Shown here: piece after piece, positions 1-64,000 of the stretch | How the letters are laid out: the number at the start of each line of letters is the position of its first letter | How positions within the stretch are numbered: the first letter of the stretch is position 1 | IMG/VR virus record: IMGVR_UViG_3300032893_000009 | Coordinates: 1-64,000 of that record | DNA from: a virus | DNA: 64,000 bases | Direction: 5' to 3' (one strand) | Program-made: the position numbers and the translations under genes | Notes under the pieces: generated by a model | Seen by the model: the letters and a program-made list of their open reading frames with translations, nothing else | Database searches by the model: none | Told to the model about the DNA's origin: nothing

Positions 1-2420
1 AACCAAGTAGCCCCGGTCCCGGCTACCCTTCAGTATCCGCAGCCGTGGGTATTTGAACAGAACGAGCAGGCTGTTCTGTCTGGACAACCCGATGAGGACT
101 TCTGGCAGAACTCAGTTGCCCCGGTTCCGCTTGCTTTCAGTCCGCTGCCACCATGGACCTATGACCCCAGCGACATTGATTTCCAGCAGCAGGACGAAGA
201 CTTCTGGATCAACCCCGTTGCTCCTGTCCAAGCGACTCTGCTGTGGCCTCAACAGTGGGCCTTTGATCCCAGTGAGATGGATTTCCAGACCGCTGAGGAA
301 AATTACTGGCAGAATCCAGTAGCCCCAATCCCAGCGACGCTGCTCTGGCCTCAGCAGTGGCCTTTCGATCAGGATGAATCACCCACGCTAGAGGGACAGC
401 TCGACGAAGACTTCTGGAGCAATCCTGTTGCCCCTGTGCAGGCCACGTTGATGTGGCCGCAGCCGTGGACATTTGATCCCAGTGAACAGGCAGCCACTCT
501 TTACGGACAACCGGATGAAGACTTCTGGCAGAACCCGGTGGCTCCGGTTGTTGCGACGCTGGGCAAGCTCTACCTGCCCGATCCTGAAGAGATTCCTGCT
601 GCCACGCTTTCCGGCGTCGCGGAAGAGTTCTTCTGGAATAATCCGGTAGCCCCCGTTCAAGCTACTCTTGGACGTTTATATCAGCCCGATCCCGAAGAGC
701 TGCCCGCTGGTTATTTGTACGGTCAGCCTGATGAAGACTACTGGATCAACCCTGTAGCTCCAGTACAGGCGACGCTGCTGTGGCCGCAGCAGTGGCCATT
801 TGATCAAGACGAACAGGCTGCCGGTGAGCATGGACAACCTGATGAAGATTACTGGCAGAACCAAGTAGCCCCGGTCCCGGCTACCCTTCAGTATCCGCAG
901 CCGTGGGTATTTGAACAGAACGAGCAGGCTGTTCTGTCTGGACAACCCGATGAGGACTTCTGGCAGAACTCAGTTGCCCCGGTTCAAGCCACATTGCTGT
1001 ATCCGCAACAGTGGACCTTTGAACAGAATGAATCACCCACGCTAGAGGGACAACCAGACGAAGACTACTGGCAGAATCCTGTAGCTCCAGTCCAAGCCAC
1101 GTTGATATGGCCTCAGCAGTGGACGTTTGATCCGAGTGAGCAAGCTGCTGGCGAACACGGTCAGCCTGACGAGGATTTCTGGCAGAACCAAGTTGATCCT
1201 GTCGTCGCCTCGATGGGTGCCCTTTACCTGCCCGATCCTGAAGAGCTGCCTGCCCATACATTAAGCGGCCAGCCTGATGAAGATTACTGGCAGAACCAAG
1301 TAGCCCCGGTCCCGGCTACCCTTCAGTATCCGCAGCCGTGGGTATTTGAACAGAATGAGCAGGCATCGCTTGCCGGTCAGCCTGACGAAGACTACTGGCA
1401 GAACCCGACTGCGCCAGTAGCAGCATCTTTGCTCTGGCCTCAGCCGTGGACATTTGAACAGAACGAGCAGGCCAACAAGCTGCATGGTCAGCCTGAGGAA
1501 GATTTCTGGATCAATCCTGTAGCCCCGGTTGTTGCGACGCTGGGTGCTCTTTACCTGCCCGATCCTGAAGAGATTCCTGCGCACACACTGCGTGGGCAAC
1601 CGGATGAAGACTTCTGGCAGAACCAAGTAGCTCCGGTTCCGGCTACATTGCTGTATCCGCAACAGGCCAGCTTCGACGAGCAGATTCCTTCTGGGTTGCA
1701 CAACACGCCGGATGAAGACCTCTGGCAGAACCAAGTAGCTCCGGTACCAGCCACGCTGACGTGGCCTCAGCCGTGGGGCTTTGAACAGAACGAACAAGCC
1801 GTCCTGCATGGTCAGCCTGAGGAAGATTTCTGGATCAATCCTGTAGCTCCGGTCCCGGCGACGCTGGGTAAGCTCTACCTGCCTGATCCCGAGGAGATCA
1901 GCGCAGCCACCTTACAAGGCATCGTTGACGAGCTGTATTGGCAGAACCCGGTTGCTCCGGTTCAGGCTACGCTTGGCAAGCTCTATCTGCCGGAGCCCGA
2001 GGAACTGCCCGTTCTGCATGGTCAGCTCGATGAAGACTTCTGGATCAACCCGGTTGCTCCGGTACAAGCAACGCTGGCATGGCCTCAGCAGTCCGGCTTC
2101 GAGCAGAATGAGTCACCGGCTCTTCACGGTCAGCCAGACGAAGACCATTGGCAGAATCCGGTGGCTCCGGTTCAGGCTACGCTGATATGGCCGGTCCCAT
2201 GGCAGTTCGAGCAGAACGAACAGGCTGTTCTGTCTGGACAACCAGACGAAGATTTCTGGATCAACCCGGTTGCACCGGTCCAAGCTACTCTGGGCAAGCT
2301 CTACCTGCCTGATCCCGAGGAGATTCCGGCCCACACACTGAGCGGCCAGCCTGATGAAGACTTCTGGGTTAATCAGGTCGCCCCTGTTCAGGCGACGCTG
2401 GGTAAGCTCTACCTGCCGGA
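1..2420 (+). repeat. Coding tandem repeat, ~105-111 bp units
   Basis: Recurrent gatgaagac(t)tctggcagaacc..gtagctccggt. Bases 1-127 are identical to 859-985. Confidence 0.95.
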
Positions 2421-2619
2421 GCGGGAGTGGCAGCCTGCGGCACCGCCCATTCTTGAAATCAACCCCGAGTTCTACATCGTGCTGCCGAAGCGCGAGACCT
2501 CGGTCACCTTCCCGGCCCGGTTGTACACAGTTACGTTCTACACTGAGTCCGAGGTCACACTGAGTGCCCGACGTTACCGCATCAAACTTCCCATTCGCTT
2601 CTACGGAGTGACGCTATGA
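1..2619 (+). CDS. Long tandem-repeat virion (fibre-like) protein, 5' end outside window
   Basis: Frame 1 is open from base 1 (NQVAPVPATLQYPQ...), so the listed ATG at 277 is internal. About 22 units of ~36 aa (GQPDED[FY]WxNPVAPVxATL plus a variable half), an R-x-x-x-V-type C-terminus, and an ATGA overlap with the adaptor gene. Confidence 0.75.
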   Translation, partial: NQVAPVPATLQYPQPWVFEQNEQAVLSGQPDEDFWQNSVAPVPLAFSPLPPWTYDPSDIDFQQQDEDFWINPVAPVQATLLWPQQWAFDPSEMDFQTAEENYWQNPVAPIPATLLWPQQWPFDQDESPTLEGQLDEDFWSNPVAPVQATLMWPQPWTFDPSEQAATLYGQPDEDFWQNPVAPVVATLGKLYLPDPEEIPAATLSGVAEEFFWNNPVAPVQATLGRLYQPDPEELPAGYLYGQPDEDYWINPVAPVQATLLWPQQWPFDQDEQAAGEHGQPDEDYWQNQVAPVPATLQYPQPWVFEQNEQAVLSGQPDEDFWQNSVAPVQATLLYPQQWTFEQNESPTLEGQPDEDYWQNPVAPVQATLIWPQQWTFDPSEQAAGEHGQPDEDFWQNQVDPVVASMGALYLPDPEELPAHTLSGQPDEDYWQNQVAPVPATLQYPQPWVFEQNEQASLAGQPDEDYWQNPTAPVAASLLWPQPWTFEQNEQANKLHGQPEEDFWINPVAPVVATLGALYLPDPEEIPAHTLRGQPDEDFWQNQVAPVPATLLYPQQASFDEQIPSGLHNTPDEDLWQNQVAPVPATLTWPQPWGFEQNEQAVLHGQPEEDFWINPVAPVPATLGKLYLPDPEEISAATLQGIVDELYWQNPVAPVQATLGKLYLPEPEELPVLHGQLDEDFWINPVAPVQATLAWPQQSGFEQNESPALHGQPDEDHWQNPVAPVQATLIWPVPWQFEQNEQAVLSGQPDEDFWINPVAPVQATLGKLYLPDPEEIPAHTLSGQPDEDFWVNQVAPVQATLGKLYLPEREWQPAAPPILEINPEFYIVLPKRETSVTFPARLYTVTFYTESEVTLSARRYRIKLPIRFYGVTL

Positions 2620-2924
2620 GCCTTCAATTCAGTCCCAAGGACCCCGCCGAGGTTGTGGTGCTTTCCTTCAACTTCGTCAACCTCCTCGCTTCGGGTGAAA
2701 TCATTCTCAGCGTGACCTTCTCCGTCACCGATCAGAATGGCAACATCAACACGTCATCGGCCATGCTTAGCGGGGTCGCCGACCTTTCAGAGAGCCCGGT
2801 CATCAAGCAGGCGGTGCAGGGCGGCCTCGATGGGCATACCTATCTGATCCGGGCCACGGCCACCACCTCGCTGAACCAGACGCTGGTGGGTGGCGCAACT
2901 CTGGCCGTCTCCTTTGGCTCCTAG
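2616..2924 (+). CDS. Phage fibre-tail adaptor-like protein (small beta-sandwich)
   Basis: N-terminal KDPxE..xFNF motif, GG..GxTY motif, 102 aa, follows the fibre-like gene. Confidence 0.6.
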   Translation: MSLQFSPKDPAEVVVLSFNFVNLLASGEIILSVTFSVTDQNGNINTSSAMLSGVADLSESPVIKQAVQGGLDGHTYLIRATATTSLNQTLVGGATLAVSFGS

Positions 2925-2940
2925 CCAGCTTGCTGTTGAG
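2923..2940 (+). promoter_or_regulatory. Conserved late-gene upstream motif AGCTTGCTGTTG (copy 1)
   Basis: The same 12-mer is intergenic at 6193-6204 and 20140-20151, with 18-nt identity to the 20.1 kb copy. Confidence 0.55.
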
Positions 2941-2970
2941 CGGATAAAGAGCGTGGGGCACTCTTGAACC

Positions 2971-4386
2971 ATGGGCGAAGGGCTGCATCTCGCAGGTGTG
3001 CGTATCAAGGGGATCGTGGCGGGGACGCCGCACCCCAACCGTATGCGCTTTCGTGGTGTGCTGGTCCAGCTGGACACCCCCTCCAGTAAGCCCCCCAACG
3101 GCGCGCAAGGCCATCGAATTCTGGTGCCCGCCAGCGTGGCCAAGCGCCGTCTGAAGACTTTGATCGGCATGGGCCTTAATTACTCTCCCGATCTCGATGG
3201 TCATGCCCAGCGGCGCAAGGTGGGCGTGATTGATAAGGCGTGGATCGACGGCAAGGAGCTTTGCGTGGAAGGCCATGTGTGGAAGCATGACTTCCCCGAG
3301 GCCGAAAAGGATTTAAAGCAAAAGGGTCTGGGCATGAGCATGGAGCTGGGGGACGTGCGAGTGGACCACCCCAACTCCGATATATGGTGTCTGGACGACT
3401 TTCAGTTTTTGGGTGCCACGATACTATGGCGGAACTCCGCTGCGTACAACAACACGCACGCGATTGCGGCGCGAGCCGAGCAAAGGAGAGAGGACATGGC
3501 TGTGCAGAATAAGAAGACGAGAAATGCCGACCCGCAAGGCGAGCGCGTCGCGCAGATCGCCGCCGAAGCTGCCGCGAGTGCTGTGCGCAAGGGCACCGCA
3601 AAGGTTTTGGCGGTCCTCGAAGAGAACACCAAAACGCTGTCGGAAATTTCCGCACAGCATGAAGAGCTGGAATCTCGCCTCTCAGCTCTGGAAACCGGCA
3701 ACATCACCACCATCAATACTGCCAAGGACGACGCTTCGAGTTCTACATCGTCCTCGGCTTCCAGTGCCGATCAGGACTGGAAGGCTGCGCGCAGCGATGA
3801 CAGCAACGATGGCAGCACCTCCAGTGAAGACGACGGCACCGATGACAGCTCCGAGGATGAGGACGACTTGGAGAGCGCGGTGGACAAGGGCGATCTGGAG
3901 GAAGAGGACACCGATTTGGGACAGAAGGCTGGCCACGCCAACGATGACGCCAAGAACCGGGGAAGCGACGGAGCCGGTGATCTGGCCAAGTCGGTGGGCA
4001 AGACCGTCTCCAGCGCCCGCGAACTGGCGCTGCGCACGGCCAACAGGCAGCTCAGGACGCAGTTGCATGCGGCCAAGCAGCAGATGGCCAAGATGGAGCG
4101 GAAATTCGACCACAAGCTCGGCAAGCTGCAGGCGCAGGTGGCAGAGGCCTCCAGCAAGATGAGCCGCAAGTCGATCTCCCCGGAGATCAGCGCCATGTTG
4201 TCGAAGTCCAACATCGACGCCTCCGATCTGTTCCGCACCGGCAGCAAGTTGTCAGTGGCCGAGGTGGACGGCATCATTGCCTCTGCCGGGGTGCTGAATA
4301 CCCCGCAGGACAGGATTGCCATGAAGCAGTCTTTCCTCCGTGCGGGCCTGATGGACGAGGGCCGCGTGGAGCGCCATACCCGCTGA
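2971..4386 (+). CDS. Prohead protease / scaffold protein
   Basis: Directly upstream of the capsid gene. Globular N-domain (DGH...VGVI...GMSME), then an acidic low-complexity linker and a coiled-coil C-terminus. Confidence 0.7.
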   Translation: MGEGLHLAGVRIKGIVAGTPHPNRMRFRGVLVQLDTPSSKPPNGAQGHRILVPASVAKRRLKTLIGMGLNYSPDLDGHAQRRKVGVIDKAWIDGKELCVEGHVWKHDFPEAEKDLKQKGLGMSMELGDVRVDHPNSDIWCLDDFQFLGATILWRNSAAYNNTHAIAARAEQRREDMAVQNKKTRNADPQGERVAQIAAEAAASAVRKGTAKVLAVLEENTKTLSEISAQHEELESRLSALETGNITTINTAKDDASSSTSSSASSADQDWKAARSDDSNDGSTSSEDDGTDDSSEDEDDLESAVDKGDLEEEDTDLGQKAGHANDDAKNRGSDGAGDLAKSVGKTVSSARELALRTANRQLRTQLHAAKQQMAKMERKFDHKLGKLQAQVAEASSKMSRKSISPEISAMLSKSNIDASDLFRTGSKLSVAEVDGIIASAGVLNTPQDRIAMKQSFLRAGLMDEGRVERHTR

Positions 4387-4425
4387 TGAAGTTGGCGGAA
4401 ATCAACAGGGAAGGAGACCTGATCT

Positions 4426-5493
4426 ATGAAGGGCATGGCAGTATTCGTTGATCCGTCAAATAGCCCGATCTTGGCCCAGCTGGGGATGGTGGGACGGGGC
4501 TCGGCTCCAGTGGGTGAGATTTCGGCTGCAGCGGATTATCTGGCTCCCGGCGCGATTGAAGTAAACCGGTACGCGACGGAGATCGTGGACATGGTGCGCA
4601 GGCGCTTTGTCCTCGGTCAGCGCATCAATCAAACTCTGGCCACCGGCCAGCCGCACCGCTACTTTGAGCAGGTAGCGATTCCTACCGCGCAGTCTGTGAA
4701 CCCGCGCACTCTCGCAGCTACCGGTTCACAGCCCACGAGGCAGGAGCGCGTGGTCGGCCTGAAGGCCATCACCGCGCAGATCAACTACGGTCTGTTCGAC
4801 GTGGAGATCAACCAGCAGCAGGGCCAGTTTGCCTATCTTGAGGCAAAGGACCTGACCGACACCGTGGATGGCGTGCTCAAGCTGCACGACCAGAAGCTGT
4901 GGACGGGCGCGGACACCGACCTGTTCCTGAGCACCAGCAACGAGTATTACGGGATCAGCGGACAGATTTTCGCGGGTGCCAACTCCTCGCTGGGCCTGTA
5001 CGGCACCAACGGCGGCCCCACGGTCATCTCCGCCACCGGCTCGCTGGTGGACGGCTACAAGACTGCTGTTGCCGCGATGGCCAACCGCACAGACTTTGAA
5101 GTGCGGCCCACCGCCATCTACGGCAACCCGACGCTGCTCAACCTGTTCGATCAGGAAGTCTACGACAACAACCGCCAGCTCTTCTACAATCAGGTGGAAG
5201 TGCTTCCGGGCGTGGTCGTGAACGGCCTGCCGACGCAGGTGGGCGTGCTGCCGCTGGTTTCCGATCCGGCGCTCAGCAATGTCAGCGGTGCTGGAGGCAA
5301 GACCCAGTACACGGGCTTCATCCTCTCGGACATCGACATGATCAAGTATGCGTATCTGACGGACCCGCTGCCCAGAGTCTTCCAGCTCGGGCTGCTGGGC
5401 AACCTTTCCAGTCAGTACGTGGTGGTCAAGTTCGGTGCCCCGTTCGTGGAAGGTCCCGGCTACGCCCACCAGCCTGTGATCACAATCCGGTAA
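4426..5493 (+). CDS. Major capsid protein (HK97-type fold likely)
   Basis: 355 aa, strong RBS (aaggag), strongly biased codons, follows the scaffold and precedes a terminator. Confidence 0.8.
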   Translation: MKGMAVFVDPSNSPILAQLGMVGRGSAPVGEISAAADYLAPGAIEVNRYATEIVDMVRRRFVLGQRINQTLATGQPHRYFEQVAIPTAQSVNPRTLAATGSQPTRQERVVGLKAITAQINYGLFDVEINQQQGQFAYLEAKDLTDTVDGVLKLHDQKLWTGADTDLFLSTSNEYYGISGQIFAGANSSLGLYGTNGGPTVISATGSLVDGYKTAVAAMANRTDFEVRPTAIYGNPTLLNLFDQEVYDNNRQLFYNQVEVLPGVVVNGLPTQVGVLPLVSDPALSNVSGAGGKTQYTGFILSDIDMIKYAYLTDPLPRVFQLGLLGNLSSQYVVVKFGAPFVEGPGYAHQPVITIR

Positions 5494-5520
5494 CTACCGT
5501 AGGTTAGTCATTTATGGTAG

Positions 5521-5554
5521 AATCCCCCTAGAGCAATCTGGGGGGATTTCTTTT
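5521..5554 (+). terminator. Rho-independent terminator after capsid gene
   Basis: aatccccctaga-GCAA-tctggggggatt hairpin followed by tctttt. Confidence 0.8.
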
Positions 5555-6191
5555 ATGGGGCGTAGTGAGAAGGCAAAGGCTGGGTGGGCCGATCCTGAAA
5601 TACGTGCAAGACGTTGTGCTGCTATAAAGGCTGCGATGCACCGTCCAGAAGTGGTTAGCAAGATAGCAGAGACTCACGCGACTGAGGCGTTTAAAAAGAA
5701 CAAATCACGAGCTTCTAAGAAGGCTTGGCGTGATCCCGGGTACCGGGAGTCTTTGGAAAGTAAGAGGCGCGAACAATTCACGCCAGAGGTGAGAGCCAAG
5801 TTGAGTGCGGCTAGGAAGGCTTTTTATGCTAGTGCTGCTGGTGCCGAGGACTTACAGAATAAGCGCGAGCAGGCTAGGCAGCTCTGGCAAGACCCCACCT
5901 ACCAGAAGCGCGTGGTCCGGGGACTGCGGCGCGCCAGCGGCAAAATATCCGAAGCACAGAAGCAGCGCTGGGCCGGTCTCGGCTGAACGCGCCCGGATGA
6001 CGGAGATCGGGAAGAAGCAGGTTACGGATAAGACGATGACTGCCGCAGACAAGCGCAAGATCACTGCTTTCCGGCGCAGGTATCCCGACGAAAAACTGGT
6101 AGTCTATCGCCGGGCTGGGCTCGAACGGCTGGGTATCGACCTTCGGGATTGGATTCTCGCCAAGAAGGTTGCCAAGGTGAAAGCGGTCTAA
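5555..6191 (+). pseudogene. Degenerate NUMOD3-repeat homing endonuclease (frameshifted, nuclease core missing)
   Basis: 5555-5986 encodes basic W..PE.R.K.S.A helical repeats. A second frame continues SAERARM...DKRKITAFRRRYPDEKLVV, which resembles a PD-(D/E)XK C-terminal tail. No PDF..EVKG motif is present. Confidence 0.5.
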
Positions 6192-6192
6192 G

Positions 6193-6204
6193 AGCTTGCT
6201 GTTG
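6193..6204 (+). promoter_or_regulatory. Motif AGCTTGCTGTTG (copy 2)
   Basis: Intergenic, 33 nt upstream of the polyprotein ATG. Confidence 0.55.
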
Positions 6205-6237
6205 TCCTGTAGCGCTTGAGGAAGGCAGGATAGGGGT

Positions 6238-9200
6238 ATGAGCCTGTCACCCACCCACGGAACGCTTGGCGGGGCATCCCCGTTCGATTTCGAGGCACTA
6301 CGGGACCAGATCATACAGGCCTTCAACCCTGATCAGCCCCGGGTTCCGGCAGGCAACCCCGGAGGCGGTGAATTTGCCAAGGGCGGCGCTCTCAGCGACA
6401 CCGAGATCGAGCGCAGGCTGAAAGCCCCCTCTCTGCCCAACCTGTTCAAGCAGCCCTCAAGCGCCCCATCTTCCCAGCGCAGCTCCACGCCCGAGGAACA
6501 GGCGGCGCGCATCCAGCAGGTGAAGGACAAGGCCAGCAGCGACCCCGAGTGGCACAATGCCGCGCAGGCGGTGGGTGCGCGCGGCGAGCACCGTGACGAC
6601 CCCGGGGTGATGAAGGATGGGCTGTATACGCCATCCGCGCAGGCCGAGAACGACAGGATCGCCAGCGAGTTTCTGACGTCTGCAGCACAGTCTCGCAGTG
6701 GAGAGCAGCCGGTGGCGGTCTTTCTGGTGGGCAAGCCGGGGGCAGGCAAGAGCGGTTTGATTGCCAAGCTGCAGGCGCGCGGTGATCTGCCTCCCACCGT
6801 GCCCATCAATGCTGATCTGGTGCAGGAGAAGTTGCCGGGATACACGCCCGGATTGACGGCGGCCTATCACGAGCGGGCCTGCGACATCGCCCGCAACTGT
6901 CTGACGCCTGCCGTGCTGGCCGGGCGCTACAACGCCTACTTCGACACCACCGACGGGGCCGACCGGCTGGAGAAGACCGCCCGGCAGTTCAAGGATGCCG
7001 GTTACCACATCGTTGTGGTTCATGCCGACGTGGACACCGCGACGTCGGTGGAACGTGTCTACAATAGATTCAGGCAGGATGGCCGCTACATTCCGCTGGA
7101 TATTGTCGAGGGCTACGGCGAGAAACCCAAGAATGCCTATGAGCGGCTGAAGGCCAGCGGCCTTGCCGACGAGTGGAGGGAATATGACACAACAGCCGAG
7201 GGATTTGCTGGAGGCCAATCTGTCGGACAGCCAGCGCGAGTTGTGGAGAAAGGCGCGCGCAGTTCCCGGCAAATACTCAGCCGATCCCGAGGAAGCGTGG
7301 GAGCAGGCGCTGCAGGAAGGGGCCGAGCTGGGAGCCGCGATATTGCGCGAAGGGCAAGGGCCGCCCAAGCCCGCGTAGCCCTGCTCGCCGCCTGCAACGA
7401 GTGGGGCATCCTTGGCGACGGTGAACCCGAGATCACCTCCTACAATCCAGATCAAGCGCGCGACAGTGCTGGGAAGTGGACATCTGGTGGCAGTGAACCC
7501 GAGTCGTGGGTAGGTTTTGATCTGGACGGCACGCTGGCTGAGTACCACGGCTGGAAAGGGTCGGATCACATAGGCGCACCCATCCCCCAGATGGTGCGGA
7601 TTATCAAGAAGCATCTGGCCGACGGCGACAAGGTGAAAATCTTCACCGCCCGGGTGGCCAACGATCCCAAGGGCGTCGCCAAGCAAGCCATTGAAAAGTG
7701 GTGCGTGCAGCACCTCGGCCAGAAGCTGCCGGTCACCTGTGTCAAGGACAGCGGCATGACCATGCTGTACGACGACCGCGCCGTGGCCGTGGTGCGCAAC
7801 GACGGCACGCTGCTCAACGATCCTAGCGAGATTGAGGCCAAGTGCGTCGCCTGTGAGTGTGGCGACTGCGTGATTCATGCCTATAGCGAGGATGAGGCCC
7901 GTGACGAGCATGGCCGCTGGACTGCAGGCATGGAGGAGAATCTGGCTGTCATGTCGCGCACCAGCCATGGCACCGGGCGGGAACCCGACCGTCCGGCACT
8001 AGCGGAGAGCGGCGACGCGCTGGCGGAGAAGGCCAACCAGAACTTCCGCGAGGCTGCCGACTGGGTGTGGCAGCACCGCGACCAGAAGCTGGATTCCGGC
8101 GCGACTGTGCGCCACACTATCGAGAAGCTGGGCAGCATCGTGAACCAAGGCCTGCTGGCTCCCGGGCAGAGCCCGTGGCGGACGTGGAACGATTCGGCCA
8201 AAGGCTACATCCCGGTGGAGAGGATGATGCCCCGGCTCTATCAGTTCTGCGACCAGCTGGCTGCGCGCATGAAGGCTGGCGACGATCCCAAGAGCACCGC
8301 CGCCTTTGTAGAACACGAGTTCAATGCCGAGATTCATCCGCTGGCCGACGGTATGGGCCGCACCACCATGCTGCTGGCGGGGATGACCTTGCTGCAGAAT
8401 GGCCACGAGCTGCCCCGCTATGGCGACCGGGCGGCCTTCTACAAGGGCATCACGTCGCCCGGCTGGGAGGGCTTCTACCACAGCCTGTTCGGGGTGCAGG
8501 CCTTCAGCCCCGACGAGGCCCGGGATGCCTACGGCAGGTGGACGACGGGCGGCGATGTGTATGTCTCGCCCAACGTGGAGGAAAACACCAAGTTCGACGA
8601 GGCCGTGAAGCAGGTGGACAGCGACCGGCAGAAGAACTTCGTCAGTCTAGCGCACCGGGTCTGTGAGGCGGTATTGGGACAGAGCGAGGTGAACAATGCG
8701 GTGGGCGCATGGGCCGACGGCGCGGAAAACTCCACCCACATCACCAGCCACACCGATAATGTCGAGGACCTGAAGTATGCCGGGGCGCTGCTGGCCAAGG
8801 CTGCTCAGCAGAAGGCCTTCCTGTGGTTCAGGCACGACCCGGCGGGCGGCTCGCTGCTCTACACCATTCGGACGGAAGAGGATTTGTCTACAATAGAGAA
8901 GCGCGTCCGGGGTGTCGCCGCTCTGGAGAACCACACCCTCGTGCCTCATTCGTGGGGCACCGAGATACAGGTGTTCGACAAGGACGGTTCTTCAGCGGAG
9001 GCCATCGGCGCATTTTCCGCCGCCCATGGTTACCGGACGACGGCGGCCCGGGGAGAGGGCAATTTCGAGGGCAGCTGGACCAGCCGCGAGGAAGGAGCGA
9101 AGGAATATGACCGAATCATCCAAGACTACGAAGAAGCCCACCCCGGAAGAGCTTACCGCGATTCTCTTACGTTTCAACATCGAGGACGTGACGAAGAAGG

Positions 9201-9798
9201 GCACGGGAGTGGTGATCGTGGGCGGAGTGAAGCCGCCCGAAAAGAAGGGCTGAGCCTCAGTCTCAGCGCGCACATCTACGCCGCCGTTCCTCCCAGCGAG
9301 GTGTTGCGCCGGGTGCGGGCACTGCCTACGGTGCCCGCTCCTAAAAGTCCGCATTGGTCCGCCCTGTGCCGGACCAAGGCTCGCCACTACGGCAAGTCGG
9401 TGTGGAAGAAAAATCCCATCAAGCTGGTGCGCAAGCCTGCCGACGCCGAGGCTTTCAAGCTGCTGCCGGTCAAGCTGCGCGATCATCTGGTCAGCGCCGC
9501 GCCCGTACAGAGGTTCAACCCCCGCGATCTGGTGACCAACCAGCCAGTGGTTTATCTGGCCGACCTCGAACACTTTCTGCGCCACGGCAAGGACCCCGAG
9601 CCGGTAATCGTGCTCAGGAGCAGCGCCGGGTTGTATGTTCACAACGGCAACCACCGCAGTACACTGGCATTGCTGTCCGGGCACAAGGTGCGGGCGCGCT
9701 ACGTGGACCTCGCCAAGGTTCCCGAGGTGCAGAACAGGATCAAGGTGGCGGCCAACATTCTCGACGCGAAGGAAGCCCTTCAGGAGGTGGGTGTATGA
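6238..9798 (+). CDS. Polyvalent effector polyprotein: zeta-toxin kinase + HAD phosphatase + Fic + unknown (SAM-lyase-like) + ParB-like
   Basis: GKPGAGKS/INAD (zeta-like P-loop), GFDLDGTLA...YDDR (HAD), HPLADGMGR (Fic-like), VHNGNHR (ParB/Srx-like). Four [FY][NS]xD[QE]xR..G.[WF] tags. Confidence 0.85.
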   Translation: MSLSPTHGTLGGASPFDFEALRDQIIQAFNPDQPRVPAGNPGGGEFAKGGALSDTEIERRLKAPSLPNLFKQPSSAPSSQRSSTPEEQAARIQQVKDKASSDPEWHNAAQAVGARGEHRDDPGVMKDGLYTPSAQAENDRIASEFLTSAAQSRSGEQPVAVFLVGKPGAGKSGLIAKLQARGDLPPTVPINADLVQEKLPGYTPGLTAAYHERACDIARNCLTPAVLAGRYNAYFDTTDGADRLEKTARQFKDAGYHIVVVHADVDTATSVERVYNRFRQDGRYIPLDIVEGYGEKPKNAYERLKASGLADEWREYDTTAEGFAGGQSVGQPARVVEKGARSSRQILSRSRGSVGAGAAGRGRAGSRDIARRARAAQARVALLAACNEWGILGDGEPEITSYNPDQARDSAGKWTSGGSEPESWVGFDLDGTLAEYHGWKGSDHIGAPIPQMVRIIKKHLADGDKVKIFTARVANDPKGVAKQAIEKWCVQHLGQKLPVTCVKDSGMTMLYDDRAVAVVRNDGTLLNDPSEIEAKCVACECGDCVIHAYSEDEARDEHGRWTAGMEENLAVMSRTSHGTGREPDRPALAESGDALAEKANQNFREAADWVWQHRDQKLDSGATVRHTIEKLGSIVNQGLLAPGQSPWRTWNDSAKGYIPVERMMPRLYQFCDQLAARMKAGDDPKSTAAFVEHEFNAEIHPLADGMGRTTMLLAGMTLLQNGHELPRYGDRAAFYKGITSPGWEGFYHSLFGVQAFSPDEARDAYGRWTTGGDVYVSPNVEENTKFDEAVKQVDSDRQKNFVSLAHRVCEAVLGQSEVNNAVGAWADGAENSTHITSHTDNVEDLKYAGALLAKAAQQKAFLWFRHDPAGGSLLYTIRTEEDLSTIEKRVRGVAALENHTLVPHSWGTEIQVFDKDGSSAEAIGAFSAAHGYRTTAARGEGNFEGSWTSREEGAKEYDRIIQDYEEAHPGRAYRDSLTFQHRGRDEEGHGSGDRGRSEAARKEGLSLSLSAHIYAAVPPSEVLRRVRALPTVPAPKSPHWSALCRTKARHYGKSVWKKNPIKLVRKPADAEAFKLLPVKLRDHLVSAAPVQRFNPRDLVTNQPVVYLADLEHFLRHGKDPEPVIVLRSSAGLYVHNGNHRSTLALLSGHKVRARYVDLAKVPEVQNRIKVAANILDAKEALQEVGV
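7184..7378 (+). CDS. Nested +1-frame 64-aa protein, candidate zeta-domain antitoxin
   Basis: GGAGG RBS then ATG. MTQQPRDLLEANLSDSQRELWRKA...PEEAWEQALQEGAELG reads as amphipathic helices, while the host frame here is R/G/A-rich low complexity. Confidence 0.55.
   Translation: MTQQPRDLLEANLSDSQRELWRKARAVPGKYSADPEEAWEQALQEGAELGAAILREGQGPPKPA
9107..9253 (+). CDS. Nested +1-frame 48-aa protein, candidate antitoxin/partner
   Basis: aaggag..aagga RBS and the same GGAATATGAC start context as 7184. Sequence MTESSKTTKKPTPEELTAILLRFNIEDVTKKGTGVVIVGGVKPPEKKG. Confidence 0.55.
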   Translation: MTESSKTTKKPTPEELTAILLRFNIEDVTKKGTGVVIVGGVKPPEKKG

Positions 9799-12700
9799 GC
9801 CTGCTGTCTCTGGCGATTCAGGAGCTGGCCGACACCATGGAGATGCACGCCTCCGCCTACGTGATCTATGCGTGGAACGAGGAGGATCACCCCCGCGACG
9901 CGCACGGCAAGTTTGCCACCAAGGGCGGCACCGCCGCCGTGAACACCCCTGACAAGGCTGCCGCGCGGCTGGCCAATCTCGGCTACCGGCTGGACGAGGC
10001 CAAGCAAAGCTCCGATGTGTGGCGGGATCAGCGGGGGCGCACGGTGCGGGTATCGAAGTACGATGCGCAGCACCCCGGCAATGTCAACCTTCGCCGCTAC
10101 CGGATGTTCGGCCCGGATGGCGAGAGGCTGTATCAGGGCCACCAGCTGCCTGAGCTGGAGCGGTTGCACGGCAAGCAGCCGCCAGCCCCGCCACAGGCCC
10201 CTGCCGCCCCGGCAAAGCAGGTTGTGGCACCGGCTCCCAAGGCCCCCGCTCCGGCTGCCCCGGCGCAGAACGCTCTGGCCAAGCAGGCCGCCGCCGTGGT
10301 CAGCCTTGCCATGCAGAAGAAGCTGGCCGACGCAGGCTTTGCCCTGAAGGGCATGGTGGACCCCGCACAAGTAATGGGCGGACGGGCAGTGGTGGCCTTC
10401 GTGCATCCCTCCGGTGCCGAGCTGCGAATTTCCACCAATGCTGAGGGCAAGACGATCTATCAGATTTCCATAGGCAGGGACGAGCAGGGCAAACTCCGGC
10501 TGGCCCCCGCGCAGCTGCACAGGCCTTTTGGTGCCGACGGCCAGCTGCGCCCGGATATTCAGTGGGCTCTCAGCAAGCCGCCTGCCGGGCTCACCCAAGC
10601 GCCGGTCAAGCGTGGCGACGCTCCGCCGGAAGGCACCCTGCATGAGAGAGCGCACAATGCTCTGATCGCCGCAGGCTTTGTTTACAAGGGCACCCTTAAC
10701 AAGCGGGCCTATTACGCTCTGCCTGACAAGAATGTGTTTGTCCTTGCCTCTGACCGCCGTGACGATTCTGTGTACAAGGATGGCAAGAACATCACCTACG
10801 CCGCACTCGATCAGGGCATGTTCCTGTTCCGGCGAAACAAACAAGGCAATACTTACCTGCCCAACACCTTCCGCGACGCAGTTGGCCTGCCGCGCAATCC
10901 AGTTGGCGTGATAGACGAGCAGAAGGGCTATGAACTGGCATTTCCCAGAGCCGAGGATCGGGCCGCGCTGGACAAGGCCGGGTTCACCGTAACCAAGGCC
11001 GAGAGCGACGAGGCGGGCAATGTCTCGATTGTGCTGACCCATCCCAGCGGAGTGAGGATCGAAAAGGGCGCTAGTATGTATGCCCGTGTCTTTGATAAAG
11101 ACGGCAAGGACATGGGGCAGATAACCGGGGTGCGCGACCAATTCGGCTACTTGTACAAGGGCATTCGCCAAGCCATCGGCATGCCCGATCCCGACTTGAG
11201 AATGCCCACAGCCAAGCCCGCCGACGAAACAGAACCGGAGTGGCGATATGAGCGTGGGGCGCATAGCGTGCTGGTGGGTGCTGGCATACAGTACATGGGC
11301 ATGGGCCGCGACAAGGACGGGAACACTTATGCAAGTTACAAGGCCCCCAACGGAACGCGCCTGCAGATGTTTGCCGACCGGGGCGCGGTGGCCTTTGACA
11401 AAGACGGCAATCAGGTGGGGAGGTGGCTTAACGGCGCAGCCATCTATGGCTCAAACAGGCAGGGCAATTATTATCTGCGCCCCGAATTCCGTACCGCCAT
11501 GGGCCTCCCCAAGCCACAGTTCACTGGCGACGCGCAGGCTGAGTTCAACAGACTGGTTGACAGAGAGGATCAGAAGGCGCTGGCCGACGCCGGGTTCAAG
11601 CTGGATCGTGTGGAGCTGAATGACAAGGAAGAACCCTACGCGATGCTGACGCATCCGAGCGGCGTCACGATGCGCTACAACGGTAATGACTACATTCTTG
11701 AAAAGGGAGGTCAACCCATTGCCGGACCCAACAGGCACCTTGCAGACAACTTCGGTTTTGTGAACAAGGACATCCGGCAGGCCATCGGCATGCCCGACCC
11801 CGACTTACGCATCCCCACTGCGAAGCCTCCGAGTGCAGCCGACGAGCCACCTTACGAGTTGATCGGCAGCATACGCATGAAGCAGGCAATGCTAAGCAAC
11901 GGCTTCGTCTATCAGGGTGTGGGCCGGGACAAGGACGGCTGGCAGTATGCCAAGTACACCGGTCCCAACGGGGTGACGCTGCGGGCCACGGCCAGCCCAG
12001 ATAACGGGTACAAGGCCAAGGGCTACGACAAGGACGGCAATCTGCTGGGCGAGTGGGGCAAGGTCTACGACCGCAACCGGTTCAACAATGGCTATCTGAT
12101 TCCCGAGGTGCGCAAGGCGCTGGGTGTCCCCCTCCCTGCTTATAGGGGAGGGATGGTGCCGGACGCTGTTCTCAGAACCCTGATCAATTCTGACGCCCGC
12201 AATGCCCTGATCGGGGCTGGATTCGTAGTCAGCCATGTAACGATGAACGACAAGGAAGAGCCTACGGTGGTCCTCACTCACCCCAACGGCGTGCAGATGA
12301 TCATAGACGGCGATGGCTACAAACTGCAGCACGGGTCGCAGGCCGGTCCACGCGACGGCATGGGAATGATGCTGGACAAGTTTGGCTTCCTGAACAAGGA
12401 AATCCGTCAGGCTGCTGGACTGCCGGAGCCGGACCTGAAGCTGCCCACGCAGATAGTGAGGTCGATGCCCAACGTCATCTCCGGTGGGCTGAAAGACGCG
12501 CTGAAGAATGCAGGCTTTGTTCTGCAGGGCGTGGGCCGTGACAAGGATGGCGTGGACTACGCCAAGTTCCTGCACCCCACGGGTGCGGTGGTAAGGATTG
12601 ACGAGAACAAGAACATCTACGTGACCCCTCCGGGCGGCAAGGAAGTGCAGTTTCCCGATCAGCATCCCTACGAGCGCGACGCCAAGAACATTCCGAATCT

Positions 12701-13589
12701 GAAGATTGGCCTGCGCGAGGCTGCCGGAATGCCGACGTGGTGGCTGTCCGCCCCCGGCACCTCGGATATTCCCCAGCCGGTCATTCCGCCCCGGGTTCCG
12801 GCCCCCGTGGTGCCCAGTGAGTCGGTACAGCCCGATCTGCCTATACCCGATCTTCCGCCGCGCGACCCGTCAATTGCGATTGAGAAGGCGCTGTCCACAG
12901 GCCAATCCACCGGGAACAAGAACGCACGCGGCGGCATCAACGCCCTGTACAAGATCAATGTGGCCGGAGTCGGGGAGTGCGGCTTCAAGCCTAATAATGG
13001 GGAAGACACACGCTGTGCGCAGTGCTGGGCTGTCGAGGGCGACGCGGGCGCGCAGGCCAAGCGCGAGGTGGCGGCTTGGCAGATCGCCAAGATGGTGGGG
13101 ATGCGGGATTTGATGGCCCCCCGCGCCATGCGCGAGCACGACGGGGAGCTCGGGGTTGTTTTTCCTTGGACCCCGGGAGAAGTGGCAGGCAATGTCAGCG
13201 CGTCCAAGCGTTTCGACGGCGAGCAGGATTGCGCGCGCTGCGCGGCTTACGACTACGTGGTGGCCGACGGCGACCGGCACAGTAACAACTGGCTCATACA
13301 GGACGATGCTTCAGAGCCCAAAATTCAGCTCATCGATCACGGGCTGATCATTCCCAACGACGACAAGATGAACAGCACACAGGGATTTCTTGCCGAGATG
13401 ATGGACGCGCAGGAACCGGGTCTGCGGCCCTACGAAATGGCGCAGCCCTTTGTGGACAAGAAAAACGACATCATCACCTATCTCGCCAATCAGGGATTCA
13501 GCAAAGAGGCGATTCATGGCGTGGCGGTGCGTATCGATGATTTGGCTCGGGCCAAGCAATGGAACGACCTGAAGTATAAGGCTTGGTAG
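9795..13589 (+). CDS. Head-cargo protein with eight ~100-aa repeats and a C-terminal HipA/PI3-PI4K-like kinase
   Basis: Start at the ATGA overlap with GGAGG RBS. WNEEDHPRDAHGKF tag; LxxAGF...HPxG repeats; FKP..E, REVAAW, DRHSNN and IDHGL kinase motifs. Confidence 0.8.
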   Translation: MSLLSLAIQELADTMEMHASAYVIYAWNEEDHPRDAHGKFATKGGTAAVNTPDKAAARLANLGYRLDEAKQSSDVWRDQRGRTVRVSKYDAQHPGNVNLRRYRMFGPDGERLYQGHQLPELERLHGKQPPAPPQAPAAPAKQVVAPAPKAPAPAAPAQNALAKQAAAVVSLAMQKKLADAGFALKGMVDPAQVMGGRAVVAFVHPSGAELRISTNAEGKTIYQISIGRDEQGKLRLAPAQLHRPFGADGQLRPDIQWALSKPPAGLTQAPVKRGDAPPEGTLHERAHNALIAAGFVYKGTLNKRAYYALPDKNVFVLASDRRDDSVYKDGKNITYAALDQGMFLFRRNKQGNTYLPNTFRDAVGLPRNPVGVIDEQKGYELAFPRAEDRAALDKAGFTVTKAESDEAGNVSIVLTHPSGVRIEKGASMYARVFDKDGKDMGQITGVRDQFGYLYKGIRQAIGMPDPDLRMPTAKPADETEPEWRYERGAHSVLVGAGIQYMGMGRDKDGNTYASYKAPNGTRLQMFADRGAVAFDKDGNQVGRWLNGAAIYGSNRQGNYYLRPEFRTAMGLPKPQFTGDAQAEFNRLVDREDQKALADAGFKLDRVELNDKEEPYAMLTHPSGVTMRYNGNDYILEKGGQPIAGPNRHLADNFGFVNKDIRQAIGMPDPDLRIPTAKPPSAADEPPYELIGSIRMKQAMLSNGFVYQGVGRDKDGWQYAKYTGPNGVTLRATASPDNGYKAKGYDKDGNLLGEWGKVYDRNRFNNGYLIPEVRKALGVPLPAYRGGMVPDAVLRTLINSDARNALIGAGFVVSHVTMNDKEEPTVVLTHPNGVQMIIDGDGYKLQHGSQAGPRDGMGMMLDKFGFLNKEIRQAAGLPEPDLKLPTQIVRSMPNVISGGLKDALKNAGFVLQGVGRDKDGVDYAKFLHPTGAVVRIDENKNIYVTPPGGKEVQFPDQHPYERDAKNIPNLKIGLREAAGMPTWWLSAPGTSDIPQPVIPPRVPAPVVPSESVQPDLPIPDLPPRDPSIAIEKALSTGQSTGNKNARGGINALYKINVAGVGECGFKPNNGEDTRCAQCWAVEGDAGAQAKREVAAWQIAKMVGMRDLMAPRAMREHDGELGVVFPWTPGEVAGNVSASKRFDGEQDCARCAAYDYVVADGDRHSNNWLIQDDASEPKIQLIDHGLIIPNDDKMNSTQGFLAEMMDAQEPGLRPYEMAQPFVDKKNDIITYLANQGFSKEAIHGVAVRIDDLARAKQWNDLKYKAW

Positions 13590-13604
13590 AAGGACTGGCG
13601 GAAC

Positions 13605-14732
13605 ATGGATTTAAACTGCATCTTCTACGTCACGCATTTCGACGGGAAGCGGGTCACCCAAGTTCCCGAGGCGAAGGTCATGCTGCGCGGCAGCAGCATC
13701 ACCGGGCTCGCGCTCAATTCCCACTTCGACGTGGATGACTTTATACGGGACCCGCTGCGCATCGGGAGCATTGCCATTCCGAAGAGCGATCCTGTGGCGT
13801 GGATGCGGGCGCTGCCCCATGTCTACGGCGGCAGCTACCTGCGCGCCGAATTGCGGGACGCGAATGGCAAGCCGGTCAGTGGGGAGGGCGACTTTGATCC
13901 CGGCGGCGCGCTGTACAAGTACCTGCCCAAGGAGCCTGTGCCTGCCAGCGTGGTGAGAGCTGCTGAAGCTGCTGTCGAGGTGGAGATGCAGCGCACTGCC
14001 AAGAACCTCGACGCAGTATCGCCTCCCGGCTGGCGGGGAACGACCGAGCACATGAAGGATCACCCGGAGATCACCAATCCATATGCTCTGGCGTGGTGGC
14101 AATACAAACGCGGCGAGACCTCGCACGTGGACGAGCCACCGGCCACCCCCAAGGTGCATGTGAGCAGGAAGACCGCAAAGGCGCGGCAGAAGTCGCTCGC
14201 CAAGAAAAAGGTGAAGAGCGCCGCCGACGGACTCGGCCCCGGTGCGATCCTGCGCAACTCAATCCGTGAGAAGGCGCTGGGAGTGGCTGCCAAGGCCTAC
14301 AAGCTGTCCGGCTGCACCTCGTTCCAAGGCCTGCCCATCAGCATCGAGACCAAGAAGGGCGAGCGGCGCAGCGGCACCAACCACGACGGCACGCCGTGGA
14401 GCGTGCTCATGCCCGCCGACTACGGCTACATCAAGGGCACCAAGGGCGTGGATGGCGACGAGGTGGACTGCTTCATCGGCCCGCACAAGGATGCCAAGTT
14501 CGCCTACATCTTTCACATCGAGAACGACGCCGATCACTCTTATGACGAGGACAAATGTTTTCTCGGTTACAAGTCCGATGAGGAGGCCATGGTGGTGGCC
14601 AAGCAGGCCTACGACAACTGGGACAAGATATACCGCTCCACCACCATGCTGCCTATGTGGGAGTTCACTCAGAAGGTTTTGCATACCGGCGAACTGAAGA
14701 AGCCGGGTAAGATACACGCGGGGGCACTATGA
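13605..14732 (+). CDS. Multi-domain protein with C-terminal inorganic pyrophosphatase-like (InPase) domain
   Basis: ISIE..KG..RSG...W...M.ADYGYI.GT.G.DGDEVDCFIGP...DEDK motif of polyvalent-protein InPase. Separate ~85-aa N-domain ending LPHVYGGSYLRA. Confidence 0.75.
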   Translation: MDLNCIFYVTHFDGKRVTQVPEAKVMLRGSSITGLALNSHFDVDDFIRDPLRIGSIAIPKSDPVAWMRALPHVYGGSYLRAELRDANGKPVSGEGDFDPGGALYKYLPKEPVPASVVRAAEAAVEVEMQRTAKNLDAVSPPGWRGTTEHMKDHPEITNPYALAWWQYKRGETSHVDEPPATPKVHVSRKTAKARQKSLAKKKVKSAADGLGPGAILRNSIREKALGVAAKAYKLSGCTSFQGLPISIETKKGERRSGTNHDGTPWSVLMPADYGYIKGTKGVDGDEVDCFIGPHKDAKFAYIFHIENDADHSYDEDKCFLGYKSDEEAMVVAKQAYDNWDKIYRSTTMLPMWEFTQKVLHTGELKKPGKIHAGAL

Positions 14733-15544
14733 GCCAGCCATTCATTCCGTGCTACGTGTTCGAGTCCGAGCTGCAGACCTTCGGACTGCCCAGCTCCGTT
14801 GCGCAGCCGGACATTATGAATCTGGTCTATCTGGCCTCCAGCATCATCGACGAGGCCTGCGGGCGGCTGGATGGCGATGGCAACGGCTCGCTGGTCTTCA
14901 CCACCTATGCACAGCGCATTCTGATGCAGACGCGCAACCGCAATCTGGCCTTCATTCCCATCACGCCCCTCGCACCGGTCAGTCAAACTGTCTACGACGA
15001 TCTCGTGTCCTTGGCCAGCGCCACGGGAGTGCCCAATTACTACCTTACCGGCAATCTGCAGGTGAGCACCCAGTACGGGCCTTGGGGCACGCTGTCGGGG
15101 CTTATCGGTGCCAGTGGACGGTACGGCTACACCCGGCAGGATATGAGCATCGCCTACCCCGACCTGTTCGCCTTTATCAACCCTCTCAATCTGGTGACCA
15201 TGTTCGGCGGTCCAGCACCGTGGGTTCCCATCGACATCACGCAGACGGATTACGATTTCAAGTCCGGCGAGGTGTGGGTGCCTGCCGGGCTGCAGCTGCA
15301 GCGCTATTCCGAGGTGATGTTCATATACACCGCCGGGTTCGATCCCCGGGCCATGCCCATTGGCGTCAAGCTGGCTTGTGCCTGTCTGGTGAAGAACGCC
15401 ATGGCACGCGGCGACGGTACCACGGCGCTGACTTCGATGCGATTGGGACGCTCGGGAGCTAATATGGAATTCGTGCCCGGCTCGCTGATTGATCCGACCG
15501 TGGACAATTTGCTCACCCCTTACCGCGTGGTCCGGGCACTTTAG
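14729..15544 (+). CDS. Head-tail adaptor / connector
   Basis: ASSIIDEACGR, YTAGF..MP..VKLAC and LLTPYR motifs typical of SPP1 gp15-like adaptors. Confidence 0.7.
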   Translation: MSQPFIPCYVFESELQTFGLPSSVAQPDIMNLVYLASSIIDEACGRLDGDGNGSLVFTTYAQRILMQTRNRNLAFIPITPLAPVSQTVYDDLVSLASATGVPNYYLTGNLQVSTQYGPWGTLSGLIGASGRYGYTRQDMSIAYPDLFAFINPLNLVTMFGGPAPWVPIDITQTDYDFKSGEVWVPAGLQLQRYSEVMFIYTAGFDPRAMPIGVKLACACLVKNAMARGDGTTALTSMRLGRSGANMEFVPGSLIDPTVDNLLTPYRVVRAL

Positions 15545-15555
15545 GGAGCTTTTGG

Positions 15556-16110
15556 ATGCACACCGACAGATACATCGAGCGTTTTTGGAAAAAGGTTGTC
15601 GTCTCCGGCGACAATGAATGCTGGATTTGGTCTGCTGGTAGGGACAATGACGGCTATGGCAGGTTTTGGGATGGGACCAGGTTGCGGGGGGCGCACCAAT
15701 TTTCTTGGGAGATACACAACGGCCCTATACCAGCCGGGTTGTGCGTTTGCCATACTTGCGACGTTCGTCCGTGCGTCAACCCCTCGCACCTGTTTTTAGC
15801 CACTAATGAGCTGAATTCTGCCGACAGGGCAGCTAAGGGGCGGTCAGCGTCTGGTGACCGCCACGGCTCTAGGACCCATCCAGAGTGCCTTCAGCGTGGG
15901 GATGCTCATTGGGTTAACCGCCGTCCAGAGTGTGTGCCGTGCGGGGCGCAGCGCGCAGACTCTAAATTGACAGAGGATGACGTACGAGAAATCCGCAAAC
16001 TTCATGCTGCTGGTGTACATTTGAGCCGTCGGCTGGCCTCCCATTTTGGTGTTGACCGCACCTTACTTTGGCGAATCGCAAAGCGTAAAACTTGGAGGCA
16101 CGTGCTCTGA
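15556..16110 (+). CDS. HNH homing endonuclease
   Basis: RFW.KV, CWIW, GYG, VCHTCD.R.CVNP.HLFL and a C-terminal HTH; lower GC than flanks. Confidence 0.9.
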   Translation: MHTDRYIERFWKKVVVSGDNECWIWSAGRDNDGYGRFWDGTRLRGAHQFSWEIHNGPIPAGLCVCHTCDVRPCVNPSHLFLATNELNSADRAAKGRSASGDRHGSRTHPECLQRGDAHWVNRRPECVPCGAQRADSKLTEDDVREIRKLHAAGVHLSRRLASHFGVDRTLLWRIAKRKTWRHVL

Positions 16111-16598
16111 TGGGCTACGGCGGACTCAATATCGGCCCCGGCATACAGCGCTTGATCGACGCGCAGATGCGCTATCTCAACGCCGCGCGTGTCCCGGTGT
16201 TCATGCGCTTCCGCAACTTCACCCCGCCGGACAACCAGATGTACGCGCAGCTGGGCTACGTCATCAATCCGCCCAGCCCAGAGCCGCTGACCACCGGGAC
16301 CACCGACGTGCAGATCACCCCGACGCCCGGCACCCGCATGGTGTCCATGCACAACATCGGCATGAGCCAAGGCAAGCTGCGCTTCGGGGCGAGGGACTTC
16401 ACCATCTCCCAGAGCTTCGTGGCCCTTCAGCAGCTTGCTCTTGGATTGGCAACTCCCGATCAGTTATGGTTGTCGCAGCAATTCGTGGGCCTCGTGGCCT
16501 ACGGAGTTTTGTGGACCGTGGAAATGTACGCGTCCGACGACGTGGGCGGTGTTCCGGTGGTCTGGACATGCACCTGCAATGCGAACGAGCAGAGGTAA
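16110..16598 (+). CDS. Putative head closure / neck protein
   Basis: Position in the neck module, beta-rich composition, TGATG overlap start. Confidence 0.5.
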   Translation: MGYGGLNIGPGIQRLIDAQMRYLNAARVPVFMRFRNFTPPDNQMYAQLGYVINPPSPEPLTTGTTDVQITPTPGTRMVSMHNIGMSQGKLRFGARDFTISQSFVALQQLALGLATPDQLWLSQQFVGLVAYGVLWTVEMYASDDVGGVPVVWTCTCNANEQR

Positions 16599-16601
16599 GG
16601 C

Positions 16602-17081
16602 ATGAACCTGACGGCGGCGGTGGAAACACGGAGCAGGGGTCGCCTGATACAGGCCGGGGCCAACGACCGCTTTGCGCCGGTCCATCAGGGCGCGCACATG
16701 CACTTTATGAAGATCGGCTACATGCACACCGGCAACAAGATGCGCGGCGGCATATGCACCAGCGAGTATTTCAAGAACAAGGGCGGCGACACCCGCAATG
16801 TTTCGGTGCAGGCTGACGGGACATATGTGAAGACCTGCAACACGGCCAGCGGCACGCGGCGCAGCCGGGGCAAGATGGATGCCAGTGGAATTACGGCGTG
16901 GCGCGAGGGCGAGCCGCGTGACAAGATAGGGGAGTGGACCCGCGACAAGAAACAGGGCGGGCATGGCGGGCACTCTATGGGCCACCACGGGCATTCCCAT
17001 GGGGCTCACCATGAGCGTGGCAAGCATAGTGGGCGCATGGAGAGAAAGATGCAGCGCCACCGGCAACGCAGGAGTGAGTAA
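16602..17081 (+). CDS. Small basic His-rich head-cargo protein
   Basis: Contains the ITA-WREGEPRDKIGEW tag and a GHGGHSMGHHGHSHGAHH tract. Confidence 0.6.
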   Translation: MNLTAAVETRSRGRLIQAGANDRFAPVHQGAHMHFMKIGYMHTGNKMRGGICTSEYFKNKGGDTRNVSVQADGTYVKTCNTASGTRRSRGKMDASGITAWREGEPRDKIGEWTRDKKQGGHGGHSMGHHGHSHGAHHERGKHSGRMERKMQRHRQRRSE

Positions 17082-17093
17082 CGAGGAGACGAT

Positions 17094-17381
17094 ATGAGCA
17101 GGACTGTGCTGATCAGCAGATCGCAGCTTCACGGTTACGTGAACCGCATGATCCGGGCCACCGTGCTCGAAGACAAGGGTGCCACGCTGCGGGTGGTGGT
17201 GGATGGCCAGTCCAAGGTCATCGAGGTGAAGGCCGCCGAGGTCAGGGACGCGCCCAAGGTCTTCGGCAATCAGGCAGCGGTATCGCGGGGGGCGATTGTG
17301 CAGAATGCCATCCCCGACAGTCCCGGCTGTCTGGTAAGGATTCTGGGGAAGCGCGGCAGTAACCCGGCTTCGGGCCGGTAA
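17094..17381 (+). CDS. Hypothetical protein (SH3-like N-terminus possible)
   Basis: gaggag RBS, in operon. Confidence 0.6.
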   Translation: MSRTVLISRSQLHGYVNRMIRATVLEDKGATLRVVVDGQSKVIEVKAAEVRDAPKVFGNQAAVSRGAIVQNAIPDSPGCLVRILGKRGSNPASGR

Positions 17382-17401
17382 CTCAACAAGGAGAACAAGC
17401 G

Positions 17402-17647
17402 ATGGCGAGCACTCAATTGATCACCGACACGAAGAGCGTTCTTAGCAACGGCCCGAGCGCTGCGACCACAGCAAAGGCAATCGCGGCTGCCGGTCCCATC
17501 ATGGACTACACAGGTCAGGTGAACGGCCTGCTGACCATGCTCGAAGAGGCCAACCGCAACGCAACCAATTTGCTTACGGACACCGATCAGAGCACGGACG
17601 CTGCGAACTACACCCTGATCTCCAACATCCTCGCATCCCTGTCCTGA
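17402..17647 (+). CDS. Hypothetical virion protein
   Basis: aaggag RBS, biased codons. Confidence 0.65.
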   Translation: MASTQLITDTKSVLSNGPSAATTAKAIAAAGPIMDYTGQVNGLLTMLEEANRNATNLLTDTDQSTDAANYTLISNILASLS

Positions 17648-17659
17648 TGGAGGACCGGG

Positions 17660-18193
17660 ATGCCGGTGACCGCACAGATTACCGGAATCGACGCGCTGGT
17701 GGCCCAGTTCAAGGCGCTGCCGGATCGTGTCGATTCCGGTGTCAAGACGGTTGACGAACTCAACTACATCAAGGCGCTGGTCTGGGACCTCGGATATATT
17801 CATAGGGTCATCAAACCGGGGCCTAAAACCTTGTGGTCCGTTAACGTCTTTGGTGATGAGAAGGTCTTGACGATAACGGCCCCCACAGGGTTTATTCGCA
17901 TCAATCGCAACCGTTATCGAGCCGTGCTGCAGGACGAGTACACACGAGCTGATTTTGCCCACCACCCCATTTCCCAGTGGGGTGAATTGGCCGAAGCCAT
18001 GATGCGTAATGCTGCCCAGCGGTGTGCCGACATCATTTCGTCTTCCGCCCCCATTGACAGCAGCGAATTGCGTGGGAGTATCGTGGCTGCAGAGCCCGGT
18101 GACCCCGAACTTGGTGCTGGTGGTTTCTACACTTCTGGTCATGGGCCGTACGGAACATTTCAACTAGACATTGACACCTTTTTGCAGGGTTGA
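17660..18193 (+). CDS. HK97 gp10-like tail completion protein
   Basis: N-terminal I.GID.L and an APIDSSELRGSI motif (AP.D.G.LR.SI-like). Confidence 0.6.
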   Translation: MPVTAQITGIDALVAQFKALPDRVDSGVKTVDELNYIKALVWDLGYIHRVIKPGPKTLWSVNVFGDEKVLTITAPTGFIRINRNRYRAVLQDEYTRADFAHHPISQWGELAEAMMRNAAQRCADIISSSAPIDSSELRGSIVAAEPGDPELGAGGFYTSGHGPYGTFQLDIDTFLQG

Positions 18194-18230
18194 ATATGGG
18201 CGCATGTACTGTAGCAGTGTGGGGTAGCGT

Positions 18231-18698
18231 ATGGAGCTGAAGAAGGATTATCGCGGACGCGATCTGTCCCGGCAGAAGTTTTACCAGCATGATTTCTCGG
18301 GACAGGACCTGTCGAAGATGAAGCTGCGGCAGAGCCTGTTTCACCGCTGCAACTTCGACAACGCAGACCTCACCGAGGCTGATTGCGAGGGTTCGGAATT
18401 CTTCGGCAGCACCTTCCGCGACACGGTGATGTACCGGACCAACTGTAAGGATGCGAAACTGGCGAGTACCATATTCGAGCCCAAGGATTGTTTCGGCCTG
18501 ACGCTTACCATGCAGTGCAAGACATTCGACAAGATGAAGGTCAGCCCGATGTGGTGGTACGCTTGGCTCATGTTCGCCTCCCTGATGATCCCGGGGAACG
18601 TCAAGGAGTCGGAAGAGCTGCAGAACAGGCTGATACAGGCCGTGGGTGCCGAGCGGTATTTACGGCTTCGTACACTCTTAGCCAAGAGGGAACTCTGA
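18231..18698 (+). CDS. Pentapeptide repeat protein
   Basis: RDLSR-QKFYQ-HDFSG-QDLSK...CNFDN-ADLTE-ADCEG-SEFFG-STFRD 5-residue periodicity. Confidence 0.85.
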   Translation: MELKKDYRGRDLSRQKFYQHDFSGQDLSKMKLRQSLFHRCNFDNADLTEADCEGSEFFGSTFRDTVMYRTNCKDAKLASTIFEPKDCFGLTLTMQCKTFDKMKVSPMWWYAWLMFASLMIPGNVKESEELQNRLIQAVGAERYLRLRTLLAKREL

Positions 18699-18715
18699 AT
18701 CTATTATGATGATTT

Positions 18716-19573
18716 ATGGCATTTACTAGCCAAAGCAGTTCGGAATTGCAGCGTAGGCTCTGGAGCGATGCAGCCCACAGAGCATTGCGTATACAGGCTC
18801 TACGTGAGACTGCAGCGGCTACTAACCCGACTCCTAAGCCAAAGCAAAAACCTCCTGCTGGAATGTATTGGCGGCGGTTTGGTTTGACTGGGTGGGCCTT
18901 GAAGCCTATCGGATGGTCCCCGACGCAGGGGTGTAAATGGAGCGAAGAAACTAAACAAAAGCAGTCTTTGGGGAATATAGGCAAACACACCACTTTTAAG
19001 CGTACAGACGCAGCGAAACGAAAAATTGCAAGGGCTTCCCGGCGTGCTTGGCGCAACGCGGAATCTGCTAATAATAGAATGCTTAAAATGGCCGAGGCGC
19101 GGGAGCGGCCAGAAACGAAGGAACGCTTTTCGCAGGGGATAAAGAGGTCCTTCACCCCGGAACGTCGTGAACAGTATCGACGAATGCTCTGCGAATCTTA
19201 TGCTGTAGGGCAACGCACGCCGTCCAACGTACCACATCCGGGCTACCACGGTGAGCATGTAGCCACTCGTTTTGGGACGCTCTTCGCTTCCAGCAGCTGG
19301 GAGGCAGCTCGGCTTCGCTTTCTGGATAAGGATGCGTCAGTGGTGCGCTTGGAAAAGGAGCCTTTTGTTTGCCCATACAGCTTTGAGGGACGGCTTCGCA
19401 ACTACTTCCCTGACTTTCTTGTGGAGCGCGTGGATGGCTCTATTACAATCGAGGAGGTTAAGGGCTGGCGCGGCCCAGAGTGGGCAGCAAAGGAGCGTGC
19501 TGTCAAACGTCTGTGTAAACGTCGTGGATACACTTTCAGGCTGCTGGACTCGTTGGAGGTGTGTGTTCTATGA
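18716..19573 (+). CDS. NUMOD3-repeat + TnsA-like PD-(D/E)XK homing endonuclease
   Basis: SEETKQK repeats; SSWE...EPF...Y.PDFLV...IEEVKG; AT-richer than flanks. Confidence 0.85.
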   Translation: MAFTSQSSSELQRRLWSDAAHRALRIQALRETAAATNPTPKPKQKPPAGMYWRRFGLTGWALKPIGWSPTQGCKWSEETKQKQSLGNIGKHTTFKRTDAAKRKIARASRRAWRNAESANNRMLKMAEARERPETKERFSQGIKRSFTPERREQYRRMLCESYAVGQRTPSNVPHPGYHGEHVATRFGTLFASSSWEAARLRFLDKDASVVRLEKEPFVCPYSFEGRLRNYFPDFLVERVDGSITIEEVKGWRGPEWAAKERAVKRLCKRRGYTFRLLDSLEVCVL

Positions 19574-20136
19574 GTGTACCCGTTTATCCGAGTTTTGTAG
19601 ACGTCACCGATACGTTCTACAACTATGTCTCCCAGAAGCTCGCAGCGCAGACCATTCCCACCAGCGTGCCGGTGAAGATGATGGGCCTTATCAATGCGGC
19701 GGACTGGCCGCAGGCCGAGGTGGTGGAGGGCGGCATCTACCTGCTCTATCTCACCTCCGTGCCCATCGAAGAAGACGGCTCCCGCGCCCAGACCTACTAC
19801 GAGCACTACATGCAGTGGGCGTGGCTGTTTCTGGGCAACGATCTCACCTCCGGGCAGGTGGGGCGCATCCGGGGCAGCCGTCACCGCGACGACATGGCAG
19901 TGGTCGAGGCCATGCGGCAGGCACACTTCCCCGGCTTTTGTTCCAAGCAGTTTTCAACCTGCGATCCCGGCACCGGAGTGGTCACCTTCGCACCATACAA
20001 TCCGCAGGAGATGATTCACTGGTCGTTCCCCCGGCTGGGCACCAAGATTGCGTCGGCGCAGAGCGGCGTATTGTACGGCACTGCACCCTTGGAAGTATAT
20101 GCGTGGAGCACCGTCAATCCGGTGGTGAACCCATGA
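19570..20136 (+). CDS. Putative tail terminator
   Basis: Size and position immediately before the tail tube gene. Confidence 0.5.
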   Translation: MSVPVYPSFVDVTDTFYNYVSQKLAAQTIPTSVPVKMMGLINAADWPQAEVVEGGIYLLYLTSVPIEEDGSRAQTYYEHYMQWAWLFLGNDLTSGQVGRIRGSRHRDDMAVVEAMRQAHFPGFCSKQFSTCDPGTGVVTFAPYNPQEMIHWSFPRLGTKIASAQSGVLYGTAPLEVYAWSTVNPVVNP

Positions 20137-20153
20137 GCCAGCTTGCTGTTGAG
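20136..20153 (+). promoter_or_regulatory. Motif AGCTTGCTGTTG (copy 3)
   Basis: agccagcttgctgttgag is identical to 2923-2940 and lies upstream of the tail tube gene. Confidence 0.55.
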
Positions 20154-20235
20154 GCACTATATTGCGATTGGTACGCTTAGCTTGGGTTAGAGTGTACTTG
20201 TGTTTACTACCGCGATTTGAGCAAAGGAGTGCGAC

Positions 20236-21363
20236 ATGCCTCTACCACGTTCCCTTACCCAGACGTTGCGCCAAGGCCAACTGACAGTCGGCGCTGGCTG
20301 GCGCGCTTACTTCGCTCCCTTCAACCAAGCGCTGGCCGTAAGCACCAGTTCGACGTTGAGCGGGCCGAGCATCTATGATCTTCAGGTGTTCCAGAAACTT
20401 CTGGACGCCAACTTCCAGCCTATAAGCGGGCAGCCGTGGACCGATCTGGGATTCGCTGAAAACTTCAAGTTCACCGCCGGTTCCAAGGTGGGCAACGTGG
20501 TTGCCGGTTATCGTGGAGCGGTGCGCGCCAAGTACCGCGCCGAGGTGGGGGAGAAGATCACCTTCGACTTCCACGAAGCGTCGCGCATGAGCTTGAGCAT
20601 TTCCACCGGCATGCAGGTGTTCAACCTGCTGGCCACCACAGTTACGGCAGGCAGCACCACCGGCCCGCTCTCCACTTCCGGCACTCCGGCCATCGCCATC
20701 GGGGCCAGCGGCTACTCGGCCACCGGCTTTGCGGGCGTCACCTCCGGGTACCCGGCGCTGTGCGTTCCCTCAGGCAGCGGTGCGCTGTTCCCGGCAGGCT
20801 CCATGATCGTTTGCGATCAGGACTACAACGGCACCTCCTTCGGATTCGTGGGCGCAGCCGGTGCCAACGTCTTCCAGAACGCGGTCAGCAGCGTGGACTT
20901 CATTCGCATGACGTCCGACTTTGTGGCGGGCGTGTCCGGCGTGTTCACCGGAGCCAATCAGGTCGGCGGGCAGGACGTGCTGGTGCTGACGGCCCCGTTC
21001 GTGGGCGGCGGCAACTATGCGCTGGGTTCCGGCGTGCCCTATCAGGTGCCTCCCAGCAACGCCAAGGTGCAGGCCATCAACGGCTACGCGGCCCGCGAAG
21101 GCGGCACCTTCATCAAGGAGTGGAGCGCGGTGTTCGTGCTCGACACCGTGGACAGCTCGCAGTTCCTGAAGTATTACCCGCGTGTGGCCCCCGATACCAA
21201 CCCGGGCCTGATGGGTAAGAACCTGCAGAACGCCACCAGCCTGCAGCAGTACAGCCTGAGCTGTGCGCTGGAGGCCATGGCCTTCGACGACCCGCTGGAT
21301 GGCGAGACGGTGGTGAGCTACACTGCCTACTTCCCGCACAGCGGTACGACGCCGCAGATTTAA
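20236..21363 (+). CDS. Major tail tube protein
   Basis: Strong RBS, WTDLGF..NFKF motif, followed by a terminator, chaperones and the tape measure gene. Confidence 0.75.
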   Translation: MPLPRSLTQTLRQGQLTVGAGWRAYFAPFNQALAVSTSSTLSGPSIYDLQVFQKLLDANFQPISGQPWTDLGFAENFKFTAGSKVGNVVAGYRGAVRAKYRAEVGEKITFDFHEASRMSLSISTGMQVFNLLATTVTAGSTTGPLSTSGTPAIAIGASGYSATGFAGVTSGYPALCVPSGSGALFPAGSMIVCDQDYNGTSFGFVGAAGANVFQNAVSSVDFIRMTSDFVAGVSGVFTGANQVGGQDVLVLTAPFVGGGNYALGSGVPYQVPPSNAKVQAINGYAAREGGTFIKEWSAVFVLDTVDSSQFLKYYPRVAPDTNPGLMGKNLQNATSLQQYSLSCALEAMAFDDPLDGETVVSYTAYFPHSGTTPQI

Positions 21364-21385
21364 GCGGTGGAGAAGTCTCGGAAAT

Positions 21386-21418
21386 GGGGTCCGGTGGGGT
21401 GCCGGACCCCGATTTTTT
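21386..21418 (+). terminator. Rho-independent terminator
   Basis: ggggtccggt...gccggacccc stem then gatttttt. Confidence 0.8.
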
Positions 21419-21453
21419 AGCTGGGTAACGACTATTGAGTTGAGGAGACTTGT

Positions 21454-22155
21454 ATGGACGAGCAGAAGGAATTTATTCCCACCCGCGAGCAGGTGGAGGC
21501 GGCCATCAACGCCGACGAGCCTGACGAAGCCCTTTCCGTATTAACAACCGAAGAAGAGAAGCGCATCGGCGCGAAGCTCATTCCCGCTCTGGCGGCGCGC
21601 ATCAACGCCAAGTGCGAGGCTGATGCTGCGCGCAAGCTGGCCCAGCAGACACAGGAGCTGATCAGCCAGAACGAGCGCATGATGAAAGACGAGATGGAGA
21701 AGCTGCGCGCCTCCATCAAGCCGCCCGATCCCAAGGAGCTGGAGCAACTGTTGTCACAGGAGTACGGAGAAGTGGTGATCGAGCTTCCCCTGCGTGCTGG
21801 CAAGCAGACGTTCACACTGCGTGAGCTGCCGCAGGCCTGCGAGAAGAAAATGCTGGACATCATCGCCAAGCGCATCGTTCCCCAGCTTAAGGAACTGGCA
21901 GCGCAGGACTGGGCGGGCATGGCCTCCAATGCCGCCAAGCTGCAAAAGGTGATCGACATCCTTCCCGAGGGCATGGACATGATGGCGGAGTGCTGCGCCA
22001 TCTGTCTGGACCCGTTCAACAGCGACGGCATCGATCAGGAGTGGGTGCAGAAAAACATCGGCTCCAATCGCATTCTGGGCATTATCCGGGCGCAGCTTGA
22101 GGTATCGAAGATTCGGGATTTCGGCTCGGCTGTCTACCAGCTATTGCCGCGCTAG
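21454..22155 (+). CDS. Tail assembly chaperone (G-like)
   Basis: Helical acidic protein between the tube and tape measure genes. Confidence 0.7.
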   Translation: MDEQKEFIPTREQVEAAINADEPDEALSVLTTEEEKRIGAKLIPALAARINAKCEADAARKLAQQTQELISQNERMMKDEMEKLRASIKPPDPKELEQLLSQEYGEVVIELPLRAGKQTFTLRELPQACEKKMLDIIAKRIVPQLKELAAQDWAGMASNAAKLQKVIDILPEGMDMMAECCAICLDPFNSDGIDQEWVQKNIGSNRILGIIRAQLEVSKIRDFGSAVYQLLPR

Positions 22156-22550
22156 AAGACGACGGCGTAGGCAGAAGCGCACTTCCAACGGTAGCAGCGG
22201 CAGCATCGTGGATGGAGGCGCTGGCAATGCCGCTGCACGAGATTCGCCAGCGGTTCACCAAGTCGGACATGGCGGTGATGGCGTGGCGCGCCACGGAGAT
22301 GGCGGCGAATATGCGTGATAGAACTTTACCCAGCGCCCGTCTGCCTGAGAAACTGGATGGCGGGAGCTACAACTTCATGGAGAACGTGGACCATGATGAG
22401 ATGCTGAAGCGGATCGAGGAGCGGCTAGGCCCCATCGTCTGGAAGATGACCGATGAGCGGGGTGAAATTGATCTCAGAAAGCTGACCGGGGATGAGGCGC
22501 TGACCTACATGCAGACGCTGGGCATCCCGGTGGTTAAGATGGGACGGTGA
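22119..22550 (+). CDS. Tail assembly chaperone extension (T-like), probably via -1 frameshift
   Basis: The -1 frame is open from 22101, there is a G_GAT_TTC site at 22116-22122, and ATG 22212 has no clear RBS. Confidence 0.6.
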   Translation, partial: FRLGCLPAIAALEDDGVGRSALPTVAAAASWMEALAMPLHEIRQRFTKSDMAVMAWRATEMAANMRDRTLPSARLPEKLDGGSYNFMENVDHDEMLKRIEERLGPIVWKMTDERGEIDLRKLTGDEALTYMQTLGIPVVKMGR

Positions 22551-22551
22551 C

Positions 22552-25500
22552 ATGCCGGATACCGGATCAACTCTGCTGATGGCGCTGGGCCTCGATCTAG
22601 GCCCCTTCAAGGCTGCCGCCGAGACGATCAGGATCACCCTCGAAAATCTCAACAACATTGCCAAGCAGGTGGAGACGGTCGCGGTGAAGGACGCCGGGGC
22701 CGTTTCTGTTGCCATGGGTGAAATCCAGACCAAGGCCGAGGCCGCCGTGGCTGCCGCTATCGCGGGCTCGGAAGCTGAGAAGGGCCGCACCGCCGCGGTC
22801 GCCGCCACCGGGGCCGAGATGTCCTCCCAGATCGGCACCCAGGAGGGTCTGCTGCTGGGGGCCAAGGGGCTGACCGCCGAAGAGGAGCGGCGGCTGGCGC
22901 TGGCCAAGCTGCAGACCGCCGAGCTGCGCCAGCAACTGCTCGCCCAGCGTGCTGCCACAGGCGTGGGGCATGCCGGGGTCGAGGAGAACATCGCTGGTGG
23001 CCTGCTGGGCAATGTCACCAAGGGCATCTTGGGCGAGGGCACGGCTGGACGTATTGCCGGTGGCCTGCTGGCCGGTGCGGGTATCGCTTCAGCAATCCTG
23101 TTGGCCGGTGATGCGCTGCAGGGCTTCCTGAATCACCTCCGCGAGGTGACTGTAGAAGCGGGCAAGCTGACGGTGCTCGAAGAGGTGTTCAAGAATCTGG
23201 CAGCGCAGCGCGGCATAACCGATTCGGCGGCTTTCATGGACAAGCTGCGTGAAGCCACCCACGGCCTCGTTGGTGACATGCAGCTGTTGCAGAATGCCAA
23301 CGTGATGCTCCGCTCGCACACCAAGCTGACACAGGATCAGATGGTGCAGATGACAGCCGACGTGACCAAGCTCTCCATCGCTGCCGGTCACGATGCCACA
23401 CAGAGCATCAACATGATGGCCCGTGGACTGGAGCGCGGCAACCTCGCTTTCCTGTCTGCGACATTGGCCATTCCGGGCCTGCGTGAGGCTGTACGTTCGT
23501 TGGCACCGGGGTTGAGCACTGCCGCCCGCGAAGCGGCGCTGCTGCGTATTCAGATGGAGATGATACAGGCACAGGCGCGTAAAACCCCGGAACTCGCTGT
23601 GACGCTCGGCCAAGAACTGGCCAGATTGAAGAATGCTTGGTCGCGCGTGGAGGAGTCTTTCGGCAAGGGGATCAATGAATCTCCGGGGATGAAGGCCTTC
23701 ATAGCCAGTGTGGACAACATCATCGAGCGCCTTGGCGGAGCACAGGCTGCAGCCTACAAGTTCGGCGCTGCAGTAGGCGATGCATTTGCCAAAGTAGGAA
23801 CGGTTATCGAATTTGTGGTGACGCACTTCAATGCTCTGGTCAAAGCCTTGGAGCTTGCTGCGGAATTTTTCATCGCTGCGAAGATCGTGAAGTACGGTGA
23901 AGCGCTGTTTCTGATGGCTGGAAAAGCGGATATGGCAGCACTGGCTGTGGGCAGGCTCAAGGTTGCCCTTGTTGGATTGAATGCCGTTGCCCCGGAGTTA
24001 CTGGCAATTGCCGGTCTCGTGATGCTCTGGCATGGTGCCACCGGCATGGCGGACGAGATACAGCGTCAACGTGACGCGCAGCGTGCAGCACGTAAGCCTG
24101 CGCTGCCTACCCAGCATATAAACATGGGTGCGCTGATTCCAGAACAGACGGAGGAGGAACCGCCCGACGAGCGTGAAGCTCTGCGCCGTCAGCTGGCTTT
24201 GATGCAGGAGAGGATCGCACAGGCCAAGGAGGAGTTGACCCAGAAGCGTGATCACATCCAGCAGATGAAGGCGCTGGACGATGAGGCCTACCAGTACCAG
24301 CACGAGTCTCTGGCTCAGCATCTGGCTCAGCAGCGCACGCTGATAGGGCAGGAATACGAGGCCGAGATTGCAGAGGCCAGAACTGCACACGATCAGCAGA
24401 GGCAGCTTGTTGAGAAGCAGTACGCCGGGGATGCCGACGTGCTTAAAGCCAAGCTCGCCACGCTCGATGCCGAGCTGGCTACCAAGTTGGAGCAGGCCAA
24501 GAACAAGTTTCAGATGTCCTCTATCAAGTTTCAGGACGAGTGGCTTAAAGATCAGATGGAGGCCCAGCAGCGGGCCATTGAAGGAGCGCTCAAGACCCAG
24601 ACCGATGCACTGGCCCGGGCGCAGAAGGAGGCGCAGACCGCTTTCCAGCAGGGTGCCACCAGTCCTGATGAGTATCTGGATCAGCAGCTCTCCATCATCA
24701 GGCAGCTGGCAGACGCCAAGATCGACGCTGCCAATAGAGAATTTAGAAACGGTGTGGATAACGACGCCACGCGGGAGGCGCGGGTCAACAAGATCAACGC
24801 CGCCATCGACGAAGCGCAGTCCAAGATCGAGCAGATTGAGGGACAGGAAGCGCAGATGCGCATTCAGGCTGTGGAGCGCCAGTTTGCCCCGCAGCAGAAG
24901 CTGATCGAGTCCGCCATCGGCGCGTTGCAACCCGGTCAGAGTCCCGTCCAGTATCAGCAACAGATGGCGGCCCTGCTGCAGCAGGAGCGCGAAGCCCTCG
25001 ACGCCCAGCTTAGCGCGCTGCCCCAGCTGTCCGACCAGTGGTTCCAAGTGCTGGACAAGATTTCGCAGGTCTACCAGACCCAGCAGAAGTACAACGACGA
25101 GCTGCGCAAGTCGCAGGACCTGCTGCAGCCCATTGCCGACGGTCTGAGCAGCATCACCAAGCTCCTCGGCACGGTATGGACCTCGCACTTCGTCAAGGGT
25201 CTGGTGGGCAGCATGGAGGGCGGCATCGCTGCCATCAAGGGTGCGACGCAGGCGGGCGAGACCATCAAGACCGCGTTCACCGGGAAGACCGCCGTGCCCG
25301 AAGACCCGGCGCTGGCCGCATTTCATACCAGCCTGAACGCCGCAAAGCCAGCTGTAGATACTACCACTGTGGCGCTGGGCGGTTTCAAAACCATGTTGAT
25401 GCAGACCGTAGAGGTTTTACAGACCGCCCGGGACAAGCTGGCGGGTGAAACATCTTCGTCGAAGCGCCAGCCGGACGCCGCCACCGTTACAACTGCCGTG

Positions 25501-26904
25501 GCCGCTGCGAACAGCCCGGGACTCGGTGCTGTGATGTCGCAGATAGCAGGACGAGTTGGGATCAGCGCCAGTGGCCCGGTGGCGCAGGAGCAAAAACCGG
25601 CCAGCAATTGGGGCAACGGGAGCATGGACGAAAAGGTGCAGTCGTTCGCCACCGCTCTGACTGCGGCTATCGGGGAGCTGACCAACTTCGCCGACTCCCT
25701 GACCAAGGCCAGTTCGGCGGCGGCGGGGGCCTTGGGAGGGGGCACCGCCGGGTACGGCGTGGGGCAGATGGCCAACAACGTGATGTCCGCCCAACCGTTC
25801 TCGAACATGCTGGGCGGCATGGTGGGCAGCGCATCTACTTTCATGCCCTTCGTGGGAGCGGCGGCGGGCATGATCACCGGCATCATCTCCGGGCAGAAGA
25901 ACGCGGAGATGTCCAGCGAGCTGAGCGAGCTGAATTCGCAATACACCTCGATCATGGACGCCTTCCACTCCAACACCGACAATCTGCAGGAGGCCATCAT
26001 CCAGATGCAGGAACTGATTGCCGAGGCGCAGGTGGACGAGGCCAATTCCAAGAAGGGCGGCAGCGCCTTCGCATCACTGATCTCGCAGTACAGCCAGCAG
26101 CTCATCCAGCTGCAGGATCAGCAGAAATCAATCATCTCCAATATGGAGGTGCAGCTGGCCATCTTCTCGACGCCCAGCGGCATGCAGCAGTTCCTGACCA
26201 ACCTGCAGAACATCATCGAGCAGTATGACAAGTTCTACGGCGCGGCGCAGAACGCCAAGCAGCTTGCGGATGCCAACAGCTGGCTGACGGAAAGCCTCAG
26301 CTCCTACACCACCCAGATGGAGAACACCTTCGTGCAGGACGAGGAGCAGGGCATTCAGGACGCGCTGAACCTGAACAGCCTGCTCAGCGAACGCAGCACC
26401 CTGATCTCCAATCTCAACAACTCGATTATGAACGTGCTAGAGCAGGGCGTGCTCACCCGGCAGCAGACGCAGGCGCAGAAGAAGGGGCAGCAGATCGAGC
26501 AGCTGGAGTCGCAGGCCAGCCTGCAGCTGACCTCGATCAACAACGAGATTTCGCTGGAGCAGTACAAGGTGGCCATCGAGACCAGTCTGTACAATCTGGC
26601 CATGACGTCGATGGGGTTGCAGGCCCAGCTGCTGAGCCTGCAGGAGGGGCAGGCGTCGCAGTCGCTGGCGGCCATCGCCGCATTGCAGCAGCTCATCGCC
26701 GCGCTGCAGGGCGGCAGCTACAACCTCACCAGCCTCTCCGGCATCCTCTCGCTGCTGGGTTACGGCGGCGCGGCGGGCAACATTCCGCCCAGCGGGACAA
26801 CCAATCCGACCGCCAGCGCTGCAGGTCTGGACGCGCTGGCCGCAGCCGCCTACCAGTCGCGGGCCACACTGGGTTATGGCGCTTTCCGTGGCGTCAATCT
26901 GTGA
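22552..26904 (+). CDS. Tape measure protein
   Basis: 1450 aa, A/Q/L-rich helical protein with hydrophobic segments, follows the chaperones. Confidence 0.9.
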   Translation: MPDTGSTLLMALGLDLGPFKAAAETIRITLENLNNIAKQVETVAVKDAGAVSVAMGEIQTKAEAAVAAAIAGSEAEKGRTAAVAATGAEMSSQIGTQEGLLLGAKGLTAEEERRLALAKLQTAELRQQLLAQRAATGVGHAGVEENIAGGLLGNVTKGILGEGTAGRIAGGLLAGAGIASAILLAGDALQGFLNHLREVTVEAGKLTVLEEVFKNLAAQRGITDSAAFMDKLREATHGLVGDMQLLQNANVMLRSHTKLTQDQMVQMTADVTKLSIAAGHDATQSINMMARGLERGNLAFLSATLAIPGLREAVRSLAPGLSTAAREAALLRIQMEMIQAQARKTPELAVTLGQELARLKNAWSRVEESFGKGINESPGMKAFIASVDNIIERLGGAQAAAYKFGAAVGDAFAKVGTVIEFVVTHFNALVKALELAAEFFIAAKIVKYGEALFLMAGKADMAALAVGRLKVALVGLNAVAPELLAIAGLVMLWHGATGMADEIQRQRDAQRAARKPALPTQHINMGALIPEQTEEEPPDEREALRRQLALMQERIAQAKEELTQKRDHIQQMKALDDEAYQYQHESLAQHLAQQRTLIGQEYEAEIAEARTAHDQQRQLVEKQYAGDADVLKAKLATLDAELATKLEQAKNKFQMSSIKFQDEWLKDQMEAQQRAIEGALKTQTDALARAQKEAQTAFQQGATSPDEYLDQQLSIIRQLADAKIDAANREFRNGVDNDATREARVNKINAAIDEAQSKIEQIEGQEAQMRIQAVERQFAPQQKLIESAIGALQPGQSPVQYQQQMAALLQQEREALDAQLSALPQLSDQWFQVLDKISQVYQTQQKYNDELRKSQDLLQPIADGLSSITKLLGTVWTSHFVKGLVGSMEGGIAAIKGATQAGETIKTAFTGKTAVPEDPALAAFHTSLNAAKPAVDTTTVALGGFKTMLMQTVEVLQTARDKLAGETSSSKRQPDAATVTTAVAAANSPGLGAVMSQIAGRVGISASGPVAQEQKPASNWGNGSMDEKVQSFATALTAAIGELTNFADSLTKASSAAAGALGGGTAGYGVGQMANNVMSAQPFSNMLGGMVGSASTFMPFVGAAAGMITGIISGQKNAEMSSELSELNSQYTSIMDAFHSNTDNLQEAIIQMQELIAEAQVDEANSKKGGSAFASLISQYSQQLIQLQDQQKSIISNMEVQLAIFSTPSGMQQFLTNLQNIIEQYDKFYGAAQNAKQLADANSWLTESLSSYTTQMENTFVQDEEQGIQDALNLNSLLSERSTLISNLNNSIMNVLEQGVLTRQQTQAQKKGQQIEQLESQASLQLTSINNEISLEQYKVAIETSLYNLAMTSMGLQAQLLSLQEGQASQSLAAIAALQQLIAALQGGSYNLTSLSGILSLLGYGGAAGNIPPSGTTNPTASAAGLDALAAAAYQSRATLGYGAFRGVNL

Positions 26905-26915
26905 TGGGGTGAACG

Positions 26916-29900
26916 ATGGCGCTGATAATGAACTATACCGTTGGCGGGGTCACCACCGACATCTCGCGCTACGTGGACTGGTCCACGGTGCAGATTCAGG
27001 AACAGATCAACATCCCCACTCAGCTTACCTTTGACGCCTACAACTACGACAATCTGTTTCCCAACCCGCCAACCCAGCGCGCCTATCTCCAAATTTATTC
27101 GACGTATTACAAGCGCAGCCTGTTCACCGGTTATCTGTCATCGCAGCCCAACGCGGTTTATCAGGGCCTGAAGCAGGGTGGTGGCGAGTTGTGGGAGTAC
27201 CGCTTCCGGGGCGGCGGCCAGCTATTCAAGTACGAGTTCATCTGCACCTCCGACGAGCACCTGTTGAACTGCAAGGCGGTGCCGTTCATTCCTGCCTTCG
27301 TAGGACAGACACAGGGGCAGATTCTGTCCGCCTTGGCCAACATACTCTGCCCCGGCATGTATGACACTACGTGGGTGGGATCGGGTGACATCGAGCCCTA
27401 CTACAACTACTCGCCCAATAACAGCTGGTGCGAGATCGCCAAGGACTTCGCCGACGGCTCGCGCTACCGCTACAAGGTGCGCGACAAGCAGATATGGTTC
27501 CAGCCCTACGGCGACGGGCCGCTGGGCATCTCCTACGACGAGACTAGGGGGGAGAGCACCTTCGATCCCAGCTCGCAGGGCATGCAGACTCAGGTGCTGG
27601 CCGTGCCAGTGGTCAACGATGTGACGATCATCGGGGATGTGGAAGCGGGCAACAGCCGTGAGGACTACTTCATCGGCGACGGCTTCACCGGCAACTTCCC
27701 TCTGCGTCACAAGGTGTTCCGGGGGTCGTCCACGCTGCTGCTTACCGACGACTGGACCGAATCTGATTTCAATACCCAGCAGTGGACGGTGAACGACCCG
27801 GCGGCCCAGTTCAATCTGGGGGCGGGCGCGCTCAACATCGTGGCCAACATCCCGCAGCAGCTGGGGCAGTCCTATATCCAGCTCAACAACGGGCTGGAAC
27901 TAGCTGGCGGCATCGATCTGGAGCACGGCGAGTTCGGCTTCAACGACGTGAGCGAGGGCATCGTCGGCGGCATCTATACACAGTCTCTCTATGGCAATCA
28001 GACCTACACCTCGGGCAACTGTCTGGGCGGCTTCTACATCTCCACGCCGAGCAGCGGAGTGGTCACCAGCGCCTCGGGTGCGGCAGGCGTAGTCATCCAG
28101 CCGACGTGGGGCGGCATTCCGGTGGGGCCGCCGGTTGTCACTGAGGTCAACCACAATTACGTACTGCAGACGGTGGTCACCGCACCCCAATACGTGCGTT
28201 ACAACCGCTGGTACCGCTCGCTGGGCGGCAATTCCTATGGCGGGGTGCAGACTTCGACATCGGGCGATGTAACCTTCGTCATTCAGGACTTCAACATCGC
28301 CGCTGCCACTGGCTTCTTCTACCTGCCCAACATCACCAAGACCACCATCAACGTCGCCTCCCTCCCGGCCTTTGCAGTGTATGCGCTGATCAACAATCAA
28401 CAGCTGAACGTGACCGTAAACTACACCACTCTGGCCACCATGCCGTTGGGCAGTTTATCGGCCTACGAGGGGCCTAGCGGCCTCTGGCAACCCACCGGCC
28501 TCATCTTGCCCATGCTGCCCCCCAACAACGGCTCTGTGGGGCCTTACGGGGGCTATATCGGGCCAGTCCCTCCATGGCCTTCGGATGCCAGCGGCAATAT
28601 CTACCCGCCGCCCCTGCCGCTGGGAACGGTATCCCATCAGGAGGTGCTGGGCAACGGCTTTGAGTTGCAGGCTGCGCAGGTGACGCAGGGCAATTCTGTG
28701 GATACGCTGTCCTTCTATGCCCAGAGTCTGCCCGCTGCGGGCACCCCGGTGCGCTTTCTCTCTTATGAATCACAGGCTGCGCTTTCCCGGCTGCAGGCCT
28801 CCGGCAGCATCGTGGAGGAGGCCTTCGTAGTGGGCGACGACGGGGTGCGCTCGGCTATCGTGTCCAACCTGAGTCCGCTGCCCCGTACCAGCGAGGACTG
28901 TGATGCGGCGGCGCAGGCGTTTCTCGATGACCGGACAGGCGTCTTTTACAACGGCACCTATACCTGCACCAGCTTCTTTCTCAATCAACTGTCCAGCGAC
29001 GACCAATTCTGGCCCACCTGCGGACGCTATCTCTATCTCAACTGCCCGGCGCGCGGCATCGACCGGCAACAGATGCTGGTGACCCAGCTGACCATCACCG
29101 TGCTCGACCCGGTGGGCAGCGCCGCGTCCATCATGGTTCCTCCGGGGCAGGCCGTGGGAGAGGTCGGCGAGGTATTGAAGTTCAACATCGGCTTCGGGGC
29201 CGACCTGCATCTGGAAAAGGTGCTGTACAACTTCGTGGACATCCAGCCGCCCGGCGTGCTTTCTTCCAAGGACACCGCCGAGGCCATCAATCCGCTCTAC
29301 ACCACGCAGATCGACAACGCCTACCAGCCGGACATCTCCAGCATCATGGTCCATCCCATCACCGATACGGCGGCGCAGGTGACGGTGTACGACGAGATGG
29401 TGGCACCCATCGAGATTCGCCGCGTAGACGGCAACTGGGGGCAGGGTCCGACCAGTGACTACATCAGCACCTCAGCCAGCCCGACCTTCACGCTGGAGAG
29501 GCTGCAGTACGAGCAGATATGGTACATGCGCTTCGTGGACACCACCAGCGGCACCTACAGCCGACGTTCCAAGGTGGTGCGGATCGTGTACCCGGTCACG
29601 CCCCTGCCGCCCACTTTGATCGCCGCCGACTCCAACTTCGTACAGCTGGATTTCAATGGCGACATCCGCAATGTCTACGGGGTCGAGGTGCGGGTGCCGA
29701 ATGTTACGGACGTTTATCCCATACTGTCCGTCGGCAGCTCCGTTGGATGGGACAATACTGCGAACGTCTTCTCTACCAGCGGAGGAGTCTACGCCTCCTG
29801 CCCCGGGTACATCGACGATGTTATGTCGGTGAACATTCCTCCCCTTCCCGACGCTTCCAGCATTGTGGGCATTTCCATCTCCGGCGTGGCCCTTACAGCG

Positions 29901-31910
29901 GACAGTCAGGGTGCAATAGAGATAAGTCTTGGCCCCGATACACGGTATGCCTTCATAGGGCCGCAGCCGCAGCAGTTTACGGTGGGAGACCAGTCCACCT
30001 TGTGGGGTCTGACCCCTGCCGAGCTGGCAGCTGGAACCTCCATTCTCATATCACCCGACACGATGCCCACCCAGCCCATGTATGTAAATAGTCTGGTGAT
30101 GACCGTCTACTACGTGAATTCATACACGCCCATTGTGCAGAAGCCGGTGGAGTCCTATGGCGATCTGAACATCGATCTGACCAAGACTGTGAACACCTTC
30201 CCGTTTAGCAGCAACCGGACGCTGCTCGCTTACTTCTTCAACCACCAGTGGTCGTACTCCGAGCCGGTGGCGATTACCATTCCCGCACCGATTCTGCTCT
30301 TTGCCGAGGAGGGCTACCGATTCGGGCAGAGTCTGGACGTCATGTGTACGCTGCCCCAGCGCAACGACATCGTGAGTCAGACGTGGCAGGTGTTTTCTGA
30401 TCCCAGCCTGAGCGCCACCAGCATGATCGTCAACCGGACCACCAACTATGCCGGGAGCCTGACGGTTAATGTGCCCGCCAGCAGCAGTCTCTGGGTGCGG
30501 TCCTCGCTAAGCGATTACGTCGGCAGCGGCGGGTGGTACCCGTCCGATTATGGGCTGTATGTTCCTCTGGGTGACCTGATCGCCTCCGACTATCTCGCTG
30601 CGCAGGGATCGGTGCCGCCCATACTTACTCAGGGCGGCGAGGGTGGCGAGGGCTATCAGACCTACGACGAGCCGGGAAACGTCAGCGCCGCTACCGAGGC
30701 TTACAACAACAATCCCTACGGTTATGTCGAAAACTCCAATTACTCAAGTGTGATCTCCGGCTGGTCGAGCGTTCCCTACGGAGCCGGAAGTACGCTCACT
30801 GCCACCATCAGCGCGATCATCAGCGTTGACGGCGAGGGCGGCGGTACCGGCGGAGGCTACGCCAATTTCGAGCTTTCCGTTGACGGGGGCAGCACGTGGT
30901 CCACGCCATGGACATTATCTGCATCGCAAAGTCCGCAGCAGGTGCAGACCACCTTTGCCAGCCCCGGCAATCTTGCCGATGTGCAAATCCGTATCTACGC
31001 CTTGGCTCATGCTAGCGCTGTGCCTCCCGGCGGCTGGGTGGATGTCCGGGTGCAGGCGAACATACAGGGCATTAGCGTTACCGATAATCTGGGCAGCACG
31101 GGTGCTCTTGTGTCCTATCACTCCACCTACGATTCGATCACTGTCACCACCATTCCCTTCACCCTGCTTTATCCCAACAAACAGCTTGTTGCAGTGCCGG
31201 AGAGCAGCGGCTACTACACCACAGCTAAGGACACCGGCTCCGGGCTGATGTCGGGCACAAAGTACGACTTCTACGTGTCCCTGTCCAGCTTGGCTTATCC
31301 CAACCCCACTGTTTACATCGACGGGCCGTATTCCAACACCTCGCAAGCGGCGCTGGCCTTCTCAGTTTCCGACGGACGCCTGCCGCTGAATGCCGGGGCG
31401 CTGCTCTTCTCCACGGCTACCGGCGGCGCTACGGGCTACGGAGCAGGCGGCGGCACCTATGGCGCGGGCAACGACGCAGTGGGTAGCCAGTATTGCGGCG
31501 TGCTCAGTTCGCAGGTGAAGATGGCGGACGGTTCGGTGAAGCTCCTGCGCGACACCTGCATCGGCGATCTGGTGGACAATGGAGTAGGCGGCGCGGAGAC
31601 CATCGTGGGACGCCAGATCATCTGCGGAGAGAAGATTTACACCGTGCGCGCGGGTCCCTACACCAGTCGCGTGGCCGGGGGCCATACTCTGCAGACCGAG
31701 AGCGGCTGGGCCAACGTGGTGGAGCTGCGGGCGCGCCTCCTGCACGACGAGGCGTGGCTGGCCGTGGCCACCGAGATCGGTACCCTGCCACTGACGGAGA
31801 TCGCTGATGAGGAGTCCGAGCCGGTGTGCCACCTGCAGCTCTCCGGCCCGGCGCACACCTACGTTCTGGACGGGCTGAAAACCCACAACACGCTTGTGAA
31901 GACAGCATAG
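26916..31910 (+). CDS. Tail tip / hub-fibre protein with C-terminal Hint domain
   Basis: 1664-aa beta-rich protein after the tape measure gene. Gly-rich linker, then C...V.MADGS.K....IGDLV ... HTYVLDGLKTHN. Confidence 0.8.
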   Translation: MALIMNYTVGGVTTDISRYVDWSTVQIQEQINIPTQLTFDAYNYDNLFPNPPTQRAYLQIYSTYYKRSLFTGYLSSQPNAVYQGLKQGGGELWEYRFRGGGQLFKYEFICTSDEHLLNCKAVPFIPAFVGQTQGQILSALANILCPGMYDTTWVGSGDIEPYYNYSPNNSWCEIAKDFADGSRYRYKVRDKQIWFQPYGDGPLGISYDETRGESTFDPSSQGMQTQVLAVPVVNDVTIIGDVEAGNSREDYFIGDGFTGNFPLRHKVFRGSSTLLLTDDWTESDFNTQQWTVNDPAAQFNLGAGALNIVANIPQQLGQSYIQLNNGLELAGGIDLEHGEFGFNDVSEGIVGGIYTQSLYGNQTYTSGNCLGGFYISTPSSGVVTSASGAAGVVIQPTWGGIPVGPPVVTEVNHNYVLQTVVTAPQYVRYNRWYRSLGGNSYGGVQTSTSGDVTFVIQDFNIAAATGFFYLPNITKTTINVASLPAFAVYALINNQQLNVTVNYTTLATMPLGSLSAYEGPSGLWQPTGLILPMLPPNNGSVGPYGGYIGPVPPWPSDASGNIYPPPLPLGTVSHQEVLGNGFELQAAQVTQGNSVDTLSFYAQSLPAAGTPVRFLSYESQAALSRLQASGSIVEEAFVVGDDGVRSAIVSNLSPLPRTSEDCDAAAQAFLDDRTGVFYNGTYTCTSFFLNQLSSDDQFWPTCGRYLYLNCPARGIDRQQMLVTQLTITVLDPVGSAASIMVPPGQAVGEVGEVLKFNIGFGADLHLEKVLYNFVDIQPPGVLSSKDTAEAINPLYTTQIDNAYQPDISSIMVHPITDTAAQVTVYDEMVAPIEIRRVDGNWGQGPTSDYISTSASPTFTLERLQYEQIWYMRFVDTTSGTYSRRSKVVRIVYPVTPLPPTLIAADSNFVQLDFNGDIRNVYGVEVRVPNVTDVYPILSVGSSVGWDNTANVFSTSGGVYASCPGYIDDVMSVNIPPLPDASSIVGISISGVALTADSQGAIEISLGPDTRYAFIGPQPQQFTVGDQSTLWGLTPAELAAGTSILISPDTMPTQPMYVNSLVMTVYYVNSYTPIVQKPVESYGDLNIDLTKTVNTFPFSSNRTLLAYFFNHQWSYSEPVAITIPAPILLFAEEGYRFGQSLDVMCTLPQRNDIVSQTWQVFSDPSLSATSMIVNRTTNYAGSLTVNVPASSSLWVRSSLSDYVGSGGWYPSDYGLYVPLGDLIASDYLAAQGSVPPILTQGGEGGEGYQTYDEPGNVSAATEAYNNNPYGYVENSNYSSVISGWSSVPYGAGSTLTATISAIISVDGEGGGTGGGYANFELSVDGGSTWSTPWTLSASQSPQQVQTTFASPGNLADVQIRIYALAHASAVPPGGWVDVRVQANIQGISVTDNLGSTGALVSYHSTYDSITVTTIPFTLLYPNKQLVAVPESSGYYTTAKDTGSGLMSGTKYDFYVSLSSLAYPNPTVYIDGPYSNTSQAALAFSVSDGRLPLNAGALLFSTATGGATGYGAGGGTYGAGNDAVGSQYCGVLSSQVKMADGSVKLLRDTCIGDLVDNGVGGAETIVGRQIICGEKIYTVRAGPYTSRVAGGHTLQTESGWANVVELRARLLHDEAWLAVATEIGTLPLTEIADEESEPVCHLQLSGPAHTYVLDGLKTHNTLVKTA

Positions 31911-31912
31911 CC

Positions 31913-32248
31913 ATGACCCGCTTTATCGTTCTCCGTCATCCCGCCACCCAGCACCGGCTGGCCATCCACCGCTTCCTGCACGGCTATCAAGGCATGTCTC
32001 TCGATGAGAATCATGTGCTGGTGCTGGCCAATTTCAACCCCCGCAGCGTGGACATTCTTACCGCCCGCGAGGACGTGCTGCTGTTGCCCAGCGTGCTCGA
32101 TCCGGTCACGGTTCACAGCCACGCCGCCAGCAAGAACCGGGCACAACACTTCGAGGCACTGCGCAAGATCGGCATGGACGAAACGCATACGACCGCGCAT
32201 CTGGCCCGGTTCGCCGCTGAAAAATGCGGGCTGCATTTGGATATTTAG
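31913..32248 (+). CDS. Hypothetical protein
   Basis: Starts 2 nt after the tail tip stop; typical codon use. Confidence 0.6.
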   Translation: MTRFIVLRHPATQHRLAIHRFLHGYQGMSLDENHVLVLANFNPRSVDILTAREDVLLLPSVLDPVTVHSHAASKNRAQHFEALRKIGMDETHTTAHLARFAAEKCGLHLDI

Positions 32249-32272
32249 GACGGCTTTTGTCTACTATGAAGT

Positions 32273-33928
32273 ATGCGGGTTCCCGTTCTGCTGACCAATC
32301 GCCGGGCTGTCTTTCCGCCTCTCGACGCAGAGGTGTATGACAGGCTGCGTGCTTTCTGGTCCTTCTCTCCCAAGGGGCTGTGGTACATGCCCCAGTACAA
32401 GCCCACCAAGATACTGCGCGGCCAACGCGACGAGACTGCGAAGCGAATTGAGGAGTTGAAGCGGCAGCGCCCGGTGAAGTCGTCCCGCATCCGGGCCATG
32501 GAAGCAGCAGTCAGGGAAGCCGACGAGCAGCTGAAGGGGATGTGGGACGGCAAGATTAATCTGCTCAAGCGGGGCGCACTCTCCGCCGGTCTGTTTCGTG
32601 CCACTTGGAAAGAGGCTGAGCAATCCACAGGCGTGAAATTCTTGTGGAAGAGGGAGCGCAAAACCCTGCCGCTCAAGCCCGGTCTTCCTCCTGCCGACGC
32701 CAAGTACGAGCATCAAAACGAGTGCGTGACCGCCATGCTGAACAACATCGAGCGCGGCGGCGGCATCGTGCTCGCAGCCACCTCCAGCGGCAAGACAGCC
32801 ATTGCTGCGCGCCTGTTCTCGTGGCTCGACTGCGACTGCTTGTTCGTGGTTGATCAGCTGGACTTGCTCTACCAGCAGCAGGAGGAGCTGGAGGCTTGGC
32901 TGCATGAGAAGGTGGGCGTGGTAGGAGAAGGCCGCTTCGAGCCCCGGCGCGTCACCGTGGCCACCATCCAGACCCTGAACCACCACCGCCAGCATGCGGA
33001 CTTCCGCAAGTGGTACGGACGGATTCAGGTGATGGTGGTCGATGAGCTGCACGAGCAGCTGGCGCGGCGCGACTTCAACGTGCTCGAAGCCATCGAGCCG
33101 GTGGCCATCTTCGGCCTCACCGCCACCCTGCAGCTGGGGGTCAAGGAGACGCGCCTGCGCGCCTATGCCTTCGCCGGGCCGGTGCTCTACCGCTTCCCCA
33201 TCAAGGAGGGTGTGGAGCGCGGGGTGCTGGCCAAGGGCTACGCCCTGCAGCTGCTGTTCAAGCCCGAGGACTGCGCCAACATGGACTGGCGCGACGAGCT
33301 GCGCCTGCAGGTGCTCGAAAACGAGTTGAAGCTGGACTCCTGCTGGGAGATGGTTGATGTGCTGGTCAACATGATGAACCGGCATGTGATGGTACTCGTC
33401 GAGCGGGTCCGGCATCTGGAGGACGTGAGCGACATCTGCAATGCCATCCCCCACGGCGTGGCTTACGGCAAGGTGGACGTAACCATGCGCGGGATGGTCA
33501 AGGAGATGTTCGAGGCCGAAGACCTCAAGCTGATGCTCACCAACAAGGTGTTCAAGAAAGGCACGAGCATCAAGCGCATCGATGCCATGATTGACATGGC
33601 CGAGGGCAAGAGCAAGAATGACCCCGTACAGAAGTATGGCCGGGGCCTCCGGCTGCATCCCGACAAAAGCGAATTGATCTACATCGATTTCGGCACCGAT
33701 GGAGACGGACGCTTCGCCAAAGCCGCTGCTTCCCGGCGCAAGGCCTTGCGGGACGCGGGTATTCAGGTGACTGTGGTGAAAAATGTATGCAGCACCGGTC
33801 AGGCCCTGCTCGCATTGCGTAAGTTTATCCGCAAGGTTGCCGCATATGACCGCCAATCAGACCCTGCAGTACAACACTCTCTCCGCTTCGATCAGCCTGA
33901 TCAAAGACAAACTGGAACGGATTCGTAA
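32273..33928 (+). CDS. Superfamily 2 DExH helicase
   Basis: ATSSGKT, VVDELH, GLTAT and QKYGRGLR motifs. Confidence 0.9.
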   Translation: MRVPVLLTNRRAVFPPLDAEVYDRLRAFWSFSPKGLWYMPQYKPTKILRGQRDETAKRIEELKRQRPVKSSRIRAMEAAVREADEQLKGMWDGKINLLKRGALSAGLFRATWKEAEQSTGVKFLWKRERKTLPLKPGLPPADAKYEHQNECVTAMLNNIERGGGIVLAATSSGKTAIAARLFSWLDCDCLFVVDQLDLLYQQQEELEAWLHEKVGVVGEGRFEPRRVTVATIQTLNHHRQHADFRKWYGRIQVMVVDELHEQLARRDFNVLEAIEPVAIFGLTATLQLGVKETRLRAYAFAGPVLYRFPIKEGVERGVLAKGYALQLLFKPEDCANMDWRDELRLQVLENELKLDSCWEMVDVLVNMMNRHVMVLVERVRHLEDVSDICNAIPHGVAYGKVDVTMRGMVKEMFEAEDLKLMLTNKVFKKGTSIKRIDAMIDMAEGKSKNDPVQKYGRGLRLHPDKSELIYIDFGTDGDGRFAKAAASRRKALRDAGIQVTVVKNVCSTGQALLALRKFIRKVAAYDRQSDPAVQHSLRFDQPDQRQTGTDS

Positions 33929-34445
33929 GTACATCGCCACCACCTACAAGATCAACGGCGGGCTGCCCCCTGACGAGCAGTTCGCCATGCGGGTTCTTGC
34001 CAGCCGCTGCCGGGAGCTGGATCGCTGGTTCATCATCGAAACCTCTCCTCCCAACGATCCTGCACGACGCAACGCCGAGGCGGAACTTCAGATGGCTCAC
34101 CGCGACACTGGAGAGCTGTTTCGCTGGCGGGTATCCAACCACAGCTTTGGAAGGCTGGGCTGCACCGGCTGCGAGTTCGATCTGGTGGGGCTGGCGCGCG
34201 TGCCTCTTACCGGAGTGTGCCACTGTGGGAAGGGTGTCCTGCATTCTTTGCTGGTGGAATCGCAGCAGGAGTTCGTAGAGGGGCTGGAGGGGTTCTGGAA
34301 GGGGGTAGGACTGTTTCAGGGCCAAGAATCGCTCTGGGGGGCCTCTGGGAGGCCGGGAACGGCCATTTTGGGACCTGGAGGGGGGATTCTGATGGTCTGT
34401 GAGGCCTGCGGGCAGTGGGAGGTGCGGCCATGTCCGGCTTCCTGA
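33846..34445 (+). CDS. Hypothetical Cys-rich protein
   Basis: CTGC, CHC and CEAC pairs; overlaps the helicase 3' end, start uncertain. Confidence 0.5.
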   Translation: MTANQTLQYNTLSASISLIKDKLERIRKYIATTYKINGGLPPDEQFAMRVLASRCRELDRWFIIETSPPNDPARRNAEAELQMAHRDTGELFRWRVSNHSFGRLGCTGCEFDLVGLARVPLTGVCHCGKGVLHSLLVESQQEFVEGLEGFWKGVGLFQGQESLWGASGRPGTAILGPGGGILMVCEACGQWEVRPCPAS

Positions 34446-34765
34446 TGTGCTTGGTGGAGTTTCTGGGCGGCTGGGCTTGGGGGTCCTTTCTGGGCCGGAG
34501 GAAGTACATCCGCTGGGAGGCCGAGCTTAAAACGCGGACGCGGGCGCTGCTGGAGGACCGGGGCAAATTGGAGGAGCGCTTGGAGGCGGAGAAGCAGAGC
34601 ACCCGGAGCGTGGATGCCTTGGTGGTGGAGGACGCAATCAGGAGGGAGGCCCGGGCCAAGGCCGCTTTACGGGCGGTGTTGAAGCAGGATGGGTGCAGCG
34701 AGGCGGAGATCGCCATGGTGATGAGCAACGTGGACAACGTGAAAGACGGAGATTTGCAGGAGTGA
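34430..34765 (+). CDS. Hypothetical protein (N-terminal hydrophobic segment + coiled coil)
   Basis: ggaggt RBS before ATG 34430. Confidence 0.6.
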   Translation: MSGFLMCLVEFLGGWAWGSFLGRRKYIRWEAELKTRTRALLEDRGKLEERLEAEKQSTRSVDALVVEDAIRREARAKAALRAVLKQDGCSEAEIAMVMSNVDNVKDGDLQE

Positions 34766-34932
34766 ATTTCGACGCGCCGGGTAATCAGATAACCTTCGGT
34801 TATCTTCTTACTTTTCATTCATCAATAGAGACGAAAGACAGATTCTATAGTATGGCTATAGGGTCTTTATGATGGCAGGGGGATGGCAGGATTGATAGGG
34901 AAGGAAGGGGGAGTATGAAACAAGACGCAAAG

Positions 34933-34948
34933 TGAATTCTCTAGTATG
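34933..34948 (+). promoter_or_regulatory. Putative phage promoter TGAATTCTCTAGTATG
   Basis: Exact 16-mer repeated at 53400-53415, variants at 34842-34854 and 46369-46382; contains a TAGTAT -10-like hexamer. Confidence 0.55.
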
Positions 34949-34984
34949 TGGACGTAGGCCGTAAGGGCCACAGGAGGAAACGAT

Positions 34985-35305
34985 ATGCCGAGGCTGGAAA
35001 ACTGGAGCGTGGGACAGGCTGGTCCGCTGGATGCAGTGTTTGGGGTCATTCGCCTGAAGGGTGTGAGCGTGGGCGACGAGCGAATCGATCCGAACACCGG
35101 GAACAGGATGGAGGGGCAGGTGATCACCACTTCGCCGCTCAAGGAATTCAACATCGAGAAGCGGCAGGCGCAGACGCTGCACACCCTGTATGAGCTGGGT
35201 GCGGTCGAAGCGGGCTATGCTGAACACATCAAGGTCAGCGACCCCGAGCGGTATGCCGAGCTGGTGCAGCTGGGCTACATCACCGACAACAGCCCTGCCA
35301 ACTGA
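34985..35305 (+). CDS. Hypothetical protein
   Basis: aggagg RBS; LENWS...G..I.TS.....T..T.YELG resembles a common small phage protein. Confidence 0.75.
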   Translation: MPRLENWSVGQAGPLDAVFGVIRLKGVSVGDERIDPNTGNRMEGQVITTSPLKEFNIEKRQAQTLHTLYELGAVEAGYAEHIKVSDPERYAELVQLGYITDNSPAN

Positions 35306-35376
35306 GTTTGGCGGGCATGAAGGGCACAACCCCGCCGGGTAAGACGGGGTTGTTCCACGAAGAGAGGAGAAATCGT

Positions 35377-35991
35377 ATGCAGGACATCAAGGATTTGCTC
35401 AAGGCGGAAATCGAGAAGAGCAACGTTTATTCCAAGCGCAACTTCGGCCTGATCACCGGCGACGGTTTCAGGGAGATGGTCGAGGACCTGCTGAAGAGCA
35501 AGGGCTTCACCATGTTCCTGCTCACCGCCTACATGACCAACATCATGGGCACCTCCGATCTGGCCGAGTGGGCCAAGAATTCCGGCAAGCTGGGATCGGA
35601 GATTACCATCGACGGCCTGCGCGACATGATCCGCGACAACATCGATACCTTCCGGCCTTTGCTGGAAATGCTCTACTGGGGCATCAACATCGGGCGCAAG
35701 CTGGAGCGCGACGAGCAGGATACGCTGCGCCAGATGGAGCAGGGTATGAGGCTTGATCCTGCCGACAAGGCCGAGCTGGATGCGATTCTCGCTGAAGCCA
35801 ACAGCGAGCATGTGTGCCCGATCTGTCACAAGGCCATCGAGGATGGCGACGTGTGCGAGATGCCGGGTGGCCCGCACGCGCTCTGCGACGATCCCAAGCT
35901 GGAACGCCACAACCGGCTCAGCCGTTCAGGGCCTGACGGCTCGCGGCAGACTGGCTATGTGGACGACTCCGGCACGGAGTGCTGGCTGTGA
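35377..35991 (+). CDS. Hypothetical protein with C-terminal Cys/His cluster
   Basis: gaggag RBS; CPIC...C...H..C. Confidence 0.7.
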   Translation: MQDIKDLLKAEIEKSNVYSKRNFGLITGDGFREMVEDLLKSKGFTMFLLTAYMTNIMGTSDLAEWAKNSGKLGSEITIDGLRDMIRDNIDTFRPLLEMLYWGINIGRKLERDEQDTLRQMEQGMRLDPADKAELDAILAEANSEHVCPICHKAIEDGDVCEMPGGPHALCDDPKLERHNRLSRSGPDGSRQTGYVDDSGTECWL

Positions 35992-36554
35992 GTCTGGAAG
36001 CCCCAATCTGGACGCTGGCCAACGAGATCAGCGGGATTATAGGCCGCTGGCTGGAGGAGCACGAAGGCAAGAAGTTCTTCGGCAAGTTCCGCCCTCTTGA
36101 TCTGCTGCGCCTGACCAAGCTGCAGGTGTGGAGCTGGCGCTACCGGCTGGACATCGAGGAAATCCTGACGCTCATCCTGCCGCCCCTGCGTTCCGCCATG
36201 TCCGCCCGGAATCCCCGGCACAGGTACGTGCTGGGGGTCACCGTGGCCGCGCTGACCGGACGCGGGGCCGAGCAGATTCTGCTGAGCGAGCTGCGGGAAA
36301 ACTATCCGGCCTTGGAGAACCGGGCCATCTGGCGGGATCAGGAGCGCCAGCGGCAGCTGGACCGGGAGCGCCGGGAGGAAGGGGAGGTGGAGGTCAGGGA
36401 GTCACGCTTCAAGGGGGTGCTGGAGGCCGAGTCGGTGGCCGATTACATAGAATCGTACAGGAAGCGGGCGCTGGCTACACGCAGGCGGATGAATGCCGAG
36501 CTGGCCAGTGCGAAACGGAAACGCAAGCGTTACCGGGGCAACCCGTGGCTGTGA
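35988..36554 (+). CDS. Hypothetical protein
   Basis: GTGA overlap start; basic C-terminus RYRGNPW. Confidence 0.65.
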   Translation: MSLEAPIWTLANEISGIIGRWLEEHEGKKFFGKFRPLDLLRLTKLQVWSWRYRLDIEEILTLILPPLRSAMSARNPRHRYVLGVTVAALTGRGAEQILLSELRENYPALENRAIWRDQERQRQLDRERREEGEVEVRESRFKGVLEAESVADYIESYRKRALATRRRMNAELASAKRKRKRYRGNPWL

Positions 36555-36561
36555 GGTGAGC

Positions 36562-36867
36562 ATGGGCTACTACATTCAGACGAACAGGAATCATGGCAAG
36601 GCGGAGGATATTGCCAAGGAGTACGGCGGATTTATTCTGCCCAACGCTCCGAAGAACTACGCGGACATCCCTGCCGACAAGGCATTGATCGTGGTGGTGG
36701 ACAACGGTCCTTTTGAGGCTGCCGCGTTCGCCTATGATGCAGAGGAGTTCAGCGTCTTCACCGACCGGGAAGACGACCGGCCCAAGCAGTATGTGCTGAT
36801 CGACCGGGAGGCCGCAGAACTGGCATCCGGCTTCCGCAAGGAGCCGAAGCCAGGGGTTGTGGGGTGA
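36562..36867 (+). CDS. Hypothetical phage protein
   Basis: gaggtg RBS; MGYYI...VVDNGPF.AA. Confidence 0.75.
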   Translation: MGYYIQTNRNHGKAEDIAKEYGGFILPNAPKNYADIPADKALIVVVDNGPFEAAAFAYDAEEFSVFTDREDDRPKQYVLIDREAAELASGFRKEPKPGVVG

Positions 36868-36870
36868 ACC

Positions 36871-36954
36871 ATGTGCCCCTTCGTCTGCGTGCGGCATAAC
36901 TGGACGTCATATTCACATCCATGTCCGCATTGCGCCATGGAAAAACGGAAGTGA
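36871..36954 (+). CDS. 27-aa Cys/His microprotein
   Basis: MCPFVCVRHNWTSYSHPCPHCAMEKRK fills the gap exactly; ggggtg upstream. Confidence 0.4.
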   Translation: MCPFVCVRHNWTSYSHPCPHCAMEKRK

Positions 36955-36965
36955 GGAGAAATCGT

Positions 36966-37280
36966 ATGACAACGAAGAAGAAACCAACGTCTGACGAGGC
37001 GCAGAGCAAGGCGGTGGATGCTCTGTTGAACGGTTTTGCAGCCACTCTCGATGCTGTGGGCGTGCTGGTAGTATCTCTGCCGCGTGATCCCAAACTGCGT
37101 AAAGAGGGGGTTTGGCTGTCTGTGCTCGATAAGGGCCACTGCGCGCCGGAGCTTGTTGATCTCAGCGTCAAGCTGCTGCAGCACTATCGTATGAGGTCGC
37201 TGGTTGAGGCTCTGGTGGAGTCCGTGGCCAAACCTCCCAAGACGCGGCGCAAGAGGCTTACAACCAAAACCGGCAAGTAG
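36966..37280 (+). CDS. Hypothetical protein
   Basis: gaggag RBS before MTTKKK. Confidence 0.7.
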   Translation: MTTKKKPTSDEAQSKAVDALLNGFAATLDAVGVLVVSLPRDPKLRKEGVWLSVLDKGHCAPELVDLSVKLLQHYRMRSLVEALVESVAKPPKTRRKRLTTKTGK

Positions 37281-37286
37281 GCGCTT

Positions 37287-38600
37287 ATGGAAGCCACTCT
37301 ACGGCGGCAGGTGCTTCGTGCGGCTGTCAGGGACCGGATGTTCCTGAAGACCGTGTGCCATGACATAGCGCCCGCCGATTTTCCTGACAAGGCCGAGCAG
37401 GTCGTCGCCGAGATCGCCCTGAAGTTCTGGGAGGATCACGGCGAGCCTGTCGGCGCTCTTCTGCGTTCCGACGCGGAGGATGCCAGCCGCCACCAGCACC
37501 TGAATCCGGAGGAGCGCAAGAAGCTCCGCCAGCTGGTGGATGAGATACAGGGCGCGCAGAAGGACCTTGTGCCGGTGCGCGCCTTGCAGGACCGGGTGAT
37601 GGCCCTGCGCCGCGACACCTTCTATGAGAAGGCGCTGGACGACATCATCACTGCGCAGGAAAAAGGGAATCTGAACACTGCTACGCTGGAGGAGATCGTG
37701 GACCGGGCGCGCCGGGAGTTGTCGGATCGCCTGTATGTCGCCAGCGACTACCTGAATGAACTGGACAAGCGCATCCTGCGCCGCCAGATGCGCAACGAGG
37801 ATGATCTGTATCCGCAGCTGATGATCGGGCCGCTGGACGACCGGATCAAGATCATCGGGCGCGGCCACTTCGGCCTCTTCATAGGCCCCTATGCCTCTGG
37901 CAAGTCCCTCTTCCTGCTGCACACCGCGCACGCCTATGCCTTTCAGGGCCTGAACGTTCTGTACATTACTCTCGAAGACCCCAAGGATGTGCTGGAGAAC
38001 CGCATGGATGCCGCCATGACCGGCATTCCCATGGGCAAGCTGCACCAGCTGCCCAACCGGCTGCGCAGGCGTTTCGAGGAGATGCGCGGGCTGGTGCGGG
38101 GACGCATCAAGATCGTGGACGCCACCGAGGGCGGCTTCACCATTTCCAAGTGCGAGAAGCTGTGGGAGCAGCTGCGCGCCGACGGCTTTATTGCCGACGC
38201 TATCATCATTGACTACGACGAGGAGATCGGCTGCGAGGTGAAGTTTACCGGCGAGATGCAGCGCAAGCGGGAGTTTGAAGAAATCTACAAGCGCATCCGG
38301 CGCATGGCCAAGAAGCTGGACGTGATCGTGTGGACCGCTTCGCAGACCAAGCGCGGCACTGCCGACAAGAAGGTGATTACCGGCGACATGATCGGCGAGG
38401 ACATTTCCAAGGCCAAGAAGGCGTTCATTGCTATTGGCATCGGGCGCTACAAGGACGAGGAAAACAAGAAGTACCTGTACGTGATCCGGCATCGTCTGGA
38501 CCGCGACAAGTTCGGGGTCGATATTATGTCGAACTACGAGGCTGGAATCGCCTACGACGCGGAGGCCACGCGGCTGATGCTGAGGAGACCGAAGGCGTGA
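37287..38600 (+). CDS. dnaB: DnaB-like replicative helicase
   Basis: GPYASGKS, YITLED, IIIDY, WTASQ and IGEDISK motifs. Confidence 0.9.
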   Translation: MEATLRRQVLRAAVRDRMFLKTVCHDIAPADFPDKAEQVVAEIALKFWEDHGEPVGALLRSDAEDASRHQHLNPEERKKLRQLVDEIQGAQKDLVPVRALQDRVMALRRDTFYEKALDDIITAQEKGNLNTATLEEIVDRARRELSDRLYVASDYLNELDKRILRRQMRNEDDLYPQLMIGPLDDRIKIIGRGHFGLFIGPYASGKSLFLLHTAHAYAFQGLNVLYITLEDPKDVLENRMDAAMTGIPMGKLHQLPNRLRRRFEEMRGLVRGRIKIVDATEGGFTISKCEKLWEQLRADGFIADAIIIDYDEEIGCEVKFTGEMQRKREFEEIYKRIRRMAKKLDVIVWTASQTKRGTADKKVITGDMIGEDISKAKKAFIAIGIGRYKDEENKKYLYVIRHRLDRDKFGVDIMSNYEAGIAYDAEATRLMLRRPKA

Positions 38601-38605
38601 AGGGG

Positions 38606-39346
38606 ATGAGTATGAGTGCTGCCGACGTTGTTCAATGCCTGAAGGGATTCTTCCCAGCTCCGGCATGGGCCTTTCTCGAACAGGTGGCTGACGGAACCGG
38701 AGCGCGCCAGCACCGCTGGGCCGATGCCGTGGCCATGAGTGTGTGGCCGTCGCGCGGATACGACATTCACGGCATCGAGATCAAGGTTTCGCGGTATGAC
38801 TGGCTGCACGAATTGCGGCAGCCCAAGAAGTCTACAGCCGTGCAGCAGTATTGCAACCGCTGGTGGATCGCCACCCCGGACGACGCAATCATTATGCCCG
38901 GCGAGCTTCCTCCCACGTGGGGTTGGATGGTGGTGAAGGGTAAAACCATGAAGGTGGTGTCTCCGGCACCGCCTTTGAAGCCCAAGCCTGTATCGCTCGA
39001 ATTCGTGGCCTCGATTCTGCGTAATGTGCAGAAGGCTGACGAGCATGCCATAGAGGTCAGGATCAGGAAGGAGCGCCACGAAGCTCACGAGATCGGTGGC
39101 AAGTACCATCGTGAGAAATACGAGAGGTTGCGGCAGCAGTGCGAGGAATTCAAGGCCAAGAGCGGCATTGAGATCACCGAGTATTCCGGCGAAGACATAG
39201 GCGAGGCTGTGGAGACTCTTCAGCGCTTGTCTGGGAATCTTGCCCGTGTGGCAGATGCCATCGACGCCTGCGAACGGGTAAAGGGAATGCTGAATTCTGT
39301 GATGAAGCTGGCTAGTCTCAAGGACGTGGTGAAACCGAAGGGGTGA
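38606..39346 (+). CDS. PD-(D/E)XK nuclease-like protein (MmcB-like)
   Basis: WADAVAM..WPSRG....GIEIKVSR.DW..EL..P.K. Confidence 0.75.
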   Translation: MSMSAADVVQCLKGFFPAPAWAFLEQVADGTGARQHRWADAVAMSVWPSRGYDIHGIEIKVSRYDWLHELRQPKKSTAVQQYCNRWWIATPDDAIIMPGELPPTWGWMVVKGKTMKVVSPAPPLKPKPVSLEFVASILRNVQKADEHAIEVRIRKERHEAHEIGGKYHREKYERLRQQCEEFKAKSGIEITEYSGEDIGEAVETLQRLSGNLARVADAIDACERVKGMLNSVMKLASLKDVVKPKG

Positions 39347-39349
39347 TTT

Positions 39350-39565
39350 ATGAGTGCGGGCATTGATATTGCCGTGTGCCCTAGTTGTAATAGGGTGCCG
39401 TTCGGCGTCTACCAGTCCGCTCCCGAATTAATTGACGGAGAGTATCTGGTGTCGTTTAGTTGTGGCTCCTGTGGCTACTTAGCCGGTGTCAGGGTGCTCC
39501 CCAAGGGGGTCATCCCGGTGGGCAGCGCTCTGGTGAGCTGGAATCGTCTGGTCGAGGGTAGATGA
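39350..39565 (+). CDS. Small zinc-ribbon protein (Lar-like)
   Basis: CPSC...CGSC...WNR. Confidence 0.6.
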   Translation: MSAGIDIAVCPSCNRVPFGVYQSAPELIDGEYLVSFSCGSCGYLAGVRVLPKGVIPVGSALVSWNRLVEGR

Positions 39566-41595
39566 GATCGCTGCCCCAATTCGAGGGATCGCCGGAGCAC
39601 CTGCGCGGACGCGCCGACCTGCGCTTGCGTCTGATGCTGTGCGCTGAGGAGCTGCACATGCGCTACCCATGCGACGTGTACCTGTGCGGCTCCGGGCTAC
39701 AGCGTGAGGACCCGGAGGACTGGGATGTGCGGGGCATATTCGCCAACGAGGTGTTCGACGAGCACGGGCCGAGCTACTGGGCGATGGAGGCTGCGCTGTT
39801 CACCACCGAGCAGGAGAAGCTGCAGGGGCTGGCCCTCGATGTGCGCCTTTTACCCAGCCGCCTGTTCTACCGCCTCGGGGCGCTGTCGCTGGACCGCCAC
39901 GAGGCCTCTGCGGCCCCGGAATGGCCTATTCTGACAGCGCCCAGTCCCGAGGAGATCGCCTACGGCAAGGAAGTGATTGAGCAGAACAAGCATCTGCCTG
40001 ACTTCCATGTGCTGCTGGGCTCGGTGATGTATGCGCGTGGCGACAAGCAGACGGCATTGCAGGCCTTCCTGAAGGCCGTGGAGCTGGAGCCGGAGAACCA
40101 CGGGGCGTGGCTGAACGTCGGCAACATTCTCTACGACTGGGGCGAGTTCAAGCGGGCGGCGGTCTACTATCGACGCGCCCTGATCCTGAAGCCGGACTAC
40201 GCCAAGGGCTACCTCAACATGGCCAACGTTCTGGTGCAGATGGGCAACACCGTTTCCGCGCTGCCGTTCTACGATCAGGCTCTCAAGATCGATCCCGAGA
40301 TGGGAGCCGGGTATCACAACCGGGGGAACTGCCTGATTGCTCTCAAGAAGTACGACGCAGCGGAGAAGGATTTGATGCGCGCCTTGGAGCTGGAGCCCGA
40401 TGACGAGCGGGTGTACAACACGCTGGGCAACCTGCGCACCAGTCAGGGGCTGGAGTACACGGCGGGCGCGGCCTACCGGACAGCCATCCTTGTGAATCCG
40501 AAGTACGCGCCGCTCTACACCAATCTGGCCAACATCTATGCCAACCTCAACCGCCAGCGTGACGCAATCGTGAACTACGAGCGCGGCCTGATTCTCGATC
40601 CCAAGAACCCCGGGGTGCGCTACAATCTGGCGCTGGCCTATCTGCGCGCCGGGGAGTACAGGCTGGGGTGGAGGGCCTACGAAGGGCGCAGCGACTTCCG
40701 TGAATTGAATGTGAAGAAGCGCGATTTCGGCAAGCCCAGATGGGATGGGAGCCCCTTGGAGGGCAAGCGGATTCTGGTGCATTGCGAGCAGGGTTTGGGC
40801 GATACCATTCAGTTTGCGCGATACATTCCGCTGGTGGAGCGCATGGGCGGGAAAGTGTATTTCGAGGTGCAGCACGGCCTGCAGAGGCTGATGTCTACCG
40901 TGGATGGCGCGAAGATGATTTGCACCCGTGGAATGCCGCTGCCGGAATTCGATCTGCACTGTCCTTTGATGAGCCTGCCTGCCATCTTCAAGACGGACAT
41001 CGATACCGTGCCCCGCAACGTCCCCTATCTGCGTGCGTGGAAGTGGGAGGCTGAGCAGATGTGGCGGAGGTATCCGCTGCGCTGGCACGGTTCCGGTTCC
41101 TACCTGCGCGTGGGGATCAGCTGGGCGGGCAATCCCAAGTACAAAAAGGATCACGAGCGCTCTTTCTCGCTGAGCGAGTTTGCGCCGCTGGCCGACGTGG
41201 AGGGCGTGAATTTCTACTCCCTGCAGAAGGGACCGGCGGCGCAGCAGATCGAGAAGTATCAGGATCGGATCATGGTCTTCAACGCCTCGGAGAATGCCAA
41301 GGACTTCGCCGAGAGCGCAGCGCTGATCGATACGCTCGATCTGGTTATCAGCAGTGACAGCTCACCCATGCACCTCGCAGCGGCGATGGACAAGGAGGTG
41401 TGGCTGCTTCTGGCTTATCTCCCCGACTGGAGATGGATCGACGGGGAGAAGACACCGTGGTACCCCAACGTGAAAATCTTCCGGCAGACGTCGCCGGGGG
41501 ACTGGGCTGGGGTTTTTCTAAGGGTACGACAAGCACTGGAGGAATTCGTTGCCGTGCGAAAGGGGGTGCGTGATGCCGCTCAAACCTGTTCCTAG
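39562..41595 (+). CDS. Nucleotidyltransferase-like + TPR + GT-B (GT9-like) glycosyltransferase
   Basis: YLCGS..DWDVR; about 7 TPRs; EQGLGDTIQF.RY, VGISWAG, DLVISSDS..HLA and DWRW...PWY motifs. Confidence 0.85.
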   Translation: MRSLPQFEGSPEHLRGRADLRLRLMLCAEELHMRYPCDVYLCGSGLQREDPEDWDVRGIFANEVFDEHGPSYWAMEAALFTTEQEKLQGLALDVRLLPSRLFYRLGALSLDRHEASAAPEWPILTAPSPEEIAYGKEVIEQNKHLPDFHVLLGSVMYARGDKQTALQAFLKAVELEPENHGAWLNVGNILYDWGEFKRAAVYYRRALILKPDYAKGYLNMANVLVQMGNTVSALPFYDQALKIDPEMGAGYHNRGNCLIALKKYDAAEKDLMRALELEPDDERVYNTLGNLRTSQGLEYTAGAAYRTAILVNPKYAPLYTNLANIYANLNRQRDAIVNYERGLILDPKNPGVRYNLALAYLRAGEYRLGWRAYEGRSDFRELNVKKRDFGKPRWDGSPLEGKRILVHCEQGLGDTIQFARYIPLVERMGGKVYFEVQHGLQRLMSTVDGAKMICTRGMPLPEFDLHCPLMSLPAIFKTDIDTVPRNVPYLRAWKWEAEQMWRRYPLRWHGSGSYLRVGISWAGNPKYKKDHERSFSLSEFAPLADVEGVNFYSLQKGPAAQQIEKYQDRIMVFNASENAKDFAESAALIDTLDLVISSDSSPMHLAAAMDKEVWLLLAYLPDWRWIDGEKTPWYPNVKIFRQTSPGDWAGVFLRVRQALEEFVAVRKGVRDAAQTCS

Positions 41596-42109
41596 ACCCC
41601 CAATTCGTTACGGAGAAATTGACGGTGAGTCTGTAGCTTATATTCCTTTGACAAAGGGTGAGTGGGCTATTGTAGACAGACGTAATTTGTGTCTGGTTAA
41701 AGGGTGCTGGTGGCTTGATATTCGTGGATATCCTGTTCAGCGCCGGGGAGGTCGTGTACCAGTACCGATGCAGAACGTCATTATGCCCCCACCGCCCGGA
41801 AAGATTACTGATCACAAATTCGGCAACCCTCTAGACAACCGCGAGTCGCAACTTCGTTATGCAACTAGGCCTGAGAATTGCAAGAATTTGGCGAGGTATA
41901 GGAACAACACCAGTGGATATAAGGGTGTTCATTGGGATGCTAGAAGTGATAGGTGGATTGCGCAGATTTCTATTGCTGGGCGACGTGTTTATCTTGGATG
42001 TTTTGTCAGAAGTGAATTGATAGAAGCTGCCAAGGCTTATGACGCAGCGGCAATGGGATGCTATGGAGAGTTTGCGAGGCTTAATTTTCCTTGTGTGAAG
42101 GAGGGGTAA
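41573..42109 (+). CDS. HNH-AP2 homing endonuclease
   Basis: IPLTKG..AIVD; DH..GNPLDNR..LR; NTSGYKGV..W.AQI..AA.AYD...GEFA.LNF. Confidence 0.9.
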   Translation: MPLKPVPRPPIRYGEIDGESVAYIPLTKGEWAIVDRRNLCLVKGCWWLDIRGYPVQRRGGRVPVPMQNVIMPPPPGKITDHKFGNPLDNRESQLRYATRPENCKNLARYRNNTSGYKGVHWDARSDRWIAQISIAGRRVYLGCFVRSELIEAAKAYDAAAMGCYGEFARLNFPCVKEG

Positions 42110-42321
42110 TGAACGTGCTTCGGATTAAAGACGGAAAGGTGGATGGCATAGCATTAAGCAGCGCCACCCCGGCGGTGGCGGAGAGAACCGCGAGCATGCT
42201 GAATTCATTTTCAGGTAAAACCGGCTTCACATTTACGACGGATGGGGGAGCGAATGATTCTGATGGACATCTTATTGCAGGCGGGAATCAGGTATCGACA
42301 GGCCAAGAACAATCCCGATGA
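42109..42321 (+). CDS. Hypothetical protein
   Basis: aggagg RBS, TAATG overlap. Confidence 0.45.
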   Translation: MNVLRIKDGKVDGIALSSATPAVAERTASMLNSFSGKTGFTFTTDGGANDSDGHLIAGGNQVSTGQEQSR

Positions 42322-43216
42322 GGTGATGATATGCTGCCCGTTCTGCGGCGACGACGAGTTCAAATTCGGGCTGAATCTGGACAACGGCAAGGCGCATTGC
42401 TTCCATGGCCGCTGTGACTGGAGATCGAGCAGCGTGGTGTACACCGCCCGCGAGCTGTGCAAGGCGTGGGGCATCGACTTCAACTGGCGACTGCGTTTGA
42501 GTGCCGCCGAGGCCGATGACAGGGAGCCTGAAAGTATAGCGTTTTCCGAGGTCGTCCCGGCTGGCCTGCCTCCCGAATTCGAGCACTTTACTCACGAGGT
42601 TGATCTGGTGGGCGACGCCGCCTTTGCCTACCTGCGCAGCCGTGGTGTCACATGGGCCGAGGTGCAGGAGTACGACATTGGCTTCGCGGCGGTAGGCAAG
42701 TTCGCATGGCGCGTACTGTTTCCGGTGATCGGTGACGACGCCGTGATCTACGGCTGCGTGGGCCGCGCCTTTGCGGGAACGGTGTCTCCGAAGTACCTCA
42801 ACACCGAAGGCATCAAGATTCTCTGGAACGGACAGCGGGTTGCCAAGCAGGCGGTGGTCTGCGAGGGTGTGCTGGACGCAATAAGGGTGAACCGGGTGCT
42901 GCACAGGTGGTTCCCCGACTCCGTGGCTGTGGCTAATCTGGGCAGCGCCATCACTCCCCAGCAGATTGCGCAGCTGGCCAAGTTCGAGAGCATGACTCAG
43001 TTTCCCGACTTCGACGCGCCCGGGGTGAAGGGGGCCATTCAGCGGGCGGAGGCCTGTACTGCAGCCGGACTGGCTACCAGCATCATCGAGCCAACCGAGA
43101 TGGACGGCACCGACCCCGGCGATATGACCGACGAGATGATCGCAGCCTGCCTGCGTTCGGCGCGTCCATGGACCAAGATGCAGAAGTACAGGATGCGGCT
43201 GGCCGCATTGAGATGA
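42254..43216 (+). CDS. dnaG: DNA primase (zinc finger + TOPRIM)
   Basis: CPFC...CF..C; YL.SRG; GR....PKYLN; VCEG.LDA; PDFD..G; DPGD. Confidence 0.9.
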   Translation: MILMDILLQAGIRYRQAKNNPDEVMICCPFCGDDEFKFGLNLDNGKAHCFHGRCDWRSSSVVYTARELCKAWGIDFNWRLRLSAAEADDREPESIAFSEVVPAGLPPEFEHFTHEVDLVGDAAFAYLRSRGVTWAEVQEYDIGFAAVGKFAWRVLFPVIGDDAVIYGCVGRAFAGTVSPKYLNTEGIKILWNGQRVAKQAVVCEGVLDAIRVNRVLHRWFPDSVAVANLGSAITPQQIAQLAKFESMTQFPDFDAPGVKGAIQRAEACTAAGLATSIIEPTEMDGTDPGDMTDEMIAACLRSARPWTKMQKYRMRLAALR

Positions 43217-43223
43217 GGAGCAT

Positions 43224-44207
43224 ATGCAGATCATTGTTATCGACGCACGTAATATGTGTTACAAGTTCGGCTACGTGGGCAAGGACCTCACTTCCTCCAC
43301 TGGCGAGCGCACGGGGGCCATTCACGGCGTATTGATGGGCATGAGCGCTCTGAAGCGTCACTACCCGGACGCCAAGTTCGTGGTGGTCTGGGACGGTATG
43401 GACACCAACCATACGTGGCGGGTGGGCGTGTTCCCCGAATATAAGGCGGCGCGACGCGAGCCACCTTCTCCAGAGCAGGCCCAGCTGCGGGCGTCGGTGT
43501 TGAAGCAGATTGTCCTGATTCAGCAGATGCTGCAGGCGGTGGGAGTGGTGCAGATCGAGGTGCCCCGTCTGGAGGCCGACGACGTGATCGGCATCCTGAG
43601 CGAGAAGCTGACCGCGCGGGGCTGGCCGGTGACCGTGTACTCCTCGGATCAGGACTACCTTCAGCTGATTCCCTTCGGGGTCATGGTCATTACCTCAGCC
43701 TCTGCTATGCCGGTCAGCGCACAGGCGGTGCAGTACAAGTGGAAGTGCCAGCCGGAGGATTTGCTGAAACTCCGTGCGCTGCTGGGAGATACCTCGGACG
43801 GCATCCCCCGGGCGGTTTCCGGGGTGGGTCCGGTGGCTGCCGCCAAGTACATCGCTTTGGGTGTGGACCCCTCGGTGCCCAATTTCGACGGGCTGCCACG
43901 GACAGTGCGCGAGCAGGCGGAAAGACTGCGGCCCTCATGGCCCAAGATTCACCAGAACTGGCGGCTGATGAAGATTCTGCGCAGCTGCCACGACCCGGAC
44001 TTCCCCAAGGAGCTGGCCGGGCCGGTTACCGTGGAGACGCGCCGGGTGCTCAGGGAGCTGGCCGGGCCAGTGGACCGGGATACCGCGCTTTACGAGCGGA
44101 TGCTGAGCCAGATGGCGGCCCTCGATCTGCATCAGGCCATCGCCAACCGGCGGGAAATCTGGAACCTGCAGACGACCTCTTTGGAAAAGGAGGGGCGTGT
44201 GGTATGA
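43224..44207 (+). CDS. 5'-3' exonuclease / flap endonuclease
   Basis: VIDA, VVWD, YKA.R, EADDVI, SSDQDYLQL and GDTSDGIP..GVGP. Confidence 0.92.
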   Translation: MQIIVIDARNMCYKFGYVGKDLTSSTGERTGAIHGVLMGMSALKRHYPDAKFVVVWDGMDTNHTWRVGVFPEYKAARREPPSPEQAQLRASVLKQIVLIQQMLQAVGVVQIEVPRLEADDVIGILSEKLTARGWPVTVYSSDQDYLQLIPFGVMVITSASAMPVSAQAVQYKWKCQPEDLLKLRALLGDTSDGIPRAVSGVGPVAAAKYIALGVDPSVPNFDGLPRTVREQAERLRPSWPKIHQNWRLMKILRSCHDPDFPKELAGPVTVETRRVLRELAGPVDRDTALYERMLSQMAALDLHQAIANRREIWNLQTTSLEKEGRVV

Positions 44208-44671
44208 AGCCTTGGGGTTCTGTATCAGCGGCAGAGCGTTTCTGGAGTCATGTAGACCGTAGCGCTGGTCCTACTGGGTGCTGGCCTTGGACGGGCCGCC
44301 GAATACCTCCTAGGGGGTATGGCCACGTTTGGTTTGGGGGCAGACACAGGGTGGCTACGCATGTGGCCTGCGAACTGGCTGGGAGGAAACTGCCTGCCGG
44401 TTTGTTTTGGCTGCACACCTGTGATAATCCACCCTGCTGCAACCCAGACCATCTGTATGCAGGTACCAAAAAGAATAATGCCGATGACTGCGGACGCAGG
44501 GGGCGTCGGGCTGTTGGTGAGAGGCACCCCATGCACAAACTGACGGTGGTGGATGTCAGGGGTATAAGATTATTGCGCCAAGCCGGAATGACGCAGAAGG
44601 ACATCGCTGCACAGTTTGGGGTGACTCAATCGACTATCAGTTTGATAGTGCTCGGTAAGCACTGGAAGTAG
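44204..44671 (+). CDS. HNH homing endonuclease
   Basis: RFW..V, CWPWTG, GYG, HTCDNP.CCNP.HL and an HTH. Confidence 0.9.
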   Translation: MKPWGSVSAAERFWSHVDRSAGPTGCWPWTGRRIPPRGYGHVWFGGRHRVATHVACELAGRKLPAGLFWLHTCDNPPCCNPDHLYAGTKKNNADDCGRRGRRAVGERHPMHKLTVVDVRGIRLLRQAGMTQKDIAAQFGVTQSTISLIVLGKHWK

Positions 44672-44727
44672 GCGGTGTGCAGGTCGTGGACGCAGCCAAA
44701 CCATTGAAACTGAACTGAATAAAGACG

Positions 44728-44755
44728 TTGCACATTTCTCCAAACGTGCTATACT
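44728..44755 (+). promoter_or_regulatory. Sigma70-type promoter
   Basis: TTGCAC-N16-TATACT with extended TG and A-rich upstream sequence. Confidence 0.7.
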
Positions 44756-44777
44756 AATGATGTTTGGAGGACGCACC

Positions 44778-45059
44778 ATGGCAATGAGTAAACAGGACTT
44801 TATCGCGCTGGTGGATGCAGTTTGCACGGTTAAACGGCGTCAGGGATTGTGTGGGTCAACGGCCCTTATCAACACTTCTGGGGCTGTGGCTGTAGATGAG
44901 CTGGCTCTGGAACTGGCGCGAGTCTGCGCAGCTCAGAATCCAGCTTTCAACCGCGAGCGTTGGTTTGGGTACATCAATGACCAGTGCGGGCCGAGTGGCG
45001 GAGTGGTTGGTGGTGCGGTGCGCAACAAGCTGTTCAACGAAAGGGAAGGCACCTGCTAA
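44778..45059 (+). CDS. Small hypothetical (early-type) protein
   Basis: ggagg RBS; MSKQDF...NPAFNRERW. Confidence 0.7.
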   Translation: MAMSKQDFIALVDAVCTVKRRQGLCGSTALINTSGAVAVDELALELARVCAAQNPAFNRERWFGYINDQCGPSGGVVGGAVRNKLFNEREGTC

Positions 45060-45075
45060 CGGTGAGGGGGATGAT

Positions 45076-45900
45076 ATGGGACGCAAAATTGTATTTCTCG
45101 ACTTCGACGGGCCGATCATCCCCTCTTTGTCTTGGCGGCGGACGCCCGGCTTCGGCAGCTACGATGACTACGATGAAGTAACGGCTGGCTACATGATTGA
45201 TGATGGGCGCGTGACGTGGCATGAGCCTACGGCGTGGCCTCCCTGTATCAAGGAGCTTAACCGCATCACTGACAAGACCGGCGCGAAGATCGTGGTCAGC
45301 TCGGCATGGCGGGCAGCTGGCTATGAGGCTGTCAGGGATGATCTGAAGCGGTGGGGTGCTACGGCTGAGGTCATTGACATCACGCCCTGCGGGTTTGTTC
45401 ACTCTCGGACTTATGGAAAGGATGCCCCTCTGCGTGGCGAGGAGATTCAGCAGTGGCTGGATGCCAACCCGGATGTCAAGTCGTTCGTGATTTTTGACGA
45501 CGACAACGACATGGCGCATCTGCGTCCGTATCTGGTGCTCACGCCGATGAGCACGGGCATCACGCGCGAACTGGCTGATCGGGCAATCCGCATTCTGGAG
45601 AGAGAGAGAGAGTTCCTAGTGGAGAGCCGCGATTACGTGCCCGGTGACCGGGTGGTGGTGGACCCCAAGGGTCTGGACCTCCCGGGCACCGTTAAGCGGC
45701 TGCGGATAGTAGATCGGGTGAGTCCGATCTACACCGTGGTGCTGGACGATCTGAAGGCCACTCCGACCGGCCTTTACTACGCCCGTGGCTTCGAGCTGGG
45801 GGCGGATAACAGTGGTAAAGAGGCACCTAAAATCGTGATTGACACACCGGGAGAGTGGTGTTCTACTAGGTGCCTCGATCCGTTTGAATACGTGGGGTAA
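45076..45900 (+). CDS. HAD-family phosphatase (RNA-repair 'Swiss army knife' type) + SH3-like tail
   Basis: FLDFDG, IVVSSAWR, RGEEI..WL and FVIFDD. Confidence 0.85.
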   Translation: MGRKIVFLDFDGPIIPSLSWRRTPGFGSYDDYDEVTAGYMIDDGRVTWHEPTAWPPCIKELNRITDKTGAKIVVSSAWRAAGYEAVRDDLKRWGATAEVIDITPCGFVHSRTYGKDAPLRGEEIQQWLDANPDVKSFVIFDDDNDMAHLRPYLVLTPMSTGITRELADRAIRILEREREFLVESRDYVPGDRVVVDPKGLDLPGTVKRLRIVDRVSPIYTVVLDDLKATPTGLYYARGFELGADNSGKEAPKIVIDTPGEWCSTRCLDPFEYVG

Positions 45901-45904
45901 GTTT

Positions 45905-47449
45905 ATGCGTGTCTCGCCCTTGGTGGACAGTTGCGACCGTCTCATCTTCAAGAAAGCTGCCAAAACCTACAACCGGCTATCCCCCGAAAATCAGCGCTGG
46001 ATCGACTTCGAAGACGTCATACAGGACGGCTTTATTGAGGCATGGCAGGCCGAGCAGCGCTATCGGCAGGACTTCGGAACCAAATACTCCACCTATCTCT
46101 ATCGCGGCCTTGATCTGCTGTTTCATGGACGCTACCACGCCCCTTTGCAGCAGCAGAAGCGTGTGGCTCGTCTCAAAGAACTGGATGCGCCGGTCCCGGG
46201 CAGCGAGGACACGTTTCCCGATCTGGTAAGTCAGGAGCCGACGCCGGAGGAAATCTTTTCCGCTGTCTCCGGGGTGCTGCAGGTCTGCCATGCGCTTCCA
46301 CCCGATGCGGTGAGTTTTCTGCTGCAGGTTGTCACCACCGAGACGGGGCAGATTACAAGACGTGGCTCGAATTCTATAGTATTGATACCGGAGGCCTGCC
46401 AGCGGTACGACGTGCGCCGGGAGGACTTGGCGCTGATTATGGTCAGCGCCTACGCCAAGTCAATGCTGGTGGAGGGTGTGGTGGCTGCTGCCGGACATCT
46501 GGGAGAGGACGATGCCAAAGTTCTGGAGTGCATCAATTGCCGGGCGTCCTTCTCTCTTAACGATGCCCGCAAGGGGCGCTACTCGGCTACCAGTCTGACC
46601 TGTCTTACGTGTCTGCGTGAGCTGCACGCAAGCGGGCCGGAACTGACTTGCTTCGGACGCCGTAAGGTGGTAAAAGGAAAGACGGTCGTGGAGGGATACT
46701 CCGAGGCCGATACCGAATGCCGTATGCACTGCCGCGACCGGGTGGCGTGCAGGCAGTTCATCGAGAAAGGGGAGAAGCGTATGACGACGGGAAATGTGGA
46801 GAATATTGAACTGGAGACTGAGGGCATCGACTTTACGGACATCGAGACTGGTGACATCGAGGTGCCAGCATCGCCGGAAGCGGCCCCCGCAACTAAGCCG
46901 AGGAAGGCGGCTGCCAAGCGTGCTGCGAAGCCTGCGAAGGTCGTAGAACCCGAGCCGGTCGCAGCCGAGCCCGAGGCACCTGTCAAGAAGGCTGTGAAGG
47001 CGGCACCCAAGAAGGCTGTGAAGGCGGCACCCAAGAAGGCTGCGAAGAAGGCAGCACCCAAGAAGGCTGCGAAGAAGCCCGTGCAGCGGTCCAAGAAGTC
47101 CACTGCCAAGATCGATCCCAAGGAAGCCAAGAAGCAGGGTCTGATCAAGCTGGACGAGCAGGGCCGTGACCTGCCCTTCAAGCCGGGTAGCGTGATGCGC
47201 TACTACCTCACGGAGGCGATGGAGCCGGGTGGCACAACCGAGGCGGCGCTGGAGAAGTTTGCCAGCAAGAACGGTTACAACCACAAGTTCCAGATGGCCG
47301 TGCTGCTTAGTGGCAAGTCGGGTGACAGCGGACGCCGTCCCTATCCGAGCACGCACACGTGGAAGGTGGAGCGGGACGAGAAGACCGGCAAGATTCAGGT
47401 CTACAACGTGCGCCGGATCGCCTTCTATGCCCGCATGGACCGGGTGTAG
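45905..47449 (+). CDS. Sigma-factor region-2-like domain + zinc fingers + histone-like K/A/P-rich domain
   Basis: EDVIQDGFI..W....RY....GTKYSTYLY; CINC, CLTC, C..HC...C; KKAVKAAP repeats. Confidence 0.7.
   Translation: MRVSPLVDSCDRLIFKKAAKTYNRLSPENQRWIDFEDVIQDGFIEAWQAEQRYRQDFGTKYSTYLYRGLDLLFHGRYHAPLQQQKRVARLKELDAPVPGSEDTFPDLVSQEPTPEEIFSAVSGVLQVCHALPPDAVSFLLQVVTTETGQITRRGSNSIVLIPEACQRYDVRREDLALIMVSAYAKSMLVEGVVAAAGHLGEDDAKVLECINCRASFSLNDARKGRYSATSLTCLTCLRELHASGPELTCFGRRKVVKGKTVVEGYSEADTECRMHCRDRVACRQFIEKGEKRMTTGNVENIELETEGIDFTDIETGDIEVPASPEAAPATKPRKAAAKRAAKPAKVVEPEPVAAEPEAPVKKAVKAAPKKAVKAAPKKAAKKAAPKKAAKKPVQRSKKSTAKIDPKEAKKQGLIKLDEQGRDLPFKPGSVMRYYLTEAMEPGGTTEAALEKFASKNGYNHKFQMAVLLSGKSGDSGRRPYPSTHTWKVERDEKTGKIQVYNVRRIAFYARMDRV
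46984..47077 (+). repeat. 24-27 bp coding tandem repeat (KKAVKAAP)
   Basis: caagaaggctgtgaaggcggcacc twice, plus two variants. Confidence 0.9.
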
Positions 47450-47467
47450 GCCTGCCAACATTAAGCC

Positions 47468-47500
47468 AAGCCGCCGTCACTTCGACGGCGGTTTTCTTTT
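47468..47500 (+). terminator. Rho-independent terminator
   Basis: aagccgccgtc-acttc-gacggcggttt then tctttt. Confidence 0.85.
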
Positions 47501-47512
47501 ATAGAGTGAAGT

Positions 47513-48256
47513 ATGCCGGGATACATGGGCGGGAAGTTTCGCATCCGCTACCAGATTGCGGAGTACATCAACAGCCTGTCGCCACGGGTGTACATGGAGC
47601 CGTTCTGCGGCTTCTGCTGGGTGGGGGAACGGGTGCGCTGCCCGGTGCGCCATTTCTCCGACATCAACGCGGACGTGATCCTGATGTGGCAGGAACTGCA
47701 GAGGGGATGGAAGCCGCCGACGCAGATGACTGCCGAGGAGTTTGGTGCTCTGAAGCGCCAGCCCGGTCCATCGGCTCTGCGTGGCTTCGCGGGCACGTGC
47801 TGTGCTTACGGTGGCGAACTGCTGCGTGGCGGTTTCGCGCGGGACAAGCAAGGTGTCAACTATGCTGCGCAGGGTGCCCGGCAGCTGGGACGCCGCATAC
47901 TGGGCCTGCGGGGAGCGACCTTCGCCTGCATGGATTATCGTGCTGCGCTGGACAGCACCGACGCGGATGTGGTGTATCTCGACCCGCCATATGCAGGCAC
48001 TCGTGATTACGGCCAGTTCGATTCGGTGCAGTTCTGGACGGAGGTGCGCAGGCGTTCCGGTGGTAGGCGGCGCATTTTGGTTTCCGAGTACGAGGCCCCG
48101 GAGGACTTCACCGTGGTGCTGGCCACGCGCTCTCGCATGGGCTTGAGGGTGGGCAGCAGAAATGCGCTGGAGCACGAGCTGCGCGAGGAAAAGCTGTTCG
48201 AGTTCAATCCACCCGATAATAACCGGGTGGTATTCTCCTCCTTCGACGCGGGGTAG
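47513..48256 (+). CDS. DNA adenine methyltransferase (Dam/D12 class)
   Basis: YMGGK, EPFCG, SDIN, YLDPPY and VSEY. Confidence 0.9.
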   Translation: MPGYMGGKFRIRYQIAEYINSLSPRVYMEPFCGFCWVGERVRCPVRHFSDINADVILMWQELQRGWKPPTQMTAEEFGALKRQPGPSALRGFAGTCCAYGGELLRGGFARDKQGVNYAAQGARQLGRRILGLRGATFACMDYRAALDSTDADVVYLDPPYAGTRDYGQFDSVQFWTEVRRRSGGRRRILVSEYEAPEDFTVVLATRSRMGLRVGSRNALEHELREEKLFEFNPPDNNRVVFSSFDAG

Positions 48257-48274
48257 TTTTTATACTATGAAGGT

Positions 48275-49345
48275 ATGGCTACCCAACAGGTGAAAATGCC
48301 CGCCAAGAGTTTCCGTGCCTTGATAGGTGCTGTATTGAAGTTCCCGCCCTCTGCCACGGTGGCAGCATCTCAGGTAATTCATTTCGGTGTGAGCCGGGGG
48401 CGCGCTCGTGCCTCCATTGCCGGTACGATAGTGTCCACGGCCTCTGTGGTGTGTGGAAGTGCCCTAGACGACTTCAGCTCCGATTACCGGCCACTGGAGA
48501 GCTTTGCGGAGCTGCTGCCGGACGACGCCACCTTGGATATTGAGTCCTCTTCCAAGGAGAGTCACGTACTGTTCAAGTGCGGCGGTCTGGACCTCAAGCT
48601 ACCCTTAACCAAGGGGGCAGTGCTGCCCAGACCGAAGGTGCCGGAGCCTTTCTTCACGGCAACGGAGGAGACAGCTAAACTTCTGCGCTGGCTGGCGTCG
48701 GTAGCGGAGAGCGATGAAACCAAGCCTGACATGCACTGTGTGTACCTGCGCCACGGGGCGGCGATTGCCGGGGATCAGCAGTGCATCGTGATCATCAATC
48801 ACAAGGACCTTCCCGACGTGGATTCACCACTGCCGTTGTGCGTGTGTGCGCAGTTGAAGCCCGGGGACAAGCTGGCCAATGCTGAGAACGGTCTTCTGGT
48901 GGTGAGCGGGTGCGGCGTGGCACAGGTTCCCCATTTGACGCAGACACTTCATTTTCCGCTGGGCGTGGTGGACCGGCTGGAGGCCGCGAAGATGTCGAGC
49001 TATGGGCGCTGCGACGTGGCCGCGTTGCGCACCGTGTTCAAGGAATCGTCGGACTGCGTGGCCCGCATCCCCAACGTCCCGGCCTGCATCACCCTGACCT
49101 TCACCGACAGCGGTATTCACGTGCTGGCGAAGAGTGACACGGCCTCGTTCCACACCAGTTTGTCCGGCAAGGTTGATCTGGCTGGCAAGATGCTGCTGGA
49201 GCTTTCCAAGGCCGAGGAGGCGTTGGCCGGATTCGACGGCGGCGAGATCGTCTGCAGTCAGTTGCTGCCCAAAGGTGAGGGCTTGCTGGCAGGAGGCGTA
49301 GTACGGGCGTTCTTCTCTCCGGTGCATCTGACTGGGGCGAAGTGA
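48275..49345 (+). CDS. Putative sliding clamp (beta-clamp-like)
   Basis: 356-aa alpha/beta protein, A..DETKP.M..VY pattern, adjacent to the polymerase, with a clamp loader present. Divergent. Confidence 0.55.
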   Translation: MATQQVKMPAKSFRALIGAVLKFPPSATVAASQVIHFGVSRGRARASIAGTIVSTASVVCGSALDDFSSDYRPLESFAELLPDDATLDIESSSKESHVLFKCGGLDLKLPLTKGAVLPRPKVPEPFFTATEETAKLLRWLASVAESDETKPDMHCVYLRHGAAIAGDQQCIVIINHKDLPDVDSPLPLCVCAQLKPGDKLANAENGLLVVSGCGVAQVPHLTQTLHFPLGVVDRLEAAKMSSYGRCDVAALRTVFKESSDCVARIPNVPACITLTFTDSGIHVLAKSDTASFHTSLSGKVDLAGKMLLELSKAEEALAGFDGGEIVCSQLLPKGEGLLAGGVVRAFFSPVHLTGAK

Positions 49346-49347
49346 GC

Positions 49348-49437
49348 TTACTTCGGACGCGGCTTCGGCTGGGGCTTGGGTGTCTTGACCGAAGCCTGCA
49401 TCTGCTTGATAACCCGACGCTGATCCCAGAAGCTCAT
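49348..49437 (-). CDS. 29-aa basic Pro/Lys-rich peptide
   Basis: MSFWDQRRVIKQMQASVKTPKPQPKPRPK fills the intergenic gap and has its own promoter. Confidence 0.5.
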   Translation of the reverse strand: MSFWDQRRVIKQMQASVKTPKPQPKPRPK

Positions 49438-49447
49438 ACTGACGGGG

Positions 49448-49477
49448 ACGTTACCATGGAATCTTCCGACATGTCAA
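49448..49477 (-). promoter_or_regulatory. Sigma70-type promoter on minus strand
   Basis: TTGACA-N18-TAACGT with extended TG, 10 nt before ATG 49437. Confidence 0.6.
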
Positions 49478-49493
49478 ATGAAGATGGTGTTAC

Positions 49494-52400
49494 ATGCCCT
49501 TTGCCGAGCTGACACAGGTGCGCAGAACCAAGCGGATTCGCAAGGACGCTCCGCGTGGTTGTGAAGCGTGCCCGCTGAACAAAATCGAAGGCATTAACAA
49601 GATCATGGGCACCATCAGGGGCAAGCGCATTCTGGTGGTGGGCCAGAGCCCCGGCATGACCGAGAACCGCGCGGGCCACGAGTTCGTCGGCGACTCCGGT
49701 GAATTCCTGTGGGTGGAGATGGACGCGGTGGGCCTGCATCGCGAGGACTGCGACATCTTCAACGTGGTGCGCTGTGTCCCTGCCGACCTGATCGAGGGCA
49801 CCTACTTCAGCAGGCTGAAGATGCGCAGCCCCACCCCGGAGGAGATTCACTGCTGCTCCGTTCACACCGAGAACACGCTGCCCAAGGTCAAGGCCAAGCA
49901 CATCCTGATTCTCGGCCAGATTGCGCAGAAGGCTTTTCTGGAGACGCGCTCGGTCCCGCAGCAGAAGATTTTCTGGAGCGAGAAGCACCAAGCAAAAATC
50001 TATCTTGCCGATCACCCCAGCTTCTTCATTCGCGGCTATGGTGCAGGGGCACGCATCGAGGCCTTCCGTTCCACTCTGAAGCAACTGGCCATCGACGCCA
50101 GCGATGGGGATTATGCGGAGAGAGCGGACGACAACTTCAGCTATCTGCGCGAGCAGCGATACCTGTTGATCTCCACAGCGAAGCGTGCGGCGTGGGCAGC
50201 TAATATCATTAAGGCTTACGCAGCCAAGGGCCGTCGCATCTCAGTCGATGTGGAGTACGACATTTTCGACGGCAACCGTTTCATTTTTGCCTGCGGCTTC
50301 TGCCCCCAGCCGGGACTGACTTTCGTTTTCGTGAATGACTTTCCTGCAGTACAGCAGGGTGATCAGGATCGGCGTGCCGTGCTCTTCCACCGTGACGCGC
50401 TGCTTAGTAATGCTGCTATCAAGAAGGTGTTCCATTACGGCTGCTCGGATATCAATGCGCTGGAGGAGGACGGGGTTACAGTGCAGGGCTATGACTGGGA
50501 CACCAACGTAAGCGAGTATCTGTACTACCCGGACGAACACAACAAGTACGGCTTGGCCAACATCGCCGAGCGCCGCTTCCAGCAGTTCTCCGGCTACAAG
50601 CACATCATCTTCGACGACCTGTTCAATGCTATGCCCGAGGACGTGAAGGTTCCCCCGGCAGTGCGTGGCGGCTCCTACGATTCCAAGGAGACGTGGCTCA
50701 AGGCGCACGGTGGATTTCATCTGAGCCGGTTGCGTGCCGACACTCTGCGCCTGTACAACGGTGCGGACTGCGACCTCACCAAGCGCATCGAGATAGACAA
50801 CAAGAAGAAGGTGCCGCATGCGCTGGTGAAGCTCTACATGGACCTGAATTTTCTGCTGCTCAGGATGGAGCAGAATGGCCCGTGGTTCGACGACTGGCAG
50901 CACAGGCAGGTGAGCCGGTTGTGGCCGTATCTGGAGCAGAAGGCGCTTGCTGAGCTGCGGGAGATGGTGGGCAGGCCGGACTTCAATCCCGGCAGCCCCG
51001 ATCAGGTTTACGACGTGATCTACAACCAGCTGGGGCTGATATATCCACTGCGCAAGGGCAAGCCAAACACACGCAAGCAGACTCTGATGATGCTCTCCCG
51101 CGAGAGCCCGGTGCCCAGTGCTGTGCTGGGGTGGCGTAGATTGAGCAAGGCCCTGTCCACCTACATAGACGGGCCGAAGGCCGTGGCCGAGCGCTTCGGT
51201 GGCCGGGTGAAAACCGTGTGGTGGTCTACCGGGACGACCTCCGGGCGGCTGTCTTCAAGCGGCGGTGATGAAGGTGGCATGAACCTGCAGAATCTGCACA
51301 AGAACAAGCAGCTGCAGAATCAGTACGTGGCTGACCGGCGCTGGCGGCAGGTGTTCAACGTCATTGCCAAGATCAAGCGCACTTACCACAAGGATCGCTG
51401 GGAGACGGAGATTGAGTGCTGGGTGCGCCAGCACATGCCCGATCTTAAGACCTTCCTGATCCTCGACTACGGCCAGATCGAGGTGCGTGTTGCAGCGCAG
51501 GTGTCAGGTGATAAGAACCTGATTCACGACTGCGCCGAGTCCGACATTCACACCCGCGTGGGCGTGACCATGACCGGGTGGGAAGCGGACAAGATCAAGC
51601 ACGATAACGCGACGCGCACGTTGACCAAGAACGTCCACTTCGGCATTTTGTTCGGCATTGAGAAGCACAACCTGTTCGACTTCATCAAGGCTATGAACCC
51701 GGATTTCGACGGCACCGAGGAGATGGTGTTCGAGGCCTATGACCGCTACTTCGCACGCTATCGCGGCGTGGCGCGGTACATTGAGCAGCAGCGGGCTCAG
51801 GCGCAGGGCTTGGGCTACTGCGAAACCATGTTCGGGCTGCACCGGGCGCTGAATGTCACCGACAAGTACGCCGACAACGATGAGGACGACGACCGCGAAT
51901 TCTTTGACAGCTCCGGCGAGCGGCAGACCTCATGGCGCAATCAGTGTATCAACTGTGTGGATATGGGGACGGAAGCTCTTACGCAGCGTGGCTGGGTGCG
52001 CGGAACCGATTTGCGCCCCGGGGATGTGCTATTAACTAAGAATGCCGTTAGCGGGGCGTTGGAATGGCAGGCCGCAACGGATATTAAGGTCTACCCGCGT
52101 CATAAGTCTAAATTGATGCAGTTCAAGTCTCGCACTTTTGACTCTGCCTCGACGCTGGATCATCGTTGGCTTGTGAATGAAAAGAAGGGGAGGGTAAAGC
52201 GTGCAGACGTCGAGTGCAGACTAACATCTGAGATCACGCAAGAGATGCGTATACACCGGACAGGGGCGTATGCTGCCCCGGCAGTTTCTCCTTACTCCGA
52301 TGATTTTGTGCGCTTGGCTGCTTGGTATTTGACCGACGGAAGTTGCTGTTCAGGAGAGGGGTATTCTAGATCGGCGTGTATGCTCTTTCAAAGTCGTGTG

Positions 52401-53402
52401 GGGAACGTTGCGAAAGTGCGGATGATAGACGCTTTGATGGAACGGCTGCGTAAGAATGAGGGTCTTCACTATAGGACTAAATCAAAGGCGCTGCGGCGTA
52501 GCGAGGTGGTTTGGCATTTTGCCGGGGACTTTGGTGTGCGTATGCGCGCGCTGTTTCCAGAACGGTGTTTGACCCCGCAGTTCCTGACGCAGCTTACTAA
52601 AAGGCAGCTTCACATTTTGTTGCACACCATGGTCCTTGGTAACGGCTCTGGTTCTGAACTCAGCACTTTGAAAAAATTGGGTCGTGGGAAGATTACCTTC
52701 GGCACCTCGCGTCGTGCGACTGCCGATGCTTTTCAGATGCTTGTTTCTATGAATGATTTGCACGCCTCGCTGGCTGTGCGCGACTTTTCTGTGTATAACG
52801 CAGGACGTAAAACCTACGAATCTATGCAGAACAATCCTCAGTCCGGCGCTCCTTATTATGTTCTGACACTGTGCAATCGCAAATTTGCTGCTATCTATCC
52901 TCAGCACAAATCGTTCGTGCAGAATGTTGGTGTGTGGTGCCCGATGGTTCCGAATACTTATTTTGTTGCTCGACGCAACGGGCATGTGTTTGTGACAGGA
53001 AACACGCCAATTCAGGGCACAGCTCATCAGCTGCTGGTCTGCGGTATGGTGAATCTGGTGCGCAAGCCGGAAGAGTATACGGTGCTGGGCGCTCCCAGCA
53101 TGGACGTTCACGATGCGCTTTACATGATCGTGAATGTGCTGGAGCTGCAAGAGGCCTATCGCAAGGCCCGCTATCTGCTGGAGGAGGGGTCTCTGAGTAC
53201 GGTCAAGTCCGACTTCCCGCATATCGACTGGAAGGTTCCCATCCGGGTTGCTGCCGAGGCGGGCATCCGGCTGGGTGGCCGTGTGGATTTGGAGGACGAC
53301 AAGTTCACCGTGGGCGGCTATCTGCTCGACTGGTACGGGGTGACCAAGAAGCAGATGCTCGATCTGCATCAGCAACTGGCTGAGGTACCGGACGCCGTAT
53401 GA
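49494..53402 (+). CDS. polA: Family-4 UDG-like domain fused to family A DNA polymerase, with intein
   Basis: C..CPL, VGQSPG..E...FVG.SG, N.VRC.P, HPS (UDG); DVE / YNG.D (3'-5' exonuclease); GRLSS, DYGQIEVR, K.VHFG, PIQG, VHD (polymerase). Confidence 0.93.
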   Translation: MPFAELTQVRRTKRIRKDAPRGCEACPLNKIEGINKIMGTIRGKRILVVGQSPGMTENRAGHEFVGDSGEFLWVEMDAVGLHREDCDIFNVVRCVPADLIEGTYFSRLKMRSPTPEEIHCCSVHTENTLPKVKAKHILILGQIAQKAFLETRSVPQQKIFWSEKHQAKIYLADHPSFFIRGYGAGARIEAFRSTLKQLAIDASDGDYAERADDNFSYLREQRYLLISTAKRAAWAANIIKAYAAKGRRISVDVEYDIFDGNRFIFACGFCPQPGLTFVFVNDFPAVQQGDQDRRAVLFHRDALLSNAAIKKVFHYGCSDINALEEDGVTVQGYDWDTNVSEYLYYPDEHNKYGLANIAERRFQQFSGYKHIIFDDLFNAMPEDVKVPPAVRGGSYDSKETWLKAHGGFHLSRLRADTLRLYNGADCDLTKRIEIDNKKKVPHALVKLYMDLNFLLLRMEQNGPWFDDWQHRQVSRLWPYLEQKALAELREMVGRPDFNPGSPDQVYDVIYNQLGLIYPLRKGKPNTRKQTLMMLSRESPVPSAVLGWRRLSKALSTYIDGPKAVAERFGGRVKTVWWSTGTTSGRLSSSGGDEGGMNLQNLHKNKQLQNQYVADRRWRQVFNVIAKIKRTYHKDRWETEIECWVRQHMPDLKTFLILDYGQIEVRVAAQVSGDKNLIHDCAESDIHTRVGVTMTGWEADKIKHDNATRTLTKNVHFGILFGIEKHNLFDFIKAMNPDFDGTEEMVFEAYDRYFARYRGVARYIEQQRAQAQGLGYCETMFGLHRALNVTDKYADNDEDDDREFFDSSGERQTSWRNQCINCVDMGTEALTQRGWVRGTDLRPGDVLLTKNAVSGALEWQAATDIKVYPRHKSKLMQFKSRTFDSASTLDHRWLVNEKKGRVKRADVECRLTSEITQEMRIHRTGAYAAPAVSPYSDDFVRLAAWYLTDGSCCSGEGYSRSACMLFQSRVGNVAKVRMIDALMERLRKNEGLHYRTKSKALRRSEVVWHFAGDFGVRMRALFPERCLTPQFLTQLTKRQLHILLHTMVLGNGSGSELSTLKKLGRGKITFGTSRRATADAFQMLVSMNDLHASLAVRDFSVYNAGRKTYESMQNNPQSGAPYYVLTLCNRKFAAIYPQHKSFVQNVGVWCPMVPNTYFVARRNGHVFVTGNTPIQGTAHQLLVCGMVNLVRKPEEYTVLGAPSMDVHDALYMIVNVLELQEAYRKARYLLEEGSLSTVKSDFPHIDWKVPIRVAAEAGIRLGGRVDLEDDKFTVGGYLLDWYGVTKKQMLDLHQQLAEVPDAV
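51954..53003 (+). mobile_element. Intein (350 aa) with LAGLIDADG-type endonuclease region
   Basis: Starts CVDMGTEALT.RGW, has a T.DH block and LAAWYLTDG, ends FVARRNG...TGN before T. Splits N|TPIQG; lower GC. Confidence 0.92.
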
Positions 53403-53420
53403 ATTCTCTAGTATGAATTG

Positions 53421-53972
53421 ATGGCTATCGATTCCAATCTGTTGATCAAGCGCTTGGCTCTGGTGGACGAAAACATCCTTGCCGAGGCCGCCTTGCAGCC
53501 CCAGCGCTTCGTGGATGCCGCCCGCTACCGCGTGGAGGCCATGAAACAGCGTGCGCAGGCACAGGCTGAGCTGGAGTACCGGCGCAGCAGGCTGGCGCTG
53601 GCTGTACGGGCCAAGGTTGCTGCATCCGGGGAGCGTGCCACCGACAAGAACACTGCCGAGCGGGTGGAGAACCACTCCATGATCCGCGAGCTGCGCGCCA
53701 AGCTGGATCGGGCGCTGGAGGTTGAGGAGTTCGCTCGCCTGATCATGGAAGCCTACCGCATGCGCCGCGACGCCATTCGCGTGATCGCCGAGACGCAGAT
53801 TGCCGAGGGTGTGAAGGAGAGCCGCGAGCTGGAGCACATTGAGCAGCGGCGCAAGGTCAATCGGGTGGCGCGCAGTCTTGCCGAGCGGCGGCAACGTGTA
53901 GAGGCACCAGCCAACGACGAGGTTGACCCCTACGACCCTAATCTCCGGGGCGAAGACTTGGAGGAGCCATGA
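53421..53972 (+). CDS. UvsY-like recombination mediator
   Basis: Helical hairpin pattern ER.T.....V......LIMEAY.MR; clusters with SSB and RecA. Confidence 0.55.
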   Translation: MAIDSNLLIKRLALVDENILAEAALQPQRFVDAARYRVEAMKQRAQAQAELEYRRSRLALAVRAKVAASGERATDKNTAERVENHSMIRELRAKLDRALEVEEFARLIMEAYRMRRDAIRVIAETQIAEGVKESRELEHIEQRRKVNRVARSLAERRQRVEAPANDEVDPYDPNLRGEDLEEP

Positions 53973-54172
53973 GTATGAGTGACGATCTTGTAACGTATCC
54001 CGGGCTGTTCCGTGTCAAGTTGCTGGAGCTTCTTGCTCGTGCTTTGCAGCGGCAAAGTACAGCTGCCGAGGCAGTCGAGGTTTTGCGTATGCTTGGCTGC
54101 CCCGATAACGCTTCGGTGTCGGAAATAAAGGCCGCTCTCCAGCATGCTTTGGAGGTGATTTACAGTGACTGA
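53969..54172 (+). CDS. Hypothetical protein
   Basis: Coupled overlaps at both ends. Confidence 0.55.
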   Translation: MSMSDDLVTYPGLFRVKLLELLARALQRQSTAAEAVEVLRMLGCPDNASVSEIKAALQHALEVIYSD

Positions 54173-54497
54173 CAAGCCTCTGAGCAAGCTGGGCATCACT
54201 GGGGTCACGGTGAGCGTGGAGATCGCCGACAAGAACTACGGTTCCGGCCAGAGTGATTTCATGTCGGTAAGTTCGCGGATACCCGATGGAATGCCCGGGT
54301 TGCCGATGGATATGGACACCGTGATCGGCGACGGGCTGGACAAGTATTTTGCGGCATGGCAGACGTTGCTGCAGGCCGCGCTGGCTTCAGGCAGGATCGA
54401 TCAGGCCGACTACATGGAGCAGACGCGCAGGTTTTTGACTAGAGTAGAGAAGGTTCGGGTTTTGTATCGGAAGATGGTTAAGGCGGAAGCCGTATGA
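54165..54497 (+). CDS. Hypothetical protein
   Basis: ggaggt RBS, GTG start. Confidence 0.65.
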   Translation: MTDKPLSKLGITGVTVSVEIADKNYGSGQSDFMSVSSRIPDGMPGLPMDMDTVIGDGLDKYFAAWQTLLQAALASGRIDQADYMEQTRRFLTRVEKVRVLYRKMVKAEAV

Positions 54498-54527
54498 GCG
54501 GTAATTCACAATTGGAGATACAAAACA

Positions 54528-55640
54528 ATGGCTTTCGACGAAAGGGCTTATGCACGCAAGCGCGCGGAGCAGCGGCAGCAAAGCTCGTGGTACAAGCTGA
54601 AGGTGGGCGACAACCGCTTCCGCATTCTGCCCACTCCGCCTCCGAAGAAGATCACCTCGGAAACTGACCGGCTGTTCTTCAAGGAGTACGCACTACACCG
54701 CGACGTCGGGCCGCAGAAGGTTACGGTGCGTTGCGGCATCGATCCGGTCAGTGGCGAGGGAGAGTGCTGGATTTGCGACAAGCTGATCCCGCACCTGCAG
54801 GCCAAGAGGCTGGAGCAGCGGGCATCTGCACTGCAGGCCAAGACACAGTTTCTGGTGCAGGTGGCCAGTGTGGATGACGACGACAAGATGACCGGGCCAT
54901 TTCTGTTCACCCCGGCCAAGACTGTCGCCGACCAGCTGCTGGCCTCGATCTTCGGCGCGAAGAAGAAGAGCTACACCGACCCCGTGCGCGGCTACAACAT
55001 TTCTGTCTCCCGTACTGGTACCGGCAAGAACGATACCAAGTACGGCATGATCACTGCGGACGAGGACCCCACCCCGGTTCCCAAGGCGCTGCTGGACAAG
55101 CTGAAGCCGTTTGCGGAACTGAAGGAGGTTCCGATCTACTCGCAGGCCAAGCAGCAGGCTGCTTATAGTGGCAAGTCTGTGGACGAGGTTGAGCCTGAGC
55201 AGGAAGAGGAGCAGCCGCGCAGTCGCCGCAGGGCTGTTGCCGAGGAAGTGGAAGAGCCTGTGGAGGACATCGATACCGAGGCCGAGGCGGTGGATGAGGA
55301 CGACCCTGACTTGGATGCCGATGAGCCAGTGGATGGCGAGGACCTGCCTGCAGAGGACGAGGAGCTGGTGGAAGAGCCTCCCGCGCCCCGTGCCAAGCCG
55401 AAGGCCAAGCCTGTTGCCGTGCGCCGTCCAGCTCCGGTAGAGGAAGTCGCGGATGAGCCCCTTGAGGACGACATCCCCGACGACATCGATCTGGATGCAA
55501 TCGATGATGAGGGCGACGACGCCCCCGACCCGGAGCCTGTGCGGAGGCCTGCTGCCAAGCCGGGTCCACGGCCCGTGGCTGCCAAACCAGCTGCGCGGCC
55601 CGCGTCGAGGGTCTCGGCCCCCAATCCGAAGCGCCGGTAA
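54528..55640 (+). CDS. Single-stranded DNA-binding protein (T4 gp32-like)
   Basis: RFRILP, H...C...CWIC, DP..GYN...RTG.G..TKY and a long acidic tail. Confidence 0.8.
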   Translation: MAFDERAYARKRAEQRQQSSWYKLKVGDNRFRILPTPPPKKITSETDRLFFKEYALHRDVGPQKVTVRCGIDPVSGEGECWICDKLIPHLQAKRLEQRASALQAKTQFLVQVASVDDDDKMTGPFLFTPAKTVADQLLASIFGAKKKSYTDPVRGYNISVSRTGTGKNDTKYGMITADEDPTPVPKALLDKLKPFAELKEVPIYSQAKQQAAYSGKSVDEVEPEQEEEQPRSRRRAVAEEVEEPVEDIDTEAEAVDEDDPDLDADEPVDGEDLPAEDEELVEEPPAPRAKPKAKPVAVRRPAPVEEVADEPLEDDIPDDIDLDAIDDEGDDAPDPEPVRRPAAKPGPRPVAAKPAARPASRVSAPNPKRR

Positions 55641-55697
55641 TCCGAGCAGCTAACTGAGGCCCGGAGCATCGGGCCTCATTCTTTCTGGAGATGCGAC

Positions 55698-56678
55698 GTG
55701 ATTCCCAAGCCCAAAGCGAAGCGTGCCGAACCTGCTGCGCCAGCCAGCGTGGCGGCACCCGTGAAGTCTGCGGTTCTGGACATCGATGGCAATGCCATTC
55801 AGACGCAGGTCCACAAGATGCTGGACACCCCGATCTTCGCGGTGAAGGAGCGCTACTGGCTGGATACCAAGTCACCGGAGCTGAATGCTACTTTCGGCTC
55901 ACGGGAGAGGGGCATTCCTTACGGCAAGGTCTTTGAGATTTCTGGTTTGGAGCACAGTGGCAAGACTCTGATCGCCAACCTGCTTATGGGCATGGCTCAG
56001 GACGACGGCGCGGCTGCCGGGTACATCGATCTGGAGGATAGCCGCGACGGGGCGTGGGCTACCAAGCTGGGTGTGCATTGGAATGCTGTGACACAGTTCT
56101 ACCCACAACTGGTTAGGCAGGAGAAAGGTCCACCGAAGCTGCTCGGTGTTGAAGAGATTTGCGACCGGGCAGAGAAGGCCATGTATCTGCTACACAAGAG
56201 GGCCGGAGCCAAGAAGCAGTTTTGGTTCCTCGACTCCGTGGCCATGATGGTGACCGGCAAGCAGGTGGATGCTGGCCTGACAGAAATCACTATGAATTCC
56301 AAGCTGGACCGCGCCGCATTTCTGGCTACCATGCTGCCGCGCTGGACGGGACTGGCTGCGAACTACAACGCCATGATCCTTGTCTCCAACCATCTGCACA
56401 ACAAGGTGGGCAAGTTCTTCGGCGATCCCTACGAGACTCCCGGGGGCCGTGCCCTGCGCCACGTCTGTGCGGTGCGGGTGCGTGGGGCGCGCGCCAAGAA
56501 CGGGCGGCTGATGCAGGGCAAGCGGGTGATTGGGCTGGCCAGCATTTTCCGCAATCTGAAGAACAAGAGCGGAGACGGTTCCGTGGAAGGCTGCGAAGTG
56601 GGTTTCAAGGTGCGCTGGGACAAGCCCCTCGCAGTGGTGCAGTTTATGAACGCCAACGAACTCAGAGGAGATGAGTAA
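55698..56678 (+). CDS. recA: RecA-like recombinase
   Basis: GIP.G...EISG.EHSGKT, YIDLE, DSVA, TPGGRAL and KNK. Confidence 0.92.
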   Translation: MIPKPKAKRAEPAAPASVAAPVKSAVLDIDGNAIQTQVHKMLDTPIFAVKERYWLDTKSPELNATFGSRERGIPYGKVFEISGLEHSGKTLIANLLMGMAQDDGAAAGYIDLEDSRDGAWATKLGVHWNAVTQFYPQLVRQEKGPPKLLGVEEICDRAEKAMYLLHKRAGAKKQFWFLDSVAMMVTGKQVDAGLTEITMNSKLDRAAFLATMLPRWTGLAANYNAMILVSNHLHNKVGKFFGDPYETPGGRALRHVCAVRVRGARAKNGRLMQGKRVIGLASIFRNLKNKSGDGSVEGCEVGFKVRWDKPLAVVQFMNANELRGDE

Positions 56679-56679
56679 C

Positions 56680-57090
56680 ATGGCAACGAAAAAGACAAGC
56701 GAGGCCCCCGAGGGTACAGGGGAGCAGACCGGGGCGCTGAGCCGCGAAGCTGAATTGACTGCTGCGTTGAATGAGGTGAAGACGCAGCTTGCTAACCAAG
56801 AATCTTTGTACCAGCACGAAGTTGGACGGCTGAAGGGCATCATCGAGCGGCTGCAGCACGAGTCCAAGAGCGTGCATCCCGACGCCACTCCACAGGGCGC
56901 GCTGTCCTATATCATCACCTATCTCGAAGCTGTGGCGGTTGGTGGAAGCGCCGGTTATCTGCGCAGCGCTGTGCATGTAGCTGCTGGCCGTTTGAACACC
57001 GATGATCGCATGAAGCTGCGCGAGTACGTGCAGCGTTTGGCCTCTGCTACTGACGCCGTGGTGCAGGAATCCGCAACATTCTTCGTGTAA
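56680..57090 (+). CDS. Hypothetical coiled-coil protein
   Basis: gaggag RBS. Confidence 0.65.
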   Translation: MATKKTSEAPEGTGEQTGALSREAELTAALNEVKTQLANQESLYQHEVGRLKGIIERLQHESKSVHPDATPQGALSYIITYLEAVAVGGSAGYLRSAVHVAAGRLNTDDRMKLREYVQRLASATDAVVQESATFFV

Positions 57091-57100
57091 GGGGGCCGTT

Positions 57101-57424
57101 GTGCAGTTTGTTTGCGGAGTTGTGGACAAGCAGGGGGTGCGCCGCATCCTTACCGCCGAGAGTACGCCGACACTGGAGAACATCGACGACGCGGCGCGGC
57201 GCATGACTGCTCTGCCTGTGGACTGGGGGCCGGAGGCCGATCAGGAAGCCAGCCGGTGGGCTGCGTGGATCATTCTTGATACTGTGACGGGCGCGGTTAT
57301 AGCAGATCGATATTGCGAGCAATATGCTGCTGAGGTGGTCAGGAAGCTGAGCACGGATCGCATGTGGCTCCTACCTGTGGGCGAGGTCGAGGAATGGCTG
57401 AGAACCAAGCAGAAAGTAAACTGA
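57101..57424 (+). CDS. Hypothetical protein
   Basis: Fills the gap, GTG start. Confidence 0.55.
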   Translation: MQFVCGVVDKQGVRRILTAESTPTLENIDDAARRMTALPVDWGPEADQEASRWAAWIILDTVTGAVIADRYCEQYAAEVVRKLSTDRMWLLPVGEVEEWLRTKQKVN

Positions 57425-58452
57425 CGCAGCAGCTGTCTCTCGCGGCACGGCCCAGAACACTGGATGGCCTGATCGGACAGGGAAGAATGGTGAGCCGCAT
57501 TCGTGGCCACATCGATACAGGCCGCTACCCCAAGGCGTGGTTGTTCTACGGACCCAAGGGGGTGGGCAAAACAACCACTGCGCGTATTCTGGCTCTCTCT
57601 TACCAGTGCTCTCATCAGGAGCTGTTCGGACGGCCATGCAAGGCCTGCCGCGCGCTGTGCCCGGAGGGGGTCTCTGCGGGCATCTGGAGCAACTTTCCCG
57701 TGCTGGAGATTTCCGGTGCGGCCATCTCGACGAAGGAAGAAATGGGCTATGCGCTGTCAGCGGCGCATGCGGGCATCATGGGCGTGGGGCGCTACCGGGT
57801 GTACATCATCAACGAGGTGCAGCGCTGCAGCAGCGCCTGCCTGAGCCTGTTTCTGGATCGCATGGAAGACACTCCCCGGAGCACGGTATTCATCTTCACC
57901 ACCACCGAGGCCTCGCGCCTGAGCGACCCGTTCCGGTCCCGCTGCCAGTGCTACGAGCTGAGAGAGCTGGACGCCGATGGTGTGGGATTGATGGTGGGAC
58001 GTCTTCTGAAGCGCATCGGAAGCGCGTTGCCTGCCGACCGGCTGGTGGAAGCGCTGCTTGACAGCAAGGTATTCTCACCCCGGCTGGTGGCGCAGGCTGT
58101 CGAGAAGTACACCGCCGGGTGCGACCCGGATGAGGCGGCGCTGGTGAGCGGCACGCCGGACGTGGACATCATGGCGCTGTCCAAGGCTATTACCCATGGA
58201 GACTGGCCGAGCGCCGCACAGTATTTGCAGGGAGCGCAGCGCAGCGATGCCCGTTCTTTGCGGGTACTGCTGATGAAGTACCTGCGCGACCAGCTGCTGG
58301 AGTCGTCGGAGATCGGGCCGAGGGCAACCACGGTAGCCAAGGCCATCGATCTCATGTCAAGTGTGACTAATGCCGAGGATGAGGTGGTATTTGCAGCCAT
58401 CTGCTCATCTGCTTATTCTCTGACGAAGCTGTTCAGCCAGTATACGGTGTGA
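57394..58452 (+). CDS. dnaX: Clamp loader AAA+ ATPase (DnaX gamma/tau-like)
   Basis: RP.T...LIGQ, GPKGVGKTT.AR, C...PC..C, FIF.TTE and SRC. Confidence 0.88.
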   Translation: MAENQAESKLTQQLSLAARPRTLDGLIGQGRMVSRIRGHIDTGRYPKAWLFYGPKGVGKTTTARILALSYQCSHQELFGRPCKACRALCPEGVSAGIWSNFPVLEISGAAISTKEEMGYALSAAHAGIMGVGRYRVYIINEVQRCSSACLSLFLDRMEDTPRSTVFIFTTTEASRLSDPFRSRCQCYELRELDADGVGLMVGRLLKRIGSALPADRLVEALLDSKVFSPRLVAQAVEKYTAGCDPDEAALVSGTPDVDIMALSKAITHGDWPSAAQYLQGAQRSDARSLRVLLMKYLRDQLLESSEIGPRATTVAKAIDLMSSVTNAEDEVVFAAICSSAYSLTKLFSQYTV

Positions 58453-58460
58453 GGACGTTT

Positions 58461-61271
58461 ATGAGACTGCTGTTCACGAGTGATTGGCAGGTTCATTTCA
58501 GTAACATGCTGGAGTGTGAACTTTCGCTGGAGGAATTGCTGGCCGCCGCCGACAAGTACAAGCCTGCGGTGATCATCCACGGCGGCGACATGAAAGAGGA
58601 CTACTCGCCTGTGGACGTGGAGGTGGTGAAGTTTGCCGTCCGGGCAGTGCGCCGCATTCGGGAGGCCGGGCACCGGTTCATCATCAATCTGGGCAACCAC
58701 GACCGCATCAGCCAGTCGAGCGAGTCCAAGGACTGGCTGGATGTGCTGGCCGCCGCCGGGGCTGAGGTGGTCACCAAGCCTGCCATCAAGAAAATCGGGA
58801 ATTTGGCCCTGTGCTGCCTTCCGTTCACGGCGGACAGGGAAATGCTCATCAAGGGGGCAAAAGCCCTGCTACGGGCTTCTGCGGGCCACCACGGGCCTAA
58901 AATCCTGCTCTTCCATACCGAGATTGCCGGTGCGGTGCTGAATTCTGCTGGAAGGCTGGGCCACGGCCCCACCCCAGAGGAGCTGGGCTTCGATCAGTAC
59001 GACGCCTGTTTCGGCGGCCATATTCACAACCACCAGAGGATCAGCGAGAACAGCTGGTATATCGGAGCCCCGTTTGCGCAGGACTGGGGCGACGCCAATT
59101 CCAGCCGGGGTCATCTGCTAGTAGATGTAGTACAGACGGTGGGGGTGAAGCAGCTGCGCACTGATATTCCTCACTGGTACGACGTGGGCTATCTGGAGGA
59201 GAACAAGATCACCCCCGAGGCCGGAGCCTACATCCGGTCCAAGGTGCCGGTGACCAGTCGCCGCATCACCGATCAGCTGCGCGAGGAAGAGGAGCGTATT
59301 CGTGCGAAGTACGGCGAGGTGCGGGTTCACACCGTTCCGGTGCTGGTGGACGAGACCCCTGATCAGATGGTGCTCAAGGGTGCCACCGACCGGGAGAAGA
59401 TCGAGCAGTACGTGGCAGCGACCATCACCGAGCAGCACCGCTTCGAGCCCGCGCAGGCGGTCAGCTACATGGAGTCCAAGCTGCAGGGTCTGAAGGAGGG
59501 CGCGCAGGGCGGCGATCTGCATTTCGTGGGCGTGGAGGCGCATAACGTTCTGGTGTTCGAGGACGTGAAGATGCGGCTGGAGAAGCTGGGACTGGTGCTG
59601 GTGCGCGGGGAAAGCGAGGACTGGCCCGGGCGCTCCAACGGCACCGGCAAGAGCAGCCTGCTGAGTCTGGTTCCGATTGCCATGTTCGGGGTGGTGCCCA
59701 ACAAGAAGCAGAAGGCCGATGCGTGGGCTTACGAGCGCGACGAGGCTCCGGCTACGGTGCGCTTGTTGTTGCAAGACGCAGCCAAGCGCAAGATCGAGAT
59801 CATCCGGGGCCGCAGGCCGCACCTGATTCAACTGCGCATCGACGGTGAGGACAAGTCTTCAGGCATCCGAGGCACTGGCAAGAACGAGACACAGGGCCTC
59901 ATCGAGCAGGTGACCGGCTACGATATGCAGATGCTGATGAACGCCGTGTACATCGATCAGGCGGTGGCCAACAGCTTCGTATTCGGCACCCCCAGCGGAC
60001 GCATGGACCTGATTGCCCGCTTCCAGAACCTCGAACGCTTCGACAAGGCTCTTGCGGCGGTGGGCGCGGATTACAAGCGCTGGGAAGGAGCCGTACCACC
60101 GTTGACCGCCCAGATTGAATTATGGGAGCAGGAGATTGATGGGCTGAAGGACGAGCTGCATGCAATCGAACAGGAGCAGAAGTCGAACTGGGGCGAGCAG
60201 CTGAAGGAGGAGCAGGCCAAGCTGGGCAACCTCGTGGAACAGCATGCGGCGCTGTCCGGTGTGGCTGCCACCTATGCGGAGATGCAGCGTGAGCTGGACG
60301 ATCTGCTTGCCGACCGTCATAGGGAGCTTGCAGATGTGGAGAAGCTGGACCGGCAGGTGCATGTGGCCAAGGACCGGGCGGAGCGCGGACGCGAGCTGGT
60401 GAGGGCTGGGCAGTGCCCCACCTGCGCGCAGCCCACCAAGAATCTGGGCGACACGCTGGTGAAGAGCTTCGAGAACAAGGCCAAGGAGATCGAGAGCATA
60501 GCACTGCGGCACCGGGACGCGGTAGACGGGTTGGACCGGAAGGTGGCCGATATTTCCACGAAGCTGGGCAAATTCCAACTGCAGATGACAGGATTGGAAG
60601 GCGAACTGAGCGTCAGCCGTGGCCGGGTGCGCGATCTGCAGAAGGTTGCTGACGAAGAGGCTGAGCGCAACCAGACCCGGGCGGCCAAGATCGAGCGCAT
60701 GTCTTTCGAGCTGGCTTTGAAGAAGCGCTACCGCAGGGCGGCGGTCGCAGCGCGGCAGGAACTGATCGTCGGGCTGGAGATGCTGGAGTATGCAAAGAAG
60801 GCCTTTCACCGCAGCGGCATTCCGCTCTACCTTTCCGTGGGGCTGTGCCCGCTGCTCAATCAGGCTGCCGATGAGTACAGCGAGATTTTTACGGATGGCA
60901 AGCTCAAGGTGACCTTCCGCGTCGAGGACGGGGAGTTTGTGGTGGACGTGGTCAACCCGGTGGGCTCGGGGACCACCGAGGGCCAGTCTGCCGGTGAGTC
61001 GGCGATGGCTGGTCTCATCGCGGCATTTTCCGTGCGCGAGGCCGCGCCCAAGACCAATCTGTTGATCTTGGATGAGCCGGGCACGCATCTGGACCCCGAG
61101 GGGTGCCGCCAGTTTGCACGGGGAATTCTGAAGCTGAAGGACCGCTTCGAGACCATCATGCTGGTCACGCATAATGCTTATATTGCGTCACTTCTCTCTG
61201 GTGAAACGGTCTACACTGTACGGAAGCGGAGCGGACGAAGCAAGCTCTATCTATCATCAAGGAGAGGGTAA
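58461..61271 (+). CDS. Fused SbcD (Mre11) nuclease - SbcC (Rad50) ATPase
   Basis: SDWQ, GD, GNHD, GHIH; NGTGKS, CPTC hook, SAGE signature, ILDEP and VTH, all in one uninterrupted frame. Confidence 0.9.
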
Positions 61272-61498
61272 TGAAGAACGAGGGCAAGCGTGAGCAGGGC
61301 AGCGTGAAGTGGTTCAATGCTGCCAAGGGGTTCGGGTTCATCGGGCGCAGTGAGGGTGATGATGTGTTTGTGCATTACTCCGGCGTGCGCGGAGACGGCT
61401 TCAGGAAGCTGGATGAGGGTGACCTAGTAGAGTTCTCTCTACAGGCATCCAAGACCAAACCGGGGAAGTTTGAGGCCATTGACGTAGTGAAGGTGTAA
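61271..61498 (+). CDS. cspA: Cold-shock domain protein
   Basis: G.VKWFN..KGFGFI....DVFVHYS. Confidence 0.95.
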
Positions 61499-61502
61499 GC
61501 CT

Positions 61503-61946
61503 ATGAGGATCGCAGTGGTGGGAGCTAAGGAAAGGGATACGGAGGAGGATCGTCTGCTGGTTGAGAAGCTGGTGGAGCAGATTTCCTCCGAAGCCCCGCA
61601 CACCGTGTTCGTCGGAATGATGACGCACATCGGGGTGGGGCGGTTTCTCAAGGACAAAATTCTGCGGCGCGACGGCAACGGCAGTTTCTCCTTCTCCATG
61701 ATCGAGTGCTCGGTGCGGGTCTTCGCCCGGGGCATGTCCAAGAGCGATCTGGTGCAGATTTATCTGGCGCGCAACGCCACGCCGTTTGAGATCAGTGACA
61801 TGCTGATTTACCTCGCTTCAGAGGACCGGCGCGGCACCTGCGAAGAGCTGCTGGAGCGCTTTCATCATGCGGGCAGGCCGGTGCTGGTGCTGATGCCGGG
61901 TGACCCGTTGCCGGAGCGTATTCTGGAAAGCGCGGAGGTAGCATGA
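61503..61946 (+). CDS. Hypothetical protein, possibly SLOG-like fold
   Basis: MRIAVVG..R, ARN and RRGT patterns resemble SLOG/DprA-like proteins. Confidence 0.5.
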   Translation: MRIAVVGAKERDTEEDRLLVEKLVEQISSEAPHTVFVGMMTHIGVGRFLKDKILRRDGNGSFSFSMIECSVRVFARGMSKSDLVQIYLARNATPFEISDMLIYLASEDRRGTCEELLERFHHAGRPVLVLMPGDPLPERILESAEVA

Positions 61947-62155
61947 CCTACCATTCGCTGAGCGACAGCGGGATGACGCCGGAGGAGCGCCGTCAAGAGG
62001 CCAATGTCATCATTGCCATATTCAATGACTGCGACGCGCTGGGTAGGCTGAGCCGCAACGAGTATGAATTCGTAGAGAAGATGGCGAAGGGCTTTCCGGT
62101 TTCGACGAGCCAGCTCTTCTGGCTCAGGGATTTGAAAAGCAAGTATTGCGAGTGA
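61943..62155 (+). CDS. Hypothetical protein
   Basis: LS..E.EFV.....S..QL.WL motif; ggagg RBS. Confidence 0.7.
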   Translation: MTYHSLSDSGMTPEERRQEANVIIAIFNDCDALGRLSRNEYEFVEKMAKGFPVSTSQLFWLRDLKSKYCE

Positions 62156-62162
62156 GGAGCGT

Positions 62163-62444
62163 ATGAGCAAAGAAGACGTAGCACGGTACAGGGCGGCTGC
62201 CCATGCAATGCAGACTGCGGTGGCTATGAGCATGGAGGTCGATCCGGGCGATTGCACCCCCAAGCATCTTCGAGTGGGTGTCAATTCAGCTCTGTGTGAT
62301 AGCGGAGCCATGGCCGCGCTGCTTATTGCCAAGGGTCTGATCACCCGGGATGAATACGAGAAGGCGGTTGCGGACATGATGGAAGCTGAGGTGCAGCGCT
62401 ACCGCGAGGAGTTGGGTCTGCCGGACAACGTGATATTTTGGTGA
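62163..62444 (+). CDS. Hypothetical phage protein
   Basis: HAMQT....PKHLRVGVN...LLI.KG.IT..EY. Confidence 0.75.
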   Translation: MSKEDVARYRAAAHAMQTAVAMSMEVDPGDCTPKHLRVGVNSALCDSGAMAALLIAKGLITRDEYEKAVADMMEAEVQRYREELGLPDNVIFW

Positions 62445-62453
62445 GGTAAGCGT

Positions 62454-63230
62454 ATGACAGTTGCTGTGTGTACCATGGGCTGCGACCGCAAGGCTGCAGA
62501 GGGCCAGCCATCTTGGCCTTATCTGTTCGATCTGGACGGCGATTACACCCTTTACATCAACTACGAGTCCACGCATGAAGACAGCGGGGCAAAGTGTGAC
62601 GCCATTGCCGAGGTTGAGGCGCTTGCGCAAAAGTTTCCTCAACGGGTCTGGTCCTTTGACGAGTGGGTCTGGAACACACCTCACGGCACACTCTGGCGTC
62701 ACCGTCCCCAGTACGATCAGGATCAGAACCGGCTGGCCAGCATCGTGACGGCACGGAATATGTGCGTGGAATATGCCATGCAGACCAATGCCAGCCACCT
62801 ATTGTTCTGCGACGCTGACATCATTCCGCCCCGCGACGTGATTCCCAAGCTGCTGGAGCTTAACCGCGATGCGACTTGTGGGCTGGTGCATGGCCGTGGT
62901 GTCCACTCCTCCTGCCAGTATCTGTTTGGCGAGAAGCGGCGCTGGCGGCAGGGTGACCCATCCTACGAGGTCGTGGAGTGCGAGCACGGCAACATCGGCT
63001 TCACCATGATCTCGCGCAAGCTGTTCGAGGCGGTGCGCTTCCGTTACGGCATGTCGATGTATGCCGACGGGCGTAATTGCTTCACCAGCGACGATCCGGC
63101 CTTCCATGCCGACTGCCATCTCAAGTTCGGTACATGGCCTTGGCTCAGGATGGACGTTGAAGGAAAGCATGTGGGCGACCTCAAGGCCGAAGACGTGGCT
63201 GGCTGGGGCGCAGCGGAACCTGCGAGGTAA
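62454..63230 (+). CDS. GT-A fold glycosyltransferase
   Basis: ARN, LLFCDAD (DxD), GFTMISR..F, SDD..F and H motifs. Confidence 0.8.
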   Translation: MTVAVCTMGCDRKAAEGQPSWPYLFDLDGDYTLYINYESTHEDSGAKCDAIAEVEALAQKFPQRVWSFDEWVWNTPHGTLWRHRPQYDQDQNRLASIVTARNMCVEYAMQTNASHLLFCDADIIPPRDVIPKLLELNRDATCGLVHGRGVHSSCQYLFGEKRRWRQGDPSYEVVECEHGNIGFTMISRKLFEAVRFRYGMSMYADGRNCFTSDDPAFHADCHLKFGTWPWLRMDVEGKHVGDLKAEDVAGWGAAEPAR

Positions 63231-63232
63231 TC

Positions 63233-63925
63233 ATGCCCGTTTTGAATGCTACTGTGCGCGACTTCAACGTCTTCAAAACCAGTTGGCAGGGGCCTAGCTA
63301 TTCACAGCTTGGCCAAGACGTGTGGGTGATTTTTCAATTGGGCAGGAAGGCCAACGGCTATTTTGTGGAGATCGGCGCTGGCGATGGTGTGATCAATAGC
63401 AACACCTGCATGTTGGAAAGAAAGTTCAATTGGCAAGGGGTACTGGTTGAACCACGTCGTTCTGCGATCCCTTCATTGCTTGCCAACCGTCCCCTCAGCG
63501 TGAAAATGGGGTACTGTGTGATTGGGAATAAGGCTTGGCCTCCGGGGCAAGAACACAGTGTTCCTTTTACTGAAATGCAGTGGGGAGATTTATCAGTGCA
63601 GGAGGGGTATGGGCAAGACCACATGGCCCTGCACCGCCAGCCGCTTGACACGTACCCTGTCTATGCTTACACGCTGGATGAGATTCTGCATTATGCTCAG
63701 GCACCAAAGCAGATTGACTACATGAGCATTGATACCGAGGGAAGCGAGTACGATATTCTGGCGGCATTCGATTTTAGCCGCTACGACATTCAGCTTTTGA
63801 CTGTGGAGCACAACTTCACCGAGAACCGGGCAAAGACCCGTGCGCTGCTTGAGGCCAACGGCTACTTCTGTGTGGACTGGCCGGAGGTCACGGCTTTTGA
63901 CGATTGGTTTATCAAGGAGAGGTGA
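63233..63925 (+). CDS. FkbM-family methyltransferase
   Basis: YSQ.GQD, FVEIGA.DG...SNT, VEP, IDY.SIDTEGSE and VEHN. Confidence 0.9.
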   Translation: MPVLNATVRDFNVFKTSWQGPSYSQLGQDVWVIFQLGRKANGYFVEIGAGDGVINSNTCMLERKFNWQGVLVEPRRSAIPSLLANRPLSVKMGYCVIGNKAWPPGQEHSVPFTEMQWGDLSVQEGYGQDHMALHRQPLDTYPVYAYTLDEILHYAQAPKQIDYMSIDTEGSEYDILAAFDFSRYDIQLLTVEHNFTENRAKTRALLEANGYFCVDWPEVTAFDDWFIKER

Positions 63926-64000
63926 TGAAGGCGCTTGTAATTGGAGATCATGGTTTTGTTGGACGGCATCTCTGCCCCATGCTGCACAAGGCGGGGTACG
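63925..64000 (+). CDS. NAD-dependent epimerase/dehydratase, truncated by window end
   Basis: MKALVIGDHGFVGRHL: GxxGxxG Rossmann start. Confidence 0.75.
   Translation, partial: MKALVIGDHGFVGRHLCPMLHKAGY

Follow-up and report, generated by a model that had tools for sequence, protein, structure and literature searches.

The locus described here raises the question of what a short peptide does that is repeated in front of one enzyme module after another in the head-gene region of a phage. The source record is a virus with terminal repeats from a metagenome and is uncultured; a cultured relative was sought and none was found. The window, the whole stretch of DNA that was analysed, comprises 64,000 nt of the 118,881-bp genome. 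An earlier note on this DNA had described six copies of a boundary signature in three genes, and had read the signature as a head-loading signal of effectors that are cut apart by a prohead protease and injected into the host. The peptide is best explained as a short linear tag at the junctions of phage effectors whose genes lie in head-gene clusters, and it may give a clue to how phages separate and deliver mixtures of enzymes.

The tagged proteins and their genes

Translation placed all six copies in frame on the + strand of three ORFs, exactly where the earlier note had located them. The first ORF (6238..9798, +) encodes polyvalent protein 1 (P0001, 1186 aa), which was analysed by translation and by Pfam and PHROG searches. 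Its 28-aa leader is followed by a variant form of the tag, FNPDQPRVPAGNPGGGEF (copy 0, 6322..6375, +), and a zeta kinase module (PF06414, E=5e-19). Copy 1, YNPDQARDSAGKW (7441..7479, +), located by translation and pattern scans, precedes a HAD-like phosphatase module with a DxDGT signature (phrog_1238, 1.5e-6; 2226 stand-alone homologues) and ends 11 residues ahead of the first strand of the HAD-like fold in the AF2 model. Copy 2, YSEDEARDEHGRW (7882..7920, +; low pLDDT), precedes a Fic-like module with a weak PF02661 match below the cut-off (E=0.0065). Copy 3, FSPDEARDAYGRW (8503..8541, +), stands before the first of two final modules without assigned identity, which are joined to each other without a tag. 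Homologues of this protein (P0004-P0007) share its modules but differ in their order and number, with a tag at every join.

The ATG of the second ORF (9798..13589, +) overlaps the stop codon of the first by one base. According to translation, Pfam searches and repeat analysis, its product, polyvalent protein 2 (1263 aa), consists of a 21-aa leader, copy 4, WNEEDHPRDAHGKF (9873..9914, +), three to four repeats of ~200 aa each and a PI3/PI4-kinase-like C-terminus (PF00454, 29 bits vs a cut-off of 27.1). An N-terminal tag is likewise present in its syntenic homologue in L002. Domain searches detected no peptidase domain in either polyvalent protein. Further downstream are encoded an InPase-domain protein of 375 aa (13605..14732, +; PF18823, E=1.2e-32), whose PHROG matches are minor head and virion proteins and in which neither an HMM nor a regex scan found a tag, and a head-tail adaptor (14729..15544, +; phrog_442, E=3.1e-8) that is 78% identical to the L002 gene product. 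The third tagged ORF (16602..17081, +), analysed by translation and comparison with L002, encodes a small protein of 159 aa, of which the first 97 are conserved in L002. Copy 5, WREGEPRDKIGEW (16899..16937, +), and a His-rich tail come next, whereas the L002 counterpart has a different Cys/His tail without a full tag.

Upstream, the block is bordered by genes for a predicted prohead protease with a scaffold-like tail (2971..4386, +) and for a candidate major capsid protein (4426..5493, +). The latter has no sequence match in Pfam, PHROG or PDB; its assignment as SU10-like with an HK97 fold comes from Atlas (feature score 0.98), where it has 199-205 of 256 features in common with SU10_MCP/HK97 capsid clusters, and it is 84% identical to the product of the syntenic L002 gene. 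The polyvalent genes sit downstream of this gene pair and ahead of the head-tail adaptor gene, as the earlier note had it for the whole block, but the sixth tag copy is located past the adaptor and an HNH gene. The module identities proposed at that time held for the zeta kinase, the HAD-like module, the repeats with the kinase-like part and the His-rich tail, while the Fic module is left with the weak match given above.

Distribution, position and conservation of the tag

In a six-frame scan, the strict pattern [PAH]RD..G[RKE][WF] had five matches in the window; the whole genome contains the same five and none elsewhere, as compared with a mean of 0.14 and a maximum of 2 in 100 mononucleotide shuffles of the genome. 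Copy 0 misses this pattern but fits a recurrent variant, ...DQPR[VI]PAG.P.GG.[WF], which is found at like positions in P0018, P0044, P0046 (twice), P0063, P0068 and P0124, among others. The tag is widespread, as a profile built from 13 copies and searched against 1.84 billion cluster representatives revealed. It retrieved 1,448 protein clusters with E<=1e-3, of which 279 reach E<=1e-10, mostly from uncultured phages, and the best 150 of the 1,448 tag-bearing clusters have 2-10 copies apiece. The consensus is K-Y-S-P-D-Q-P-R-D-E-H-G-R-W-T-S-G-G, and the tag has two parts, a lineage-specific flank of the form hydrophobic-x-(K or A) and a near-invariant core, [YFW]-[SND]-P-D-Q-P-R-D-x-x-G-[RK]-[WF]-T-x-G-G, in which R, D, G and W are 97-99% conserved. 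No description of this tag was found in Pfam, NCBIfam or the literature searched.

The claim that the tag precedes each module was borne out by its position in other proteins. In 149 proteins with 633 copies in total, copies are spaced at a median of 241 aa. In 56% of these proteins no more than 60 aa separate the N-terminus from the first copy, and the distance from the last copy to the C-terminus is at least 117 aa at the 5th percentile. In complete ORFs with a single copy (n=90), the tag is within 60 aa of the C-terminus in 4%. Some tags come right at the start of the protein, after leaders of only 1-10 residues, and some natural proteins begin with M-F-N-P-D-Q-P-R-D, which is the position at which the earlier note had placed the cut.

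The modules behind the tags are extensively shuffled: 730 modules fall into 461 families, and neighbours are nearly always different. P0004 and P0005 are one whole module apart, with the join within the tag. The tag is an add-on to the module, because none of 120 stand-alone homologues of the HAD-like module has one. In the AF2 model the HAD core has a pLDDT of 92-98 and both flanking tags have values of 45-65 without regular structure; the tag is predicted to sit in a disordered, glycine-rich linker ahead of each cargo module.

A portal, MuF, TerL, HK97-type protease, DUF2213 or capsid gene is present in 71 of 106 IMG/VR stretches with a tag ORF. Portals with a tag account for 30 of the 141 IMG/VR tag ORFs and have 28-573 residues beyond the tag; a MuF domain occurs in 4 of these 141 ORFs and in 5 proteins of the working set of 156, which consists of the listed matches and nine others. 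In viral contigs the tag often comes after a portal, MuF or HK97-type protease domain, and there are prophage proteins that consist of an HK97-type protease, the tag and a toxin-like C-terminus. ART-PolyVal, LPD1, zeta, 2H and TopoIB domains were found in eight other tag-bearing proteins.

Although the earlier note had regarded the tag as a feature of virion genes, and it does lie mostly in head-gene clusters, some toxin-like genes on chromosomes, with housekeeping genes as neighbours, carry it too. A scan of bacterial genomes yielded 58 tag ORFs that lack a head domain, and 47 of these belonged to one family, in which a conserved N-domain of ~115 aa is followed by the tag and then by a toxin-like C-terminus that varies (Tox-REase-5, CdiA-CT RNase A-like and others). 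At the three Nitrospirillum loci whose neighbours were scanned, the tag gene lies amid Hsp70, glutaminase, DUF885 and LysR genes. A tag is also missing from some cargo: from the InPase protein, from the internal repeats of polyvalent protein 2, at the last junction within P0001, and from P0008, a portal-HAD-InPase fusion. Considering the chromosomal carriers and the untagged cargo in the block, the tag is thus neither required for nor exclusive to virion cargo.

The head protease and possible roles of the tag

The phage is predicted to encode a head protease just upstream of the capsid gene, because the product of the gene at 2971..4386 folds like gp21/assemblin. AF2 modelling from a 32-sequence alignment (pLDDT 88-97 for aa 21-160) and Foldseek assigned the T4 gp21/herpesvirus assemblin fold to aa ~20-165; behind this domain the sequence is first acidic and of low complexity, and the C-terminal part is a long coiled coil. 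The best Foldseek match was T4 gp21 (5jbl; E 1.7e-4, prob 1.00, TMt 0.47), with the HCMV, HSV and KSHV proteases coming next, and the alignment has invariant His, Ser (GMSME) and AAY columns. Atlas leads were S77/S78/DUF2213 clusters (0.92); the Pfam models for S78, S77 and ClpP did not detect the protein. In each of the nine near-complete tag-bearing viral records examined, S78, S78_2 or DUF2213 was matched at E<=0.01, in seven of them above the curated cut-off; this count covers tag-bearing records alone.

Next to a gp21-like protease, 9 of 13 copies have A directly before the aromatic of the tag (-7), next to an HK97-type protease 22 of 30 copies have K there, and beside DUF2213 a D-A flank is found (D at -8 in 11 of 11, A at -7 in 8 of 11), an association that is drawn from related contigs and may partly reflect shared ancestry. 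The -7 class agrees in 75% of pairs within one protein, in 45% of pairs from the same module family and in 36% overall; its mean purity within proteins is 0.86 vs 0.61 after shuffling and was reached by none of 500 shuffles. The flanks in the window have the form I/V/L-x-A or S before F/Y/W; Glu directly before the aromatic is absent from them, and they do not conform to an L/I-x-E or S/A/G-x-E consensus.

These features are compatible with a pathway in which the polyproteins would be incorporated into the procapsid, where the head protease with the gp21/assemblin fold would cut immediately before the aromatic residue of each tag. The cut would strip the short N-terminal leader and part the modules from one another, and each freed enzyme would bear the conserved core as its new N-terminus. 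Subsequently, the enzymes would exit the capsid together with the DNA at infection. That the head protease cuts before the aromatic and leaves the core on each enzyme is put forward tentatively, with a probability that we place slightly short of even. The head-loading and protease reading of the earlier note is partly supported, by the pre-module position, the head-gene clusters, the gp21-fold protease, the protease-linked flank and the natural proteins that begin at the proposed cut, while a core that is independent of the protease, the chromosomal carriers and the untagged cargo speak against its narrow form. The invariant core is common to lineages with three different protease families, and a protease-specific site does not account for it; a head-loading signal may be one of several candidate roles for the core. 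It is doubtful that tailed-phage capsids have in the tag a portable cargo signal of universal use, by which an HK97-fold procapsid would take up any protein that follows it and the head protease would free that protein, with the core as a handle for retention and then for expulsion with the DNA, and by which chromosomal tagged toxins would be loaded in trans. If this were true, these toxins would ride the capsids of resident prophages or gene-transfer agents to neighbouring cells.

The tag could also work in the recipient cell, in phage polyproteins and chromosomal polymorphic toxins alike. It would then be a general pre-effector motif read by a conserved bacterial factor, be it a protease, a chaperone or a route of translocation across the membrane, and this factor would release, refold or import the modules after delivery. 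The core is near-invariant despite very different hosts, portal and protease families, the same tag parts the N-domain from the variable C-termini in the chromosomal genes, and it is predicted to be disordered and exposed, all of which would suit such a reader. We nevertheless consider this rather unlikely: it accounts neither for the uniform flank within each genome and its variation with the protease family of the neighbouring phage gene nor for the frequent position of the tag behind internal head proteins, and no candidate host factor was identified. The N4 virion RNA polymerase and P1 DarB are packaged and injected whole, and the polyproteins might be as well, with the tag as an uncleaved structural linker or domain insulator that prevents interference between modules or travels as a shuffling unit. 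Its location in flexible, Gly-rich linkers and at every shuffling joint would fit, and full-length transfer of some polyvalent proteins is stated in the main text of Iyer et al. (2017, PMC5512222). A passive linker, however, needs no conservation of R, D, G and W at 97-99%, would not persist where a leader of only 1-10 residues stands before it and would not bear a genome-specific flank, and we regard this explanation as improbable.

A head protease would be unneeded if the tag cleaved itself or were cut by a peptidase module inside the polyprotein. Although this would explain the lineage-independent core and the chromosomal toxin carriers, and autoproteolysis by metallopeptidase (MPTase) domains is proposed for polyvalent proteins in the main text of PMC5512222, it is very unlikely: the two polyvalent proteins have no detected peptidase domain, the motif is too short and too disordered for a catalytic fold, and no known self-cleaving dipeptide is present throughout, N-P occurring in some copies only. 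Finally, the extreme shuffling of modules and the breakpoint of module gain or loss within the tag (P0004 vs P0005) would be expected if the tag were kept at the DNA level as a recombination joint for in-frame cassette exchange. This is already disfavoured by the codon comparison, in which identical codons shared between tag copies numbered 25 vs 25.7 expected from codon usage in the window and 105 vs 94.7 expected in L002, and the peptide is kept across taxa that differ in codon usage. The synonymous sites of the copies are not homogenised, which argues for selection on the peptide, and we give a recombination joint almost no credence.

Comparison with known systems

As described in the main text of Iyer, Burroughs, Anand, de Souza and Aravind (2017, PMC5512222), polyvalent proteins are giant, contain many effector domains, are encoded beside virion genes, are sometimes fused to portal or MuF domains and are predicted to be packaged and injected, with embedded MPTase domains proposed to process them. 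The two polyvalent proteins of the window are alike in having at least two unrelated effector domains per polypeptide and in being encoded in a viral record among virion genes; from the repertoire of the class (InPase, ART-PolyVal, LPD, zeta, 2H, TopoIB), InPase (PF18823) is encoded in the adjacent gene. They differ with respect to the MPTase processing proposed in that main text, as a peptidase module was not detected here. Term searches of the main text of PMC5512222 found no junction motif or linker, and its supplementary files might show one. The new element compared with known polyvalent proteins is the conserved peptide preceding each module.

In MuF polymorphic toxins of temperate phages, an internal head protein carries a variable C-terminal toxin (Jamet et al. 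2017, PMC5576092); no mention of a junction motif, linker or cleavage was found in the main text of that paper. Some tag ORFs hold a MuF domain as well. In contrast, the window proteins are without one, as neither PF04233 nor PF06152 was found in the two polyvalent proteins and an ad hoc MuF HMM had no match genome-wide. Pre-toxin junction motifs, such as VENN of CdiA and DPxGL of Rhs, mark the point at which a conserved carrier gives way to a toxin domain that varies. Exactly this carrier-motif-toxin layout is found in the chromosomal Nitrospirillum/Azospirillum tag family, and comparison of P0003 with its L002 homologue reveals a conserved N-terminal part, the junction motif and a variable C-terminus. 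The tag differs from the pre-toxin motifs in sequence, in its number of up to 10 per protein and in its occurrence mainly in phage head modules, and the window polyproteins are multi-module rather than single-toxin proteins.

Encapsulin cargo-loading peptides are short and disordered, occur on diverse cargo enzymes of an HK97-fold shell and are usually C-terminal and single. Compared by description, the tag is similar in being short and disordered and in sitting on a range of enzymes that would be associated with an HK97-fold shell, and it differs in having no sequence likeness to these peptides and in not being a usually C-terminal, single element. The internal proteins and Alt of T4 carry a capsid targeting sequence that is cut by gp21, with cleavage consensus sequences of L/I-x-E in T4 and S/A/G-x-E in phiKZ. 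The system proposed here would resemble those of T4, phiKZ and SPN3US in its head-carried, injected enzymes, which include an ADP-ribosyltransferase in such phages, and in the removal of a short N-terminal peptide by a head protease of the same fold. The sites of T4 and phiKZ end in Glu and the tag flank does not, and cargo proteins there are single, whereas here polyproteins have a tag before each module. Moreover, the conserved part of the tag would remain on the product.

Tagged polyproteins in the head gene region

The virus record comprises 118,881 bp with direct terminal repeats, and the window covers its first 64 kb. The genes around the tagged block are all encoded on the + strand and begin with an adaptor resembling GP4 gp77 (2616-2924; PF23148). 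This is followed by a 471-aa protein, assigned from its AF2 model and Foldseek as a putative head maturation protease with a scaffold-like tail (2971-4386), and by a candidate major capsid protein of 355 aa (4426-5493), for which the ESM Atlas returned SU10/HK97 capsid proteins (0.98). Next are polyprotein 1 (P0001; 6238-9798) and polyprotein 2 (9798-13589), the start of the latter overlapping the stop of the former, an InPase protein (13605-14732; PF18823, 1.2e-32), a head-tail adaptor (14729-15544; phrog_442), an HNH endonuclease (15556-16110; PF13392 and several PHROGs), and a small His-tailed protein (16602-17081). The syntenic IMG/VR contig L002 has the same gene order minus the HNH gene. 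Because of this absence, the HNH gene appears to be a mobile insertion between the genes for the head-tail adaptor and the structural protein that follows.

The portal is encoded at the opposite end of the genome, outside the window (108,665-112,918, +). The 1418 codons of its open frame include two regions that match the 615-aa portal of L002 (aa 416-654 and aa 790-1418), which points to an insertion in the portal gene or to its partial duplication. A 780-aa protein is encoded ahead of the adaptor-like gene (277-2619). It is His-rich near aa 367-414 (with a spurious HRCT1 match) and has neither a family assignment nor an L002 homologue. Two further genes of the structural region encode a pentapeptide-repeat protein (18231-18698; PF00805) and a protein whose N-terminal domain is TnsA-like, of the endonuclease type (18716-19573; PF08722). 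Comparison of the capsid, 780-aa, and 471-aa proteins with PDB sequences gave nothing useful.

The tag is a short peptide consisting of a lineage-specific flank and, from an aromatic residue onwards, a near-invariant core. The six copies reported in the earlier note are found in the translations of three ORFs exactly where they had been placed. In a six-frame scan, the pattern [PAH]RD..G[RKE][WF] matched five of these copies and nothing further in the window, and the same five only in the whole genome, compared with a mean of 0.14 matches and a maximum of 2 in 100 shuffles. The copy at 6322, FNPDQPRVPAGNPGGGEF, falls outside the strict pattern. Its form, ...DQPR[VI]PAG.P.GG.[WF], is seen again at corresponding sites of other proteins with the tag and, judged by sequence, this copy is a recurrent variant and no degenerate accident. 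No tag was found in the InPase protein of the window, in the 3-4 internal repeats of gene 2, or at the last junction of P0001.

A profile built from 13 tag copies was searched against 1.84 billion protein representatives and matched 1,448 of them at E<=0.001, 279 at E<=1e-10, and 14 at E<=1e-30. The best 150 of the 1,448 are 514-3,849 aa long with 2-10 matched stretches each. The consensus over 633 copies from 149 proteins, with the window and its two closest relatives left out, is K-Y-S-P-D-Q-P-R-D-E-H-G-R-W-T-S-G-G-G, in which R, D, G, and [WF] are each conserved at 97-99%. Copies are spaced at a median of 241 aa. The first is no further than 60 aa from the N-terminus in 56% of the proteins. 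Leaders in front of it are short and diverse, some having just 4-10 residues, and the last copy is followed by at least 117 aa at the 5th percentile. Very probably, the tag is a real marker that occurs widely and shows where modules start in head-associated polyvalent effectors.

Module shuffling and the nature of the tag

Homologues of polyprotein 1 contain the same modules in other orders and numbers, with a tag at each join. One of them (P0006) has the order HAD, TopoIB, an unknown module, NUDIX, and kinase, another (P0007) the order Fic, a thioredoxin-reductase-like module, and zeta. Two further proteins, P0004 and P0005, are distinguished by a single complete module whose join falls inside the tag. 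Cutting 150 proteins at their tags yielded 730 modules in 461 families, and neighbouring modules nearly always differ. A Pfam search of eight tag-bearing proteins found ADPrib_exo_Tox and ART-PolyVal (ADP-ribosyltransferases), LPD1, acylphosphatase, zeta, 2H, TopoIB, and DUF7178. The tag-bearing proteins are polyvalent proteins as described by Iyer et al. 2017 (PMC5512222), who proposed an MPTase-based processing of such proteins. Neither the tag motif nor a domain-boundary element was found in the main text of that paper, the supplementary alignments of which may show the motif, and the main text of Jamet et al. 2017 (PMC5576092) mentions no motif, linker, or cleavage. Literature searches with tag motif strings returned no relevant paper.

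The HAD-like module of polyprotein 1 (7483-7878, about 115 aa) has 2,226 stand-alone homologues of about 110-135 aa at E<=0.001, and none of the 120 listed bears the tag. In an AF2 model of tag-HAD-tag, the module reached a pLDDT of 92-98, while both tags remained at 45-65 without regular structure. On these two results, the reading that the tag is part of the module fold was rejected. Fusions with a portal and InPase (P0008) contain the same HAD-like module, and cultured phages of Rhizobium, Ralstonia, Burkholderia, and Vibrio encode it in non-structural regions. The tag profile gave only chance matches to PDB sequences (E at least 0.05), and in Pfam and NCBIfam searches at E<=10 with three tag segments of 30-33 aa and three tag-bearing proteins, nothing covered the tag.

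With joins falling at tags, the tag might be a joint for recombination at the DNA level. This explanation was rejected, since identical codons between copies are as frequent as codon usage predicts (25 observed versus 25.7 expected in the window, 105 versus 94.7 in L002). Synonymous sites have diverged accordingly, so that it is the peptide that is conserved and not the DNA.

The head protease and the flank of the tag

The 471-aa protein has 116 homologues and consists of a conserved N-terminal domain of about 150 aa with an invariant His and an invariant Ser (GMSME), followed by an acidic stretch and a coiled coil. Pfam S78, S77, and ClpP do not detect this protease. The AF2 model of the conserved domain (pLDDT 88-97) has T4 gp21 as its top Foldseek match (5jbl; prob 1.00, E 1.7e-4, TMt 0.47), with herpesvirus assemblins next. 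The predicted fold indicates a maturation protease of the phage head that is joined to a scaffold-like tail. All 32 aligned homologues share an invariant motif, A-A-Y-x-x-T-x-x-x-A (aa 157-166), just behind the final strand of the protease domain. It is similar to the junction between A and Y in the tags of this lineage and could be a self-release site of the protease.

The residue just before the aromatic, two places before S/N (position -7), varies with the neighbouring protease. It is A in 9 of 13 copies beside a gp21-like protease and K in 22 of 30 copies beside an HK97-type protease, and neighbours of DUF2213 have a D-A flank (D at -8 in 11 of 11 copies, A at -7 in 8 of 11). Copies within one protein share the same -7 class in 75% of pairs versus 36% overall; for copies from different proteins that share a downstream or upstream module family, the value is 45%. 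The mean purity of -7 per protein is 0.86 versus 0.61 after shuffling and was reached by none of 500 shuffles. This uniformity within proteins indicates that the flank belongs to the genome and not to the module. A genome-bound flank would be expected for a site matched to the genome's own protease, and shared ancestry could contribute to it.

On the account with most support, put forward tentatively, the tag is a two-part junction, with flank and aromatic as a head-protease site and the core staying on the freed enzyme. The phage's own head protease would separate leader and modules at flank and aromatic, and the invariant core would remain on each released enzyme, where it might, for example, help to retain or eject the enzyme or act in the recipient cell. 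Some natural proteins start with M-F-N-P-D-Q-P-R-D, the N-terminus predicted from a cut before the aromatic. On less probable rival explanations, the tag might act as a signal used in the recipient cell, persist as an uncleaved linker, or be an element of self-cleavage. For the core itself a protease alone is not a sufficient explanation, since the core is common to lineages with different proteases. A head-loading signal, as proposed in the earlier note, is one of several candidate roles for the core. The head-gene context described below supports the proposal in part, but the presence of the tag in chromosomal genes and its absence from some of the cargo in the window speak against a role in the capsid only.

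Phage and chromosomal settings of the tag

One narrow DNA pattern for DQPRDxxGRW was found in at least 120 IMG/VR stretches. These and the window and L002 contain 146 tag ORFs, with 14 of the IMG/VR stretches listed having no tag ORF by HMM. The commonest neighbours are three portal families, MuF, the large terminase, DUF2213, a PF09950 capsid protein, and an HK97-type prohead protease family. At least one of them is present in 71 of 106 stretches with tag ORFs among the matches listed, the absence of a head gene being weak evidence because the context HMMs, built ad hoc, represent just ten families. Among the matches listed, 30 of 141 tag ORFs are portals bearing the tag, with 28-573 residues beyond it. 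The portal HMMs derive from these very loci and contain C-terminal extensions, which makes the count of tags after the portal match, 14 of 32, unreliable. Some contigs encode several adjacent small proteins with a similar leader, the tag, and differing C-termini, one of which is an Alt-like ART. In two prophage proteins (L204:2430-3785 and L217:191-1306), a prohead protease of canonical HK97 type precedes the tag and a C-terminal domain that resembles a toxin. Here the head protease appears to act as cargo carrier.

Among 25 longer viral records with a tag, nine reach a completeness of at least 90%. Each of the nine has an S78, S78_2, or DUF2213 match at E<=0.01 (seven above the curated cut-off) and none an S77 match, figures that refer to tag-bearing records alone. 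A megablast search with 20 kb and tblastn searches with the protease-scaffold and a 30-aa tag segment found no cultured relative, and tblastn with P0001 and two other compared proteins, P0013 and P0029, found single modules only (such as stand-alone HAD, portal-fused InPase, and zeta in haloviruses). Three portals of cultured phages related to a tag-bearing portal lack the tag. In plasmids, the matches to P0013 were confined to InPase modules, most of them in genes with a phage portal or prohead protein annotation; a polyvalent protein of the conjugative type was not among them.

In bacterial genomes, the same DNA pattern, which favours GC-rich taxa because of its CGN arginine codons, was found in at least 120 stretches, and 70 of those listed have a tag ORF. 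Head genes are present in 21 of these 70, among the matches listed. Of 58 tag ORFs without a head domain among the bacterial matches listed, 47 belong to one family, which occurs in Nitrospirillum, Azospirillum, and other genomes, mostly of Alphaproteobacteria (loci L133, L157, L168, L175, L193, L208, and others). Its members consist of a conserved N-domain of about 115 aa (MDGWQRRYRLSNGPGG...) without Pfam, NCBIfam, or PHROG match, the tag, and variable C-termini including Tox-REase-5 and a CdiA-CT RNase A-like domain. At the three Nitrospirillum loci scanned (L133, L168, and L193), the neighbours are housekeeping genes, encoding Hsp70, glutaminase, DUF885, LysR, and cupin proteins.

With polyvalent proteins, a phage is believed to bring its first weapons into the cell. 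A tag preceding modules in at least 1,448 protein clusters provides a concrete handle on how these giants are packaged, separated, and released, as it predicts cut sites and which neighbouring protease cuts them. It also offers an easy way to set the limits of unknown effector modules by the hundred, as in the 461 families from 150 proteins. If the core were a loading or ejection signal, chosen proteins could be loaded into phage capsids. Finally, the chromosomal tag family shares the layout of polymorphic toxins, and the presence of the tag in such toxin genes ties phage cargo to polymorphic toxin systems.

Follow-up and report, generated by a model that had tools for sequence, protein, structure and literature searches.

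A 64-codon open reading frame (ORF) lies in the +1 frame of a phage gene for a multi-effector protein, where the coding sequence of a zeta-like kinase domain ends. Is this ORF a gene, and what would its product do to the kinase? The locus belongs to a 64,000-nucleotide stretch of viral DNA (hereafter the window; positions 1 to 64,000 of IMG/VR virus record IMGVR_UViG_3300032893_000009). A preliminary description had proposed that a toxin–antitoxin cassette was captured here into a polyprotein, the long frame reading through the antitoxin gene as a linker and the antitoxin protecting the producing cell.

The host ORF encodes an N-terminal leader, a zeta-like kinase, a HAD-like module, a weak Fic-like module, a module of unknown type and a ParB-like C-terminus, the last label being given by eye and from the homologue alignment only. 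Genes near it match a minor head protein, a head-tail adaptor and a DarB-like protein. The product therefore has the marks of a phage polyvalent protein: a single polypeptide, specified by a gene lying amid virion genes, that combines effector domains of unrelated kinds. Pfam PF06414 (Zeta_toxin) matches host residues 152–312 with 68.9 bits against a cut-off of 22.3. A Walker A motif, GKPGAGKS, occupies residues 165–172 (nt 6730–6753). In the PDB profile alignment to PezT and zeta, host Asp193 (nt 6814–6816) is aligned with Asp67 of zeta, the second Asp of IDND in zeta, for which a catalytic role has been described (PMC3062530). The model of the domain has a pLDDT of 87.1, with strands at model residues 213–218 and 235–241, and the domain ends in a β-hairpin (host residues 312–340). 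The top 12 Foldseek matches of this model are zeta, PezT and AvrRxo1 (TMq 0.59–0.65), toxins that have been solved with their antitoxins. By family match, by P-loop and aligned Asp and by predicted fold, the host domain is a zeta-type kinase.

The small ORF starts directly past the Zeta_toxin match, its ATG straddling host codons Y316-D317 of the sequence E-Y-D. It lies wholly within a longer ORF in another frame and has apparent start signals of its own, the spacer between GGAGG and ATG being short, which counts against initiation. Across the small ORF the host frame reads SRSRGSVGAGAAGRGRAGSR, and host-frame conservation picks up again at the nested TAG with the motif A[RK]VALL.A.NE.G[IV]L. 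The sequence of the nested region is identical in contigs from three DNA runs (one perhaps the source), with no differences among them; another of the three spans positions 7283–7900 and includes the nested stop. No RNA run was among those listed. The features are listed in Table 1.

Table 1. Features of the polyvalent-protein gene and of the small gene nested in it (positions in the window).
Feature	Position	Strand	Description
Host ORF	6238..9798	+	1186-aa polyvalent (multi-effector) protein
Zeta/PezT-like kinase domain	6535..7257	+	Host aa 100–340
Shine-Dalgarno-like GGAGG	7175..7179	+	Made by host codons W-R (TGG AGG); 4 nt 5' of the nested ATG
Nested small gene (putative)	7184..7378	+	64 aa, +1 frame relative to the host ORF; belongs to a novel family of small proteins that pairs with a zeta subfamily
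Nested codons 1–24	7184..7255	+	Overlap the last β-hairpin of the zeta domain; host frame constrained, nested frame not
Host-frame linker	7258..7374	+	Host aa 341–379, 82% R/A/S/G; own constraint not seen
Conserved nested core	7259..7327	+	aa 26–48, RAVPGKYSADPEEAWEQALQEGA; contains the start of the long predicted helix 35–57
Nested TAG stop	7376..7378	+	Spans host codons Val-Ala (GTA GCC); L001 stop at the homologous position

By itself the nested ORF proves nothing, since the window DNA, at 60% GC, is rich in such frames: its first 16 kb hold 83 ORFs of at least 60 aa, a density at which a GC-rich coding sequence could contain such a frame by chance. Comparison with relatives lifts the ORF above chance. 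In all five loci of this zeta subfamily (the window, L001, L002, L006 and L007), the same ATG, which lies within the zeta motif R-E-Y-D, opens a +1 ORF, and the products share the core G.YS..P..W.Q...EG. Four more loci (L003, L004, L005 and L008) duplicate the L001 or L002 contigs and were not counted. L002 and L006 contain no alternative in-frame start 5' of the common ATG.

The five loci differ in what follows the kinase. L006 and L007 have a zeta ORF that ends in a stop and, overlapping its 3' end, a free-standing small ORF of 64 aa; the zeta gene of L007 is itself separate and encodes 295 aa. In L002 the small ORF heads the next polyvalent gene, forming the N-terminus of a 299-aa protein in which a module-boundary motif follows. 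The zeta ORF of these relatives ends about 18–20 codons past the common ATG, at different codons in L002 and in L006 and L007. No stop interrupts the zeta frame in the window or L001, where it runs on through the small ORF. The arrangement suggests a history in which the zeta stop was lost and the kinase was fused with downstream modules. It was also considered that the stop had been lost through a substitution silent in the +1 frame, but this idea was dropped: the window and L001 are one codon shorter at that point, and the stops of the relatives lie at different codons. As read from these sequences, the host linker is the small gene translated in the wrong frame.

Codon choice at the start site is likewise shared. 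The Tyr codon of the motif is TAT in 5/5 loci, the TAT share in these ORFs being 0.28–0.50, and the Arg codon is AGG or AGA in 5/5 loci, AGR making up only 16–23% of Arg codons in the same ORFs. These are the choices that create the nested ATG and GGAG. The products of the codon shares are about 0.007 for TAT and 0.0003 for AGR if the lineages are taken as independent, which they are only in part.

Further members were found at the protein level. A profile was run exhaustively over 1.84 billion representatives; of the 10 matches at E <= 0.001, eight are members of the small-protein family (44–73 aa, plus one 299-aa fusion). The other two, P0016 and P0020, are repeat proteins; they were judged false and left out. 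P0015, the cluster representative of L002's own ORF, was excluded from the family alignment (A5). Five members (P0017, P0018, P0019, P0021 and P0022) are known from protein sequence alone, and four of these begin with MT or MI. Residues G29, Y31, P35, W39, E45 and G46 of the peptide are invariant in the family; all six, together with the ATG and the GGAGG, are kept in both the window and L001.

Other searches found little. The window peptide is absent from a collection of 15 billion proteins and has never been called as a gene. Searched against viral contigs, the peptide alone found no relative and P0018 and P0021 found nothing; the family alignment A5 found only the L001 contig, matches being confirmed with the first sequence only, so that L002 was missed though present. 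The zeta alignment matched nothing among genome contigs. A tblastn search of 50,697 phage records gave no match to the window peptide or P0022, and with the first 521 aa of the host protein it gave only distant zeta matches (25–30% identity) and matches to the HAD-like module. PHROGs, Pfam and PADLOC returned nothing significant for the peptide, and its first Atlas matches, at 0.81 or lower, were not used. Alignment of the family with the N-terminal leader of the polyprotein by hhalign gave a probability of 0.1 and no relation.

To find which frame is constrained, substitutions were compared between the window and L001, which form essentially one independent pair in the nested state. Over nested codons 1–24 the host frame is conserved (dN/dS 0.58/1.60) and the nested frame is not (0.77/0.66). 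Over the 23-codon core the pattern is the opposite, with pN 0.277 and pS 0.673 in the nested frame versus pN 0.371 and pS 0.298 in the host frame. In this core 26 of 69 bases differ; nested dS is saturated at 1.7 and dN is low at 0.35. Residue identity is 13/23 in the nested frame versus 6/23 in the host frame. When an equal number of differences was scattered at random, the nested value was reached in 33 of 20000 trials; a second null gave 48 of 20000. Judged from this pair, the constrained frame switches from host to nested on passing from nested codons 1–24 to the core. Purifying selection on the nested frame is indicated by these 23 codons of one nested-state pair together with the conservation across the whole family. 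The first 24 and last 17 residues of the peptide are not conserved between the two phages, which suggests that only about 22 residues carry function.

These comparisons bear on three readings that deny the nested ORF a product of its own. The chance of a fortuitous open frame is negligible, this reading being refuted, as far as sequence can show, by the common start, the codon choice, the family members and the frame-specific constraint. The nested ORF might instead be a relic, a gene that worked as a stand-alone unit, as in L006 and L007, and lost its role on read-through, the remaining likeness being a leftover or the effect of some other constraint on the DNA. Such decay would suit a nested state seen in only two genomes, peptide ends that diverged freely, the short spacer to the ATG and a peptide never called as a gene; it is nevertheless improbable, because the window and L001 stop at the same position and have retained the ATG, the GGAGG and the six invariant residues, and because no host-frame constraint could account for the conservation of the core. 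With nested synonymous change saturated and dN low, the core has been kept since the two lineages split.

The third reading is a programmed +1 frameshift out of the zeta frame, which would give the kinase a helical C-terminal extension folding back on it. It is very improbable. The two conserved parts do adjoin, conservation passing from the host frame to the +1 frame just behind the last strand, and the first 24 residues of the peptide are unconstrained, as a frameshift would have it. By eye, however, no slippery site near the junction is common to both groups, and the frame-0 stops, which lie at different codons in L002 versus L006 and L007, are absent from the window and L001. Moreover, the +1 frame is open from the ATG in 5/5 loci, four of the five protein-only members start with MT or MI, and the ATG and GGAG are maintained, 56–62 nt upstream, by otherwise rare codons, which only an initiation site would explain. 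Taken together, the evidence argues that the nested ORF is very probably a real, functional gene.

Much of what the preliminary description had said of the locus as a gene is borne out. The GGAGG and the +1 ATG that it placed at the end of the zeta domain are found at 7175–7179 and 7184, and the nested ORF has turned out to be a conserved, constant partner of the zeta subfamily in 5/5 loci. Of the checks it had named, the search for stand-alone homologues downstream of zeta genes succeeded in L006 and L007, and frame-specific dN/dS placed the constraint on the nested frame over the core. The host frame, which it called degenerate up to the nested stop, is 82% R/A/S/G and unconstrained (pN/pS 0.37/0.30). 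Its view of the long frame as reading through the small gene to form a linker holds as well, with the same host-frame values and with the G/R-rich string lying untranslated behind the stops in L002 and L006.

The peptide was modelled with helices at residues 5–11, 15–25 and 35–57 (mean pLDDT 71.5). Complex prediction, with 5-row alignments in the same row order for both chains, scored the pair of peptide and zeta domain at 0.89 (runs 0.89, 0.89 and 0.90), and the best of 3 controls scored 0.02. The score mark was reached by 58/80 solved complexes and by 2/110 mismatched pairs, in rough counts for which own alignments were used. A high complex score can partly mirror likeness to solved toxin–antitoxin complexes. 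At least 95% of the contacts are common to the runs, and the partner pLDDT is at least 81. All six invariant peptide residues lie in the predicted interface, which on the zeta side is formed by I190 and A192 beside Asp193, the helix A208–G229, F235–G240 and R243–A254. The model suggests that the peptide probably binds the zeta domain.

The predicted interface does not include the P-loop (residues 165–172) and overlaps only in part the epsilon site on zeta, which comprises residues 8–25, 43–58, 149–165 and 67–75 (PMC4963854). Since the two sites differ, the mode of inhibition, if there is one, would differ from the known one. Predicted binding says nothing of its consequence, and the small protein could be a genuine partner of zeta that does not inhibit it: a chaperone for folding or packaging, a capsid adaptor, an activator, or a subunit that completes the fold. 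The uncovered P-loop is consistent with such a partner, and so is the L002 fusion, which would be expected of an all-purpose binding module no less than of an inhibitor and whose position, N-terminal in the 299-aa protein before a module-boundary motif, is tether-like; Arc1-type partners have been described as chaperone and antitoxin both (bioRxiv 10.1101/2023.12.02.569727). The predicted site, however, runs along the cleft by the catalytic Asp, on residues aligned to the UNAG-binding region of zeta, which suits occlusion, and the closest solved relatives of the domain are all controlled by small inhibitors. We regard a non-inhibiting partner as rather unlikely; that the peptide acts as an inhibitor is somewhat better than an even prospect.

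The epsilon/zeta and PezA/PezT systems have the same kinase family and fold, with P-loop and aligned catalytic Asp, and likewise a small helical protein encoded beside the kinase, here predicted to bind it. Kinases of this family are toxic and phosphorylate UDP-GlcNAc (or NAD); epsilon and PezA bind the toxin and block its nucleotide binding. The differences are several. The epsilon or PezA gene lies upstream of its toxin, whereas the nested gene starts inside the zeta 3' end in 5/5 loci; epsilon uses the P-loop helix, whereas the predicted site of the peptide is the substrate cleft; and epsilon/zeta is an addiction module, whereas zeta here is a module of a phage polyvalent protein. A profile of five family peptides matched none of 177635 PDB sequences at E <= 10, and Pfam gave no significant match for 10 family members, the best (E 0.03) being to an unrelated family.

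EzeT of E. coli is a zeta toxin with a cis-acting antitoxin domain, in frame and N-terminal in the same polypeptide. It also unites toxin and inhibitor in one coding unit; here the putative inhibitor would be a separate product of another frame. In lambda, Rz1 is a small gene lying wholly inside the longer Rz in the +1 frame, with its own start, and the two products cooperate. The nested layout is the same, but here the outer frame is an apparently functionless linker over most of the overlap. Rz1 is a new gene created inside an old one, whereas the present case suggests read-through of a pre-existing small gene.

The arrangement presumed here can be likened to that of AvrRxo1, in which a small antitoxin gene lies downstream of a zeta-like toxin gene (PMC4938570). 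In the AvrRxo1-ORF1:Arc1 (AvrRxo1-ORF2) pair, too, the small ORF is directly 3' of the kinase gene, and the kinase is delivered into another cell while its partner acts in the producer. Arc1 differs in its size (98 aa), in a gene that is not overlapped and in delivery of the kinase by type III secretion; the search with the peptide profile matched no Arc1 chain in a PDB library that included the complex entries 4z8q, 4z8t, 4z8u and 4z8v. Iyer et al. (2017, PMC5512222) described phage polyvalent proteins of the same multi-effector plan, encoded among virion genes, and proposed that their zeta-like kinase attacks precursors of the cell wall during injection. In the parts of that paper covered here, neither an inhibitor of the kinase nor a gene nested in it is mentioned, and literature search listings showed no paper on an inhibitor or nested gene for a polyvalent-protein zeta domain; the small ORFs may appear in the architecture files of Iyer et al. 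(2017).

The explanation that we favour as a whole, with modest confidence, is that a polyvalent zeta kinase carries a nested gene for an antitoxin-like inhibitor. The small gene would be translated from its own Shine-Dalgarno sequence and ATG within the codons of the last β-hairpin, and its helical product would sit on the kinase domain, bridging the cleft that flanks the catalytic Asp. Like an antitoxin or immunity protein, it may there hold the kinase, presumably toxic, inactive in the phage-producing cell. The kinase, as part of a polyvalent effector encoded among head genes, would presumably be packed in the virion and delivered without the inhibitor. In the window phage and L001 the zeta frame would pass through the small gene and make an unconstrained linker to the downstream modules, so that about 190 nt code in two frames. 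The interpretation of the preliminary description thus stands in part: the helical, protein-like product is supported by the predicted helices, the complex model supports binding to the zeta domain (0.89), and the conserved gene, its stand-alone forms and the read-through linker are found; that the peptide neutralises the kinase and that a cassette was captured stay proposals. In the PDB profile and Pfam searches the peptide showed no sequence likeness to the known zeta antitoxins.

A broader proposal is more tentative and falls somewhat short of an even chance. The locus may encode a virion-delivered zeta effector with an overprinted immunity gene, in which the same 190 nt serve as inhibitor gene and inter-domain linker, and the polyprotein may have been built by wrong-frame read-through of partner genes. 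A second nested ORF of the host gene, at 9107–9253, also shows conservation in the +1 frame, and nested immunity genes may on this account be general, and unannotated, in phage polyvalent proteins.

The enzymes of polyvalent proteins should harm any cell in which they fold, and the sparing of the producer is not addressed in the parts of the founding paper considered here (PMC5512222). If the favoured explanation is true, an inhibitor gene hidden in the coding sequence of the effector would explain how the producing cell is spared for one such module, and zeta kinases would gain an antitoxin family unrelated in sequence to epsilon, PezA and Arc1. The locus would also offer a clear example from nature of genes joined through loss of a stop, the wrong-frame reading of one of them having turned into a protein linker. 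Gene callers overlook nested genes of this kind, and the presence of two within one ORF suggests that their number is underestimated.

The preliminary description of the nested ORF, from its ribosome-binding-site-like GGAGG to its start, stop, length and frame, proved exact (see table). Alternative-frame ORFs of this size are common here, 16 kb of the window containing 83 ORFs of 60 aa or more, and the case therefore rests on comparison. The sequence was assembled identically in three DNA runs, one of which may be the source and another of which covers 7283–7900. The GGAGG–ATG spacer of 4 nt is short relative to other gene starts of the phage.

Features of the host ORF and of the ORF nested within it
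Feature	Position	Strand	Remark
Host ORF	6238–9798	+	1186 aa
Zeta_toxin domain	host aa 152–312		Pfam, 68.9 bits (cut-off 22.3)
GGAGG	7175–7179	+	RBS-like, before nested ATG
Nested ATG	7184	+	spans host codons Y316-D317
Nested stop TAG	7376–7378	+	product 64 aa, +1 frame
HAD-like match	host aa 424–494		PHROGs
Fic-like module	8215–8382, host aa 660–715		weak Pfam match, E 0.046, 15 bits (cut-off 24)

When 1.84 billion representative proteins were searched exhaustively with a profile (E ≤ 0.001), 10 hits were returned, eight of which are family members: P0013, P0014, P0017, P0018, P0019, P0021 and P0022, with 44–73 aa, and the 299-aa form P0015. The repeat proteins P0016 and P0020 were judged false and set aside. 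M1, G29, Y31, P35, W39, E45 and G46 are invariant in a 10-row family alignment, and the window's copy has all of them. The window's own peptide is absent from the protein collections searched, and the family has no match in Pfam, PHROGs, PADLOC, PDB sequences or 50,697 phage records; this partner family is new and unnamed.

Protein and locus searches gave five loci with the same zeta subfamily, namely the window and the contigs L001, L002, L006 and L007. At all five, a +1 ORF starts at an ATG within the invariant zeta motif R-E-Y-D, and the small ORFs have the core G.YS..P..W.Q...EG in common. The kinase dictates the host residues W-R-E-Y-D, leaving their codons free to vary. Tyr is TAT at every locus, creating the ATG, and Arg is AGG or AGA, creating GGAGG or GGAGA. 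TAT accounts for 28–50% of Tyr codons in those ORFs and AGR for 16–23% of Arg codons; the products of these shares are ∼0.007 and ∼0.0003, respectively, assuming independent lineages, and the lineages are only partly independent. Synonymous sites between the lineages are near saturation. L002 and L006 have no other in-frame start upstream of the shared ATG, and four of the five members known from protein sequence only (P0017, P0018, P0019, P0021 and P0022) begin with MT or MI, as a start context at R-E-Y-D would give. Programmed +1 frameshifting is highly improbable as the route into the nested frame, for it lacks a shared slippery site and leaves the conserved ATG and GGAG unexplained. To the extent that sequence can tell, a chance ORF is excluded.

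Selection was compared by frame between the window and L001, the only two nested-state genomes; the tests are based on 23 codons. Nested codons 1–24, which cover the terminal β-hairpin of the zeta domain (model strands 213–218 and 235–241, host aa 312–317 and 334–340), are constrained in the host frame (dN/dS 0.58/1.60; nested frame 0.77/0.66). Over the 23-codon core (nested aa 26–48), the constrained frame is the nested one (pN 0.277, pS 0.673, against 0.371 and 0.298 in the host frame). Neither frame is conserved over the last 17 nested codons, and host-frame conservation resumes directly past the nested stop. Half of the base differences in the core (13/26) fall at nested third positions, and 13 of 23 residues are identical in the nested frame vs 6 of 23 in the host frame; 13 identities were reached in 33 of 20000 trials when the same number of differences was placed at random, and in 48 of 20000 under a second null in which the base changes are retained. 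That the nested ORF is a relic is improbable, given that the window and L001 have both retained the core, the start and the invariant residues since their divergence. Host aa 341–379 are 82% R/A/S/G. A reading of this G/R-rich string as a conserved linker was rejected, since a near-identical string follows stop codons in frame 0 of both L002 and L006 and is untranslatable there; the string is a shadow of the small gene.

Gene arrangement varies among the relatives. In L006 and L007 the zeta ORF ends 18 codons past R-E-Y-D, and the small ORF forms a stand-alone gene of 64 aa. The zeta/small-partner pair takes its simplest form in L007 (510–3571), where a MuF-like head-morphogenesis protein of 601 aa immediately precedes zeta, here a separate 295-aa gene with a boundary-type motif of its own near the N-terminus; the 64-aa partner comes next, and then a coiled-coil-like ORF of 81 aa. 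The zeta ORF of L002 also has a stop, and the small ORF, keeping its own frame, extends across a module-boundary motif to further domains (299 aa in total). The zeta frame of the window and of L001 (∼52% identity to the window, polyprotein of 1725 aa) lacks a stop and continues across the small ORF, which ends in both at a TAG in homologous position, across host Val-Ala codons. Two polyprotein homologues, P0006 and P0007, have zeta as the last domain. The nested state would have arisen from the stand-alone state by loss of the zeta stop, after which translation in that frame would continue across the small gene into the modules beyond it; this direction is the most likely one, judged from the unconstrained host frame rather than from a rooted tree.

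The zeta domain model has a pLDDT of 87.1, and its top 12 structural matches are zeta, PezT and AvrRxo1-ORF1, all solved with their small antitoxins. A Walker A motif and an Asp aligned to the catalytic Asp67 of zeta (PMC3062530) are present in a profile alignment. The peptide alone is predicted to be helical (mean pLDDT 71.5), with a long helix (35–57) starting in the core. Prediction of the complex from two 5-row alignments of our own, one for the zeta domain and one for the peptide, gave a score of 0.89 (runs 0.89, 0.89 and 0.90), compared with 0.02 for the best of three controls; 58 of 80 solved complexes reach the mark, as do 2 of 110 mismatched pairs, counts that are only a rough guide, the alignments being our own. 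The runs share at least 95% of contacts, with a partner pLDDT of at least 81. The modeling supports binding of the peptide to the zeta domain. The predicted interface includes all six invariant peptide residues and, on the kinase side, the N-terminal helix region R119–L146, I190 and A192 beside Asp193, helix A208–G229, F235–G240 and R243–A254. The later stretches correspond approximately, by profile alignment, to the UDP-GlcNAc-binding region of zeta (Glu100, Arg120, Thr128; PMC3062530). Because epsilon contacts different zeta stretches (aa 8–25, 43–58, 149–165 and 67–75; PMC4963854), the predicted site would overlap that of epsilon only in part, and the model suggests that the peptide occludes the substrate cleft and not the nucleotide site. 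A partner that binds without inhibiting, as a chaperone, adaptor or tether, would fit the L002 fusion; we consider such a role rather unlikely.

The host ORF product belongs to the phage polyvalent proteins as described by Iyer et al., 2017, who noted zeta-toxin-like kinases in such proteins (PMC5512222). The source record is complete (118,881 bp, with direct terminal repeats), the window being its first 64 kb, and genes around the host ORF match a minor head protein, a DarB-like protein, a head-tail adaptor and an HNH endonuclease. The Fic-like module carries the motif HPLADGMGRTTM in a stretch well conserved in L001. The next gene (9795–13589), whose ATG at 9795 overlaps the host stop, encodes roughly eight repeats of ∼100 aa each and has, towards its C-terminus, a PI3_PI4_kinase match just below the Pfam cut-off (26.0 vs 27.1 bits, E 1e-5). 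The C-terminal half of the 13605–14732 product matches domains of minor head and DarB-like antirestriction proteins (PHROG E 1e-14 to 1e-25), which fits a block of virion-packed effectors. A recurring boundary motif, [FYW]-[NS]-[PE]-[DE]-x-x-R-[DSV]-x-x-G-[RKE]-[WF], stands ahead of every module of the window's polyproteins (6322, 7441, 7882, 8503 and 9873) and of all relatives (homologues P0004–P0007, L002 and L007), and also occurs at the N-termini of separate genes; it may be a signal for cleavage or for packaging.

A second +1 ORF of 48 aa (9107–9253; L001 counterpart ∼7397–7550) is nested in the same host ORF and likewise opens with an ATG within host E-Y-D codons (GGAATATGAC). L001 preserves its +1 frame (EDVT.KG..VVIVGGV), the host frame there being G/R/D-rich, and P0026, a stand-alone 61-aa metagenomic protein, is 80% identical to its product. 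By these comparisons it seems to be a second genuine nested gene, lying behind a different module.

The preliminary description had proposed a captured toxin-antitoxin cassette whose long frame reads through the antitoxin as a linker. A real gene, paired with the zeta domain and read through as a linker, is well supported; binding comes from the model, and an antitoxin function is what we infer. Late in infection, the polyprotein mRNA would be translated in frame 0, and the internal site would yield the 64-aa protein from the same mRNA, adjoining the emerging kinase. In the producing cell the small protein would bind the kinase and hold it silent; the polyprotein, whose gene lies among head genes, would presumably be packed and delivered without the inhibitor. 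AvrRxo1:Arc1 offers a precedent: the zeta-like kinase of that pair is exported to another cell, and a small antitoxin gene lies downstream of the kinase gene (PMC4938570). The literature and the passages of Iyer et al., 2017 that were checked contain no report of an inhibitor or a nested gene for a polyvalent zeta domain. A zeta-type toxin kinase with a small protein partner is the known part of this system; what is new is the partner family, nested out of frame within the gene for a phage effector polyprotein.

Follow-up and report, generated by a model that had tools for sequence, protein, structure and literature searches.

With moderate confidence, we read positions 9107–9253 of the 64 000-nucleotide stretch of viral DNA analysed here (the window) as the 3′ portion of a genuine small gene that occupies the +1 frame of a virion-associated polyvalent phage gene, on which it is overprinted. 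Its product would bind the enzyme module that it overlaps, the fourth of the host ORF (module 4), and hold that enzyme in check in the cell that produces the virions. Because distant relatives keep the nested gene and models place its product like a clamp on the module, this product is probably a built-in partner of module 4; perhaps it is also its inhibitor.

The virus record from which the window derives (its bases 1–64000) is 118 881 bp long and has terminal repeats. The host ORF (table 1) consists, in order, of a zeta-toxin-like kinase, a HAD-like module, a weak Fic match, module 4 and a C-terminal module, and lies upstream of a head-tail adaptor and a minor-head-protein-like gene. Pfam yielded a match to Zeta_toxin at host-ORF residues 152–312 (E-value 5e-19) and one to Fic at residues 660–715, the latter below the cut-off (E-value 0.046). 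PHROGs matches to phosphoheptose isomerase and polynucleotide kinase fall on residues 424–494.

Table 1. Coordinates (window numbering) of the host ORF, module 4, the nested ORFs and associated sequence elements.
Feature	Position	Strand	Description
Host ORF	6238..9798	+	1186 aa, multi-module (polyvalent) phage protein
First nested +1 ORF	7184..7378	+	64 aa, behind the zeta-kinase domain
Module 4	8548..9138	+	compact alpha/beta domain, predicted SAM-lyase-like fold, host frame
Window-specific long-range RNA pairing	9020..9225	+	9020–9034 with 9211–9225; covers the upstream ATG
Nested ORF, long form	9026..9253	+	75 aa + stop; starts at the family-conserved upstream ATG
Last helix of module 4, SREEGAKEYDRIIQDYEEAH	9085..9138	+	model residues 180–197, host frame
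Shine–Dalgarno-like AAGGAG	9092..9097	+	9 nt before ATG 9107
10-mer GGAATATGAC	9102..9111	+	second copy at 7179–7188
Nested +1-frame ORF, short form	9107..9253	+	48 aa + stop
Conserved core of the nested peptide, FNIEDVTKKGTGVVIVGGVKPPE	9173..9241	+	predicted segment touching module 4

The 48-aa ORF proposed in the first-pass annotation is present, with an ATG at 9107–9109, a TGA at 9251–9253 and the translation given earlier. The +1 frame is already open from 8912, far 5′ of this start, and includes a further ATG at 9026 that has no Shine–Dalgarno motif. The AAGGAG ahead of ATG 9107 is encoded by the conserved host residues R-E-E-G. Both copies of the 10-mer, which had been reported on host E-Y-D codons at the two nested starts, were verified; they are the only exact matches in the window, where 0.02 were expected and two were reached in 0 of 100 shuffles. 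The ATG had been placed at the end of a module, but in our structural model it sits inside the last helix of module 4. This helix, in which a Y and an I are near-invariant across the family, shares its DNA with the ribosome-binding site, start and initial 11 codons of the nested ORF. The description of the host frame as low complexity holds only after about 9140, while the helix stretch EYDRIIQDYEEAHP..Y is family-conserved. Across 9118–9267 of the window, codon-position GC shifts to the +1 frame, and the third-position GC of the host falls to 0.43–0.47, compared to about 0.8 elsewhere.

The sole close relative for which DNA is available (L006) encodes a +1-frame homologue at 16153–16302 with 53% identity over 47 aa, and keeps both ATGs, the frame and the stop of the nested ORF. 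Searching 1.84 billion representatives with the nested peptide returned five small proteins (E-values 1.5e-15 to 2.7e-4), and a set of 5.8 billion yielded 19 small homologues called as genes in metagenomes (E-values 1e-6 to 3e-27), some of them on contigs of 97.6 and 245.9 kb. A +1 ATG occurs 11–18 codons before the GSW anchor of the host protein in 31 of 37 loci, against an expectation of 13.2 ± 2.6 and counts of 1/36, 11/36, 0/36, 5/35 and 6/35 in control windows; at a single aligned column, the upstream +1 ATG is present in 17 of 34 loci (9.3 expected). Of nine homologues with a called start further 5′, eight keep the Met at 9107 and one has V; an ATG at this position is missing in several relatives. 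Within the alignment of the nested core, the character of the +1-frame residues is preserved (F/Y, V/I/T and K/R, for example), and for a near-invariant Ile the host third position has an entropy of 0.21 versus 1.0 for the host second position.

The partner does not accompany module 4 everywhere. Among 53 viral and metagenome loci, 42 have an open +1 frame of at least 40 codons past the anchor and 11 have a shorter one; of 13 genomic loci, judged by eye, three have the peptide core and 10 lack it, and a subfamily of stand-alone module 4 homologues is without the nested peptide. The ORF therefore marks a large subclade rather than the whole family. Module 4 homologues without the ORF, which the first-pass annotation had named as refuting its proposal, thus do exist in part of the family. 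The proposal of a cognate inhibitor of module 4 is supported as regards a conserved +1 coding element and predicted binder, but not as regards an association with every module 4 homologue.

An open +1 frame is, on its own, expected from the composition of the host protein and nothing unusual: when the host codons were reshuffled synonymously, it stayed open just as far in 20% of the window's trials and in 13–100% of those across the 53 loci. Between the module core and the overlap, the third-position GC of the host drops from 0.70 to 0.51; it is lower than that of the first position in 30 of 30 loci in the overlap, compared with 10 of 30 for the core (Wilcoxon p = 2.6e-8). Synonymous-codon identity, assessed in 34 loci below 60% identity, gave z-scores of 0–2 over the first 80 alignment columns, peaked at the upstream ATG (z = 8–10) and was raised over columns 252–282 of the overlap (z = 3.4–8.4). 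There was also a secondary rise at columns 84–140 of the module (z = 3–6.6), where no ORF accounts for it, and all of these pair-based scores overstate independence since the loci are related. In a cross-validated profile test against 100 synonymous shuffles that preserve the host protein, the real +1 peptide scored above every shuffle in 23 of 29 loci and above at least 95 of them in 28 of 29. The +2 frame likewise beats this null, as any synonymous-site constraint lifts both frames.

Substitutions between the window and L006 divide the nested ORF in two. In the last helix stretch, the host frame has 10 synonymous and seven non-synonymous changed codons, while the first 20 nested codons have 0 synonymous and 17 non-synonymous changes. 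That part is thus not under protein-level selection and evolves as a shadow of the host frame. In the core block, the nested frame has three synonymous and eight non-synonymous changes and the host frame two and 11; the three changes silent in the nested frame include two that turn a host R into C in L006. These substitutions mildly favour nested coding. Two conserved Gly residues of the peptide are by-products of conserved host Trp codons and the stop is a by-product of a conserved host G-L-(K/R/S), so the pattern is partly a host-frame shadow here too. Among the marks of overprinted genes are a frame, start and stop that are kept in diverged relatives and suppressed synonymous variation in the overlap, and both are found here. 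Together with the upstream ATG and the 19 called homologues, the synonymous constraint shows that the nested ORF exceeds chance.

Module 4 was modelled with AlphaFold2 from 47 sequences with high confidence (pLDDT 95.8, pTM 0.91). Foldseek comparison with the PDB yielded the T3 SAM lyase as top hit (8bb1_E; E-value 1.7e-3, probability 1.00, TM-scores 0.41/0.56), and the further best matches included 7ock_K (probability 0.99) and the phage SAM lyase 6znb (probability 0.98), with no E-value better than 1.7e-3. Two of the 47 family members match the Pfam family S-AdoMet_lyase (PF23780; best E-value 0.0096); the module 4 of the window matched no Pfam family, and a sequence-profile search of the PDB found no lyase. 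From fold matches with E-values above 1e-3 and two weak Pfam matches among 47 members, module 4 may be described as SAM-lyase-like.

The first-pass annotation had called for co-prediction of the peptide with module 4. The resulting models gave ipSAE values of 0.92, 0.92 and 0.93, whereas the best of three controls gave 0.00; of 80 solved complexes 58 reach the mark used for ipSAE, and of 110 mismatched pairs two do, counts that are only rough with the alignments used. The partner was modelled at pLDDT 77–79, and at least 87% of contacts were common to the runs. They involve residues 50–72 of the 75-aa form. On the module 4 side, 12 of 20 conserved positions belong to the set of 63 residues in contact (Fisher p = 0.003), and the nested product is accordingly predicted to cover the most conserved face of the module. 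Modelled alone, the peptide has a pLDDT of 62 and a single helix, which fits folding on binding.

These results are consistent with the following scheme. The nested gene, lying on the end of the SAM-lyase-like module and the linker behind it within the polyvalent gene, would be translated independently of the host ORF. The likely start in the phage of the window is ATG 9107 behind AAGGAG, whereas the start conserved family-wide is an ATG some 27 codons further 5′ (at 9026 in the window). The product would be a peptide of 48–75 aa, disordered when alone, with an N-terminal part that may be a mere by-product of the host frame and a selected part that probably comprises the C-terminal 25 residues (F..DVT..G.G..I.GG..P). 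Once bound, this C-terminal part is predicted to span the β-sheet face of module 4 that bears the family-invariant residues. The peptide would share its mRNA with the module and could for that reason hold the enzyme in check in the virion-building cell, while packaged or injected module 4 would act without peptide in the next host. We infer both the inhibition and this logic of producer-cell protection.

A real gene whose product binds module 4 need not encode an inhibitor. The peptide might be a positive subunit, a chaperone for folding or packaging, or a means of holding the module in monomeric form for capsid loading, and we consider a role of this kind rather unlikely. The evidence for coding and for predicted binding applies equally to it, and the invariant residues on the contact face would also be touched by a cofactor-like subunit that completes the active site. 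Against this, module 4 models at pLDDT 95.8 without the peptide, and the existence of stand-alone homologues that lack it suggests that it is dispensable for the fold and, presumably, for basic activity. An improbable alternative holds that the ORF is untranslated, a by-product of the host protein combined with constraint at the nucleotide level (RNA structure, or a regulatory or packaging signal). Openness, the two Gly residues and the stop all follow from the host sequence, synonymous conservation is also raised elsewhere in the module where there is no ORF, and in the window a 15-bp long-range duplex is predicted (table 1; −30.2 kcal/mol, z = −3.9; fold z = −2.36). This duplex is not conserved, however (z < −2 in two of 25 loci), and an Rfam search gave no match. 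The preservation of the start codon and of +1 amino-acid character also speaks for translation, and a confident, control-clean predicted interface with the very module that is overlapped would be unexpected for a non-coding element.

Programmed +1 ribosomal frameshifting after the last helix, which we judge quite improbable, would make separate initiation unnecessary: a truncated polyprotein would end at the TGA, with the core tail folding onto its own module. The lack of protein-level constraint in the first 20 nested codons, the relatives without an ATG at the 9107 position and the confinement of the modelled interface to the C-terminal part are all in keeping with such a product, and the purine-rich AAGGAG could stimulate a shift, as in prfB. 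Against frameshifting stand the excess of +1 ATGs (31 of 37 loci against 13.2) and the Met at 9107 in eight of the nine upstream-start sequences of the window's clade. Synonymous constraint begins at the upstream ATG rather than at a later site, and informal inspection revealed no common slippery or hungry-codon site. A sequencing or assembly frameshift, by which the +1 stretch would truly belong to the polyprotein frame, is contradicted by the data and hardly credible. The coding signature does change frame for about 150 nt, but a start and a stop of its own delimit the +1 stretch, the host frame remains open throughout, and both L006 and dozens of distant loci show the same layout. Long proteins with the peptide in frame were not found; the three long matches are low-complexity repeat proteins. 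Contigs from three public runs, one of which may be the source sample, cover 8922–9800, 8944–9616 and 9024–9513 with no differing letters and no indels, which shows that the frame layout is not an assembly slip.

A literature search for a nested partner gene of this kind returned no published description. Among the nearest layouts is that of Rz/Rz1 of phage lambda, in which Rz1, a lipoprotein with a role in lysis, is wholly embedded in the +1 frame of Rz and the two products bind each other; in related phages the pair may be embedded, overlapped or separate. The likeness is that of a small phage gene embedded in the +1 frame, with partner binding so far modelled in our case. In contrast to Rz/Rz1, the host is here a multi-module gene for a virion-associated effector, the nested gene overlaps the end of one enzyme module and the peptide has no signal sequence. 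Similarly, comS of Bacillus subtilis (about 46 codons) lies out of frame inside the giant multi-module srfAB. It resembles the nested ORF in layout, but ComS acts on an unrelated target, MecA/ClpCP, and not on the protein in which it is embedded.

In toxin–immunity and toxin–antitoxin pairs, such as polymorphic toxins and epsilon/zeta, the known immunity genes are separate ORFs after the toxin gene. Here too a small partner would be made with an enzyme domain, encoded at the module and predicted to lie over its conserved face; unlike those pairs, it is overprinted inside a continuing polyprotein ORF, and inhibition would be its presumed effect. Phage SAM lyases are small phage enzymes against host defence, the marks of the family being its catalytic residues and a trimer whose active sites lie at the interfaces, and we know of no partner peptide described for them. 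They provide the best structural matches of module 4 (T3 SAMase, Svi3-3; PDB 8bb1, 7ock and 6znb), although module 4 is larger (about 200 residues versus 125–147) and shows no significant sequence match. Polymorphic toxin immunity proteins are among the subjects of Zhang 2012 (PMC3482391), and a role for SAM-AMP lyase in type III CRISPR is among those of PMC12255297. Iyer et al. 2017 (PMC5512222) describe, in the main text, polyvalent proteins of phages and conjugative elements, including a zeta-kinase domain fused in phages; the host ORF is similarly multi-domain, linked to the head module and equipped with a zeta-kinase domain. Nested partner genes are no part of the polyvalent concept as set out in that main text, where the words 'overlap', 'frameshift' and 'SAMase' do not occur.

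The nested gene and module 4 would form a clean and deeply conserved case of one DNA stretch giving rise to two proteins that are predicted to bind each other. Should the peptide be a cognate inhibitor, it would explain how a phage can build polyvalent and capsid-packaged effectors and yet spare the cell in which its virions are made; a SAM-lyase-like anti-defence enzyme would then have a peptide ligand ready for use. A layer of such small partner proteins in the giant genes of phages would escape the databases, where they would be invisible because gene callers skip nested genes on the same strand.

More speculatively, each dangerous enzyme module of virion-delivered polyvalent proteins could be overprinted, out of frame, with an antidote gene specific to it, with the antidotes left unpackaged and the module 4 pair being ancient; we regard this rule as possible but doubtful. 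The zeta kinase would then be paired with the ORF at 7184–7378 and the SAM-lyase-like module with 9026/9107–9253, each antidote being overprinted on the module end and the following linker and made in the producing cell. Were this so, effectors would be silent during assembly and armed on injection, the module 4 pair would have been kept below 35% host-protein identity in phages apparently infecting several bacterial phyla, and the entire class would have gone unnoticed by annotation pipelines, which leave nested genes uncalled. The argument that two instances in one gene make chance less likely proved weak, as just one relative of 7184–7378 has DNA and no called homologue was found; the 10-mer is common to both nested ORFs because they share the host codons E-Y-D. 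The start context of the first nested ORF is the same as that of the second, the GC switch is seen there as well, and L006 encodes a +1-frame homologue of it that has an ATG and a stop of its own and shares 45% identity over 47 aa.

The virus record is complete (118,881 bp, with terminal repeats), and the window comprises its first 64 kb. The gene in question, here called the host ORF since a second reading frame lies inside it, encodes a multi-module protein (see the table). Downstream are a minor-head-protein/DarB-like gene and a head-tail adaptor, neighbours that place the host protein within the virion module, and it fits the 'polyvalent protein' concept as set out in the available text of Iyer 2017 (PMC5512222). 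When the host protein was compared with cultured phages by tblastn, single-domain matches were obtained in 26 records, none covering 80% of the query, and blastn against cultured phages gave no match. A search with the host protein plus a neighbouring head-region protein returned one close relative (contig L002/L006, hereafter L006), together with three further related contigs, which unlike L006 lack module 4. No match was obtained when viral contigs were scanned for module 4 as a single protein.

Features of the host ORF and its surroundings
Feature	Position	Strand	Description
Host ORF	6238-9798	+	1186-aa multi-module protein
Zeta_toxin	host residues 152-312		Pfam E 5e-19
HAD-type	host residues 424-494		PHROGs matches
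Fic	host residues 660-715		weak Pfam match
First nested ORF	7184-7378	+	64 aa, +1 frame, behind the zeta-kinase domain
Module 4	8548-9138	+	host frame
Last helix of module 4	9085-9138		module residues 180-197
Second nested ORF, short form	9107-9253		48 codons, +1 frame
Next long ORF	9354-13589	+	1411 aa from a TTG start

Both the second nested ORF and the translation reported for it in the first-pass annotation are present in the window, as is the 10-mer GGAATATGAC, which occurs exactly twice (at 7179 and 9102; 0.02 copies expected) and falls both times on host codons E-Y-D. The nested start had been placed at the end of a module; it actually lies inside the last helix of module 4. An AAGGAG stands 9 nt upstream of ATG 9107, and codon-position GC shifts to the +1 frame over 9118-9267, as it does over 7198-7347. 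Contigs from three public DNA runs carry the nested-ORF region with zero differences and zero indels, which rules out an assembly frameshift as the cause of this layout; being free of variants, they are uninformative on selection. The sequencing runs listed for the region include no RNA dataset. Rfam gave no match, and scanning for promoters and terminators turned up no relevant signal close to the nested ORF. The first nested ORF shows the same GC-phase switch, and L006 carries a homologue of it in the +1 frame that has an ATG and a stop of its own (12586-12726, 45% identity over 47 aa); a comparison with small proteins yielded no small called homologue of it.

Homologues of module 4 were collected as 15 proteins, with 45 metagenome and 27 viral loci giving 53 distinct C-termini, the window's included; a separate set of 13 loci came from prokaryote genomes. 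An open +1 frame is not evidence in itself. When host codons were shuffled synonymously with the protein kept, the +1 frame was as open in 13-100% of trials across the 53 loci and in 20% for the window, because the host composition is rich in R, E, G and D; openness was therefore discarded as not significant. A pairwise similarity test was also set aside, since the +2 frame was raised too, and was replaced by a position profile and a cross-validated profile test. The tests of upstream ATG, GC drop and cross-validated profile were confined to loci in which the +1 frame extends for 40-70 or 40-75 codons beyond the 'GSW' motif that anchors the host-protein alignment, with the host frame open over the same stretch. 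This excludes 11 loci with shorter frames and five with more than 75 codons (L060, L069, L049, L054 and L056). For the synonymous-identity profile and the cross-validated test, two more loci were removed that exceeded 60% identity to one already kept.

Synonymous-codon identity (34 loci, below 60% identity) was unremarkable over the first 80 alignment columns (z 0-2), climbed to z 8-10 at a single point 15 codons upstream of the anchor and stayed at z 3.4-8.4 through overlap columns 252-282. This z-10 peak coincides with a +1-frame ATG, which in the window lies at 9026 and would start a longer form of the nested ORF. A +1 ATG situated 11-18 codons upstream of the anchor and not followed by a stop was found in 31 of 37 loci, where host protein and codon usage predict 13.2 +/- 2.6; control windows shifted upstream gave 1/36, 11/36, 0/36, 5/35 and 6/35. 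Host third-position GC was 0.70 in the module core but 0.51 in the overlap, where it lay below first-position GC in all 30 loci; in the core this held for only 10 of the 30 (p = 2.6e-8). In the cross-validated test, half of the loci supplied +1 peptides for a profile, with which each held-out locus was scored against 100 host-preserving shuffles: the real peptide exceeded all 100 in 23 of 29 loci and at least 95 in 28 of 29. Beneath a near-invariant peptide Ile, the host third position has an entropy of 0.21 and the host second position 1.0. A common pattern runs through the peptides: ...EL..L..(NPRF)...(D)VT...G.G(F/Y/V)(V/I/T)I.G..(K/R)P, then stop. A second, weaker rise in synonymous conservation (z 3-6.6, columns 84-140, approx. 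8780-8950) falls within module 4 and could be tied to neither an ORF nor a structure.

Some of this peptide pattern is carried over from the host frame, since two conserved Gly coincide with conserved host Trp codons and the stop with a conserved host G-L-(K/R/S). Among codons changed between the window and L006, the one close pair for which DNA is available, those over 9085-9166 count 10 synonymous and seven non-synonymous in the host frame and 0 and 17 in the nested frame; the first 20 peptide residues are therefore not selected as protein. Over 9176-9244 the host counts are two and 11 and the nested counts three and eight, with two nested-silent changes converting host R to C; these figures favour the nested frame only mildly.

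The nested ORF accompanies module 4 in part. Homologues lacking it, which the first-pass annotation would have counted against the gene, do exist, as the +1 frame stays open for less than 40 codons in 11 of the 53 loci and for at least 40 in the rest. The 11 are mostly lower-GC contigs, or loci in which module 4 ends the protein. Among the 13 genome loci, the peptide core was seen by eye only in L086, L094 and L095, and a stand-alone module-4 subfamily in Acidobacteriota-type MAGs is without it. In four lower-GC relatives (L017, L019, L020 and L042) the protein ends with module 4 about 42 codons beyond the anchor, and the +1 ORF is interrupted. Three of these (L017, L019 and L020) have a separate downstream gene, approx. 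120-190 nt past the anchor, beginning MSFIEELQKI.DEQHGAVNDPLNPG; the corresponding gene of L042 has a different N-terminus. These downstream genes may encode a different partner.

Elsewhere the peptide is called as a small protein. With the 48-aa peptide as query, phmmer matched five small proteins among 1.84 billion representatives (lengths 57-98 aa, identities 49-80%, E values from 1.5e-15 to 2.7e-4); three long matches (P0020, P0022 and P0023) are low-complexity repeat proteins and were set aside by eye as spurious. A profile search yielded 19 small called proteins (56-133 aa), some of which come from contigs of 97.6 and 245.9 kb. The Met matching 9107 is kept in eight of nine homologues with an upstream called start, and is V in the ninth. 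Against viral contigs, the nested-peptide alignment (A1) gave 21 pattern matches, none confirmed by tblastn, and the called homologue P0039 gave no match; Pfam and PHROGs yielded no family for the peptide, and the ESM Atlas no usable match. One metagenome protein, P0038 (104 aa), joins host-frame pieces of the linker tag and module 4 directly to the nested-frame peptide, as though a deletion had removed most of module 4 and shifted the frame by one base; it may represent a peptide surviving without its module, or an assembly artefact.

AlphaFold2 modelled module 4 with high confidence (47 sequences, pLDDT 95.8, pTM 0.91). The best Foldseek match in the PDB was the T3 SAM lyase 8bb1_E (E 1.7e-3, prob 1.00, TM 0.41/0.56), other best matches being 7ock_K and the phage SAM lyase 6znb. 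Pfam S-AdoMet_lyase matched two of the 47 members (E approx. 0.01) and not the window's copy, and a PDB sequence-profile search returned no lyase. With sequence support this thin, module 4 is called SAM-lyase-like on its predicted fold, not a member of the SAM-lyase family.

The first-pass annotation took the peptide for the cognate inhibitor of module 4, a proposal that co-prediction bears out as regards predicted binding only: peptide plus module 4 gave ipSAE 0.92, 0.92 and 0.93, against 0.00 in each of three controls. Of 80 solved complexes, 58 attain the ipSAE mark applied, as do two of 110 mismatched pairs; these counts carry over only roughly, since the present models were made with our own alignments. 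Alone, the peptide was modelled poorly (pLDDT 62, one helix at PEELTAILLR); in the complex its pLDDT was 77-79, with at least 87% of contacts common to runs. The contacts involve residues 23-45 of the short form, exactly the conserved core, and 63 of 211 residues of module 4, among them six of eight invariant positions (G53, W55, E60, Q88, K89 and T130) and six of 12 near-invariant ones (Fisher p = 0.003). The models thus support predicted binding of the peptide on the presumed functional face of module 4.

We suggest that a small gene overprints the terminal part of module 4 and the linker beyond it, and would be translated from the late mRNA that also encodes the module. For this phage the likelier start would be 9107 with its AAGGAG, as 9026 has no AAGGAG-type motif in the window and would be buried in RNA pairing; family-wide, the upstream ATG is the conserved start. 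The peptide might shield the enzyme's conserved face during virion building, and the module that reaches the next host would be peptide-free, a logic of inhibition and delivery that we infer. The peptide could instead be a partner that binds module 4 without inhibiting it, which we hold to be unlikely, though the most credible of the alternatives. A constraint acting without translation is less probable, and the clean modelled interface speaks against it. About equally improbable is +1 frameshifting that yields a tail binding its own module, to which the conserved ATG is opposed. The pairing noted here, of 9020-9034 with 9211-9225 (15 bp, -30 kcal/mol, z -3.9), joins the upstream ATG to peptide-core codons and could mask the 9026 start; it is specific to the window and not conserved (two of 25 loci), so a long-range RNA duplex was dropped as a family-wide explanation.

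Coding by an overprinted partner has parallels. In lambda Rz/Rz1, the product of an embedded +1 gene binds that of its host gene, and comS encodes a peptide nested in the giant modular gene srfAB. Immunity genes are normally separate ORFs that follow their toxin, unlike the gene proposed here, which is overprinted on a module end and linker. Our literature search, which covered main texts, turned up no paper describing a nested partner gene in a polyvalent protein. Neither 'overlap' nor 'frameshift' occurs in the available text of Iyer 2017 (PMC5512222).

The next long ORF has a PI3/PI4-kinase-like match close to its end. Its first 445 nt, counted from the TTG, coincide with the tail of the host ORF in a different frame; translation probably begins further down, close to where the host ORF stops at 9798 (9795-9800). 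Ahead of module 4 runs a linker motif, ..Y/F-S/D-P-D-x-x-R-D-x-x-G-x-W.. (proteins P0004-P0018), which also precedes many different modules in unrelated architectures, including the portal fusions P0011 and P0012. Module-4 homologues in MAGs (L086-L098) come from Acidobacteriota (including Pyrinomonadaceae), Armatimonadota, Planctomycetota and Ktedonobacteraceae, and the window's own sequence is present in three wetland metagenome runs (X1-X3); together, these taxa and runs give a hint, nothing more, of soil or wetland hosts.
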